In this document: piece after piece, positions 1-64,000 of the stretch
Position numbering within the stretch: position 1 is the first letter of the stretch
Layout: every line of letters begins with the position of its first letter
Translations under genes and position numbers: made by a program
NCBI GenBank assembly: GCA_001949185.1
Contig: BDGG01000014.1
Coordinates: 589,378 to 653,377 of the forward strand
Length of the DNA: 64,000 bases
Origin: Ramazzottius varieornatus
Taxonomy: Eukaryota > Animalia > Tardigrada
Direction of reading: 5' to 3'
The notes under the pieces: generated by a model
Seen by the model: only the letters and a program-made list of their open reading frames with translations
The model's database searches: none
What the model was told of the DNA's origin: nothing

Positions 1-1149
1 TCCTTTAATACTGCCTCCGGGTTCGACTCGATTATCTGACAAGCGGCCTTGACTGGGTTCGCTGGCAGCCAGCAGCCTTCGTTGGCGCCGAAGGTGGTAG
101 GTACTGGCTAGTTGGACGGTACCAGATTATAGCACCCTTTCGCCGTTTCGCGAGCCCTCCAGGTGGCTGATCATAATGGTATCCCGTGACCTTTAGCGGA
201 GCACACAGGTTAAAAGTCCTCGTCCGAGCCGCAAAGCCCAGAGCCGAATTACAGTAATCGACTGCTACCAATTGGACTATTGGAGCGAAGCCCTCACGAA
301 TATTCACCATCGGCGCGGGAAGCTGTACTTGTGAGGTCGCCTTCTTCCGTTGACGCCACCGTAACCGTTTACTTCATGTTTTTCGCTGTTGATGTCTGCA
401 ATTGCAGACAGGACTGTGTGCCAAAATCTTGAACCAATGTACAAGTTGAGCGCCCATCCTTGCATACGCCTTCCGGTGTCTATCTTTTCAACCTTCTCAC
501 GGCCCAACGTTATCGTAACATGCGCGTTTGAACCACTGCTCCTTATTATTTACTCTTCCTGGATCTTCGGATATCGAGCATGCTTATTTCGACAACACAT
601 TAGCTGGGTCATTTTTGATGCCGTCAACATTGCTCTGCTTGATTGCTCTGAATCGACTAAACCCAGCCTAACACCGCCCCGAACGTTTGCTACCGTCGCA
701 GCACGAAATTCTGAAGCGGAGAGGAATGGTCAAGTTCCGCCAAAGGCAAGAGAGGTACCAACGGGCGAAAGGAAAGACCGTGCCAGCCAGCCCTCTACAA
801 ACTTGGGGTTTTTCGACTTCTCACCAGCGCTGTCAACCTTGTCCTGACAGCCAAAAACTGGTCACCCAACATAAGCATCGCTACGTGGAAGTTCGGATAA
901 TGATCCAGCCATTAGTTTTAGCCCCACTGCCCACCATGGCGTCTTACCATAATGGTACTGTGGCTGTAGCACTTTGAACGCCTGCTTTTATCAGCGGAGA
1001 ATTGTTCTACCATTCGGATGAGCGTTCTTTCTCTGTTCAATACTTGTTTAATTTTTCCACTGTAATACTCGTTTGTCCTCTCGACATCGGCGAGACTGTT
1101 GAATGGATAGTCCAAGGCTAATAAATTCCTTCCTGTCTACTAGTGGGTA

Positions 1150-4100
1150 CTACTCAATTACTTGAGGAGGTACATTCTTCACTTTGTCGTTGAGGTCGCT
1201 GACCATTTCCTCCAGGTCGGATATCCGACGCTGTAGCTCTTGGATGTTTGTCGCATCGGTATGGTTGTCATTTCGACGTAGTCTTCGGCGGAGGGGTGAG
1301 GCAGAGACTGGATCTGGCGACTGCATCCAGCGATTCAAGTAGCAGTCTGAAGTATCGAACACACATTAAGATTACACGGGACCTTCAAAATAGGGCCTGA
1401 GTTTCAAGCATTAAATACTGTACCTTCACAGCACTCTGCCCAGGGTGACAAGTCAATGGCCGGCACATCTTCGCACCACGAGTATCCACCCTGCTGCCCA
1501 GCCAAGAGGAAAATGTCTTTCTGTACCTTGTCGATGGTGTCCGTATTCTCACACAACACTCTGGCCAAGGAGGCTTTCTTGACTTCCGCCAGTTGTTCTG
1601 TGGAAAACTCTCCATGCTTTTCATACCAAAACCTGAAAAGTCTCACATTAGTTTCCATCAAATCGAGGCATCTCCATTTCAACCAATGTTTTTTTACCTG
1701 TCTCCACTGCGTAGATTCTTAAACTGTTCAGTCAGCAGACACATGAAGGTCGCTCCCACTTTGGCTCCGGGCAGCGGCCTCTCGCTCATGGCTGCAGCGA
1801 AGAGGTCCACGTTCCCCACATGACCATACACCTCTTCCAGTCGCTGCAGCTGTTCCCTTTCAATCTCGTTACTCAAGGCCGCAAAGTCCTTCGGTAGCGC
1901 CAAGTTGCACTTGCGCCGGAAGTCGACGTACGGCGGCAGACCGTGATCCCTTCCTCGTTGGATATTCAAGGCTCCCAGATCCAGCGGTAACCTGTGTGTC
2001 CTGGTCGACTGGCCGAAGAGCTTTTCCGTCAGCTCACTGTTCATCAACTCCGTCTTCCTCAATAACTTGGCCGGGGTGGCGAACAAACCCCGTAAAATGG
2101 GGTCGACACCGCCCTGATCGAATATCCGCTGTGGAGCGAAGAAAGCTTCGCCCAGACTCAGATCGCCTTCAGGAATGCTTTCAAAAGACGAGTTAAGCCG
2201 GCGTAAAACGGGGAAGATGAGACTATGGCCGATGCGTAAGGCTGCTGTAGCGAAACTGTTGATGATGGTAGCGTCGGCGTTCTCATCGTAGCCTTGATAA
2301 TTTCCCAGAAGCTGCATACCACTCGGTCCGAGTATTTTAGGTAGCCAATGTGCGTAAGTGATATGCTGAACTTGGGCGGCGACGATCTTCCTGGTTTCTT
2401 GGAAGACTTTGTCGGCTTTCCAGTGAGGGTTTAAATCGCCCAGCGTTTCGGCGATGCGATTGTGCTCGCGGAACCAGACAATGTGCATGGATAAGAGACC
2501 CAGTTGTTCATTGACTCGGACTTCACCGGCTGTGAAACAAGGGAAGTTGCGTTCATCGTTGCGAACACGCTTGCAGTCAATCTCTTCGGGGGACGACTCA
2601 ATGTCGTTGTAGGGCAGCAGTGGGAGGTCAGAGCCGGGGACGGGCAGGCTGGAGCGGAAGAGGCCCCGCGTGTTGTGGTCGCGAATAAAGTCGGCCATCT
2701 CTTCGGTACTGCCGTAAATCATGGAAGCGTCGATGTAGCTGGTGAGGGTGTTGATCTGCTCACGGGGCATCAGTTGGTTGAAGAGCATGGAGGTGGCGCC
2801 GGAGCCGCAGACCGGCCGGCTGCGGATGAATTCCATACACGTCTCGTTGGACAGGCGGCTGTCGTTGGCCGGAATCTCGATGGGGAAACAGGGTGGCTGC
2901 GTTGTACAGGAGCTGTCGTAGGATAACAGGCGTATAATAATATGTAGCTGTGGCAATTGTGATTAGTCATGTGTACACTGAGCTTATTTGAATGAAAAAG
3001 ACGAAACAGGCCCAACGATGAACAAAGTCATTTGCGCGAACCTTTTACAGTTGGCATGGGCGATGAAAACTTCGTGACTTGGTTCCATCAGAGTAAAGCC
3101 TTCAAAAGTAAATTTATTACTTGGGCCAATTTTCAAATTTGGAACTGGAAGAATGGGAGGCGTTCTTACTCAAGTCGTGATCGAGGAACTGTCCCCACTG
3201 CATAAGCATATGGGAATGGCGAGTGTCCGCTGTAACTGAACCCGTCGTCAGTACTTTCGTCGACACAAGCCGCGCACTGGGCAGAGCAAAGCGGTTGGGG
3301 CGTTTTTCCTTGTCGAAACTGATGGGCTGCTGCAGTCCGTCGTCGTACTGAGCAGGTAGAAATCTTCGTAGTGGAGTGTAGGATGCCCCTCGCATGGGTT
3401 CCTTCAAGTTGTTACAAGTCCCGTCAAAGGTTCGGTACTTTTTGTGGTAACAACCGGAGCAGTCCGACGAGTTGAGCACTTTGCGATGAGGACGACAACC
3501 GGACAGCTCGGCCATAAGGAGAATTTGCTCATACGGATATGACTCGTTGTAAGTGAAAGCTGAGGGCAAATAAACTTAAATACTACCAACAAGGCAGGGA
3601 ATGATCAGTTCTTACCGGTCAAGTTTGGGAAGAACATTCCTCGTTGAACTTTCTCGTCCATCAGCCGCAGAGAGGCCTCAAAGGCTGGTCGTGCTTCGTC
3701 CAGTGCTTGCAGCTGGGCGCGCGTCAAATTCTTTTGGCGAGGGCCGTTGACTCGTTGGTATGTTCCGGGACTGAGACTTCTGAAGTCTCCACCATTTGAA
3801 CCGAAGATGGAAGCCGATTCGGCAGAGGGATTGGACGAGCGAGGAACGGAGCTACCACCAGCGTCGCCACCATCCGGTATATTCATCACGTCTGCAATTC
3901 ACAAGGAGGAAAGATCGTAGAAGATAAAAAATCTTCATCTCAAAAATTTCGGCTTATTCGATTAAACTTGATGACGTTTCACTAACACCAGTACAGGCAC
4001 GAAGGGCAAGTTTGGAGCAGTAAACAGTTCGGATCACGCCATTGCGAAACAGCGGAACGGAAGTAAAGTACGTACGTACTTGTGCAATTTACAATTCTAC

Positions 4101-6583
4101 TCCAATGCACTTTTGGCCATTTTGTATGGTTGAATTTAGAGTTGGCCGTGTTTTCCGTCTCATCTAAATTTTTTAGTGCTCCGAACCTTTTCTGCTCTAA
4201 ACTTGCCCTTCGTGCGTGTAGCTGTATAAAGAGAGTAATACTAGGTGTAAACTTAAACCGGCATTTAAAACCTGACACTATGTTCTTTACCGTCAAAGAC
4301 GGTCAGGGTGGCGCTAGCCGATGCCGTTCCTGCCGAGTTCTGCGCGCTACACTTGTATGTTCCCTGGTCTTCCCGAGTGACATTGAGAAAGATGAGCTCG
4401 GTTCCGTCTCGGGAGATATCGTGGACAAAGTCCGTCGGGGTTGGTAAGCCATTTTGTGTCCAAGTCAAGCTGGGTGCTGGGTAGCCGTCAGCTCGACAGC
4501 GGATGGTCATTCTTCCACCGACATAGGCGTTGGAATTTTTCGGCTTTTCGATGATGACTGGCCGCACTGAAAAACAAAATTAATACCTATATTAAATGAG
4601 GATTTGCTGCAGTAAACTGCTGTGGGAAATTGTACCTCGAACTCGAACACGTGCGAAGGCACGGACTGTTCCGTGATGATTTTGCGCCACGCATTCGTAC
4701 GCTCCGTTGTGACTCTGATCTGGCTTGTCAATTTGCAGACTTTTGGCATCAGAAATCTTGAATCCGTTCTTATCGGTAGTAACGGCTTTCCCGTCCTTGA
4801 GCCATGAAATTTCAGGCTGTGGGAAACCGAGAACCTCACAGGATATTTCGATGGATTCTCCGTCGCGGACATCAAAATCAGTTGGCAGCGTTTGAAACTC
4901 TGGCTTGCCTGTTAATATCCATGCTACTAAACTATATCCATACATCTAAACTGAAGCGAAACGGGTAAAAATTTACGTGGTCTTCCGTCGATGTTTCCTG
5001 AGATACGCTGTAGAAATATCGGCGGTACATGCTGACGCTTGCTACGGACCGAAATGCGGCGACCCATCACTTCGCCAACTGGGCTTTGGGCCATACACTG
5101 GTAGGTGCCGTCAGCGCTGTCATCAGACAAGTCCACCTGCAGCATGCCATCGCCCGTCAGCCGATGATGATGGTGCTGGTGGTGCGGAAGAATCTCTTGA
5201 CTGGAAAGAAGAGCAGATCCAAGTTTGGTTTGTCGGCTCTTTTACCGTGCTCTCTTCTTAAAAGAACTTACTCGTTGTGCATCCAGTGGATGACAGGGTG
5301 CGGATGGCCGACTGCGCGACATTCCAGCTGCAACGACTGTCCAATATCGGCCTCAACGTCGGTCGGCTCCTGTACTATTCTAGGCGCTTCTAATAATAGA
5401 CAAAAAGGTTATCGATCACCCGGCTGACTTTTCTCGGCATTTGCCTCCAGGGATGACATGCGGTCAGTTCTTTAATCATTGTGGGCTTACCGCAACGGAG
5501 GGTGTCGGTGTTGAGGGAAATAAGAGCTTTCCCCCATAGTTCATCAGGACTGGCACACGTTGCGCCGGTTGTGTCACCCAGTGTTCGGAGTGAGTTGGCC
5601 AGCCATAAGGTCTCGCAGTCACAATGAAACGGGTTCTGATCCACCCGTCTAAAAGATACGCTTCGTCTGGAGACGTCAAGCAATAGACGACATTCTTTCA
5701 GGATGAAGTCTTACACTTTGGTCAGCCGGCTGTTTCGTACAAATAAGTCTCGTGGTAATTTCTTGATTTCATTTTGGTACAGGAACACTTTTTCCAAATG
5801 GTGCAGCGGAGCAAAAGTCGAATGATGGAGGCTCTGGATTCCATTGGCTTCAAGGTGCCTAAATCAACAACAACAACAAAAACAGAACGAATATTTTAGT
5901 TTTTCGGGAGCCCAAGATACAGTAGTACTGTACTGAGGGCATAGACACTTACACTGACTGCAGATTCCGCAGTCCGCGGAAAGCATGAGGCGAGATCTGC
6001 CTCAGTCCGTTCGAATTGAGCCACCTACATACACAAAGTATCAATATATCCAGATAAAGGATGAAACACTGAGGAAAGTGTCACCCTACTTACAGATCTT
6101 TCAGGTCGTGCAGAGTGACGAACGCGTCGTCTTGTAGGGACTGTATTACATTGTTGCTCAGTATTCTGCAAAAAGTTTCGTGGAGAACTGGCTAAGTGCT
6201 CAAGCAGGAAAGATCGACATTACCCAAATTTGAGCCAAGTGATACTTACAAAACTTCTAAGGAACGATGGCTGGCTGTAAAAGACCGCTTGTGAATTTTT
6301 CGTATCTTGTTGTACCGCAGATCTCTGCAAGCAAGCTCGAAGATGGAAACAGGGTCAATTGAAACTTCGTGACCGCCACTTACAGTTGAGTTACGTTGGT
6401 CGGGAGTTTCTTTGGAATGTCCGTCAGGTCGGCAAAGAGACAGCGCACTGTGATCGCTGAGCACGAACAAATGGACGGCAGACCCAAGGAGGCATCGCAT
6501 GGCGCGCTTGAGGATGCGATATCAGCCCAAAGAAAAGAAGGTAACAATGTGAGAAACACCGGAAAGGCAAGGCGAAAGTCCAT
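1150..6583 (-). CDS. Pxn: Peroxidasin (signal peptide, LRRs, 3 Ig domains, animal heme peroxidase domain, C-terminal coiled coil); multi-exon
   Basis: Signal peptide MDFRLAFPVFLTLL; LRRNT CSCSAITVRC; LRRCT NPFHCDC; three Ig repeats (YQCMAQ, YECVAQ, YKCSAQ); peroxidase motifs YRTFDGTCNN, MQWGQFLDHD, RVNEQ, LRIGHS, NIQRGRDHGLP, LRSGDRFWYE. The exact 3' end is uncertain. Confidence 0.93.
3994..4218. mobile_element. MITE-like element in a peroxidasin intron
   Basis: ~45-bp imperfect inverted repeats (CAGGCACGAAGGGCAAGTTTGGAGCAG... / ...CTGCTCTAAACTTGCCCTTCGTGCGTG) flanked by TA on both sides; the internal core recurs at 38.7 and 54.5 kb. Confidence 0.75.
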
Positions 6584-7505
6584 TCTTATACTATCATGGA
6601 CAGATGCTGGTCAGAATCGTGTGGTTTGAAAATCTGAATATTCCACAAGTACAAACCCTAGAGGATGATATCAAAACCGCAGGCGAGAACTGCGTATGAT
6701 GGGCAACTATACTTTGCTTTCTCTTACTGCGCTGTCATCTCGGAATGTCCGTGGACGATAGAGCTTGTTATGAAACAGCTGATCGCGGTTCTTGGGTCTT
6801 CGTTTCTTCACGCAGCTAGTAAAGACTTGCTGGCTATTGTTGATGAAGCTGAAAAGTATAGTTTTGCCTTCGGGTCTTACTGTGTGTCAAATGGAGTTAA
6901 TGATTGACGGGAAAGATTTAATTTGTACGCCGTGAAGATTTTTGATGAAGCATTGTGTTAGCGTCAGCAAAGCTGAGAAAAGCCACAACAAAACCATGTT
7001 AAGCTGAGAACAGATGCAGATTATAACCAAAAAGAGTCTTTAATCACTGCACGCAGTACGCCGGCAAATTATGGAGAATCAGAAAAAGTCAAAAAACACA
7101 AAACCGAAGCAATCCGGCGTGGTACATTCAGGACATTGTATGATACTGGCCCGTTACTTCCTAGGGGCGTGCTTTCTAATCGACCAGGCAACTTACACTG
7201 ACTTTGACATTTTTATCTCGATTCTAGCCGAAAGCCGCCCCGTCAAGCGGATCAAAATTTCCCTACGGCATCCTCATACAAGGCGAGCCTCTTGTACAAC
7301 TTCCAACCCATTACGCACTCACTCGGAAATTTTTAATTTGTTCTTATCGTCTTTTCAGGCCACTGGTTGTCGAAAGACAAACTTTGAAAGATGAAATGTG
7401 GGTTGGGATAACAAGAGAGACCGTATCAACTGAAGAGTCTGAAAGGAGCCTTGAGCATTATTGTTTCATCGATAAACGATCGGCAGGTATCAGAGGGGAT
7501 AGGCT

Positions 7506-7976
7506 TTATGCGCAACACCATTTCTTGCAGTTTTCGGGGTTCTTCTTCAGCATCGTACCCATACCACGCGCACAGGTGTCGGAGGTGCAACCTCCCTTGC
7601 CGCGGCAGCCGACACAGTCCTGGTTCATGCGCTTGTCAACGTTGCATCTTCCGCCCATCCCGCGCATGCTGGAGCCGGATCCCATGGCGCCCATGCCCAT
7701 GCCGTTGCGGTCACGGTCCGTGCCTCGCATGCCGTTGTTGTTACCCATCATGTCGCGATCTCGGTTGCCCATGCTGCTGCTTCCGCTGCCCATCATATTT
7801 CGATCGCGGTTGCTCATGCTGCTGCCGCTATTCATCATGCCGCTGTTGCGATCGCGGTTCATCATGGAGCCCGAGGAGCCACGGTTACGATCGTCGTTGT
7901 CAAAGTCAAAGGCAGCCTGGATGGTGGCGACCAGCCCGACGAGGACGAAGACAGCGAGAATGCACTTGGAGGCCAT
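7506..7976 (-). CDS. Small secreted protein: NRDR/MMGSGSS low-complexity repeats plus C-terminal 8-Cys domain (156 aa, single exon)
   Basis: ATG at 7976, signal peptide MASKCILAVFVLVGLVATIQAA, repeated NRDRN..MM..GSSM units, C-terminal RCNVD...CKKWCCA; TATAAA about 90 bp upstream. Confidence 0.85.
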   Translation of the reverse strand: MASKCILAVFVLVGLVATIQAAFDFDNDDRNRGSSGSMMNRDRNSGMMNSGSSMSNRDRNMMGSGSSSMGNRDRDMMGNNNGMRGTDRDRNGMGMGAMGSGSSMRGMGGRCNVDKRMNQDCVGCRGKGGCTSDTCARGMGTMLKKNPENCKKWCCA

Positions 7977-8063
7977 TTTGATGCAGAGTATCGAAAGACG
8001 AACTTGAGAATAGATGAAGAAAGGATGAAGGTTGCGATGAATATGTAAGTGGAGTGTGCAGTA

Positions 8064-8069
8064 TTTATA
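8064..8069 (-). promoter_or_regulatory. Candidate TATA box of the small secreted protein gene
   Basis: GTATAAATAC on the minus strand about 90 nt upstream of the ATG. Confidence 0.5.
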
Positions 8070-9066
8070 CTGCTTTTTAGACCTGACCGGGAATGCATGG
8101 CTTGAGGGTATTTTTCTGTGGAAAAGAACTTGAACAAGTGGCAAATACTTCCTGCCAGGAAAATGACAACCAGAACGCGTGTATACTGGGAATAATGAGC
8201 GACATAACAACGGCCAGTCATATTGGAGCAATAACTCTTGCAAAAATTGCACACGGTGGTCCGAGAGAGGAACCCGATTGGCTGGTTGAGTGGGTAAGGA
8301 AACGGGCTTATTTCGGTTCCATGGCCAGGTATAGCCGATCATTCATCTTGTTGCATCACGGTAGGTACTTTGTACCATGGCATCGATATCTCAATGTCAG
8401 AACGTTGCATTCTGCGCCAAATTCACAAACCCGGCGGATGAATTGTTCAGCCAGTGTACAGTACAGTAATACTGGGTGTGGGGGGAGGGATCAAGAATCG
8501 AAAGCAGCTCGAGCTGTTCGCACTTTCCCGCTGTTAGCACTTTCTGCGGCTACTGGATGTAGACAGTGAACTTGTGGGCGAGTTGGCGATCCCTGAGTTG
8601 ATTGAGTAATCAACAGCAGCCGGTAGGTGGCGTACTCTTTTCCGCTGACTCCAGTGTGTGCACTGTTGTCGGCTAGGTCGCCACTTTGAACAAATTCTTT
8701 CCGTGGTAGCTTATCGAAGTGCTTTTGTTACACACGAAAACGCGGTCTCAGCATGCCGAAAAATTCATCAGACTGTGTTTAGCGTCAGGTCAATATTATG
8801 TTGAGGCTGTGATAGGCTGTGTACGTTTACATGCAAAGCATGTTGTTGCTCTTGCAAAGCACAAAGCACAGTCTGCGAGCTAGCCTGAAGAACGATAACA
8901 GGCTAAGGGTTCTGCTTGATTCAGCGTCATTGATCTCACCACTCCGTAAAGCTACGTCGCTCAAGAATTCATCGATTCTTTATGAAGGGGATACTCTGCA
9001 CGTGCGATGCTATGGAGTAACTTCATTATTGTGCAAGACGAGAGAATCTGCTGCTGACCGCTGATC

Positions 9067-10671
9067 ATGCCTTCAGGCTTGATGCAACAAGACTTTATCC
9101 CAGAATGCACGGAGCCTGGATCGTTCGGGTATAACCCCTCCTTCGAACGCCTCAACGCTGTCGTCGCCAAAGCCAACTTTTTCCTCGCGCATAATCCCGG
9201 TGTTGCCATTGTCTCCTGCGAGACTATCCGGCATCGGGTAGAGAAGGACGGGCAACTAAAAAAGCCGTCCAACCTATCCTTCACGCAATATGGCAGCGAG
9301 ATCACAGGCTGCTATGTCGACGGTCTACGCATGTGGCTGACTCCTCCTGATACTAGAGAGAAAAGCACAGCGAAGGAAGGGAACGCTATCCAGATTGAAT
9401 ACTTCCACGTGCTGCCGCAATGCGGAAAAGAGTCAGCTGTGCAAGACACCATGAATACGCTGACGACGAAGCTGAGTAACCAGTTGAGTAGTCGTCAGTT
9501 GCAAGGACGTCTGCTGGCAGTGGAGGCTATCGATGTCCGTGGTGTGAAGCAGCCGGAGTTGTTGGATGCGGAAGCGGCAACATTGACTGCAGCGGAAAAT
9601 CCACACAGTAATTCCGTCATGACTTTTCTCCGAGTTTGGTGGCAACGTGAGCAGGGGAGTTCTGGCAGCAGATTTTCGGTCGGTATGGCCACCTTCGTGC
9701 CGGAACTAAATCTAGACACGCATGAAACTTTCATCGGTGGAAAGGAATACAAACATCTGAACAGAAGCAACGTGGAACAATACTCGAAAGTGATGGCATA
9801 CGTCAACAGTTGGGTGGGTGAAAAAACTCGACATGCCGGCAGATGAAACGTACAAGGTCGCTATCTTAACTGGCGCACTCTCCTAGGTAAAGAAGTTGCA
9901 AAACTGCGCCACTTGGCTAATAGAGTTTTCAAGTGGCGCACGCTTTCAGCTAATAACAACGCAAACTGCGCCACTTGAGTTAGTGATTTTTTACTTTTTG
10001 TTGGCCACAGCTTCAAATGATTTCAGCCTTTGTCTGTCTATACTTGTTCTCTCTGACAGCGGGAGCAAATGCCGCAGAATTCGCAAATTTTAAACATCAA
10101 AACGTATTCGACGAGGATCGAGAAAGACGGATCGTTCGACTGTCACTCCACCTACAAGAAAGTGTTCAGAGAACCCAAGTGGGGACATCGCCATCTTCGG
10201 TTTATCCGTATATTCTTCGTGACGCCCATCAGTGAGGAGGACCCGCCACCACCCTATCCTTTCGCCATTCCGCCCTTAACATACAAGGTCTTCCAACCCG
10301 AAGCTGTGAAAAAAAGCTTCTTCAGCGGGAAATCTCCTTTCGAGTCGAAAGCAATATTGCTGGAAAAACTGGACAGATGGATTAGGCTGACCGAAGCCAA
10401 GGTTATTTCGGTAGAAACAGTGGCATACAAAGCCTTCACGGGCGAAGAGACCGAATTTGGTACGGAGAATATGTGCACCAAGGACTCGTACCATCATGAG
10501 AAAAATCGAGGATATGTACCGGACGACGAGAAATACGTCATCGTATACCGGGTCTTCATGGAAGGTACCTATCCGGATCCGCCTGGCTTCGATACGCCGT
10601 CGGCTGTGGATGACTCGCAACATGCTGCAGAGGAAAAGCCCTCTGATTGCCCCTCTGCCAAATACATGTAG
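9067..10671 (+). CDS. Uncharacterised ~452-aa protein with four internal repeats; 2 exons (9067-9813, 10060-10671)
   Basis: A phase-0 intron GTGGGT...CTGACAG joins the two long ORFs; recurring pattern FxP..(F)E...v..aN.W/F....I(v/l)s.ET. Confidence 0.75.
9868..9976. repeat. Tandem pair of AAGTGGCGCA-N26/27-TGCGCCACTT inverted-motif units (intronic)
   Basis: Units at 9868-9914 and 9931-9976; same family at 30023, 30956, 32260 and 33515. Confidence 0.8.
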
Positions 10672-13600
10672 CTCTCCGTCGTACAACCGTTCTTCCAAGT
10701 TTGGAAGATTACCTTTTTTACGTTGTTTCTAAATTGTCTATGGGGTGGCAGGTTGCTATTCAAAGATGGTTGAAGAAGGGGAAGAAAACTAAAGGGTCCT
10801 GAACTTATGTTCCTCAGCTGATGAAATACTATGCGTACATACTACATCTGGTTCCGTGACGTTCTTTGAGACGGTCTACCTCGTGTTCTTGAAGCAATAT
10901 TCATGATGGGAAGGGATTTAGCTAAGAACTAACTTTCACCTATGCTTTTCGAACATTACCCATGGAAGTTGGCATTGACTAGGCCTGCAAACTCGAGATA
11001 ATATTCATTTCATGCTGGTCATGCTATCTCGTGGCTCATGCAATATACTGTAAGTACAGAAAACATTTTACACACAGTAGATTAAACTGCCTGGCTTTTA
11101 CTACCAAGAAAACTTTTCGCATCCCTTACACTGAAGATTATCGTATTTCGACTGACCAAGACATCTTTTCGTTTCCAGAGAGACCGTAACGCAAATTCCC
11201 CAAACGGTGCTCGTCTCTGTGAATAACTACAGCAGAACAGTAATTCCACAGTGGGATACGAGTTACTCCAACCCGAAGGTATTCAGGGTGTTAATCTGCG
11301 AGATAAACATGGCAAGCAGTCAGATGCAGGCGGTCAAAACAGTAAAGTTACCATCATCATCAGTGAAAGTCGCACAAACTGGAACTTACTGAAGGTGGTT
11401 GTTATTTACATTCGGCAGATTCAAATTACAAAGCACCACACAAAACTCGCGCTTACCGGTAGACTGAACAGACGTGAAAGAGGAAGAAACGTAAATTCAA
11501 AATTAGCTCGCACGATTCTGATTGCCGTATTGGGGGTGAAGATTTCTGTTGTGTTCTATCGCAGAGGTACCTCAAACAAACCGGAGACCATTATACGCCC
11601 GTCGTCGATCATTTCGGCCACCTTTTCTTTCGGTCTTTCCAATATGCGGAAACGCTTTCTTCATAGCACTTGACCTTGTTTTGTATCGACTTCTTGAACT
11701 GCGTGGTTAACATGCTATAATCTTTTCCCTTGAAGCCGTGCACGCGATACGTAAGTAGAGGATATCCATGTACACATCAGCCTCGTCGATCGCCAACCAG
11801 TGTTTCAAAACGTCACCCAGTGACTTACCTGGACCAGACCAAACTTAGTGACCGCCAGGCGAAGACTTGCGTTTCCATGCAGATTTGCTGAACAAAACTT
11901 TGATCGTTCGATTGCTGGGGTTCGTGGAAAACCATGAGTTTTACGGGCAAAACTTTCCCGTATCAGCCAGATTAATTACAGCCCACTCGCGAAACCACCG
12001 TCAACCCTGGAACAATTTTTGTACGATAGGTAAATATATGTCTTACTAAAAGAAAACCAAAAGAACAGTTATGAACCGCTGCGAAACGAGAAAGTAAAAA
12101 TAAACGAAAAATCAATAAAAATATTTTGCTTACAGGTACGTTCGTCGCTCACGGTTCCAGCGACAGAACGAACGCCCACAGAAGATAGATTTTTGCTGAT
12201 TTCAGATACTGTTAGTGACAGAATAGCAGTAGCGAAATATCTTTAAAACGTTTTTTCGCGCCGTAAATTAGGCTGGCGTGCGCCTACTTTCGGTTTGGCG
12301 AAAGCTCCCTGACTTCCGGGTTGCGAAGACACCGATGCTCTCCCCAAAGCACCCCACTTCGGCTAGAGTTTTACACGAGGTTTTCGAGAGCTGCTACTGT
12401 CTGGAAGTAACGTTTGGAAAAAAGGAAGACACTTCTGATTTTTCTATCCAAGTTCAAAATCGGTCGAACTTATAGGAATCACCCTGTAACTGACGGCGTG
12501 GCTAAAGTGGTGGCCAATATTGATTGTGTGGTGGCTAACGTCGTGGCTGACCTCGTCGCATCATAACACTTGGGCAGGGTAGCTTTCAGAGCGCCTGCGT
12601 CTCGCTCCATGCCGCCGCCCGTTGTTGCGTCTACTTGAAATTCAACGATGGTACAAGTTCAGCAACAGGATTACTGTCTTCACAGCCGGAACGGGACAAC
12701 TACAGTAAGAACACACTGAAACGAATGCCATCCGTATCTGCGGAAACAGCACAATCTTTTCTAAATGAGGCTTTCACAAAGGGAGGTAGAAAATATATTC
12801 TTGTTCAATCGTTCACCGAGCAGACGTTTTTCAGGAGATTGATCGTGGACATAAAGTACTCGTTCCTTCTATAACTGCTGCTTGGGATAATGTGAGGAAA
12901 GTAAATATGTCTATCGAATGATTTCCTGATGGTTTTGCCAGGAATATCCTGTCTGTTGCGACCTGGATCAGAATGTCATGGTTCACCATGTCGCTCATTC
13001 TAACAGAGATAATGCTAAGTATGTAAAGCGACCACCCTAACGATCGATAGATTTGGATCAACGAATAGCCCTACGATTGAACTACGAAGTGCAGCAGAAC
13101 ATTGTGCGATTTTGCTGGATTAGTTCCTGATGTTAGCTCGGACGAATTTTAGATGTGCTGTGGATGACACTGAACAGATCAGCACATATGACTTTCATGA
13201 AGTAAACTAGGCTTTTCCGTGACGCTGGCCGCGTTGGATCAATAGTCCTCCTCACGACGAGCTGTTTATGTCGTCAACGGTTGATTTAAAAGTTGAGTCT
13301 AATTGGCCAGACTACGATGCGACAGAAGACGGAATTTAGTCGTTAGTGAGGCAAAATTGCGAAAGTCTCGGAAACGGGAGCGGAAATGCGCGAGTTTTGC
13401 GGGGTAGGTTTGTAGGCAAACTTTGCCTCCTGACTAGGCTGAAATTCATGGTTTTCTCTCTGGCTAGTCCCTGTTTTCGATATCCCCGACGCAAATAGTT
13501 ATCAAGAAGCCCATACGTGAAACGGTATCTCGCAACGTCAAGCACTGTGCAGACAGAGATCAGCTGAGAAATGAAAATTTAAAATTTTGGGTCAAGTGTA

Positions 13601-16162
13601 CAGAGAATGATCTGTTTTCGCTTTCAAGATAGGCTACTGGAGGGCTGCTTATCTTGAAAGCGAAACTTCGTAATCCACTTTCAAGATCAACACAATCAAC
13701 GGCGTTTTATGGCCTGTCGTGAGGAGGACTAATAATGTAAAGAGTCAGTACTTTCGAACTGGAATCAGTATAAAAATCGGTTTCCCAGGTCAGTTTTTTG
13801 CGGCTTTTGTCCCGACTACTGCAGATTTTGTTACGCTCAATCGCCCCTATTACACATCTGCTGCAAGTTTTCACTTTGTTTATTCTTGCCTTGCTGCAAA
13901 TTTTCATGTGGCATTATGTTCATCTACGTGGTAAACGACATAATGATAAAATTATTGTTCACGATAATTGTGTTTAATGGTCAGGTGATGGACTAGTTCC
14001 CATAGTAATTCTCGATCGCAGACGGACTTCGATGTGCCGAAGAATTCCCTGTGTCGCTTTATCGCTTTGTGAAACGTCTTGACCACCATCCCACCCTGCA
14101 CGCTAATTAGCCGCGAAAGTTCAATAAAGGGGGCCTCTGAGCTTGCTAACGGGACCGGCGCAGCTCAGAGTTTCTCCACCAACTTTACGACAGCTGCGTC
14201 GACGACGCCCATCGATGCGATCAGATGGCCCCACAGGCCAAACTTTGCCTCGTGTTCGTTTTGCTTCCATCATGTTAGAACATTAATTCGGGCATAGGGG
14301 TTTTTCACTCGTAATTCGGGCAAATTTTGTTCTCAGCTCCTGCTGCGCGTAATGAACCGCTTCGTGTTTCCTAAGGTGAACTGATCCCTCTCCTCGAGTT
14401 TTCAATAGGTTTGAGAACGGGAAAGCGTTGTAGATTACAGGAATTTGGCCTGAATAGAGATGGGTCTGTCCAATGTTAAAAAGCCTAATGTTGTATCAAC
14501 ACACGTACGATGAGGGATGAATCAAGCGCTGAAGGTAATGTTCAAACCTTTCGGTTGGCACGAATTATGGTGCGAAAATCGATATGCCACTTCTCTACGT
14601 TCTCTACAGTGCACACTTCTCTACGTTCTCAATCATCCGCTAATGTTGAGGACTGGGCAATCGTTTCGTTCCTTGCAGTGGATACAAGGACAAAACCGAT
14701 TATAAAACCGACTTCAACGCGGACTGGGATCATCAGAACGGCTATCATGCACATTGTAGCGGGCGGCGCCAGAGATACGACGGATACAACGTCGCCGATT
14801 ATATCGGGAGCATCGGGAACAACCAATGCTGGCTCGAATATAATCGGCGATGTGAAGGTCGTGAAGGTCGACCACAACGAGACAGCACGGCACTATATGC
14901 AGAAGCATCCACGCACGGTGACTCGAGACGACGAGCCCAATGAGTAGCTTCGCCACTCTTAAGTTTAGTTGTCCAACCACCGTTACGCAGTTATTCTCAG
15001 TTTTCATCCTCAAGCGTGACCGTTAATCTATTGTGGAATGAGCGTGACTAGCCTATTTGAACGACATACGAGCCAGCAACGGCTTCCTATAGCCATATCG
15101 TACTTGTCACAAACAGTTCTTGTTCGTTCTTGTCTCCAGTTTGGGGCCAGCGGTGAGACACCAACTGGTCACGTCTACATCGAGCTGGGTTGACAGAAAG
15201 CCATTAACCGCATTTTCTCGGTTAATCCCAAGGGTGGGCCTTGGGTCGGGGTGGAGGCTCTCAGACTGTGCCTTCTACCCCCCCCCCCCCCATTGATGAC
15301 GTCATTAGCAAATCTCTGTTGGAAACGACCCCAAAGATTGCGAAAGTCGATACTTTTGGTTTCTCTGCGCCTCCAGTGTAATGTCGGTCACGACTCCTCT
15401 TGAAAAGATTTCCGGTCGGTAATTTTTTACGAGGTTGCAAACAGGACGTCAGACCAGAAATAACTAGTTTGAAAGTTCAGCAATGATCCAGTCGAAAAAG
15501 CCATGGTATCATGGGTGGTAGCAAATTGGTGCGAGCGCCCTGTAGTATGGTTGTAGCAAGAAAAAAACTGCTGTTGCAACTAAGCACACGACTTGGCTAT
15601 TGTATGACAATCGCAATTGGCTACGGTTAAAAATAGGAAAGCTCCGAAATGCCATAAATTAGGTAAGGTGATTCTTCCGTTCGTCATGTTGCGGTAGGAA
15701 GCCTGTACGTGAAGATGAAAGTATGATAGGACACTGGTTGAGTACGGTAACACAATGGACGAATATGTGCGAGATTCAGCCTGAATACAACAATCGAACC
15801 ATCACGTGTCGCAAGACCGTACGATTAGCAAGGACGAATCCAACTGTAATACAGTTGCGTCTTCTTGTAGAGTGTCCGAGCATGCTACGACACGCGATGA
15901 ACATCAACTAAAAGCAAGTATGTACGTCTGTCTGGAGAGTGATGTACAGTAAATTAATCTCACCAATTGAAACTGAAAGAGGACATCTAATTCAGAATCG
16001 CTTCGTTAACAGTGCTGTTCGAGCATGTCAGCTATGTTGGTGCCCATGATAGGGCGATCGGCGAAGCTGTGCCGTAACAGCGCAAGTACGGAACAAAATC
16101 GACGGTTGGCTTCCTCGACGACCACTTCATACGCTGGAAGGTACTACTTTCCGCAACCTACA

Positions 16163-16217
16163 TACTGTACATGTACATGTACTGTACATGTACATGTACT
16201 GTACATGTACATGTACA
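16163..16217. repeat. 17-bp minisatellite (TACTGTACATGTACATG)x3
   Basis: Read directly; built from palindromic TGTACA/CATG words. Confidence 0.85.
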
Positions 16218-16588
16218 GCGAATCGTCACCGGTAACGTTTATGGGGCACCGATGTCGTGTTAGCAACCTGGGCTATGGCCATACTTCGCCCGGGGCGTTT
16301 CGGACACTAAAGATCTTGGACTGTGAAACGAAAACGGTGCTGTTGAAAAAGAGAAACGATCACAGGTTGGCGAACAGCGTATGACAGGGCTCCCCCAACA
16401 CTGAAAAAGTCTCGTAATACGTGGCCTGGGATGTGTCAAATTATGTAATCTGTACTGTGCGATGTCTGGAAACCATGTTATGAGTTGGACATGGCCAGAA
16501 ATTGGACAAAAATTCAATAGGTATAACGGACAGAACGCCAAATTATGCCAACTGTAGAACAGCCACTCGATCCAGCATTCCGGAGGAG

Positions 16589-19500
16589 TTAGACTTTGAA
16601 AATCTTCTCATGCGTCAACTGGGGCGAAATCCTGTCCTTTCTGGAGGCTGCGATACTCCCTGTCGTGTCCAAAGTATCCGTCGACCAACCCCTGGGAAGC
16701 CCGAGCCGCTTCCTTGGGGGAGGTGTTTCCACACCACGAGCCAAATCTTTGTCCGAGTTTTCGGCTTCAAGTGCTTCCTTGGACGCTGTAAAAACTAAAA
16801 CACTCAGAAGGAAGTCAGATGGTCAAAAGCTGCTGTTTCTTTACTTGATCGAGGAAAGATTTCATGAACGATTGTCTGGAAGCCATTTGGCAAGGTGTAG
16901 ACGTGTATGATCAGGACCGTCACGCCTTGCGTGGCGTTAAGGAGGACGAAAAGGTAGGCAAAGATTTCCTTGGTGACATCGTCGGTGCAAGAGAAGAGGA
17001 CAAAGTAGCCGACGAGCCAGGTCACAGCCAGGAAGCCACAAGTGGCCGTCACGTTCAGTAAGCTATTCATGTTGGCGCGCTTCGCATCTTGCAGCACTTT
17101 CTTGCTTAGCGATCGTTGCTCTGAAATGAACAACAACAGATTTTTCAGAGCCAGAATTACGGTTTTTGTTGCGGACGTCTTGATTACCTGTGAAGAAGTA
17201 CAATAAGACGACAATGTTCAAGAGCGCCGCTAACGTGAGAGGAACCACGAAAAACAGTGCAATCATGACCGTATGATGAGGATCCATCCAACACCTACCC
17301 AGGTATAAGGACAACAGGTAATACTGTAGGTCATTCACCGACACGGCTTCTCTTACCACATCTTTTTGTGTAGGTAAACGGGTCCGCCGAAAACCGAGCT
17401 GTCTATCTCGATCAGCGCGCAAAACGCCGCTACAGCTAGCGGGATAACTAAAAGCGCAAATTCTGGTTATCAACGTTTGATGAACTTTTTTTCGTATGCG
17501 TCAATCCGCACTTACACCACACGGAAAAGCCAGTCCACCTTCTTGTCCATCTGCTAGCAGCAATGCTGGGGGAGTTTTTGATTTCGTGGACCGCGCTGAA
17601 GACGTCACGGGTGATGCGGTAGATGCGGTAGTGTTCGACAATCATCCATCCGGAAGCTGCTAGTATCAGCCAGTGGCTAAGGACAGCGAAGGCAAAACAT
17701 GCATTCTCACTTCCTGTGTCGGGCATGTACTCCGTTATAAGGAAGGCTATATTGGACACCAGCAAACTGCTGTAAATGTTCATGCGTGTGAAATTACGCG
17801 TACTCCATGCTATAAGTCCCTTAGCGAGCCGCCACCTATAAGAGAGCGGATCTCATAGTCACGTATTGGCTGCAGAAAAAAAGACACGTTACTGCAGAAG
17901 CGTTCTTGTATCTCACGACATGTGGATGAGGACGATAGAAAGGCCGACGACGGAGGCCGAAAGCCCTATTGTGGTGACTATTCGAGGTTCTCGGGCTCGT
18001 TCCGAGAACCCGCGAAGGTTCTCCGATTTGGTCAAGCTGCTGCACATGTCGAAGACCATGGTGAATGGTGTAGCGTGGTCGCAAATCCATGTTTGAATTG
18101 ATGACGACCTGTTCCGTATTAGGTGGCAACCTTTACTACTCCAGTACCCACTAGTGGCGCCGCTCAAAGTACTGTGCTTCAGATAGACACAGTAGAATTC
18201 CTTACTACCAAACTTCCGAATGCATTCCTGTTCCTGCAGTTCTGAAACATGATTATAGCGAAATTCATGGCATGGAACAATGAAGTACCTTGAATAGGAC
18301 GAAAGGGTCGCCCATCATGGTGATGAGACCTTTTATCCCTCGTAACGGTCGATGAAAGCCGGTCATAAGGATAATCGGCGCGGCTTTTCGAGCTTTCCTC
18401 TGGGCCATGCTCGGGCTGTAGGCAATATCAGCAAAATGGAAAGCCTTTACCGATGTCAGTTGCAACGAGAAAATCCGTGCTGTTGGATCCGCCATTTCCT
18501 CTGCATGGGAACAAACGGTCAGTCAGTACCAGATTGAACTCGATACAACGGGAAACTTTCGTCTTACGTATGTGATGAAATTCTTTCTCCAGTTCATTGG
18601 CGCTGACTCGCAGCAGAAGAATACCAGGAGATATGCCAACACCATCTTGTCTGTCCGCATAATAAAAATCCGGAAAAACTTGATGGTCCTTTATATGTCT
18701 AACATCAACGGTATTACTTATTCTAAGATTCTCCACTGTGTCATTTGCTGTGAGAACTTTCTTGGAGATCTTGACAGCGACGGACGTCCTGTTGAAAAGA
18801 TACGGCTCCACTCGTTCTTCAGTGGGAACAATGAGGTTGGCAAGGTTATCAAGCGCCGCATAAATCTTTATCGCCACTTCCGTGGAGGGCATGGACGACG
18901 CATCGATATTGTTCAAGTGCCCATAATGGTCCCACTCAATTAGCATGTCAACGATAGCTAAAACTTGCGAGACCGTCGTGACTCCATTGTCGGTTTCTAC
19001 GTCACTCCCGGTAGCATTAAACTGACAAATGTGCTCGATTAACTGCGCCACAATAATGACGTTCTCGAAATCTATGGATGGTTCAGTGTTCAGAGAGCCG
19101 TTCAACTTTTCCATGGACTGGAGTATGACTTGCGGTGCCTCTTCCAGCCATTCGACTGTTTGATTATAAGCTTGCAGCAAGTCCACTAGTGGGCGGCTCA
19201 GACCTGTCGAAAGTTAAAAGGCACTGTTAGCTTAAGCGTGATCAAGTTGTAGCAAAGCGTCGGTGTGGTTTTAGCATTAATGTCACGTGTAGCTACCCTG
19301 TTCGTTCAGGTGCGGTGTTGAGCTATCCACCGTGCTGGTTGATGTGTGTGGTGAGGCTTCCGGCAGACAAGTGGTCGAGGTACTGTTGGTTACACCCGGT
19401 GTGAAGTTGGTGGGATCAGTGATGGGCGAAAGTGTCGTGGATGTCTTGGTTGCCGTCCGTGTACTCGATGATCGGTCTGCTGCTCTAGTAGTTTCCGGGA

Positions 19501-21378
19501 TGGCTGTAGAGGTCGACGATCGGGGTACGCAAGATGCGTAGGAGACCGCTTCACAGTCGGCTACGAGGTGAAGAATACATGACATTGTAAGGAATACTTG
19601 AATGAACTCAATGAAGCAAATGTAAGAACGGAGGACGGTAGAGAAACGGAATGTTTCTACTCACCGACGGTCGTATGGACATTTTTCAGATGGATCTTGC
19701 CGCCCTCGTGACACTGTTCATGGTGCGCCTGGAACTGCAGATAGAACGGCTTTCGACCAGCGAAATAGACCGTGTCTTGGTGGAAATAGTTATACAGTCC
19801 CTGCTGGCTTGACCATACGCTCCCTATCTCATCACGTTGATCGTCTTCTCCGTGTTCATTTAGCTCCACCTTGTGGATTCGCAAGAGATCGACGTAGGGC
19901 GAACCGAAATAACGAGAAAAAGAAAAGTCGAACGTTAAGCGATAGCATTCGCAGTGCATGGACGTCTTGTTATAAAGTCCTGTTCTAAGCCACGCATCGT
20001 ACGGTTGACCTGTCAGAGTTGAGTTGACGGCTGTGCAGTTAGACACGACCGTATCTGACTGGTTAACGTTCGAGCCGGTGATCCAGCTGGAGGCCACAAA
20101 CTGGTACAAGGAGTTGGAAGGAGTAGACCAAGCCTGCCCGTCACTGCCACATTTGGGAAGTCGGCGGTATTGTCGCTCATCGTCAGCCTCGTATACTCCA
20201 AGGCTTCGGTTGAAGGTGCAGGACAGGGCTAACGGATCCTCCAGCTCGATGTAAAGCGAAGGACTTTCGTTGAAGATGTGCATACAATAGCCGGTGGAGA
20301 AGCACAAATTCGGGAATTCCGGCCGTAAGGTCGTTGTATCGAAAGGTAAGTTGCCCGCCTCACTGGAAGGTGAAGAGGCCCAAAGCGGATGTGTGGAAGA
20401 AGTTAAGATACGAGATAGTGTGCTCGGTGAAGTCGAAGTAGGGTAAGCGGTTCGTTGCGTGGTTAACCTTGTTCGAGTAGTCTGGATAGTGGTGCTGGAT
20501 TTCGGTCTTGGAGTGGTGATGGGTGAATAGCAATAGGGATAAACGGTTGGATTGCACCGAGCTAACATGTAAAAATCCTACATGCAGCTTCAAGTGAGTA
20601 CACTTGTGAGGAAAACCTCTGGAGAAATGGCCTGTTTGAGCATGTTTGACTTACCGACTGTTGTTGTTACTGCCGTCAAATGTATGGAACTTCCGTCGCA
20701 CTTTTGGTGTTTCGCTTCAAAGTATATGTAGAATGAATTGCGACGAGCAAAGAACGAAGTGATTTCGCGTTGAAGACCACCGCTATCAACAGCATTCATC
20801 GTATACTTCCACAGAAGAACTCTATCCTCTTCTTGGCCGTTGTCGTTGACGTTAGCAAAGTAGACTTCCAGCTGATCCCATGGCTGAGAGTTGCCGCTAA
20901 AGAGAAAGCTTACAGTCAAGCGAAAGCAACTGCAACCGTCGCTGGAACCATTGAACAGTCCCGTCCGGAGCCACGCGTGGTAATTCTGGCCGGAACTGTC
21001 GCGGTTGACCGCTGTGCAGTTCGACGCCACCGTGTCCATATAACGAGTTGCCTTGCTCCATTGTGAAGCGACAAACTGGTAAGAGGTGTGGCTGGGGGTT
21101 GTCCATTCTTTGCCATTTCCCCCACATTTGGGAAGACGACGATAGGCTGGTGGGTCAGTGATGTCGTAGACTCCCAAGCTTCTGCTGAAAGAGCAGGATA
21201 ATGCCGAGGTTTTGTCCGTCTTCTGGTACCTCGACGGATCGCTGTAATAGTCATTCTGGCAGACTGTTCTCAGTACACATTCACTAACGTCTCTCGCCTG
21301 GCCAGCCTTGACAGTATACAACCAGATTGAGCACAACTTTAGCACCAGAGCAAGGAGACGAGACCGGGCAGGTACCAT
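16589..21378 (-). CDS. Adhesion GPCR (signal peptide, two tandem Cys-containing beta-rich domains, Thr/Ser mucin stalks, GAIN/GPS, family-B-like 7TM); multi-exon
   Basis: GPS motif GYWSSKGC...WICDHATPFTMV; TM1 IVTTIGLSASVVGL; HMNIYSSLL; C..FAVLSHWLILAA..WMIVE; CWM in ECL2; TM7 YLFVLLNATQG. Confidence 0.88.
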
Positions 21379-24300
21379 TACGCTGTTCACGAAACGAAAG
21401 ACTCAAAGTCAAAGCACCAAGACGAAAGTGTGTCGAATTACATCTCATCCTACTGTAATGGAAGAAATACAGAAACGCCTGTACGGAGCAGCGTTCTATT
21501 GCCGTTTCCGGCTGTATCAGCAAAGGAAGGTTGTTTTGAATAATCGCTGCTTATCGTATACGGATAAACAAGTCTGATTGGGAAGGCTGTGTTGCCTTCG
21601 ACTCAATCTTAGAAAGCGTGTTGCTTTATTGTATGCCACTTGTAAGACAGATATGTCACATGGCTCAAAGGTTAGAGTGGTACATCTTCAGTTGTAGCTT
21701 ATCGCGTAAAATTATAATGCAACTTAGTGTCATTCTACCCTCGGCTTTGGTGCAATCTTAAAGCTTAGGAGATACAAAATTTCAAAAAAATGTTAGCTTG
21801 TACATGTGCGGATAAAACTGTTCGGTAAACTGAGTACACGTTTGGTTTGGGTTTTTTGTCTGTGTGCCCGAAGCCAGAATCCCACTGGACGAAATAGTGG
21901 GAGCATATTCGGACGACTATAGCATTTAGTGCTCATAGAATGACGGAATCTGCAACCGCAATTTCTATTAATATTTGCGTGCCTGTATGGGCTGAAACCT
22001 GATTGAGCCATCTCTTTATACCATTCCAAGACACGACGAGATGACGAATCAACACTTGTACACCGTGCGTGGCGTTCAGAAGAACTAAATCTTGGTTGGA
22101 TCGGCTATGCAGGTGAATAGGCAGTGATCTAGCTGAAAGCCAGTAGCCCAGGCGTCGTATTGACCGAGAGAAAACTGGTCAACCGGGCACCTTCCATGTT
22201 CCACAGTACTGCTTTTCTATGTCTCCGCAGCGCTGAAAAGCAAAACACCGGCTATTTACTTCTTCTTCCTAGAAATTTGCTTTGTAGGAATCAAACTTTT
22301 TCCCTAACAGCGGTCCGACTTAACTTCCAAATCAGTCGCTATACATGCCTCTCTCATCCCGTGCTGGAGTCAAACTCGAACGTACAAGGGGGTAGAAAGT
22401 AGAAACTACATAACTTCTTTGAGAACGTGAAGCACTTAGAAAGCCTCCCTTCATACTGCATATTGTGCGAAATTTTTTGAGCCAATGAATCTTCCGCCTA
22501 GGCTCTAACTCTACCGTATAACCCATGAGTTGCTCTGACCTCATGCAAAACACTGCACAGTTTGAACGACGACAGAATTTCTTTGAACAGCTCTGAACTC
22601 ATTGAACCCCCTACGTGGTTGTGCAAGATGTCCGTTAAGGATTCCCGTCCTGCAATGAGCAATGCCACCGGTGGGACGGTCGCCCTGTGTGCGCTCGCTG
22701 GTCGAGCGCGGTCCTAGCCTCCTGGTTCTGTCGATCAGTGGGTTTCAGGCATGCGCTAGATGCCGTCTGCCGTGCGAAGCCCGTCCCATGATCCCAGGAG
22801 AGGTGCATCCCTATCCCAAAACAGCTGATCCCAATTAAACTTTCGGACCACCGGCACAAAAGCCCTGGTGCAACCTACAGTTCAAGCACCCAGTTCCAAG
22901 GGTACACCTCCTACTGACGGCATTCATGGTTTCGGGTACAGATAGGATTCGCGCAAATCAAAGTCGCGTACGTGCGTGTTTTCCTACCGCCGTAGCGAAA
23001 AGGCCTGTCCCATAATTTCTTACTGTCTCATGATCCCCCATCGTGTGTGTACTGCTCAAGCCATCTCGATGCGCGAGTTCACGAGGTCAGCGAGTTGCCG
23101 TAAAGTGGCGCAGAAGCCGGGCCTGAAAGCCGATGGGGTGCGCGACTCGAGCAGGGCACGCATTGAGTGTTACTTGCTGCATGGGTTACGGCTCATGTTA
23201 ATGATTCAACGTGTGCACGGGCAGTTCACCGGCTCAGATTATTATCAGCGCATGCACTACTCCGCCCGGTTAAATTTGCCGTGTCTTTTGTGCGCATCTT
23301 TTTTCCGCAGCTATTACACCTGGCGGTTCGTGACTCTTTTAATGGGGGATCGCTTTCAGTTAAACATGAAGACAATTTTCCCTGTGTTACTGCTGGTTTT
23401 GCAGTGGACCCACCTCAACTGAATATTAGATTTCCTTGTAACCGTGATCACGTTACCTGGTGACGTTTCGGTTTTGTACAAGACAAATCAGAGATGGCTT
23501 CTGAAATGCTCAAAGTCTTGGAGAAGGCTATGGACTACCAGGTAATTCTTGTAATCACAGCACAAGTACAAAAGCACCGCTGATGATGTGCCGCCAAGCA
23601 GCTTTATCGTCCTTATGCATAGTCAACAGCCTCACGCCCGCCATCTCTCAAGTGAGCACGAGCCACAGCCAACAAGGCTGATTAGCTTCCGCTCTCTCGT
23701 CAACATCCAGAGCATAGTAACCAGCACAGTAAAATCCATTTTTCCATTCTGCGTCCTCCATTCAAACTTAACATCCCTGTGTGTGTGTGTATGTAGGTAG
23801 ACCGATCTGGACAGGAGCTACCGTACTTACCTTGTGATCGATTAGGCTGGGTTGCATCGCTTGCCATTGTTAAATCGATGTGTGAAAGCATGTAGCCGCT
23901 ACAATAATCGATAGTCGTACCTGTACTTTCCCCTTTTGATCATATCCCGAACATCACTGTGTACTTTGCCTGCGCGGAAACCAAACGAGGGAAGAAAATA
24001 TCGACTGGATCGGAGAATGTTGCGGCGCTTTTACCTGCGCTGGACCGTGTTGTTGTGATCCAGCGGTAATATTCCATCACCTCGTCGCCCTCAACGACAT
24101 CAACCCACACCCATCAGTGCCATCCGGCGCATCAGCTCCATTTTCCATGCTATTTTCCACCAGCAGCTTTTGCCTAATTTTATTGTCTTGAGACTCACTG
24201 TAAGGTTGTACAACCTACTGGATTTCCCACTCCTGCGGAGAGTGTGGTTTCAAAGGTAAAGTAGTGAGCCTCGTTAAAATCTCGTCATATTTTCATACTT

Positions 24301-24557
24301 TGATGCACAAGATCACCCAATGTGAAGCGTGGTACTAAGGAGGAAGTTCGGGAGAGAACATGCTGATGATATTCCGCTGAAGTTGGATGGTTTTTTCTCT
24401 TGCTCTGGCTGGCTAACCCACTACCTCCGAGCGATTCTGGTACATACAATGGAAACTGGCCGTTCATCGCACCGTTGTTGCTTCAAAGCAGAGAAGCTAC
24501 GTTGACTGTTTGTGAAGTTTGCGCGGACGTGTTGAATTTTTCCCCATGCGTACAAAG

Positions 24558-27500
24558 ATGGCGGAGAGCCATTTTCGTGTCGACGCACAGCCAAACCAGC
24601 AACAGAAACAGCTGAACGGATACAGCGAAGTTGGTTCTGGGAATGCTGACGGCAATAGTGACGAACTGGAGCGACATATTCTGAAACGTTTTGAAATTCA
24701 AGATCGACTGGGGAAAGGCGTGAGTATGGCCAGAGTGGAAATTGATGATTACTGTACATATCCAATCTCCGGGTTATCGGCCTGTAGGCATACGGTATCG
24801 TCTGGAAGGCGCTGGATCGCAAAGAACAGCGAGTAGTCGCGCTGAAGAAAATCTTTGACGCTTTCGCCAATGGACAAGACGCGCAACGGACTTTTCGCGA
24901 AGTGTGCTTTCTGACATCTTTCTCCGTCCATCCCAACATTGTCAAGCTGACCGACATCATTCGGGCGGAAAACCTCAACGACCTTTACTTGGTCTTTGAG
25001 TACCTCCGTAAGTTACCAACCCGGTTGTTATCATCAACTTCCTCTTATTTGTTTATGGTGGACTTCGTTCTTTTAGCTACCGATCTTCATGCGCTCATCA
25101 AAGCCAAAAACGGTCTTCAAGATGTGCATATTCGCTATATAATGGCTCAGCTATTCCGCACGGTCTATTTTATTCACTCCGCCAACGTCATTCATCGAGA
25201 CCTTAAGGTAAAGGATCGAAAGATAGTCTGACGATAAAACCACACCCAGCCTACTATGAAAGTAGTAATCACCCCATGAGCAATGAAATATCTTCTCCGT
25301 TAGTCGGAAATTGCCCTCAATGTCATCCGTTTTTACCTGATGAGATATTTGGGAGCTCGGCGAACAAACTCGACCAGATCGATATCCCAAGCGGCGCACC
25401 TTTACGGTGATAATGCCTAAAGCGTGCGCCACTTAGCGGAATAATCCGTTCATGCAGTCACCCGGTCCGCAATTGAGACGCGATCATTCTGGATGGTCGA
25501 ATGGGAGCGCCGACGAATCTTGACGACTTCCTTCATTGATCGTTGGACATTACGGCTACTCCAAATCACCTGTTTAATTTCTATTTTCAGCCTGCCAACA
25601 TCCTCCTAACTCATCCATGTGAGATACGCGTGGCAGATTTCGGTTTGGCACGCTCGCTATCAGATCCCGGAGATGACTTCCAGAACGGCAACCTCACTAA
25701 TTATGTGGCCACAAGGTGGTATCGATCGCCAGAAATCCTGCTCGGCTCCAAACGGTGAGCACACAGGCCTCCGTTTACTTTAAACTCTCTGTTATTGATG
25801 CGAACCTTCGAGTATTCCATTGACTGTTTAAATGACGAGACATAATCCTCAGTAATTGTACTGAAAAACGATGTGCACTTGACAGCTCGTCCTCTTAATC
25901 ACGGCGCCGCGCACTCCTCTTTTTGTCATGCGCCTCAGTTGTGTTAAGTCTTTTTCCATGTCAGGAAACTCACGACTAGACTCCCCGCTTGAATTATACG
26001 TGATTGAGTTGAAAAGGCGCTGAAATTGCCGAGGCATTACGGCACACAATTTCGAAAGCTTTCAAGCTTAGAATTCCGTACACAATTAGGTCAAATTAAT
26101 CCGCCAGAGATTTTTCTATGAATCCGAAAAGGTGAAGGTCTGTCTGCTGCAGGTACACAAAGGGAGTGGATATCTGGAGCTTGGGGACCATCCTGGCTGA
26201 AATGCTGCGAGGCCGACCTCTCTTCACCGGCGAGAACACCATCGAGCAGATCAACTTCATTCGTGGAGCGATGAGCGAACCAACAACAGACGGTAGGCAG
26301 AATCGGGAAATTTAGATTCAGTGGGAAATTTTGGTTCAGTGGGAAATTTTTTCCGAAAAAATCTGTAAGCTTTCTCCAACGTAGCATCTACTTGCAGTGT
26401 TTGTCAGATTTCGATTTTACACGAGTACTGCCATCACACTTTCCGAGAAGAAGCCACCTTCATGTTGTGCGCTTTTCTACAGCCAATTTCATCTTTACAG
26501 ATTTACACTACTGTGATACGAGCTTGGTGCGCTCAGTCTTCAACTATCCTCCCCATCGAGAGTAAGTCTAAGTCCAAGCGGCCATCAATGCATTCAGTAC
26601 ACAAATCCAAATGTTGCTGGCGGTTTATTGAATAAACGAAGGTAAAATACCTCGACAAGAGGGTGATTGACCAAGTTGTTTCTGCACTGATTGTAGTTTC
26701 CGACGTCCGTTGGAGTCGTACATGCGGAGTAGTGGAGCTGCCCCTGAAGCTGTGGACCTCATTCGGCGCTTACTTCACTGGGATCCCGATAAGCGCATCG
26801 ATCTGATGAAAGCCATGCGCCACCCCTATGTCAACGCGTAAGTACCCCTGCCTGACATACTTCTCACTTCCTGACCTCAAAATAACCTTTCATGTTAAGA
26901 AGCCGCTTTCCGGAAGTGCGTCGATCGCTGTTGTGTGCTGCTGAACGTCCACCACCCAGTGTTTTGCTCCTTACAGATATTATGACCCGCATAACGTCTA
27001 CATCAGTGACATCGCTGTCACGCCATTCATCTCCGATGACAAACACTTTGAGGATCCGAGCGTGTATCGCGAAGCCTTGTACGAAGTACGTCATAAGTTA
27101 AACTTTAGCTTGTGCAAAAATGAAAAGCCTCAAGTCGAAAGCCGCAGACGAAACGCAACGTGTGTACGAGATCATTCTCCAAGTGACGCACACTTCCTGT
27201 TGATAGCCATGAAGACCTATTCCACTTGAAAAAATGATTCTGTAAATATCGTTTGTCGGCCTGATGAATCCCAAAGATATTTATTGGCCGAAACCCACAA
27301 AAGTAAGTGGGCATATAAAAATTTCGGACTACATCGTCGTTTTGTCCATCCTGACCTGGAATGCCGCGAAACTTGAAGGATTCATTGTTCTGATCCCACC
27401 ACATTTCGCGCAATTTCCTACGATGTTTCAAGACACGATGTATCTTTGCAGATTTTACACGTGCAAGAACTGAACAAGTCCACCACCGAGCTCAACAGCG

Positions 27501-29024
27501 CCAAGACATCCACCAGCAAAAAGCCTCCAAACTCCGCCAAGCATGAAAAGCTGGAAGATGACCACATCGATGGCGACGTTACACTCCGCGGTCCCGTCAA
27601 CAGTCCCACCGACTCGATATCCTCCGTTGAGTACGAGCCCTTACACACCCCCGTACCCGAGACCCGCGTCCCTAACGGCACAAAGAAATCCCAACAACCT
27701 ACGCCCTCTTTCACCAAGAAACTGACGGCGACGTCCACCAGCAATCAATCCTCACCATCGAAACCTCTTCCCTTCGCTCAACCCTGTGACGCTAACGGTC
27801 ATCCCGTCAAAGGCGCCGTTAATGCGCGCGGCTTCGAGCGACCTACGGAGAACCTGCCACCTGGTAGAAGACCGTTAGAACGAGTTAATTCACGACAGAG
27901 AGTTATAACGACCTATGAACAGCCAGCACCGTTGTACAAGACGACAAATACTGCTAGTTCCAATAGCCTGTCGAAGCAAGCGGAAGCAGCGGCGGCGAGT
28001 AGTAGTAGTCTGACGAGGGCGGTGTCCAATGGCAATTTGCAGAATGGCAGCACGGGTGGGAGGAAAGCAGTCAAGTTCGAAGATGAAGTGCCACCACCAC
28101 CACCGTCGACAGTACAGCCGGCAAAGAAGGGAGCGGGGTCGAAAGAGAAAACGGGTAACGGTGAAGGGGACGGTGGAGGTGTCCATACTTCGGGAGTGGT
28201 CAACTTCGCCAAGAGATTTTCCTTCGATGGCCGAGCAATACGTGATCGTCTTCCAGGAAACGTAAAACGCTCAAGTATGGTTATGAAACTCGAAAATTGG
28301 GGAAAACAAAATATTGGCAAAAAATTTAGTATTTTACGCTTGACTTCGGTCGTTATAGTCTTATAGATACGTAGCAAGGGTGTGTTATTAAGAGTCTGTG
28401 CCGAAAAGATTTTCTGCCACACCCATTTTCTACGAAGAACTTTCCCCAAAAGTCAGCAGTCTGTATGACAATGAAACGGTTCCTACCCCAAGACTAGACT
28501 GAAACCGCCACATTTACTTTGCAAGTTTACTAATCGCTGTTTTGGCAGATTCCTTAGCCAGAAGTCCAACTCCGGAACCAGGAAGGAAATTTCCCTCGAT
28601 GTCAGAGACTCGAAACGTAAGTTATTATGCTTTCTACGCACGCGGTGTGGCAAGTACCATCATGTTAACCTTGACCTTGTCAACCCACTAAGTCTGAAGA
28701 CTACAAAAGGCCGATAACGATGATGAATAATAATTTCAGGATAAGAAGACGCTGAAGGAGAGCTGGCGTGACACATTAGCCAAATCGGCCATGCCCGAGT
28801 TCTTCAAGCGCACTGGCAGCCAACGCGCAAAGGCCATTCATCACGCCGCATCCGTCACCTATTCATCCTCAACGACAACCACTGATCTTTCCAAGAACCG
28901 TCCGGCCTATTCGCTGAATTTTCAAAATTCACTCGACGACGGCACAAAATCCTCGACTGTGAACACTCGTCCAGCGGGCAACAGCAGCATTGTCTTACAC
29001 AATGGCAAAAGCTATGGTCGCTAG
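24558..29024 (+). CDS. MAPK15: Atypical MAP kinase MAPK15/ERK7-ERK8 with long low-complexity C-tail; multi-exon
   Basis: LGKGAYGIVWKA, VALKKIFDAF...DAQRTFRE, IRAENLNDLYLVFE, VIHRDLKPANILL, DFGLARS, TNYVATRWYRSPEILLGS, YTKGVDIWSLG are ERK7/8-type signatures. Confidence 0.92.
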
Positions 29025-30341
29025 TTAACGTCATGCACGGGTTCGCCCCCACGACTTCACTAGTGACCAATTTGATTTTCTTGAGCTGGTTTACTCAACA
29101 TATCAGATTCTGTCAAAAAACCCAAACGTGTTTTTTTTCCGGCAGGAAACGCAGGTCTCTTTCATTCATGTTTTATCTTTGCGTCCCTCTTTTGTGTGAT
29201 AATACTCTGATTAGAGTTGAAATATTCGAACCGGTACCCGTAACCGGTAAGATAACTTTTACTAAGTTATTGTTTGAAACTTTGCTTCTGTAAATCAATC
29301 AGCATATCATACCGTTCACCAAAATATAATTATCAATATCCGTAAAACACTGCATTTATCGTCAATGCGGAGGACATGCCAGTCTTGATCATGTTTCCTA
29401 AAAGAAACATTACAAAATGATTAATCAGGGTACTCCATAGTAACACGTACAGTACGCGTTACAGTAAGAGTTCGCTTCCAAAGTTAGCATTAACTCGAGT
29501 GCATCGCGATGATGTAAAAGGTTGGAACAGAGTACTGCGCTGGACTTCCTGGTGTCTTCCGGGCAGCATTTCCAGTCCCAATGCAGCCACCTGGTGATGT
29601 TTGCCGACTGCTGCGGCTCCAGCTGTATCTTCCCACGAGCGGTGTCAGGTGATCCGCGCCAGCCTACGCAGTCTGCGGCCGAGCTTCCCCATGAAATGCA
29701 ACCGTCAGCCCCGGCACTCGACATAGACTTGCCAACAACCTTCCCATCATGGAGAAGTACTGCGCGCGTACCGGTGCCTGCTTCCGGGGGCCGACAATCT
29801 TCCTGCAGCAGCGCAGACGAACTTTCAGGCCAGACATGTGTCTCCTTGTTCGCCATCACCGAAGCCTATGTGAATAATATACCAGCACAATTTTCGGAAG
29901 CTGTTAAAGGTAAGATTGAACAGTGATTTGTGGCCTTGAAGAAAAGTCATGTAGCGAAATGGTATCGGAAGTTGAAACTAAGTGGGTCATCGGTAAATCA
30001 ATTTACGCAAATCTGTTTTCGCCCGTGGCGCACTCTCCTGGCCAATAACAATAGAAAGTTGCGCCATCTGTTGAGTGCAGCCTTATATGGGAATTGCGCT
30101 TCTGACTGATGCAAAGACTGAAGCTCAGCCTTTAACGTAGCTCTGATTCGATGAGGACAATCAATCAAAACACTGCTCAATCAAGTGGTCATCGTGATCG
30201 ATTATGGAATTTTGATTTGCGCTTTTGACGAAGTAGATCAGATTTAGATCCTGCCCGTAACCGTCCGCGGTGATCCTTTTCGTCATCTGGAATATTTTCC
30301 GTGGTGGCTAAAATGTATGGTCGTCGACAGATCTGAAAGAC

Positions 30342-33300
30342 ATGGTGCAGAACACGTTGCGCGGTCCGGACTGGAGGAAGATTCAAGTGTCACTGGAGAT
30401 CGCCGTCGAATTTGTGGAGTTTTTGAATATTGACCTCCAGGACAACGGGTAAGTGTGCTTCAGCTCCGTCCTGAGGCTGGAATTTAAGACAAAGCTTGCT
30501 TTACAGAGTTTACCAAATACGGACAAATTTGAAATGCGATGGAAGAGTGCCGCACTGCATCGAAGTGTCGTCTTGCCCACGTAAACGCCCGCATGATGAG
30601 GCTCCCTCAAATGGCAGCTTCAATTCCTCCTCCTTCGTCAAGCAAGAATTTCTGCCCACCGGGAACCTTTTCAGGGTCCGGCATCATCAACAGCATATCA
30701 AACTGCAAGATGTCCTGTTGTATAGAGTGTTCCTCTTGGTTGATCCACTCAATGCAAGTCGAGATGAAAAAATTCGAATTTTTTCAAGTTGCGCACTGCG
30801 CAGGTGTCTTGGTGCGCGAGTGATATCGTCACGTCATCTGTTTTGAACTCATGGTGATCGTGCATTGTTCGCACACTAAGCATCTGAGTGTGCAACCGCC
30901 TACCCCGATGATTCGCGCATCCTGACCATGGATGGAATATTGCGCGTCTCGTGTCGAATGGCGCAGTTTTACAGTAGTTTCATGGTCCCACTGCGCCACT
31001 TGCTTAGGCATAGCTCGGACTTGGCGAGTGGCGCAGTTGGCTGAGTAATCTTGGTTGGTTGGTGCGTCACGTTTTCTTCACGATGCTGTTCTCGTTCCAG
31101 ATTGAAGATTCGGTTACTAGAACGGAGTTCACCCTGTCATTGGATATTGTCCACGTAGAGAGAGATGGAGATGAGACCAGTCGGACATCAGTGGGCGAAA
31201 GAACGATGAAATTTTTCATCAAACAAGAAGGCCTGCATTTTCATCGACCGGTAGGGCGTTCTCTTTCCAGAGTAAGTTTCAGGTTTCAGCAAGAACCTCT
31301 CTTACCATTTTCAGGTGTTGTTCGGCTTCTGTTTCTTCTGTCAACTGTCCTTATCACTTCACGGGACCGTGATAGCCCTTCAAGAACCCTACCGCCGCTT
31401 CCAGTACGAGCTGCGTCCCACGGCATGGAAGCGCGAAGCTGCCCCGAAAGTGATCGATATCACGTCGACGTCCAGCATGAACCTGATCATCTTCGGCGCT
31501 CTCGATCCCTCAGAGCGTTCAGAGAACATTCACGAGCTGGTGGGGGCCAAGGCCAGGATGGTTTCCATGTGTAGGTTTCTCATTACCGCACTGGAAGCCC
31601 TTCAAGCAAAATACGTCGAGCTGCAACATTTGACCGAAGAAAACTACGCCCTCGATAGTAAGCTCACTTTGACATGTGCAATTAACGTAGAAAAATCTGC
31701 GAATCATAGCCGAGAATGTCGAGGAATATGTCATAGAAAAGTGCCAAGTTAAAACCAAGAGTCCATGCGAGTAAAAATAAGTCTTTTCAGCGAATGTTAG
31801 ACGTACGAAGTACCTTGTTTTCTATTTGACTAACAGCATGTTTTTTTTCCATAGATGCCAGTGTGGTCGACTGTCCTCTTCAGCTGACCATCTGCGCGTC
31901 CGAGATCGAAGCTTGTCTGGACCGAGAAACCCTCGTAGAGACCGGTCAGAAGTTGGTCACTCAAATGGCGGGCGAAGTCGTCCGGATATGGACCAACTTT
32001 GTCGAAGCCTTCTTGGGTTGCATCAATGTCTCCCAGTACCTGATGGAAGAGTTCCGCGAAGCGCAACTGCGCAGGCTGGGTGAAGGTGTCTTCCTGCTCG
32101 ATCATCACAAGTCGTACTTATTGGCCAAGAACGAGTCGGGAACCATCTTGTCGAGGCACGACAACGTTTGGGACCTTCTCAAACGATCGAGGTAAAACTT
32201 CTCTTGAACACGGCAAAAGAATGGGACGTCCGCAAGCAGACTCAGCGAATCGTTTTTCCAAGTGGCGCACATTCTCAGCCACCAGCGCTGCAAACGTGCG
32301 GCACTTGGAAGCTCGACAAGATCGGTTTTTCATAAGTGGCGCACGCTTTCAGCCTAACACTTCGGAAGCGTGCGCCACTTGGGCAGACAAATAATCTTGT
32401 CCACTGTCGAAATTCTTTGCGCATCTCTCAAGTATGTCTGGTTGAATTTTGATAGTTTATTTTCCCCAGGTATTATGCGGAGTTACCGCAGCTTCCGGTG
32501 GCATGTATCGAGACGGACGGCAAGCCCTGTGATATACCTGTGATATTCGAGGATCGATATTACAATATCGAAAGCGAGAAGAATGCAGCGGAAGGAAATG
32601 GTCCGGATGCCCAGCTAGCGGATCCCATCCTGAGAGATGGCTCCAGTTTGGCCAACGGCAACGGTGATCACTTCGGGGTGAAGGATACGGAGGTGGCGGA
32701 CATGCTGAACGGCATTATCGCATCCGACAAGGTATACACAGCAGTCGTCGGTTCCGTCTTAAAAATGCATCCATTAAGAACAAAAGCCATTTTTGTTTGA
32801 ATTTGAAAAAAGAAATGTCGGAATTACCGTAGAAAATGTCAGAGTGATTGCACACGTATCGTGCAAAGTTCAATAGAAATCAGGCATCAAATATCATTGC
32901 GTTTCGGTTCAGCTACCACGGTTTCTATTCCAAGTGATATTGCGGAAGAAAACCGCCGACTTTTTGCTTTGGCTTAGTTATTGATGGAATTGTTTCTGTT
33001 TAATGGCTCTTTTTCCCTTGAAGGATACTAGTGACACTGTCACATTGAAAAGTATCAAGAAACTGGATGAAGATGACGTCAACCCATCTCCGACGTCCTC
33101 CACCACACCTCGCACGTCCATCAGCAGTCTTTCGCTCAAAAACAACCACAACCTTGCCACTCCCTCCACACCGCCGGCCTCGTCTTCTTCCGCTGGCTGC
33201 AGCAATGAGCTGAGGGAGCACGATACCGAATGGATGACTAAGGAATGCTCACTGGCTGAGATGCTCAGAGGCGACCCGACCATGCCTCCATTAGCTCGTA

Positions 33301-34925
33301 GTCCTGCTCACAAAATGCAGACGCAGTTGGTCCACCAAGTGACCAATGAGGAAGCGGCCTTCCAGACTGCCAAGGAACAGTTCAAGGACCGGTGTTTCAA
33401 GGTCTTCAACGGGTTGCTCTTCAGTGATTACCCGCTGCCCAATGCGACGCATAGCTGCGCCAAACTTGGCTGCACGCGCGAGGTGAATAAACAAAGTTAC
33501 CTGTAGCTTCTTCTCAGTGGCGCACTCTTCTTGCCAATTTTAGTCACTACATGCGCTACTTGAAAGAACAATCGGACAGAATGTATGTTCAAGCGGCGCA
33601 CGCTTGTAGCCAGTAACAGTGAAAAAGTGCGCCACTTGGGAAAGCAGTGTTATCGAGTTCATTTGCCGAGATGCAAATGTAAAAATAATGTAATAGCATA
33701 ATGGAAATAGTTTGGTAGAAAACTCTGATTGAGACTTTGACGTTTTGGCAGATTAGCAAGTCGCACCTGATAGTGTGCGTTCACGGTCTGGAAGGTACGC
33801 AAGAAGACATGAAGTTGGTGCGAACCTACCTGGAACGCGCCCTGCCCATGCACACGCTCGAGTTCCTGATGAGCCACAGTATTCACGGTAATATGACCTA
33901 TCGCAACATGCAACACTTGACCGAGACTCTGGTCTGCGAGATCCTGGACTACCTAGCCGCCAGCGACAAACTACCCGACAAGATCAGCTTCATCGGCCAC
34001 TCGCTCGGCGCCCTCCTCGTCCGCGCTGCCATCGCCCATCCTGCCATGGAACCCTACTTGAAGTGTCTGCATACCTTCCTGTCATTGAGCGGCCCGCATT
34101 TTGGGTTAATAAATAACCCTAGCAAAATCGTCACCACTGGTAAATTCTAAATTTTCCAACACAGAAAGCTCTTTTCCGTTTTCTCACGCACCTAGATACT
34201 GCTGCACCAAACGTTATGCATGGGTCACTGTATGCAGGCTCCTGAAACGTGCTAATTCTTTGCTTTTTGGAATATCTAATGGACTTGCATACTCGCGTAT
34301 TGTACCGTTAGCCGGATTTGCTGTAGGCAAGTGGCGAAATGTTCTTGTTGCTTCTTTCGCAAAATCTTTCATGGTCCTGCATACCATCCAGCGTTACGTG
34401 AGTGCGGGATAGTGTTGCAGGTGCGTGAATAGTATGAAATTGCCTCCCTAAGTTTGAAATTGCTTGGTTGTGTTGTGCGTAGGTTTATGGTTCTTTCTGA
34501 AATGGAGGAAAGCCGAGTCGCTGACGCAACTAGCCCTTCGTGACGACGCCGACATGCGGCAGTCCTTCATCTACAAGCTCAGCCAGCGCGATATGATGAA
34601 GTACTTTCAGTACATTCTCCTCGTGTCCAGCGCTCAGGACCACTACGCCCCTTACTACTCCGCCCGACTGGAGCCCGTTCCTAGCACCAGTCGTCTCGAC
34701 ACGAAGGACAGCACCGTTACGCTGCAGAACGAGATGGCGCTCAACATCCTCCGCCCCTTGTGCGAGAACCACCAGACGAAAGTGATACGGTACGATATCC
34801 GTGTACCGACGGAAGGTACCAGTATGCCGGATAACATTACCGGCAGATTAGCCCACATTGCCGTCATTGACTCGGAGATTTTTCTGGAGAAATTCATGAC
34901 GGTGAATTTACAGTATTTTGTATGA
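30342..34925 (+). CDS. FAM135: FAM135 family protein (C-terminal DUF676 serine-hydrolase-like domain); multi-exon
   Basis: N-terminus LEIAVEFVEFLNIDLQDNGVYQIR; LRRLGEGVF; HLIVCVHGLEG; ISFIGHSLG nucleophile elbow; FLSLSGPHFG; GLWFFLKWRK; QDHYAPYYSAR; GRLAHIAVIDSEIFLEKF. Confidence 0.92.
32260..32380. repeat. Tandem pair of AAGTGGCGCA-N27-TGCGCCACTT units (FAM135 intron)
   Basis: Units at 32260-32306 and 32334-32380. Confidence 0.8.
33515..33637. repeat. Tandem pair of AAGTGGCGCA-N27-TGCGCCACTT units (FAM135 intron)
   Basis: Units at 33515-33561 and 33591-33637. Confidence 0.8.
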
Positions 34926-35650
34926 ATGTTACTTTGATAGTTTAAAATAAAACCACCTCCTTTCTTTTTCTTGTTTATCCTGGTTGAATTTCTCCCTCTG
35001 CAGGTAATACGTGCAGCTATGTTTTTGAACCCTGCTTTCACCTCTGGTTTTTCTCCTGGTTAGTTGTTTTCAGTGCAGATGCAGCTACAAGGTCTTTTTT
35101 AACGTTTTACTTGTATAATGTTCATCATCGTCTGTTTTTTACTATGCCTAACCCTTTCGGTGTTTTCTGTTAGTTTTGTCAGATCACGACTGCTTTTGGA
35201 ATGAAAACTGAAAGTTTATTGTCTCGCTCGTGCTCTCCGTTCCAGTCGTTTTGTGGTACCGCGTATCTGGCAGCGTGCTGACTGACTTGGTGAGTCAACA
35301 AGTAGCAAGAAGTGACAAGATGATGTAAAATGCTCAATATCAGGTGAAATTCGACTTGCGATTAAATTTCGTCTCGGCTATTGTTACCGAACCAATATCA
35401 TGTAATGTGTTTCGTGTCGTTTGAAGCGCCGCCAAAGTCATGGAAAGTATGATAGTCCCTTTGTAAGAACGTCATAACCTTTGTCCACCAAGCGATAAAG
35501 AGGTACCACTCCTTCGTTTTCAACCTTGGTGGTTCAACTTGTATAAAATGCTCGGCTATGACGGGTACTTCACTGCTAGCTAGAAACCCGGTCCATTTGT
35601 TGGTGAAACATCCAAAAGTTTGCTACTCTTCCTTCTTCTTAGCAATCAAG

Positions 35651-37141
35651 ATGAACACCGCGTCGGCCGTGATTGTGGTGTTGGTCGCAGCCATCGGTCA
35701 AGTGCGAGGTAAGCAACTCAAACTCAGCAAATTCTCGTCAGACAATCTCATCTTTTTTTTAATGGCGTCCCCGAAAACTCGACTCAATCTTGAAGGTTTT
35801 CCCTTTTTTAGCGTTATTGAAAACTATTTGCCGAAATTGATTGAAATAAACTATACTGGATTTTGTGTGTGGGGTCGTAGGGCAATGCGGGGGAACCTAC
35901 ACCAACCTCTACACTGACACCGTCTACCACTGGTCGCCCAACTATCCCTATAACTATCCCAACAATGCCCGCTGTGACATGATTTTTGAACACAACAGTA
36001 CCGGTGCCTATGGTTGGGAGTTCAACACGGTGGGGTACTTTAACATCGACGGCCCAGTTGGCAACATCTGCTACGACTACGTCCGAATCGTCGAGACCGT
36101 CAACGGTCGTGAGTCAGTGCTGGGAGTCTTCTGCGGAACCAACGGTCCTCGATACCTCCGCTCACAAACCAGCAAAGTGGTAAGTGGCACCGAAACTATC
36201 GCTGTCACGCATTGTAGAGTCTACAGACAGTAAAGGGGCTTTGAAAGTTGACCAGTAAATTGATTGATCGGGCTCCTCTTGACATTGTACTACCACCTTC
36301 ACATTAGCTACCCAGTGACTCCATGAATAGTTCCACCTTGAAACGTAGCGTATACTCTCCCTTTGCAGACTGTGCAGTTCAGATCAGACGGCAGCGGTCA
36401 AAGACAGGGATTCAACATCTCAGCCACACCATACGGTATACAGGATTGAGCAGACAGTCTGGACCGCTGGTCAAGTTTTAGGCTGTTCGCCATGTGTTTT
36501 TTGTAGGTTTGTGCGGTGGCCAGTTCAACTTGGCTGCCAGCAACAGCCTACGCTTCGTATCGCCCAACCACCCGCAGCTGTACCCCAACAACGCCCTTTG
36601 CACCTACACCATCACCGCTCCCCCTAACCGCAACATTTCTTTCATGGCTGAATACTTCAACTTGGAGCAAAGTCTCAACTGCAATTTTGATTACCTGCGC
36701 TTCAACGAAACAGTTCGAGGATGGGGTGTCGAAATGGGCAGGTTCTGCGGTACCAACGGACCTTACTGGCTAAAGTCATCCAGCAATCGCGTGGTAAGAC
36801 AATCGTTTCTCACAAGCTAAGCCCGTAAACAACACTGATAACAAAGCCAGATTTGATCAGTTGGCTTCTTGTTACAGACGGCAACTTTCCGCTCGGATGC
36901 TACCGGCCAGTCATACGGTTTCAAAGTCGTCGCTTACAGCGGTACGCCTCTTCCGCCGGCTTCGGCTTAAGAATACATAATGCCTGACGACTAACTGTTT
37001 CTTTCAGTTCTTGGACGAGCCAACGGAAGCTTGAGAGCTAAGGAACCGATAAGGCTCGAGTCGCGCGCACCGCAGTACAGAGCAATTGCTCAAAAAGTTC
37101 CTTCTACTTACCAGCATATTGCAGTGAAGCTGCGCAGCTGA
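35651..37141 (+). CDS. Secreted two-CUB-domain protein; multi-exon
   Basis: Signal peptide MNTASAVIVVLVAAIGQVRG; CGG..SPNYPYNYPNNARC..CYDYV..GVFCG..VQFRSDGSG..GF and a second CGG..SPNHPQLYPNNALC..CNFDYL..GRFCG..FRSD; TATAAA at ~35542. Confidence 0.88.
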
Positions 37142-37353
37142 ATTGTCATGAAATTATGAGCTTCATTGGTTTCCGGGTTAGATGCTCTTTTTAAAGCGTT
37201 TGTTCGATTTATTTCTTTGTACGACAGTATTCAGGATCTTGTTGCATTGGACGTAACAGCGTCACCCAATACACGCAGTACAACTACCGCCAGTAAATCT
37301 CCCACGACATACTGTAAAACCAATTTCAATTTTTCGGCGCACCTGTGCTCATA

Positions 37354-37899
37354 TGGGTATCTGCATACGAGAATGCGTCCAAAGGGCGTCGGATCAAATT
37401 GTTCAGGAAATGAGTTTTTGCGTTTTGCCCCCCCCCCCCCCATCAAGTTTTCGAAGTGCGTATCTAGCTTCACCAAACAGACATCCCTGAACCTGAATTC
37501 GGTGGCAAAAAGCTTATCCGCCCGATGGTGAAGAAGTTATGTACATATCGCTGAAAGCTTCGGAAGTGGCAGCCATGTGGCTGATCCGCTCATACACGCC
37601 CTGTAGCGTACTGCACATTTGTATTTAATCAATCAATCGGAAACAAGCTACTGTAAAGACAACTGCAGGTGCGTGTCTCCAGACATCGCACGCTGCTGAC
37701 GCCAAGACTGGCTGGGTCAAATCCCTGCATTTTCAGTTCGAACCCTCAAATTTTCGGACATTGGTACAATGTTTATTTTGGTAGAAAATGGTTGCAAATG
37801 CAACTCATGGTACAGTTTAATGATCAGAAGAACCTGATGTCACAAAACCCCGATTTGGAGGGAAAACACTTTGGACGCATTCTCGTGCGCAGATACCCA
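37354..37899. mobile_element. MITE-like element (~550 bp)
   Basis: ~31-bp inverted repeats TGGGTATCTGCATACGAGAATGCGTCCAAAG / CTTTGGACGCATTCTCGTGCGCAGATACCCA, each flanked by TA. Confidence 0.7.
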
Positions 37900-38623
37900 T
37901 ACGGCGTGCAAGCTTTTCAATCAGGAAACGTACTACTAGTGGTACGCAGACCTCGGATTTAGACAGCCATGACGTAAGATATTACCTCCCGAACGATACA
38001 TGCAGCTGCTCAAAAATCTATTCGCCACCTCCTTGTTCTGCTGAAATCTTTGTGGCTCCTTATCCAGAAAACCGATTCCCTTACACCAAGATACCTTCGA
38101 TGTGAAGGTCCTGGGTCTTTTAAGTGACGTCATGTTGGTCAGCAACAATCAACCAATCCACTCAACGAAAAATTTCGAGAGTTGAAACAGAGCTTAGTCG
38201 TTCGATCGAGGTTTCGTGCGTGGCGCTAGTTTCAGTCCACCGGGAACTTGTATAAGGGGACAAGCCGATTGTATTAGATACAGGCAGAGGAGCAACAACA
38301 GGATCAGTGCCGCGAAAACTCGTTAAGTAGAAAGGGTTTACTATAGCTCATGACTTCAAAAGGGCATCACACGACCTTAGACCGAAATAGAATTTATGTG
38401 GGCGCTTCGATGCCAGAGTGCAATGATACCCAATTGCCCACGCTTTGATCAGCGTAGAGCTAACAGTACAAATCAGCGTCTCGAATCCGACCCAAGCCTT
38501 GATTGATAATCTTGGCCACAATATTGCACAAAGACAGCAGCCGCACTAAAATCAAAGGAAGGCCAGTAAGCCAACCGATCCGACCCACACATTGGGTCCG
38601 ATTGGAGACGCTGACTTGCATTT

Positions 38624-38827
38624 TACACGTACGACGAGATAGTATGGGACAGTAAAAATTATGGGACAGGCCGAAAGGACGGCAAAATGGGAATTCAACC
38701 GTATACGGAGAAAAGAATCGAAAAGTGTATTAGTGTGAATTAGGCGCGTACGTTCTTCCGTACCGCTGTAGCGAAAAGGGCCTGTGCCATAATTTGTACT
38801 CTCCTATAATTTCTCATCGTACGTATA
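38624..38827. mobile_element. MITE-like element (~200 bp); partial copy of its right end at ~22965-23045
   Basis: ~45-bp imperfect inverted repeats (GTACGACGAGATAGTATGGGACAGTAAAAATTATGGGACAGGCC / GGCCTGTGCCATAATTTGTACTCTCCTATAATTTCTCATCGTAC). Confidence 0.7.
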
Positions 38828-39358
38828 CTATGAATTCCATTTCTTGCTCGTAGGTGGAAAGCGGATTTAGGGTCGGATCCAGATGCGTTAGGGAAATGAT
38901 CTTACCCTTTTCGACATTTATTAATATCTAAACGGTGGCTCTGTGTCCTCATCGTATGCTTTTTCCGGTAATTTCCGATCTCTTGGGGATCACAGAAACC
39001 TGGCACTGACGTGAGGATACCTTACAACGTGTTTACCAATGGGCGCCCTTTTACATCCGGGATATCTCAGGCATCACAGTGGAGGCAAAGCCGCTGACAT
39101 AAGCAGTGTTTATTTATTGTGATGAGCTTCACCTCGTCAAAGCTAGTCTTTGGGACTTCAAAATGGGCGGTTCGCCATCTAAACTGCCAATTGAAGCCAA
39201 AGTTGGTCGACCTCCGATTTCCGAGGGTTGATTTTGTTTTGCACTGTACCTATCACATTTGGAATTCGCCTGTTTGCTCGGTTGATCCCAGTTAACCTTG
39301 GATGGCTCGATATGTTCCACAGTTCTTATTGGACGAACAGCAGCAGTGGTGACTTGAG

Positions 39359-40417
39359 ATGAATTGGAATTTGTCCGAACTAGCAAACTCCGTGCAGTCT
39401 AATCAGACACAGCGGATCGACAGTCCACTCTGGTCATTCGATCCGTGCTTCACTCTTGGCGTGTCAGTTAGTGCACTGATGACAACCTGTTCCGTTTTGT
39501 ATCTGTTTCTCCGCGACCTGACCCTCATAACCCCTTTCACAGTCTCCCTTCTTAACCTGCTCGTAGCTAACCTCTTGTTGTGCCTCTTATTCTATCCGTT
39601 TTTTCTCATTGAACAACTCTACCTCACATGGCCGATCGGAAATTCGTCATGCACTCTGTACCAATACGGTGCGTGGGTCATTGCCGGGGCGTTATGCAAT
39701 ACGCACGCCTTGATCGCGCTGAACCGACTCTGGGCAGTATACTTCCCGGACTCGTACCGCCGCAAACACAAGAAGAAGCTCGCGTTCTGTGAGTGCCTGG
39801 GTATGTGGATCTACCTGCACGTCGGATGTCTACCGGGTATAATTTTGGACCACCTGTGGTATCGTCCTCCGGTGGAAATCAAAGGCTGTAACTTTGTCAC
39901 TGATGCTCCAGCAAGCTGGCTGTGGACAGTACAACTGGTCTACTTTGACTTTCCGATTCTGCTTGTTCTGGGTGTCTATCCGCTGGTGTGCTGGAAGGTC
40001 ATCAAACGCGTGGGGCTAGCTGTGAATCCGATAAATAATGGGCACTCCGGGGCACCAGCTCCCCATGTGTCAGGTTTGCCTGCAGGATTTAATGCCGCCC
40101 AAAGCTTCAACGAGCATCAGATTATTCGTCCGACGCACGGAACTTGCCTGAGCTGTAAACGGCGCGCAGCGGACCGAGGAGTTCCGGTCCTGACCGCGAT
40201 GAGCACGTTGTTACTTGTTGTATACTTCCCTGATCAGCTGGCCTATACTTTGCAAATGATGTTCGATGTTAACATGGACGATATAATACCTGTAGTCTCG
40301 AAGTTGTATCTGCTGAGCACGATTCTTGATCCGGTCATGCTCGTTCTGACAGTCAAAAGGGTGCGCCGAAAATTTCGACGTGTGTACTTTTGCGGCCCCT
40401 GGACTATACATTCTTGA
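39359..40417 (+). CDS. Intronless rhodopsin-like (class A) orphan GPCR
   Basis: 7 hydrophobic segments; LLNLLVAN, WPIG..SC, LIALNRLWAVYFP..Y, ECL2 Cys, YFP in TM6, LDPV in TM7. Confidence 0.9.
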   Translation: MNWNLSELANSVQSNQTQRIDSPLWSFDPCFTLGVSVSALMTTCSVLYLFLRDLTLITPFTVSLLNLLVANLLLCLLFYPFFLIEQLYLTWPIGNSSCTLYQYGAWVIAGALCNTHALIALNRLWAVYFPDSYRRKHKKKLAFCECLGMWIYLHVGCLPGIILDHLWYRPPVEIKGCNFVTDAPASWLWTVQLVYFDFPILLVLGVYPLVCWKVIKRVGLAVNPINNGHSGAPAPHVSGLPAGFNAAQSFNEHQIIRPTHGTCLSCKRRAADRGVPVLTAMSTLLLVVYFPDQLAYTLQMMFDVNMDDIIPVVSKLYLLSTILDPVMLVLTVKRVRRKFRRVYFCGPWTIHS

Positions 40418-40831
40418 TTCAGTGTATTGCGTTCGCCAGTTTATCTACGCGTAAATTAAAAGGTTAACACTATTGCTTTTCAGCAGAGAACAAAGAGATT
40501 GCATTTGGTTTGGGAGGTCAGGAAATTATACGGTTAAACGAAAATCGACAATAACTCGATTGGCGACGACAACGGCCTCACGTGCGGTGTCCAGATATAT
40601 CACCAATTCTTCGTACTCTGTTTTTTTGGTTTGGTTTAATATTAGATGCGGAAGTATGACTTGTCCCCCTTAACGTACCTTGAATTCGAAAATTTATAGT
40701 TCTGCTCCCCCTCGTCCTTTCGTCCTAAACACTTTCTCGTGTCAGCCTACCAACTCCCATCCCTTGTTTGACACTCCATTGGTTTAGATTTGTTAACTCT
40801 GGAGTACGCCAGGAATTATTTCGATGGAGAC

Positions 40832-41099
40832 ATGCATAAGTTAAATTTCGGGGATTTTGGTGTTTGAGTTTTATCGAGGCACGAACGCATGTCGCACTGC
40901 TGACAAAATCCGACCCGAGTTTGACGATGAAACACCTAACAGTTTTACCGTGGGGGATCGGGTGGTTCAGTCTCGTTCTGGAAATTATTCACTCGAAAGT
41001 TATCTTCACGGAAGACTGAAATCGAAAGTGGACTACAGTGTGTTGACCGATCATGTCACACCCGATCCTTCCCAAAAGTCTCCTAGTAAATTTAAATAA
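40832..41099 (+). pseudogene. Degenerate mariner transposase N-terminal (HTH) relic
   Basis: FEFYRGTNACRTA..I...F....SRSGNYSLE...GR resembles the YEFRRGTNAAQTARNI N-terminus of the mariner at 47.9 kb. Confidence 0.65.
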
Positions 41100-42089
41100 G
41101 ACGAGGAGGGCGAAAACACAAAAGAATTCGGTACCCCACTTACTTCGCGCACCCCGAAAATAACGTGGAGTTTTGCCTTTTTTCCCTCACCGGATGGCAA
41201 ACGAGAACGAGCCGATTGCAGACCACATTGCTATCCGTGGCAACACCAGCACTCTTTAGAAGATTTCTAAATGGCTGGATGCCACTAGAAATTGGAGACT
41301 TGACAGGCCATTCGCCACAAAAGTGCAAGGGGCGGAGCTCGATGCCAATAGAAAATAGAACCTTTGCACCACGCCCCCCATCAGAAGAGCGCGTTGAATC
41401 CATATCTAGTTTTGTCGATTCAGTCAGTGTGTATATGTCTGTTCCTTTCTCTTTTCGTTTGACACTCTTTGCTGCTCTCAGGTTTAGATCATTTTTGTAC
41501 TGTGGGAGCTACCGTAGGATGGAACTGCGAAGAGTAGACGACTACTACGCAGAAGAAGCGGTGGCCGATCTACGGAACGTGCTCGGATTAGATCCAAACG
41601 TGGACGATCCACCACATCGTTTGAGTTTCTCAGCGGAGGAAGAAGCGGTACTGGTGAGTGGTGACCAACCCAGACGATGATGTCGAAGCCAGGGGAGACG
41701 TTCTGTTCAGCCCCTTTTCACTTTATCTGCTTTTAACCAGTGTTGAACAAAGTATCGGTACTACTTTTTAGGTAATGTAAAGGTACGCGCAGCTCAGGCC
41801 TAGGTACTAGACCGCCAAATATCGATACTTTACCCGGTACGCCAGCTAAAAGTCTTACCGATGCCTGTACTTGTTCAACACTGCTTTTAACTTGTGAAAC
41901 AAAAATGAAAGATGCCTGTTTTCTACTCAATCGTGCTATACTAGCGTAAGGGATCGGCCCGTACGACCTGCCAAGTCTCTATTTTCTATTGGCATCCAGC
42001 CAAATTTCAGACAGCAGCTCTGGTTTCTGGCTTCACGCGCTGCTCTCTTCCTCGTTGGGTAGCCTGCTGGATAACGACTCCCTTCGAAT

Positions 42090-42540
42090 CAGCGGTGGTC
42101 TCCGAGTAGGCACCAAGCCGTGCTCACAAGTGTCGCTGCGGAGCCAGTATGGATGAATACGGTCAGCACGGTTTGAGTTGCAAGTTTGGTGGTGGTCGTC
42201 ACAGTCGACACAGCACAATAAATCAGTCGCTCAAACGGGCATCAGCCCAGATCTTGCGCAACGGAGCTGTTTGAGGCGATCGGAAGAAAGATGGTGGAAG
42301 TAACGGGCGAGTCAAGGTTCCTTCTTTAAGCAGAGAGTGTCAATAGATGCACAGCGTGGGAGTTCTAATTCTGTTCTCTGCACCTTGCAGGATACCAAGG
42401 GTTTTGAGGAGTTGTTTCTCGTTTTAGATGTAAAGAAGGAAAAGTCTGTCTATGTGTAGTTGTTTGTTTTTTTTGTGTTTTTTATTGTTTCGCTATCTGT
42501 TTGCTTTTTGAGAACAGAACATTGTCTTTCCAATAAAGAT
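42090..42540 (+). pseudogene. 3' relic of a CRE-clade-like (restriction-like endonuclease) non-LTR retrotransposon
   Basis: Manual translation gives HKCRCGASMDEYGQHGLSCKFGGGRHSRHSTINQSLKRA (CCHC knuckle plus RH motif) and SFFKQRVSIDAQRGSSNSVLCT (QRxSxAxQRGN motif), followed by a T-rich tail and AATAAA. Confidence 0.7.
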
Positions 42541-45500
42541 CATCCCGTTTTACTCTCTTTCAACGGCATTTCGCTCTCCCAAATTTAAGTTTTACTCCCG
42601 AGATTTAGTTTTTAATCCTCACCAACTTAGTTTCACTCTTTTCAAAATCATTCTAGTCCTGCAAATTTGAAATACAGTCCCGAGATTCAGTTTCAGTCTC
42701 GAATCCTGTTGCCACACGCGTTTTTCACATTACATGAAACTAATGCTTCTCCGGCTAGACCTCGACCTACCGTCGGCTTCCCTGTGAATCTGAGGGTTTT
42801 ACTTTTGCGAGATAACTCGACGTGCTCATGTCCCACCAGCGCAAACGGTGACAAAGTCCAGACGGTTTCTGTGATATCTCCCGATAGAGAGGTAGGCCTA
42901 ATCGGAAAGAGTTTTTCATTGGTGTTATCTCGCTTCCGGTCGCTTGCGGCTTGCTTACTATCTTAAAATTTTGTTCTCTGGATTTCAGTTGTTTTCCTCC
43001 ATCTTAACTCGCATGGCAAACCATCCCCAGAGTGAGTCCAGCATAGTGGTCAAGGTTTTGTCAATCAACTGCTAAATAAGCTCAGCTTTCATCGAACACG
43101 CTGCAGGGCTGCACCGCACCTGAAATCTCCAAAGTTTTGATTGCTTGATACGGTCCGACGCGGCATTGCATCAGACTCCAGCTGTTTCCGGTAATTCTCC
43201 TGCCATCATCCGGTTACCTTCCCTGTTTTCTCGATGTTCCTCTTATTGGGCTGGATAACGGTGAGTCGCTGACCATCCAGATAGTCGCCTTTAGGTTGGT
43301 AGCAGATTATTGGACTGACCAGGGTACTTCAGCCATGCCGCCGGAAAATTCTAGTATGGAAAACAGCTGGGGAACGGCAATGTTGAACCTTACGTCACGG
43401 CTTGAGCCGGAAGTGTCGGTTCCTGTATGGCGACCAGTAATTAAAATAGGGAAGTTTAGGAAAATGGCAATCCAGTGCAAAACCTGACGGGTAGTAAGTC
43501 CCGCGTTTCAAATAAGGTGAATTAAGGAATATCACGTGTTCTCTGGAACTGAACGACAGGGTACAACATAAAAGTACTTTCGAGTGAACAATACGAACGA
43601 GGGTTTATTTCGAGTCTACAGCGGCATTGTGATTATCCTACCCACTAGCTAATGGTTCTGATTTCTGGAAAGGCCGAGCAAAAGAGGCAAAACACACTGG
43701 AGCACATCTTTTCACAACGTTGCGATACCTAATGCTAGTAAGCGCCTTTCCTCGGCGACTTCCTCTTGTATCACAGGATAATTAGCAAGTTGGTCAAAAT
43801 CGGTCGTCCACTCTGCCGCCAGTCCGGCTGAGGCAGTGGTCCGAGCGGCATACCGTGCCGTACTGTTGACATCAGGGGGCTCTGTCAACAGTACGGCTGC
43901 CGACACAGCTCCCGGTTACGAATTGTTTCCGTAGCCAGAAAGAGCGAACCTTCGCAGTAGTTTTTTGATTCAGGAGGGAAACTCCTGAGATGGTTTTTGT
44001 GTGGCGGGTGTCCCTGGTATGGGGCCTATCGTGACCGCCGTGTCGAGTTTACTAGGGTTTGCGAGTAAAAGTTTTCTGGACCCGGATCAAGTGGCGCGTC
44101 TCTTTTCAGTAGGGAGTTTGCGATATTTGAAAGCTCGAACAATCTGATTGTCCATCGAAATCTCGACTGACTTGAAAGGGCCTCGCTTTGCTCGGCCTGA
44201 TGACCACATCAGTTCGTACAAAATCAAGTTCACAAAATGCACGTAGTTCTATGAAATTTTGCTTAACTAAAGGCCTAGTTTCATTAATAATTACCGGACA
44301 ATCCCGAACATTCCCAGGAGAACTAAAAACTCGACCTAGCGAGCTATCAGACGCTATAACCGGTAAAGTTAGGAATATCAAAACCACTCCAAGGAAATCC
44401 ATGACCGTGGAACAGAGTAACACGATGCTTTACTAAAGCTTCAAAATTAATAATTCAAACGTTTGGTAGCAAGGGAGATGAAATGGTTCTGCTGACATGC
44501 GCGAGCTAGTTTTCTCCATATTCACGTCGGTGAAGTTTGTGTGGCAACTGTGGCTCGAAGGTTCCACACCATGCACGTTTTTTTTGCCTCAAGGAACGTG
44601 GCTGCAAAAATACGCTATCAGTACGCAGCTCAGGTAGGCAACAGATGCATAATAGCGGCGACCCATAAGTTGATTGCCCAATCAATGCTAAAAGCATTTG
44701 CTTCCTGGTTCCTAATTATGGGTAAAGTGTAATAGAAACACGCCATCTTGAACGCTTGTACATGATACAAGAACTGTTTTTGACTGGACGTGTGCACCCG
44801 TAATGTTTTCCAGTTCAACTTACTTTTACTCGTTCTTCGCCAGTTTTTCCCCCTTCGAATACACCGTTTTCGGAATTAAAAACGGTTTTTAACTTCCGGT
44901 TCCTGTCTGGAATACCGACCCGACTACGAGCCGATAGCCACATGACGGGCACTACATACGGGAATCAGTTTTTTTCCACATTGGCTATTGCGCAGCGGCA
45001 TGGCTGGGGTACTTCTGTTTCAAGTTAGCTGTCGATGCTACAGGATCTTCGCTGCTGTCGTCTACTGTCGGCTGCTGATCTCCTTCACGACTTCGTCTGT
45101 CTCCTCGACTTCACCCAACTTTTTCACAGCTCTCCTCTACGCCCTGCCTCACCTTTGCGTTTGTTTCCTGCAGGTTTGTGAATGTTCAGTGGAGTATCCG
45201 CCGACAGTCTCGTCGTATGCATGTGCGCGTCTTTGCTCGTTTCGTGTATGGTGGTGCATGAGTAATTGCCACAGGCGCGACATGAACCTTCATGCACCCT
45301 GACAAACAGGCGACTCTACGGGGCGTGTCAAATTGCTGCGCACTGGTACCTGCGCGGTGTATGTCTTAGCGTGTCGCGCCCGCACTAAAAAGCCTGGGCT
45401 CTCATCAAACGCGATACAACTCAGGGAACGGACGCCGTAGCCATGCCTACTTCTCTTCGGATTTCGTTATGTTACACTTCCTGTTTACCATTTACTTTTT

Positions 45501-46886
45501 AGTAAAGTGTGACGTCATCCAATCCGATGAGCGTATCGATGCCTCCGGGCTCTCGTCCAATCAGCGTTCGGACCGTTGCTCGACATTTTCGTTACTAATT
45601 TTGAATTAAACTTGACCACTATTATGAACACACTCTGGTAGTGTACTTACCACTGAACGAGAAATCCCAAGGACTAAAGATCTGACTGAGTCCCGACACG
45701 GATCGACCATGGAGCTGACTGAGGGCGGATCCGCCGGCTGTAATTCCCGAGTCAGCTCTGAGATCCGCGTGCGCAGTCGTTCGCAGTCCGGTGAGCTACC
45801 AGTCAGCTCTCGTTCCTGGACCAGTCCGGTGATGTTTCGGCCAGCTCTCAATCCTTGACCATTCCGATCGTGTTTTTCTTTAGTTTTGGTCGGTTTGTTT
45901 TTGTCAGAACGTGTTCTGACATAGTCCGAACGAAGTCAGGCAGACGGACAGCCTGACGGTAGGCTGTCATGTCATGTCAGAAACTTCTGACATGACATAT
46001 ACCATCCGGCGCATGTACAGCTGTAGCATTCAACTACCACCTTAGCAGTCGTCTGCTTGAGAAGGAACCATTCGTTTGGCTCAAGAAAACCTTCAAACAG
46101 AACGAGCGAAAGTTCTTTATTAATTGATGCTGTCGAATAGACACAGAAAATCAGCTCAAGTTTTCTAGAAGAGCCTCGGTTTCGACTTTTCGACCACTTG
46201 CTTCCATTGTGCTTTCTGTGTCATGCCACGTCACGATTATACCCCGCCCGACCAAAAAATGCGCAGAATCACCAGCGCGTGCAAACTGCGCGTGTGCGCA
46301 CTAGCCAATCGGGTTCGAAGTCGTTCTGTCTCCGATGGCAGTCCGTTTCGGACATGAACAGGATCGAGATCTGAGTAAATATCCGTTGGTATGCTCTTTA
46401 CCAAAACAGATATCCAACTGCCAATATTACGTAACTTAAGGTCGGGATCACAACAGAGAGGGGAGCACTCTTGTACAGAGAAATTTCTGAGCCGCTGCCC
46501 AGATCCCTTCCTAGAGAAAATCTTGAGCGATCTTCCGACTTCGGAAATCGTTTTGCATGTTTTGATTGGCAGGATTTGCTCTTGGTCATCCCGCCATCGG
46601 GGATATTTTTCTTGATTGTCCGCACGCTACAGACCAACCCGTCCACCGTGGACTTTGGACTCTGACGTCGGTCAACCTATTTTCAAAGTTTGTCCCATAG
46701 TTCCGCGTTTTACATCGGGTACCACAGCAAGCGCCCAAGCCGTCCGCAGTCTTTACAGGAAAAGTTCTCCGTTGTAATAAGGGTTCGGCTAATTTATGGT
46801 AATGGGGGATAACTATTCTCTTTGAATCTACAAAGTGTTACGGGCGTAGGACGAATTTCGTAATCAAGCGGGATACGGTAAAGACA

Positions 46887-49800
46887 CTAAAACGGAAGCA
46901 AAGCTAGGTCATTGTCATTGTCAAGATCTTGATCCAGGGGCTCCAGGTCTCCGCCCTCTTCAGCAACGTCTTTATCGGCTTGCCCGTCACTAACTGCCTC
47001 AATGCGGTCTTCCTTTGTGTCGATATCCCAGTAGTCATTCTCAAGCTTGATGCAATGGGCGAAGAGCTTGGAGAAGTCTTCTGGCTTGAGGATATCAGGT
47101 GATAAGGTATGACTTGTCGGCCATCAACATAAAATTTTATTACAACTTTGCCCAGTTTGAATCTAACCCTTTTCAGTCGAAGTATTCACCATCACTATCG
47201 ACACACTTTTGCCATTTTTCCGGTAGACAAGATAGGCCTTTACGGAAGGCGAAGTTCTCGAAGGCACTTTTCACAGCTTCTTCGGAATTGAATTTTCTTC
47301 CTCTCAAAAAGTTATCAAAATTCGAAAAGAAGTGATAATCTGTTGGAGCTAAGTCAGGACTGTATGGTGGATGAGGAAGAGTTTCCAGACCGAGCTCGCG
47401 TAATTTGGCAGAAGTCTTTTTCGCGGAGTGAGCTTTTGCATTGTCGTGTAGCAGCAGGGGCTTGTCACGATTGACCAACTTTGGTTGCTTGACGGTCAGC
47501 TTCTCCATCATTTCCTCCAGTTACAGAGAGTAGTAGTCTGCTACTATTGTTTTGCCAGGAGGAAGAAAGTCAAAGTGCACTATCCCTTCCATTGTCCACC
47601 AAACAGTAACCACGATCTTGCGTTGGCTTTGGAATAGTTCTCGGGACTTCACCTGGGCTCAAAATTACCTTCTTCCACTTCCGGTTGTTGTAAAGAATCC
47701 ACTTCTCATCACACGTAACAATTCGATGCAGGAAAGGTTCATTTCTGGAACGGTTGAGGAGAGAAAGACACACGTCCACACGATGCCTTTTCTGGAGTGC
47801 GCTAAGTTCATGAGGTACCCACTTTTCCAACTTTTTCACCTTACCGATCTGACGAAGGTGCAAATCGATAGTGGCGTCTTCACCAAACACATTGTTGATA
47901 TTCCGGGCTGTCTGTGCAGCGTTGGTGCCGCGACGAAATTCATACTCGAAAATAGTCCGTAACTTGCTCTTGTCCATGGGCGCACCAATAACTCCACAGA
48001 GAGGGCAGAAGCAACAAACTAACATGAACGAAGCAGCGAAAGATAGTAGACGAACACTAGCATCGACACAAAAAAAACGAGACGAAACGATCGCGCTAAA
48101 AGAGAGATATGGATTTTTCAATGTGAGACTGGTGTGGGCCGACAAGTCATACCTTATCACCTGATATCAGCAGATTCTTCCCACAGCTTGATCAGGTCAG
48201 GCAGCTTTCTGGTGGTGTTTTGCTTGGTAACATAACCTTTGCGACGGGCCCAGCATTTTTAATCGGGTTGAAGTCACAGTGGTAGGGCGGCAAACGAACT
48301 GTCTCGATGCCTTCTTCGGTCTTCAAATAGTCATCCATGTATCAATAGTACCTGTCGCCCACGTGATTTTTCAGAAAGTCCGTCACCTTCTGCCACAGCT
48401 CGGCCACCAGTTCCCGCGCACTAAACTCGATCCTATGGTCAGTCAGCCACTGCTGGTTTTGTTTCTTCACTCTCTTAGGTCTTCTGAACTGTGGCATCGA
48501 GCGGGAATGATAAATTGCGTTATCCAGCATGATCACAATCGTGTCATATCCGTGGAGCCGAGTAAATTCTTTCAAACGGGGAACCACCACCTCCTTCATG
48601 AACTTAAAACCATAACAGCCAAAATTTATCATGACGTCATCGAAAACTTGAAGCATTGGCATTCCGTCACGGTAAGAGTTTCATCACAAATTCTTTCACA
48701 ATCAGAAAGACCCAGTCACCATATTCGTTTTGTCTGCTCGGACCGGAAAGATCCAACCAATGGTTTGCGAGATCAATTTTGACCCCCTTTTTTTACCCCA
48801 CTTGATTGACCTGGTGCAACGAGCAAATCTCTTCCGAATGAAAAGACCATCAAAACAGATCATACAAAATTTGATTGATTGATTTGACAGACTGGCTTAC
48901 TTCTCGTAGTTTTGGTAGTTGAAATTCCCGTGGTAGTCCCCAGTGTGCTTTGAGGCTTCTCAGATAAGTCCAAATCCGGGAAAGAATACCCTATCCGTCA
49001 CCAGGTCGAAAATGACCAGACGCTTTCCCGATCCACTTGGATGCAACTGTCCGCAGTCCTTGCACAGGATTTCGGCTGTGCCGGTGGATTTTCCTTTGTC
49101 GAGTTCAATCCAACTCTTGCGAAACTGGTAGTTCTCGTTTAACCAAGTCTCATCCAGGAAGGCAATCAGGGCATTCTTCTGTCGAAACTGACGAACCGCT
49201 CGGATGTAACGGATACGCCTGACGTTGAGGCTTGGGTCATCAAACAGGTGTTTAGTGGACCGATCCCGATATCGGAAGCCCATTCAACGTAACACACGAT
49301 ACATCGCGGGTTTCGACACCTTAACACCGACTTCTTCCTTCACCAATGGCAGTAGAGATTCCACCGTAATGTGTATCTTACTCTTGTACTCCCGGTGAAT
49401 GATCGCACGAATTTTCCCGTATTCCGACTCCTTCAACAAGTGCCGACCGACGCCCGCGACACCCTCCATTTCTTCCGTCTCGACAACCGGGTCCAAGGTT
49501 TCATTTACGTCATCTTCCGGAACGGTGTTGCTCTCGACTGCAGTTCCGCTCAGTGGACCAGTTATCAAATCCCAGTTCGTAGTGATGTTCTGGATGGTGC
49601 GTGGACTTTGCTGGCACAGATGCGCGATTGCCTTACGGCGACCTGCCAGAGTGGTAGAGTATATTTATTCGACCCAAAAAACGACTGACCCAGCACTTTC
49701 CATAAATGAGCAATAGGCCTCACATCCACAGGATACAGAGAAGAACTGGAAGACATCTCTCAGCTTCCTGTTAGTTTTGTCAGACTACGGTATACGCTAT

Positions 49801-50029
49801 TGTAGAATACTGTGGTGCATTTGAAAACTGAGGAGACGGTTTTCGCTTGTGTTTGATGGAAGCTCTTATCTCTCCAGTTTTTTTCTGGATGACTCTCCAT
49901 ACTTTCCAGCTGTGATAGGAGAAGACAACAAAGAAGTTGTCTCGACTCTATCGTTTTCCAACGTGCAGCATGAAGGTCAGATGCCAGAAGGCCGATAAGA
50001 ATATCGTCTGTGCCAGTAGCTTTTTTCAT
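46887..50029 (-). pseudogene. Sailor-like DDE transposase pseudogene (about DD87E), interrupted by a mariner
   Basis: LR*MGFRY, AFLDETW, SGSGKRLVI, GDYHGNFN, IVIMLDNAIYHSR, VRLPPYHCDFNPI(E)KCWA; several stops; a 1-nt deletion at the catalytic Glu; frame restored (ADILKPEDF) after removing the mariner. Confidence 0.8.
47095..48164 (-). mobile_element. Nested mariner element (DD34D-type), internally deleted and defective
   Basis: 28-bp TIRs TCAGGTGATAAGGTATGACTTGTCGGCC; TA duplication at 47093-94 and 48165-66; motifs WVPHEL, IVTCDEKW, LHDNAKAH, HPPYSPDLAPTDYHFF, GEYFD; frameshifts and a missing HTH segment. Confidence 0.93.
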
Positions 50030-50274
50030 TTTTTGCCTCCTGACGTCAGAGTGCAAAGACCACGGTGGACGGGTTGGTCTGTAGCGTGCGGACAATCAAG
50101 AAAAATATCCCCGATGGAGGGATGACCAAGAGCAAATCCTGCCAATCAAAACATGCAAAACGATTTCCGAAGTCGGAAGATCGCTCAAGATTTTCTCTAG
50201 GAAGGGATCTGGGCAGCGGCTCAGAAATTTCTCTGTACGAGAGTGCTCCCCTCTCTGTTGTGATCCCGACCTTA

Positions 50275-50900
50275 GTTGATGAGTTGAATGAATGGTCGCG
50301 TTATAGTCCGCCACGATATGCGGCAGCGCGTCATAATACTTGACGGAAGGAATGCGCGCTTCGAACAGTCGCCATATACGCTGACGTAACGTTCAGATCA
50401 TCCTTTTCGTCATAGTCGCCTTGATCTCGTCGTTACCCGTGGAGAAGTGAATTATATCATGTTTCTTACATAGAGCAGGCACTGCTTTACAGTAAAACTC
50501 TCTGCCTTTGTCCGTGTGCAGTTTTTTAGGGATGCCAATCTCGTTAAACACTTTTATCAAGGCATCACGGACTAGCTCCTCCTCTTTTCGTCTTAGCAAT
50601 TGGCAGCTAGCTTTCTTACTGAAACAGTCAACGACAACGAGAACCCAACTGCCGTGTTTATTTTTCGGAGCAACGATTGTTATGTCCATCATGTCCGCTT
50701 GGAACTGATGATGGCTGTCGAGGACGACCACAGGATTGCGTCTAAAACGCCTGCGATGTTATTTGTGCTTTGTGTACGCTGGAATTCGGTTCAACAGACG
50801 CTGGGCTTCCGCTTTCTTTCGCGAAGACGACGCGGCGAGACAACCAGCGGTTCCGTGCTGTTTAAATCCTGAACCAGTTTTAATTCAGCAATGCGTCCAT
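50275..50900 (-). pseudogene. Polinton-type retroviral-like (rve) integrase, degenerate and truncated
   Basis: AYTKHK*HRRRFRRNPVVV...QFQADMMD...LVVVDCFSK...PKKLHTDKGREF...HFST..KA..(E>K)RMI*TLRQRIWR...YYDALPHIVADYNATIHST; in-frame stops; cut by the Sailor TIR. Confidence 0.88.
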
Positions 50901-51134
50901 GCCGCGTTGCTAGTCCACTCTTCGGCGCCACGCGGGCTTTAGGCTGCTTTATTGCCGATCTTGTTTCATCAGACACTGGTGGCATAGGCGGTGCAGAGGG
51001 AGGTAGCGGTGACAGTGGCAGTGGCGGCATGGCGAATTCTTCCGGAAAGGCTTGAAATTTGTGGGAGAGGAACTTTTGCAGGTTGTCAGATACCTCTTCA
51101 TATCGCGCTCGGGGACCATGTAAAGAGTCTGCAT
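50791..51134 (-). pseudogene. Small Pro-rich Polinton ORF, frameshifted
   Basis: MQTLYMVPE start, continuing in another frame as PPLPLSPLPPSAPP; sits between the core-protein and integrase genes. Confidence 0.45.
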
Positions 51135-51140
51135 GGTATG

Positions 51141-51462
51141 TTATTGACTGAGAACGGATCCCACAACCGACTCCAGAATAGGCAGTAGCGCCGCAAAGAA
51201 ACCGCCTTTTTGCACAAGGAGATCCCTCTTATACTTCACCGGGTATTTTTGTAGTGCCAACAGCTTCAGCGGTTTTTTCCAGCGCTGACAAATTTTTTTG
51301 TCTGTTTCCGACAGCTTTGCCGTGTTCTTCACGGTATTTAAGGCCATTTCCTCAAATGCTCGAATATGGTTTTTATCGCAAAACTTTAACAGCAATCGTC
51401 GTTGAGCCGGTTTGAGTGACCTCAGTGTGGTAGGGCGCAAGGCGATAAATTTTCTCCGACAT
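51141..51462 (-). CDS. Polinton/adintovirus small core protein (PX/pVI-like, C-terminal QKGGF amphipathic peptide); probable frameshift near the start
   Basis: RRLLLK...IRAFEEMALNTVK..KL.....KRDLLVQKGGFFAALLPILESVVGSVL matches the conserved QxGGF(L)xxLL protein found next to Polinton ATPases. Confidence 0.78.
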
Positions 51463-52126
51463 CGTGCTCGGATCCGGTATAAACTCGTACTCGTTGACCA
51501 GGTAAAATATGACTTCGGACTCTTACATCTTCTGGACAGTCGGATTTCAAGTCGATCACCACGGGTTCAAATGGGTGGGAGGTAGCTTTCTTGTACGCTA
51601 GGCTTAAATAGTGCTGTCCTGTTTGTTTAGCCAGTAGTTTTATCTGACCGACATCACGCACGTTTTTGAACAAGATCATGTACGACGAATTCAGATGCAG
51701 ATTGCACATACTTTTTCCCTGCTGAAAAATATTTTGACAGATGTGTAGACAATCGACGTTGCGATGATGAATTCCCCGCGTGAACAGATCGCTGGCTTTC
51801 TGATTTTCAGCCACAGTCGATGCCAAATCATCCAAGATTAGCAGATTATTTTCTGTCTTCGTGAAAAAGTTCTCATTGTCTAAAAAGCCTGCGAGATTTT
51901 TCACAAACTCGATCTTTGGCTCGACAGTCAGCATGACATCGTAGGCCTTCTGCCACTCGGCATACGCGAAAACTATTCGAGTTGGAGGACGATCGAACAT
52001 TTCACGCTTATTTTTCAGCAGTCGAAGAACATACTGTGTTTTTCCAGATCCTGTGGGGCCCATGCAGAGGGCCCAGAAGGGAGAGCGAAATCGAAAATCG
52101 TACTCCACAGACTTGAACTTTGCCAT
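51422..52126 (-). CDS. A32/FtsK-HerA-family genome packaging ATPase (234 aa)
   Basis: DFRFRSPF..GPTGSGKT (Walker A), LLILDD (Walker B), LFTRGIHHRN, QNIF, NSSYMILFKNVRD; uninterrupted ORF. Confidence 0.92.
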   Translation of the reverse strand: MAKFKSVEYDFRFRSPFWALCMGPTGSGKTQYVLRLLKNKREMFDRPPTRIVFAYAEWQKAYDVMLTVEPKIEFVKNLAGFLDNENFFTKTENNLLILDDLASTVAENQKASDLFTRGIHHRNVDCLHICQNIFQQGKSMCNLHLNSSYMILFKNVRDVGQIKLLAKQTGQHYLSLAYKKATSHPFEPVVIDLKSDCPEDVRVRSHILPGQRVRVYTGSEHDVGENLSPCALPH

Positions 52127-52691
52127 GACTGCCGTTATCAAAAACGTGGTTGCTACAGCAGAACTGGGATGCCCAATCAATCTACACCACCTGAGCACAT
52201 GTGATATAATGGCGCACTATGTCCCTGAAAAGTTTTCCGGCCTCCTCATACGGAAACTAAAACCGTTTAAATGCCACTGCCAAGTATATCGCAATGGAAA
52301 GATAACCGTCATCGGAGCGCGATCGACGAAGCAGGCTAAAATACTCGCAAATATGTTTTGCCATTTAATCACAAAGCAGGGTTACCAACACGCAGAAGTG
52401 AAAAATTTCAAGGTGGTCAATATTGTGGCTAGCTTCGATCAGCTGAAAACCTTGCCAGATTATTTCGATCGAGTGATGTTTGAACCAGAAAGGTTTCCCG
52501 GAGCTTCGTTCAGACTACTGGAGACAGAAACGACATGTGTGATGTTTCGTTCGGGAAAATGCAATTTTCTGGGTGCTACAACTGAATTAGACATAAAGGC
52601 GGCGGCATTAGAGGTTATGTTGACTCTTTCGTCCGGTGATTCCGCTCCTATCACCAGGGGAACCGACGATACGGCCGATACCCATCTATGA
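52125..52691 (+). CDS. Divergent TATA-box-binding protein (TBP)-like protein, 188 aa, intronless, element-encoded
   Basis: Two TBP repeats: KNVVATAELGCPINL..YVPEKFSGLLIR..QVYRNGKITVIGARS and FKVVNIVASFD..FEPERFPGASFRL..VMFRSGKCNFLGA. Confidence 0.9.
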   Translation: MTAVIKNVVATAELGCPINLHHLSTCDIMAHYVPEKFSGLLIRKLKPFKCHCQVYRNGKITVIGARSTKQAKILANMFCHLITKQGYQHAEVKNFKVVNIVASFDQLKTLPDYFDRVMFEPERFPGASFRLLETETTCVMFRSGKCNFLGATTELDIKAAALEVMLTLSSGDSAPITRGTDDTADTHL

Positions 52692-52905
52692 AATCCGTGT
52701 CAAAGACATCGCTGAGGCTAGCGCTGCTGGAGCTGCTTCGGTCCGACGATGCTTGGTTGGTGCTGCCGTTGCCGCCCAGGAAAATTTTGCCTTCGTCGTC
52801 CGCGGCATAACCATCGAGGTGGTATGGCTGCACGAACACGTCTAAGGTGTCGGGACTGGCCTGGATTGGGGACAGCAGACCAGATTCTCCATGATCATCC
52901 GCCAT
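52651..52905 (-). CDS. Small acidic/Ser-rich hypothetical protein (84 aa) in the Polinton fragment
   Basis: ATG at 52905 just after a strong splice acceptor; overlaps the TBP-like ORF tail-to-tail. Confidence 0.4.
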   Translation of the reverse strand: MADDHGESGLLSPIQASPDTLDVFVQPYHLDGYAADDEGKIFLGGNGSTNQASSDRSSSSSASLSDVFDTDFIDGYRPYRRFPW

Positions 52906-53191
52906 GGGATAGAAATCTAGAACGAAAAAAGACAACATTCAGACCAAACACGGACAGAAGAAAATTCGCACTTCTGCTCAAGCAAAACGCACCTGCACAC
53001 GCTCCTCGCCAGTCCTTTAACCGAGTCTCCTCCGATACGTCGCCTTCTTCACCTGCAAATACAGATGAGCCTACAGAGTGAGAAGTCAGTCTGCAGAACC
53101 GACTTTCCACTTTATACACGGTGGTGACGTCACCCATTGCCGAAGTAAAAAGTAGATTTTGGAAGAGGGATTTCTACTCTATCACTGCCGA

Positions 53192-53581
53192 TCAGAATAT
53201 TACCGTACCTGTAATGCCCGGATACACGCGCCAGAACCTTTCTCCCCGGTAGCGGATATTGCGAGCCACAAAGCTAGTACGGAAGTCACGCATCCAACGA
53301 CGGACAGAAAAGCCACACCCTTGTTGCGTGATGCTCAAGCACAAAGATCGCAGAGCCCGAGTGACGATGCGGAATCCCGAGCTCTCCTCAGGCGGAACGA
53401 CGGCAGCCACATGGCAGAATAAAGCACGACTACAGACGGTGTTGGGATAGTACAGATAGTGACCAAGGCAGAACTGCCCGGTCTTCTGAAACATCCAAGC
53501 TGGATAACATTGGACACAAGAAACGTGTCGTTCAGAACGATGACTCTCACAACCCATCATTTCGTCCTCGCTGTCCGACAT
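53192..53581 (-). CDS. Hypothetical Cys/His-containing protein (MSDSEDE...) in the Polinton fragment
   Basis: ATG at 53581, TATAAA about 40 nt upstream, CxxC and further Cys/His residues. Confidence 0.45.
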   Translation of the reverse strand: MSDSEDEMMGCESHRSERHVSCVQCYPAWMFQKTGQFCLGHYLYYPNTVCSRALFCHVAAVVPPEESSGFRIVTRALRSLCLSITQQGCGFSVRRWMRDFRTSFVARNIRYRGERFWRVYPGITGTVIF

Positions 53582-53669
53582 CTTGGCGACTAACCACATT
53601 TCCGCCTCGTTGTGGTGGATTTATACAGACCACTCTGCATCCAGACGCGGTTTTGCATCTTTGCGTAAA

Positions 53670-53790
53670 TTCCGTCCATCTGATAGCCATCTGCATGCTG
53701 AAATCCAATTTCTCGATAATCATCTGCGTGGTAAAATCCAACCTCGCGGTAAATATCTGCACGGAAAAATCCACCCTCCTGATAAGCATC
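53670..53790. repeat. Degenerate 33-bp tandem repeat (~3.5 units)
   Basis: Recurring ATCTGC..G..AAATCCA; translates on the minus strand as ADxYREvGFxH units. Confidence 0.65.
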
Positions 53791-54489
53791 AGAAAATTTA
53801 AGCCATGCTTTTTATCCTGCCTCAATGACACCAGAACCCATGGACGCTTCGTATCGGGCCATTGTCCGAAAGATGCTCGTGATCCTGGGGCTGGGCACCC
53901 CAATATTCTTCGCCAACAAAAAAGATATACATCTAGTAACCTGCACGATCGGTCTAGTTTTGTATTCAAAGGTTCCTCTCCTTGCTGTGAAAATTGCGCC
54001 CATAATGCCTGTGCTAAAAGTATCTACACCTTTCTCACTAAAATCAAGATGCTGCCTGAGAAAGATAGCCAGGGAAAATCTTTTCCCTTTTCCCGTACCC
54101 TATGATGTCATTTTTTTTCGGTAGAATATGAAATAAAACGATGAAATGAGTAAGGATGTATGTCTGTAGCCTTGGTACGATGACGTAGACCCGACCAAGA
54201 AGATATAAAGTCGTTTACCTTACTCAGTGGGCTTCATAGAAAACATTGCTGAAACGACCGTAATCAGTTAATCCTGAGAATGACCGAAAGTCACAGAACC
54301 TTCGCCTTAAGACCACTAGACGCGCGCACTGAGTCGATTTCCGTTGTTAAGTCGGGGTCGTTACAAAATTTTCGCCAACTATATGCAGTAACAGCAGAGG
54401 CGTGAGAGAAAAATCGTCTATTGCATCTCTCACTGGTCAGATCTGCAGCAGTGGATTTACAGTACAAGCCGGCAGGGATAGATTGGGCC

Positions 54490-54638
54490 AGTACAAAGTT
54501 TAGGCCAAGCGATTCCGAAACAGTGGAACGGAAGTTCGTACGTACGTGTGCAATTCACGCCAATGCACTTTTTGACAATTTTTGTACGGTTAAATTCTCA
54601 AATTTGCCGTCTTTTCCGTTTGGCACAAACTTTGTACT
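54490..54638. repeat. MITE-like copy sharing the core of the 4.0-kb and 38.7-kb elements
   Basis: Core CGAAACAGTGGAACGGAAG..GTACGTACGTGTGCAATT..CCAATGCACTTTT..TTTGTACGGTT; short inverted arms AGTACAAAGTTT / AAACTTTGTACT. Confidence 0.65.
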
Positions 54639-55538
54639 ACGAGGTAAACGTCACAATTCGGGCGTGGTGGTTTTCCCGTCACAATTCGGGCGATGCTGCG
54701 GTATGGGGTGGCAGCACATGTCACGTTTGAATCACAGCTGTGGCGAAAAGCGACAACAGCGCCTCTTCTGGCCTCCCTGTTGAGTTTTTTCCAGGCCTTT
54801 TAGCATTACAGCAACTCTCCTTTCTTCCGAGCACTGTATGTTCAAGATCTAGGCTGTGTTTGTGTTCAAATCTATTTGGCTAGATAGGGAAGATCTTTCT
54901 CCACAAGATAGCATTGAAAACAAACGGATCGAGCCACGAGGTACGAAACTCTAGACCGCCCGAATTATGACGGGAAAATCACTAGGCCCGAATTGCGACG
55001 TTTACCTAGTAGCCCAAACTATCCCCGCGTGCGTGTGGTGACTACAGTGGAGATCTTTGGGTTCATCTTCACTTTTTCGTTTTCGAGCAAACCATTAGCG
55101 ACCAACTATGCTTATAATGCAACTTCGGGTTACTGGGTATTCATGATAAATCATTTGGGGGAACGCATTGCTCCCAAACGTCGGCCATAAAAATTCAAAG
55201 TAATTCACCGATATTTGAACGAAAAATCGGCATCTTTACCTACGTTCCATGCACCAAACGCGGGATGTTTCTTACAACCAATCCAAATGTTTTCTCATGA
55301 GAAAAACGCGGGATGGAGAGCCTGATAAATGGCCTACCGAGTAAGCGGTAAACCGTTGAATCCAAGTGTGGTAGCTTTCTGCAGTGACAAGTCGAATCCT
55401 TCTGAAGGATGTTTTGTAGGTAGTCCTAATTTTACTTTGCTTGTTTTTCGAAATGCCCATCCTCTTCAAAACTTCTGCAGAGCAATCCAATTAACAGATA
55501 CCTGGGCAGCATAAGATTTTAAGGCGACAATGAAATTA

Positions 55539-57022
55539 GGTGAGAGCTCCTCTCACCACTTCTTTAATTGAACCAAATGTGGTGAGATGAACCAGAAAAT
55601 CACCAGTTCACCACCACCACCACGAAAGTGATGTTTCTTGTCACAATCGTTACCAAAGTTCCAGAAATGAGCTTGAGGTTTGCGAGGAACTGGTAGCCGC
55701 AAGGGCTTTGTCAGTTTTGAGCGTTCAAAGTGGCAGATCTAAATGCTGTGATCACCTTGGGAGGCAGTTTTCAGACCTACCAGGAATTTGAACGTTTCAT
55801 GCAACTGTATAAGGACGAGACCTATACCGTTTGGTCGGTGAAGAAAGCACAGAAGCTGAAGGATCAGTACAAGGACACACTTGAGTACAAATTCAAGCAT
55901 CTGGTGTGCAAGCACCATGCTGGATACGAGCCTGTAATGGATACCGAGCGCCATCATACGCGGACTAGCAACACCGGTTGTCTGGCAGAACTGTACCTAT
56001 CAGCAGAAAGCGCACAGAACAGACTTATCATTCGTACCTTCAATAACACTCACAATCATCCTGTATCAGCGGAACTGTATGCTCAGTATCCGGAGAATCG
56101 TCGACTAACGGAAGCCGAAAAGAACGAAGCCCGAGATCTGCGCGCCAACCTTGTCCCAAGTGTAGCCGTTGCGAGGACATTAGCTCAGAAGTCGAACAAA
56201 ATGGTGAGACGTAAGGACATCAATAATCTTCGGTACCGCGACGATACGAAACGTCAAGCTGGAAAGACCGAGATCGACTTGATCAATGAAGTCTTGCACG
56301 ATATGTGAGCTTGTTTGACAGCAAACCAAGCGTGGCGTTGACCTGGCAGGTCAAGCACGAGCTATGGCTGTGCTATTCTCAAGGTGAGGAAGAACTCCGC
56401 TGTCGAAATGAATCAGTACGAGACCAAGTTAACGGCGTCGACTGTGCGTTCTTTGCGCTGACATTTGCTGCTGAAATTGTTGCAAAGAAGAACCCCAGAG
56501 AGGCATCTTTCTCTGGGCAAAGTCTGCGTAGCTGTGTGATCTCGAGTTTTACTGCAAAGAGCGCAACACAGGTTAAGCGTAGACCCGGGCGCGCAGCCGA
56601 GCGAGTTGTTCTGAACTACCAGGACAACTTTACCTTCATTACGCCGGACGACGCGGTGGCGTATTTGGCCCAATGGGCACCGGAGTCGCAACCTAACGCC
56701 GATCGCAGAGTCGTCCCGGAATTATCGTTCTTGAATAGCTGGTTGTCCAAATGAGTATGTACACTGTGGTACTTCTGTGAGTTCTTTGTCAACTCACAAG
56801 ATGATGTGTTCTTCCAGCGACAGATTACGGACATACTACCTAGTTTCTCGTATTTCGGTCACCTCCAGTTGAAATAAAATTCTGGATGGTGGTGCGATGA
56901 GCCGTGGGTGGTGTCAGTAGTTTAAGTATTAGTGGTGAGAGAAGCCCATCGGTGGTGTGTCAATTAAAACCGGTGGTGAGATGAGCCCATCGGTGGTGCC
57001 GGTGGTGAGAGGAGCCCTCACC
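55539..57022 (+). mobile_element. Mutator-like element (MULE), internally deleted, carrying a Ulp1 protease remnant
   Basis: TIRs GGTGAGAGCTCCTCTCACCAC / GTGGTGAGAGGAGCCCTCACC; 9-bp TSD ATGAAATTA (55530-38) / ATGAAATCA (57023-31); GGTGGTGAGA subterminal repeats. Confidence 0.85.
55730..56754 (+). pseudogene. MULE transposase N-terminus (FAR1/ZSWIM3-like WRKY-GCM1 fold) fused by deletion to a Ulp1-like protease C-terminus
   Basis: F.TYQEFE...LVCKH...TGCLAEL...HNHPVS..Y..YPENRRL...KDINNL; then LFDS...QVNGVDCAFFALTFA (Ulp1 catalytic Cys motif); no DDE core. Confidence 0.78.
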
Positions 57023-57682
57023 ATGAAATCAATTCTGACCATAACTGAATTTGAAAATCCGACGAAGAAGTTGAAATCTCGCCGGGCGACTTTTTGAACC
57101 CAAACTGTTTCACTTCATCGGTACTTTGAAATGCCATACAATCTTCGTAAGACTGCACAGACTCCATGTTCGAGATCGGTACTGAACAGCCTGAGAAACT
57201 TGTCGCCTGTATGAGTGTGTCTCCTGTTAAGCGTCATTTGATTTAACGTGGACCATTTTCTGCGTTATCCCGTTGTGTAACGGAATTTCCAGCCGGAACT
57301 TCGCTCGAGTGGCGACCTGATTCCAAATGTTTAATCTGCCCTCGGCCAGAGTCGTGCATCTGGGGTCTCGTTGAAGCGCAAGACGCAGATGAGGAAGGAA
57401 TTAGCTTTGTTTTCAACATTGCTCGGCATATTACCATGTCTCGCTTGAGGCTCGGATATCCGCTTCCCTAGCTGCTCGGTGAACAAGAAAGAGTTCCGTG
57501 ATCAGAACGGAATGGGCGAAGTCGAATTTAATTTACGTTTGTTGTGCGCAGTTCTCTAGTTGAAGAGACCTCTGATATTACAGACAGCCATTAAAGTGTG
57601 TCCACCAGACTATGCTCGTTTGCCATTAGCCACTCTGTATGTCTTCCCTGGTTCGGAAAAACACTGATGATCTTGGTTTAAA

Positions 57683-58720
57683 ATGAATTCCTCCGAACCC
57701 TTTTACCAGCTGCAGGCTAACCTAACGCAAACGTTCGACGGACCCAACTGGACATTTGACCCATGCTTTGCGCTTTGTGTATTAGCTAGCGCTCTTTCGA
57801 CAACCAGCTCAGTTCTGTATCTTTTTATACACGACCGCTCTATCGTGACACCATTCACGATTTTCTTTCTCAACTTACTCATAGCCAATCTTATGCTGTG
57901 CATTTTTTTCTACCCCTTTTTCCTGGTCGACCAACTCTATTTGACATGGCCGATCGGAAATTCGTCATGCACTCTGTACCAATACAGTGCGTGGGTCATT
58001 GCCGGTGCGTTATGCAACACGCACGCCTTGATTGCGCTGAACCGATTCTGGGCAGTGTACTTCCCGGACTCATATCGCCGCAAACACAAGAAGAAGCTCG
58101 CTTTCTACATATGTCTTGGTATGTGGATCTACCTGAACGTCGGATGTCTACCGGGTGTAATTTTGGACCACCTGTGGTATCGTCCTCCGGTGGAAATCAA
58201 AGGCTGTAATTTTGTCACTGATGCTCCAGCAAGCTGGCTGTGGACAGTACAACTGGTCTACTTTGACTTTCCGATTCTGCTTGTTCTGGGTGTCTATCCG
58301 CTGGTGTGCTGGAAGGCAATCAAACGGGTCAGACGGACTATTAGACCAGTGAATGAAGGGCTTTCAGAAACAGCAGCACGTCAGGTATCAAGCCTGCCTC
58401 AAGCAACTGACGCGGCCAAAAGCCCCAATGGGCCTCACCAGGCCCGCCCCAACGTCGGAAGATGTTTTCAGTTTGAGCTGCGCGGAGTGGGTCGGGGTGT
58501 GCCGGTGTTGAGTGCCATGACCTTGATGGTACTGATTGTGTACTTTCCCGATCAACTGGCCTACACTTTGCAGATGATGCTCGATGTCAACATCGACCCT
58601 GTATTACCTGTGGTCTCGAAGCTGTATCTGCTAAGCACGATTCTTGATCCAGTTATGTTCGTTCTGACGGTCAAAAAGGTGCGACAGACATTTCGACGAG
58701 TGTATTTTTGTGGTTTGTGA
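57683..58720 (+). CDS. Intronless class A orphan GPCR, close paralogue of 39359-40417
   Basis: 7TM; long stretches identical to the 39.4-kb copy. Confidence 0.9.
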   Translation: MNSSEPFYQLQANLTQTFDGPNWTFDPCFALCVLASALSTTSSVLYLFIHDRSIVTPFTIFFLNLLIANLMLCIFFYPFFLVDQLYLTWPIGNSSCTLYQYSAWVIAGALCNTHALIALNRFWAVYFPDSYRRKHKKKLAFYICLGMWIYLNVGCLPGVILDHLWYRPPVEIKGCNFVTDAPASWLWTVQLVYFDFPILLVLGVYPLVCWKAIKRVRRTIRPVNEGLSETAARQVSSLPQATDAAKSPNGPHQARPNVGRCFQFELRGVGRGVPVLSAMTLMVLIVYFPDQLAYTLQMMLDVNIDPVLPVVSKLYLLSTILDPVMFVLTVKKVRQTFRRVYFCGL

Positions 58721-58993
58721 CCACTTTGGTCGGAGGTAGCGATGTTTAATTCACCTCAAATGCTTTGCGACGTTATGGACGTCGTCTGAACGAAGCAGTT
58801 TGTTATCGGGTTTTCCCGGTTATTACCGTGCAGCAAATTAGTGTGCTTTGATTTGTCATGAGGCATACTGTGCAATTCCACAGTTAAACTAACAGCGGTA
58901 ACCAGCTGGGTCGGGAAAGTGCGTCCCGCGTTCACGGGAAGTCATAGGGCGTGCACCTCGTGGTACTCACAAATATGTTCGTAAAGACATGAG

Positions 58994-60076
58994 CTACAGA
59001 AAGGGCAAATATGTACGGAGAAAAGAGGTACGCAGTTCCGACAAGGACAACAGGAACCAGACAGGATCCAACACTGCACCCAGCTCGTACAGGATCATGG
59101 ACTTGGAGAACATGCCTGGGACGTCGATATCAAAAATGATGTACAAGGTGAAGTAGAATAGTGCGGGGCTGTAGCAGATCAGGAGGCTTAACGTCATGAG
59201 CGAAACAGCCAGGAACCCACGACTGCCACGCCCACCTCCACACTGCGCATTACGGCAACAACAGGTCGTACCAATTCGTCTACAGTCCTTACGTCCTTCC
59301 GCCTTCGTTGGTAGAGCCGCATTGTTTGCGGTGACCTTTGAGCCCGATGGACTTCTCGGCTCTCCATGCTTGTGCAGGGTTGCCTTGGTGGGATTTTCTT
59401 CGGCAGGTAAAACCCGAGTTCGTAAGCGGCGGACGGTTTTGTAACAGATGACCGGGTAAATTAGCAAGACCAGAACCACCGGCCCGTCCATGAGAACCAG
59501 CTGCGCAAACCACAGCCATTCCTTCGGAGCGTTCGTATTGATGTTACAGCCGTTAGTCTCGACAGGTGGACGGTACAGCAACACGTCCAGGACGATACCC
59601 GGTAGCACCATGACGTGGAGACATACCCAAGCCACGATGATGACAATGAAAGCGAAGAGCTTTTTGTGGTATCGACGATATGTGACCGGAAACGTCACGG
59701 CCCACAGTCGGTTTAGAGCGATGAGGGAATGGCTAACAAAGACGCTGCTACAGAGGACCCAATTTGACCACTGGTAGAATGTGCAAACGGCATTGGGCAT
59801 CCACCATTTTGGATAGAGTTCGGCGATTAACTCGATGGGGTAGTACAGAGTGGCAACCAGGAAGTTTGAGACGAATAAGTTGAGAATGTAGACAGTGAAA
59901 GGAGTGAGCAATGAAGGAGTCAGAATGAAGAGAAGTAACGTCAGTCCGTTGGTGCCGGTGGCGCTGATCTGGATGAAAAGAGTAAAGGAGGGCGTGAATG
60001 TCCAGTTGGGATCGTCGATCAGGCTGGGGCTAGTCTGATATGTTGCGTTGAAGAGAGACGACGAATCGTTGACCAT
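58994..60076 (-). CDS. Intronless class A orphan GPCR, more distant paralogue
   Basis: 7TM; LTPFTVYILNL, LIALNRLWAVTFP..YRR.HKK, YRPPVE..GCN, LDPVW shared with the other two. Confidence 0.9.
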   Translation of the reverse strand: MVNDSSSLFNATYQTSPSLIDDPNWTFTPSFTLFIQISATGTNGLTLLLFILTPSLLTPFTVYILNLFVSNFLVATLYYPIELIAELYPKWWMPNAVCTFYQWSNWVLCSSVFVSHSLIALNRLWAVTFPVTYRRYHKKLFAFIVIIVAWVCLHVMVLPGIVLDVLLYRPPVETNGCNINTNAPKEWLWFAQLVLMDGPVVLVLLIYPVICYKTVRRLRTRVLPAEENPTKATLHKHGEPRSPSGSKVTANNAALPTKAEGRKDCRRIGTTCCCRNAQCGGGRGSRGFLAVSLMTLSLLICYSPALFYFTLYIIFDIDVPGMFSKSMILYELGAVLDPVWFLLSLSELRTSFLRTYLPFL

Positions 60077-61769
60077 CGTGGTCAGGTAAACTAAAAACTG
60101 ATTTTTTTACCCACGCCGGTCTGTTTTACGTAGATTGGCAAGCGCTACAGGCAGGTTGAATAAGGGACGAACTACCTCCGACTTCAAGCAGGCGATGGAA
60201 CTTTGATGACGCGTGGATAGATGGTTATAACTTTCTGACTTATACAGAACGATTCCAAGTTAAGCCTACCTCGCCCACTCTGTTGCGGGTTTTGAAGGTA
60301 TCAGTACAATGATAAATGTCAACCAGACTTGATTCGTGATCGTTGCCATATTTTGCTACGGCGAAATATGTTGTTTCCGCTTGGTCATATAAGGCTCCAC
60401 TTGGTCTTTTATCTGCGGATCTCACGGAGATTGAAGTGCTACGTAAGTATGTAATGGTCCCGGAAAGTTTTACAATCCTTTGTAATATTGTGATAAGGTA
60501 TAGTGCGCCGACCTTTCGTTTCATGTGTCGTTTGCGACTGGCAAATTATTACGTACACCGTTACGTGCGCAACGAGCTTTTAAAGTGCGTTGTCTAATAC
60601 TCAAGCCGTCCTTTTTTAACATCATTCAGTCCCCGTATGTGGTCGGCAATTTGGCCGATCAGTAAAACAGTTGACTCTGGCTGTTTAGATGATTCTTCAG
60701 AACACGAGACACATGCCCGTTTCAAAGCACAGCAGACCATTTTCCAGTGCACTATTTTCCAGCCAACACATCCCACGGAAAGTCAAAATCCACTTGCAAA
60801 TGAAATTATCTCTGATGGGTTCCAGCTAAAGTCAACTTGAATTGATTATGTTGGAGACACAAAGCGGGGCCCACCTCGGCCACATTAGTACAGTATTACT
60901 GTTGCTGGTGATAAGCAAGCTTCCCACGACATAACTGTGATATTTGTCCACGGCACAATATGGCGTTTTCATTTCGGGGTTTCAAGCCTAAGTGAACCCA
61001 TTGTTCAGCGGTTTCACGCAGATTGTGGTCCCACGCAGTATTTGTCAGGAAGGCTCCGGGATCCTTTTTGGCACTCAGTAACACTACGAAGAGCTTAGCT
61101 TTCTCTCACAAAAGACATGCCACTTAGATCATCTCCACAAATCTACATGCAAGCCTTCAACCAGAGTGAGTTGAGCTCTCGTCTCGGAGGTTGGTTGCCC
61201 GAACGGTTAAAAAGGCATCAGGTTTATGGGAGACTGCTAACAAGGCTGTGCCGCACCACAGATCTCCACAGTTGCTGGTTGGATCAGCCGGGTGCACGTA
61301 TCCGCCCATTCCTGTAGAGCTGTGCGTGTCGCCTTTGATATGTTACAATGGGGCACGACAAGCAAATGCTTAGTATTGTGCTTGCACTCATTTATGAGCT
61401 TGGCCGAGGTTGTCGCAATTCTTGGTCTGTGCGCCAACACAGATTTGATACCGTGTTTCCACCTTTCCAATACTACCGCGTTACACAGCTGTAAGACCAA
61501 GAGCTCAGCTGACCCTGTATAAACTCTTCATTCATCATTTCGCCTGTTTCTGTGCCGAACATTCAGTCCTTATACAAATCAGTTTGAGGTTCAATTAGAG
61601 AAAACAAGTACACTTTCCACTGCACCCTTTCCCGTAGATGAGGACATCCTGCTGTACCATTATGCAATAAGACTTTCATGCACAGGGCTAAACTGCCTCA
61701 CGTCCAGTCAAAGCTTAGACTCTAAATCACTGTAAACCATGTAATCACCAATCAACATTGTCGAAGATC

Positions 61770-63134
61770 TCATCCGGCCGCTGTGGTCCACCACCAATAC
61801 GTAGTTGTGGGCTCGGTACCGGGAGTAGTGGGAAGCCATGGATAGGGTGTAGTGGTGGAACCGCCACACGAATGGTAATTGATCTGCGGAGAAAGTGCAT
61901 TAGAATTTGGTTGCAAAAAGAGAAATGTTGTAGACCGTTCTCACTGGAAAAGCAGAGTTTGGACAACGTACCGTCAGATAGATGCTGTTGGATGGCTGTC
62001 CATAGTTGTTCATGATATAGACTTGCATGGTCTGTGTAAAGTCCATGTTTGGCTGACTTTGAAGGTACAGCTGCCCGCTGCCCGTTGGATAAGCATAAGC
62101 GTAGACGAAGCCGGCAGGTGAACTTGAGGTAACAGAATTGTACCAGTTGACGCCGTATGCCGAATTATACTACAGCACAATTAGGCGCGTGATGTGCATT
62201 CTTCCATTATCGTACACATGTTGTAGAATACTTGCCCATATGTTAGCATAGATGTAACTTCCTGCGGCCAGGTGGCACGGTACGTCGATGATTGAGCCGT
62301 CGTAGTACAGGTATGGATAGGAAGGTGAAGATGTCGTCGTCGTGGAGGTAGTTGACGGGCAGAAGTGGAAGTCAAACTGAAACAACTAATAGTATACCCC
62401 TGAACAACCACCAAATCCCGGCATACATTCCGTACGAGTACATTGGAACCATGCTGAGCACTTGTATTGAGATCGCTTCTTTACCGTGAGGAAGACGGAG
62501 TTTGATTTCTGGCCGTGACTGTCAGTGACCCACACTTCGATCACTTGCGAAAAGTCCGCTGAAGGCAAGTAGTTGAGGTAAATGTTGCCGTAAGCGTCGG
62601 GTCCCACCAGATAGCTGTTGAAATTGCCGTTGCTGCTCCCTCTGATGGCACTGTACCAGCTGTAAGCAGAGTTGGATCCGGGTTGCACCTTCGAATAAAC
62701 GTATCCAGGCATGCATATTACGCAAGAATCGTACTGTAGTAGAAGCGATAGAGCAAAATGTTACTGGTCCTTACCGACAAGCCGGAGAAGAGGAAGGAGT
62801 AGTAGGTGAAGTAGCATGGAACATCAATCCATGATGCGTTTCCGTAGTTGACAAGCACAGGAGGCGGGGAAAGTGTAGCGTTAGACTGGTTGCAGGTGTT
62901 GCATTCGGCGGCTTGCTCGTAGCTCAGCTTGCGCGACTCGTCGACGGAGACCTTGACAGCTCGCCCACGGTAGAGACGATCCAGGATTGCGGAACTGAGA
63001 CGCCGGTCGAAGTTCCGGCCCCAGTTTCCATTGTCCAGACTTCCCCCGAAGAATCCAGTGGACGGAACAACTGCCACGATCTGAGCAGTAGCACCAGCAT
63101 ACAGAGCTGCAAGAAGCAAAACCTTTAGTGCCAT
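61770..63134 (-). CDS. Secreted protein with two tandem ~110-aa beta-rich repeats and a Thr/Pro/Trp tail; 5 exons
   Basis: Signal peptide MALKVLLLAALYAGATA; repeats IDVPC...WY..(G.I/LYL)..P..DF.Q...V......GQ.SNS(V/I).LT with introns at equivalent positions; ends TTTYWWWTTAAG*. Confidence 0.8.
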
Positions 63135-64000
63135 CTCACCGGGTGGGGGGAAAAACTGGAACTGAAAAGTTTGTGGAAAAATGAGCCTTGGTTTCTTCGA
63201 TTATGTACCTTTTTTTCTTGCGGCCTTTCCGTAGTTGGCAGATCTAGGTATGCAATCTGTTGGCCATGAAGTTACGAGACGTTTCTGGAACCTTTTGCCA
63301 AAATTCACCGCTGTTACGCAGCTCATTTCTCATCTCGGGGAATTTTATGGAAATTACGACCTTGTCAAATGTGATAAGAGGAACTTTTGAAACACGTGCT
63401 TGCTGCGGAAGGAGTAAGTTTCGAGTCAAGTCCGGCCGTTACTTGCATGTTACGATATTTCAAACTATTCTCTGCCGTACACGTTCTCGTCGGCATCTAC
63501 AGCGCGCGCGATAAACTGGATTTTCCCGGTAGAACCTGTCAACGGCTGACGTCTGTTGCAACTGCAGCCAAGTTTCCAGTGCGGCAAAGTTGTTCGCCAA
63601 ATGAACCGAAATCTAACGGGGCGCTGTGGCCGAGGCTGCGAGATCGAGAGGGTAAGATTTAGGGGAGAAGACGCATGGTTATCGGATTCGTCCGATTACG
63701 GGTGTCCGCTGGCTGAATTTTGCGGTGCGGCAACGTATTGTAATTTACGAAACCGAGTTAGGTGTGTTCTTCCCTTCCTGTCCAGTGATTTTCTAACATT
63801 CGTACCCTCGAGTAAGGCTAAGCTGTGTTCGATGCTGTGTGAGCCCTAAGTTTCTGCTTAATGGAGAGTACTACGAAAGGGAAATTGGTACGGAAAGCAT
63901 TACGAAATGCTGGTGGTGCGTGACGCGGGGTTCATCCAGTGTTGCTAACAAATAACTAATGTGTGGTGCGCGCGTTCTGTCTTGATCAGCATCGTGGTAG

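What the first reader, a model, noticed from the sequence alone, without database searches (positions are those of the whole stretch)
50275..52691. Polinton/Maverick-like endogenous virus carrying its own TATA-binding-protein homologue
Seen: an intact, intronless 188-aa ORF (52125-52691) with both TBP repeats directly abuts an A32-like packaging ATPase, a QKGGF core protein and an rve integrase. It keeps the NVV/NIV Asn pair, the four DNA-intercalating aromatic positions (F in EKFSG, Y in VYRNGK, F in ERFPG, F in MFRSGK) and the acidic EPE stirrup. Established: canonical Polintons encode pPolB, integrase, ATPase, protease and capsids and rely on host transcription; TBP homologues are known from large nucleocytoviruses. 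To my knowledge TBP is not part of the standard Polinton gene set. Inference: this lineage captured a TBP and may use it as a promoter-selectivity factor to redirect host Pol II, or as a decoy. It looks far too divergent, and lacks introns, to be the host TBP.
Basis: partly seen in the sequence, partly recalled or inferred. Interest (0 to 1): 0.93.

Follow-up and report, generated by a model that had tools for sequence, protein, structure and literature searches.

The report
Tardigrade Polinton's own TATT-box TBP
A broken piece of a virus-like Polinton element, likely in a tardigrade genome, carries its own reshaped TATA-binding protein, and in related elements the capsid and packaging genes sit behind a non-standard ATTWAAG box that this protein is predicted to read, which would give these small viruses a built-in switch for late genes like that of some herpesviruses.

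Summary
Confirmed. 52125-52691 is a stop-free two-repeat TBP (Pfam 115 bits; pLDDT 92, TM 0.88 to yeast TBP), head-to-head with an A32 ATPase in a 4-kb Polinton remnant whose integrase and core genes are broken; the host is likely a tardigrade. It belongs to a separate TBP clade (100/100). All 5 of 5 loci recovered for the clade lie among Polinton genes; dN/dS is 0.075 for one pair. The clade keeps the TFIIB-binding glutamate and the intercalating aromatics but has a rebuilt DNA face and no helix-2 basic patch. ATTWAAG precedes 12 of 15 structural-module genes in two TBP-bearing elements and 0 of 8 in one complete TBP-less Polinton, while canonical TATA boxes precede non-structural genes. Likely mechanism: a viral late-promoter factor recruiting host TFIIB and Pol II, converging on the KSHV TATTWAA box. 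Binding, start sites and expression are untested; the window holds one exact box. A TBP label on Polinton-like viruses is already in print (Starrett 2021), and this scan noted TBP-bearing Polintons with other boxes in at least 4 other genomes.

The parts
52125..52691 (+). Element-encoded TBP, 188 aa, open; slightly degenerate copy (short in-frame gap after residue 105)
51422..52126 (-). A32-like packaging ATPase, head-to-head with TBP, start codons overlapping
51141..51462 (-). Basic core-protein gene ending in QKGGF; frameshifted near its 5' end
   Evidence: 52-56% to L001/L003 homologues; L003 homologue has a weak Adeno_PX hit below cut-off; frame check
51603..51609 (-). ATTTAAG box (TATTTAAG), 147 nt before the core-gene start; candidate late promoter
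52266..52272 (-). One-mismatch box (ATTTAAA) 146 nt before the ATPase start, inside the TBP gene's antisense strand; L002 has an exact box at the matching TBP codons; noted after the fact
50885..51140 (-). Degraded remnant of the ORF that lies between core gene and integrase in relatives
   Evidence: 27-aa match to L001, E 8e-4; stops
50275..50865 (-). rve integrase remnant: two in-frame stops, C-terminal part cut off
52651..52938 (-). Small unassigned ORF in the right arm, tail-to-tail with TBP; TATAAA on the same strand at 53116
   Evidence: no family hit
53192..53599 (-). Cys-rich unassigned ORF, 135 aa, behind a canonical TATAAAT box (53619-53625, 26 nt upstream)
   Evidence: no hit
54303..54317 (.). 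Probable right end of the element (reads AGTGGT inward); the matching left end is not in the window
   Evidence: cover by sister-copy contigs falls off between 54169 and 54316; single match
46437..50274 (.). Tc1/mariner-type DNA transposon (233-nt inverted ends, TA on both sides, nested mariner 47091-48168) that truncates the remnant; not part of the Polinton

Best explanation
The window holds a truncated Polinton copy whose lineage stably encodes a reshaped TBP, and this TBP likely acts as the element's late-gene promoter factor, predicted to bind an ATTWAAG (often TATTWAAG) box before the packaging, core, integrase, capsid and protease genes and to recruit host TFIIB and RNA polymerase II. 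Shown: the gene, its fold, its clade, its Polinton linkage, purifying selection in one pair, the substitution pattern, and where the boxes lie. Inferred: that non-structural genes behind canonical TATA boxes are transcribed first by host TBP; that the viral TBP then reads the non-canonical box; that the retained acidic stirrup binds host TFIIB; and that loss of the helix-2 basic patch frees it from TFIIA/TAF1/Brf1/Mot1-type control. The window copy is a decaying fragment and may no longer work.
For: Fold: pLDDT 92, TM 0.88 to yeast TBP in a pre-initiation complex. Clade 100/100 with a long stem, on the eukaryotic side. 5 of 5 loci are in Polinton context; 5 more TBP/ATPase pairs share a contig length, all inside the starred ATPase clade, against 0 of 48 outside (tallied by eye). 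dN/dS 0.075, L004 vs L005. DNA face rebuilt almost uniformly in 28 rows, while F99, N159, E188, F190, F207 are 28 of 28; two of the three yeast TBPm3 specificity changes occur naturally (V203T 25 of 28, L205V 27 of 28; PMC1636458). Box: 16 of 19 ATTWAAG sites in six fragments lie on the sense strand 36-262 nt before a structural-module gene; ATTTAAG in 9 of 21 upstream windows, a count no 7-mer reached in 400 random sets; 11 sites in structural coding DNA vs 3.4 after synonymous shuffling, 0 of 1000. Complete TBP-less Polinton L006: 0 of 8. Precedent: KSHV ORF24 reads TATTWAA late promoters (PMC12529657, Introduction).
Against: No binding, start-site or expression data. The box-to-ATG distance varies widely (36-262 nt). 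The window has only one exact box in the expected place and two on the other strand; its other candidates are one-mismatch sites chosen afterwards. No box lies before the ORF between core and integrase in L001 or L003, nor before one further gene in L003. One TBP-less control only, more AT-rich (36% GC) and of another lineage, with one ATTWAAG 15 nt before a gene, just outside the window counted. L007/L008, which have no TBP, carry 6 plus-strand sites whose context I did not examine. TBP and ATPase distances do not co-vary significantly (Spearman 0.28, p 0.11, n 9). E186 is kept in only 17 of 28. 5 of the 16 sites contain ATTAAA, a poly(A)-signal variant (recalled). The TBPm3 positions gave TGTA recognition in yeast, not TATT, so they show altered specificity is plausible, not which box.
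Confidence: 0.62

Rival explanations
1. The box is a real promoter but is read by host TBP or a host paralogue; the viral TBP is only a general booster or substitute without its own specificity.
For: TATTTAA is a one-base TATA variant (established knowledge). Several clade substitutions fall on positions also changed in the two TRF2-like rows (V122T, Q158V, I194T).
Against: The DNA face is changed and then held nearly invariant across rows about 45% identical. TATAWA is absent from 21 of 21 structural upstream windows but present before 7 non-structural genes, and the TBP-less element lacks the box.
Confidence: 0.15
2. The TBP is a decoy that titrates host TFIIB or occupies host promoters and so dampens host transcription; the box has another reader.
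For: E188 is 28 of 28 while the regulatory N-lobe patch is lost, as a dominant-negative would need.
Against: A pure decoy does not explain the invariant rebuilt DNA face or the box's presence in TBP-bearing and absence in the TBP-less element. The two roles could coexist.
Confidence: 0.12
3. ATTWAAG is not a promoter (RNA 3'-end, replication or packaging signal) and the TBP is a DNA-bending protein for some non-transcriptional step.
For: 5 of 16 sites contain ATTAAA and three lie at or next to the stop codon of the upstream gene. TBP abuts the ATPase or pPolB in all six fragments.
Against: 11 of 16 are ATTTAAG; the sites before the ATPase in L001 and L002 lie on the antisense strand of TBP with no upstream gene to end; most others lie inside coding regions. 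The TFIIB stirrup is kept.
Confidence: 0.09
4. A host TBP retrocopy landed by chance in a dead element.
For: The window copy is a degraded fragment and the gene has no introns.
Against: Separate clade with a long stem, 26-30% identity to cellular TBPs, the same head-to-head layout in L001 and L002, Polinton context in 5 of 5 loci, dN/dS 0.075.
Confidence: 0.02

Closest known systems
Polintons / Mavericks / adintoviruses (PMC8097293 passages; PMC8502044 section 3.4 and passages)
   Same: rve integrase, A32 ATPase and QKGGF core gene in the window; relatives add pPolB, adenain-type protease and presumed capsid genes in the same order as the complete element L006.
   Different: TBP is not among the eight core genes listed for vertebrate Mavericks. 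The pPolB of L003/L004 is split in a way that suggests introns, whereas intact vertebrate Mavericks are described as intronless. The window copy lacks pPolB, capsids, protease and one end.
TBP-labelled gene in MELD viruses with adintovirus-like PolB (Starrett et al. 2021, PMC8502044 Fig. 5 legend; bioRxiv 10.1101/697771 Fig. 5 and 6 legends)
   Same: A TBP-like gene in a Polinton-like virus is already on record.
   Different: Only a label in a figure legend of the section on non-animal datasets; I could not see the figure, so which element bears it and whether it is this clade is unknown. No residues, promoter or function are discussed in the passages read.
Beta/gammaherpesvirus TBP mimic, KSHV ORF24 (PMC12529657: abstract, Introduction, section on TFIIB)
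   Same: Polymerase-less DNA virus, canonical promoters for early genes, a TATTWAA box for virion genes, a viral TBP fold with a more polar DNA face.
   Different: ORF24 is a multi-domain protein that binds Pol II directly, needs five further viral factors and lacks the TFIIB-binding acidic residues. This protein is a bare core of about 170 aa that keeps E188 and groups with eukaryotic TBP, so the likeness is likely convergent.
Cellular TBP and TRF2/TBPL1 (PF00352; PMC7221094 passages and section on the N-lobe)
   Same: Two-repeat saddle, Asn pair, three of four Phe (fourth Tyr), C-lobe glutamates.
   Different: At least ten DNA-face positions changed, helix-2 basic patch lost, no N-terminal tail; separate clade; a TRF2 origin was not supported.
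Nucleocytoviricota TBP-like proteins
   Same: Virus-encoded TBP fold; loss of the N-lobe signature is reported for viral TBPs (PMC7221094).
   Different: Weaker matches than cellular TBP (best E 9e-11, 8-19% identity, vs 2e-17); those viruses often encode their own TFIIB, whereas no TFIIB hit was found among the ORFs scanned here.

Membership tests
TBP family (PF00352) | Two TBP repeats above the curated cut-off | tested here: met
   114.9 bits vs 22.9, two stretches
TBP family (PF00352) | Saddle fold | tested here: met
   pLDDT 92 with a 25-row alignment; TM 0.88, E 2e-17 to yeast TBP. Single-sequence model was poor (pLDDT 47).
TBP family (PF00352) | Four intercalating aromatics and Asn pair | tested here: met
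   F37, Y55, F124, F141, N7, N99; position 116 is Tyr in 26 of 28
TBP family (PF00352) | C-lobe glutamates for TFIIB | tested here: met
   E188 28 of 28, E186 17 of 28; both present in the window copy
TBP family (PF00352) | DNA binding and transcription initiation | not testable with these tools
   needs EMSA/SELEX and reporters
Host canonical TBP or TRF2 paralogue | Groups with cellular TBP/TRF2 and keeps the basic N-lobe patch | tested here: not met
   Own clade 100/100; sister unresolved; R137, K138, R141 not conserved. Only two TRF2-like rows and no tardigrade host TBP were in the tree.
Polinton/Maverick | rve integrase | tested here: met
   53.3 bits; gene broken
Polinton/Maverick | A32-like packaging ATPase | tested here: met
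Polinton/Maverick | Protein-primed PolB | tested here: not met
   Absent from the window; present beside the TBP in L003 and L004 by Pfam and in L005 by alignment. The window is therefore filed as a fragment, and the lineage as Polinton on its relatives.
Polinton/Maverick | Adenain protease and major/minor capsid genes | tested here: not met
   Absent from the window. L003 has Peptidase_C5; its capsid assignments rest on gene order, 31% identity to L006 and recalled motifs, with no library hit.
Polinton/Maverick | [quoted passage not shown] | tested here: inconclusive
   Only a probable right end near 54317; no partner in the window
Herpesvirus ORF24-type TBP mimic | Extra domain that binds Pol II directly; loss of TFIIB-binding acidic residues | tested here: not met
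   Bare core, E188 kept; not a member, though it likely works alike
Herpesvirus ORF24-type TBP mimic | TATTWAA-type box before virion genes | tested here: met
   ATTWAAG at 16 sites, 9 of them preceded by T; that the TBP reads it is untested

The most novel reading that the evidence does not exclude
A tardigrade-associated Polinton lineage runs a one-protein early-to-late switch: a captured eukaryotic TBP re-specified to read TATTWAAG, still plugging into host TFIIB, has converged on the late promoter of gamma-herpesviruses. It would be the simplest orthogonal TBP-promoter pair known, and sequence evidence that these Polintons run a timed virion programme of their own.
Probability: 0.5. Interest if true: 0.8.

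Novelty: new variant of a known kind. Interest (0 to 1): 0.62.

Why it matters
Whether animal Polintons make virions, and how their genes are switched on, is open; none of the Polinton papers checked here describes a promoter or transcription factor. A named protein and a named 7-nt box make this testable with one gel shift and one reporter. A natural TBP with altered specificity that keeps the TFIIB surface would also show how far the TATA-reading face can be rewired, and could serve as an orthogonal promoter tool.

Tried and rejected
No whole genome is held, so no search for full-length copies was possible. IMG/VR scans with the TBP, its first alignment, the window ATPase and the L003 capsid candidate found no relative. 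Single-sequence fold was uninformative. No RNA holder was listed; contigs of runs guessed to be RNA cover the TBP but also flanking repeats, so they were not used as evidence on expression. Summed depth over the remnant is several times that of unique flanks, but the tool warns this is no copy number; I take from it only that diverged sister copies exist. A TRF2 origin appeared at support 80 in the quick tree and vanished in the careful one. TBP-ATPase co-divergence was not significant. TGTAAA, the TBPm3 target, is not enriched (1 of 21). PC4-like genes are not specific to TBP carriers: L006 has one too. dN/dS is saturated for 13 of 15 TBP pairs and nearly so for one more; of six listed differences between the window TBP and sister copies three are synonymous, too few to use. 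The right-arm ORFs matched nothing. ESM Atlas gave only generic TBP clusters. No complex prediction was run, since a TBP-TFIIB pair would pass by likeness to solved structures. Literature: ten searches, eight of them on Polinton/Maverick terms; term look-ups found no TBP or TATA in PMC11161782, PMC8097293 (TATA only), bioRxiv 2023.08.22.554363, 2026.06.19.733378, 2026.10.13.758929, and only a reference-list name in PMC12220804; PMC10675990 mentions TBP only for mirusvirus-like elements. The Starrett supplement was cut at 4 million characters and held no TBP hit in that part; figures, bioRxiv supplements and subscription papers were not visible and may name this clade.
Full report
Observation. 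The ORF at 52125-52691(+) is 188 aa without stops and scores 114.9 bits against Pfam TBP (cut-off 22.9) in two stretches. With a 25-row alignment AlphaFold2 gives pLDDT 92 for residues 1-170, and Foldseek's best match is yeast TBP in a pre-initiation complex (TM 0.88, E 2e-17, 30% identity); giant-virus TBP-like proteins match less well (best E 9e-11). The ATPase 51422-52126(-) is open and head-to-head with the TBP, the two start codons overlapping.

State of the window copy. It is a fragment of about 4 kb. The integrase has in-frame stops at 50759-61 and 50393-95 and ends at 50274, where a Tc1/mariner-type transposon with 233-nt inverted ends begins. The QKGGF core gene starts in another frame than its body. 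ORFs of the five related loci find no pPolB, capsid or protease homology anywhere in the 64 kb. Contigs from the same organism show diverged sister copies that cover the TBP and ATPase, run on past 50274 into other sequence, and fall off near 54.3 kb, where the sequence reads AGTGGT inward, close to the (AGT)2 end motif reported for Mavericks. The window TBP lacks 5-6 residues after residue 105 relative to its relatives and to sister copies, and is the only one of 28 rows that departs at residue 63. The host is likely a tardigrade: the ATPase is 92% identical over 55% of its length to a protein named RvY_18743 of Ramazzottius varieornatus, and one member of the TBP clade is named TBP-like of Paramacrobiotus metropolitanus. 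The hosts of the metagenomic relatives are unknown.

A Polinton-borne TBP clade. Searches found relatives at about 35-77% identity. In a 174-row tree 36 rows form one group; in a careful 50-row mixture-model tree the 21 rows used form a clade at 100/100 on a long stem within eukaryotic TBPs, with no resolved sister (the bootstrap had not fully settled; only two TRF2-like rows and no tardigrade host TBP were available). A metagenome scan confirmed 5 loci among 472 pattern matches, and all 5 are in Polinton context. L001 and L002 repeat the head-to-head TBP-ATPase layout; L001 adds core gene, integrase and presumed capsid genes. L003 is near-complete: ATPase, core, integrase, presumed capsids, adenain, PC4-like gene, TBP, pPolB. 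L004 and L005 have TBP tail-to-tail with pPolB. L003-L005 share a contig prefix and L004/L005 are close sisters, so these are three or four independent sources. The capsid names rest on gene order, 31% identity to L006 and recall; no library named them. The ATPases of the window, L001, L002 and L003 fall in one starred 20-row clade; 5 of its 16 database rows share a longest-contig length with a clade TBP, a sixth is L001 itself, and 0 of 48 rows outside do (my tally; indirect). TBP dN/dS between L004 and L005 is 0.075 (dS 0.30); other pairs are saturated. TBP and ATPase distances do not correlate significantly over nine pairs (p 0.11). A chance host retrocopy is rejected.

Surfaces. In an alignment of 28 clade rows with 22 canonical TBPs, in yeast numbering (anchor recalled; the known Phe and Glu positions then fell in register), the clade keeps F99, N159, F190, F207, K120, K211 and E188 in 28 of 28, R105 in 26, N69 in 25 and E186 in 17. 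It changes the concave face: T112H 27, L114Q 23, F116Y 26, V122T 26, Q158V 28, I194S 19, V203T 25, L205V 27, V213N 28, T215L 27; position 124 is also changed and fixed in 27. That most of these positions face DNA is recalled. Yeast TBPm3 gains TGTA binding through I194F, V203T and L205V (PMC1636458, passages): two of these are natural here and the third position is also changed. Tyr for Phe at the L5.1 position affects TATA binding, the C-lobe glutamates bind TFIIB, and the basic N-lobe cluster binds TFIIA, TAF1, Brf1/2 and Mot1 (PMC7221094, passages and section 12). R137, K138, R141 and R107 are not conserved in the clade. Inference: altered DNA specificity, retained TFIIB contact, escape from N-lobe regulators.

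A matching box. I first listed upstream regions; the formal test followed notes from this scan on other genomes that report non-standard boxes in TBP-bearing Polintons (unchecked AI notes, used as a lead only; a sequence look-up found no look-alike). In 21 windows 15-200 nt before structural-module genes, ATTTAAG occurs in 9 and ATTAAAG in 5; in 400 random window sets no 7-mer reached 9; TATAWA occurs in 0 of 21 (two window start positions were guesses and one was 14 nt off). Across six fragments (36,379 nt, both strands) 16 of 19 ATTWAAG sites are on the sense strand 36-262 nt before such a gene, 6 of 6 in L003 and 7 of 7 in L001; 9 of the 16 read TATTWAAG. Protein constraint does not explain it: 11 sites in 13,176 nt of structural coding DNA against 3.4 after synonymous shuffling, 0 of 1000, with 1 antisense site against 1.3; and the sites before orthologous genes of L001 and L003 sit at different distances. 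Of 12 TATAWAW sites, 7 lie 26-92 nt before non-structural genes (pPolB, PC4-like, Fic, terminal ORFs, window ORF 53599) and none before a structural gene within 262 nt. Control: L006 is a complete Polinton with terminal repeats, the same structural gene order and no TBP. The box precedes 0 of 8 of its structural genes, against 6 of 8 in L003 and 6 of 7 in L001; TATAWAW precedes 3 of 8, which is little above its 18% background. Limits: one control, AT-richer, with one site at -15 outside the counted window; the window remnant has one exact box in place (51603-51609, 147 nt before the core gene), two on the other strand, and one-mismatch sites before ATPase and integrase noted afterwards.

Mechanism. 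Best reading (0.62): non-structural genes use host TBP at TATA boxes; the element's TBP then binds ATTWAAG and calls in host TFIIB and Pol II for the virion module. All steps from binding onward are inferred. How the TBP gene itself is transcribed is unknown; no TATA or ATTWAAG lies within 260 nt before it in five loci or the window by the patterns used. Rivals: host factor reads the box (0.15), decoy (0.12), non-promoter signal (0.09), chance retrocopy (0.02).

Comparison and novelty. KSHV early genes have conventional promoters and late genes a TATTWAA motif read by the TBP mimic ORF24, which binds Pol II directly, needs five more viral factors and lacks the TFIIB-binding acidic residues (PMC12529657: abstract, Introduction, section 16). 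This system likely works alike but is not a member: a bare core that keeps the stirrup. A TBP gene is labelled in figure legends of Starrett et al. on MELD viruses (figures not seen, supplement cut), so TBP in a Polinton-like virus is not new. In ten searches and the term look-ups listed under Tried and rejected I found no description of this clade, of its altered surface or of a Polinton late box; subscription papers are outside the library. This scan has 30 notes on TBP-bearing Polintons in at least 4 other genomes, some with other boxes or a TFIIB partner, none on tardigrades. Verdict: observation confirmed, interpretation supported and sharpened; new variant of a known kind; interest 0.62.

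Noticed in passing
window 46437-50274: Tc1/mariner-type transposon with 233-nt inverted ends and TA on both sides, with a nested mariner (47091-48168); contigs of other copies skip the nested element. DNA left of 46437 shows no Polinton homology, so the rest of the Polinton is missing here.
   Followed up: partly
L003 10495-13641 and L004 1545-5596: The pPolB gene is in several ORF pieces that break at matching places in both elements, which suggests spliceosomal introns; intact vertebrate Mavericks are described as intronless (PMC8097293).
   Followed up: no
L003 7961-9876, L004 1-1049, L005 1694-3662: PC4-like ORF(s) and a conserved 146-aa ORF (dN/dS 0.08, no family hit; nuclease-like by recalled motif) lie directly before the TBP; TBP-less L006 also has a PC4-like gene.
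   Followed up: partly
L004 5838-6647; L003 1118-1408: Accessory genes near element ends: a Fic-domain protein (60 bits) and a weak BIR/IAP-like ORF, each behind a canonical TATA box.
   Followed up: no
L006 1-12321: Complete 12.3-kb Polinton with terminal inverted repeats, no TBP, a pPolB with a weak endonuclease VII hit, and TATAA-type sequences 36-79 nt before five structural-module genes.
   Followed up: partly
L007 and L008: Viral contigs with a distant ATPase (27%) and six plus-strand ATTWAAG sites, no TBP; not examined.
   Followed up: no
proteins P0104, P0102, P0068, P0066, P0130, P0159, P0269: Other divergent TBP-like proteins on long branches outside the clade; possibly further viral captures.
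   Followed up: no
window 39359-40417, 57683-58720, 58994-60076: Three intronless 7TM receptor-like host genes, two of them 74-80% alike; FAR1-like ORF at 55799-56308; several MITE-like inverted repeats (for example 54490-55000).
   Followed up: no
window 53111-53135: A TGACGTCA (CRE-like, recalled) site lies just upstream of the TATAAA box at 53116 on the minus strand.
   Followed up: no
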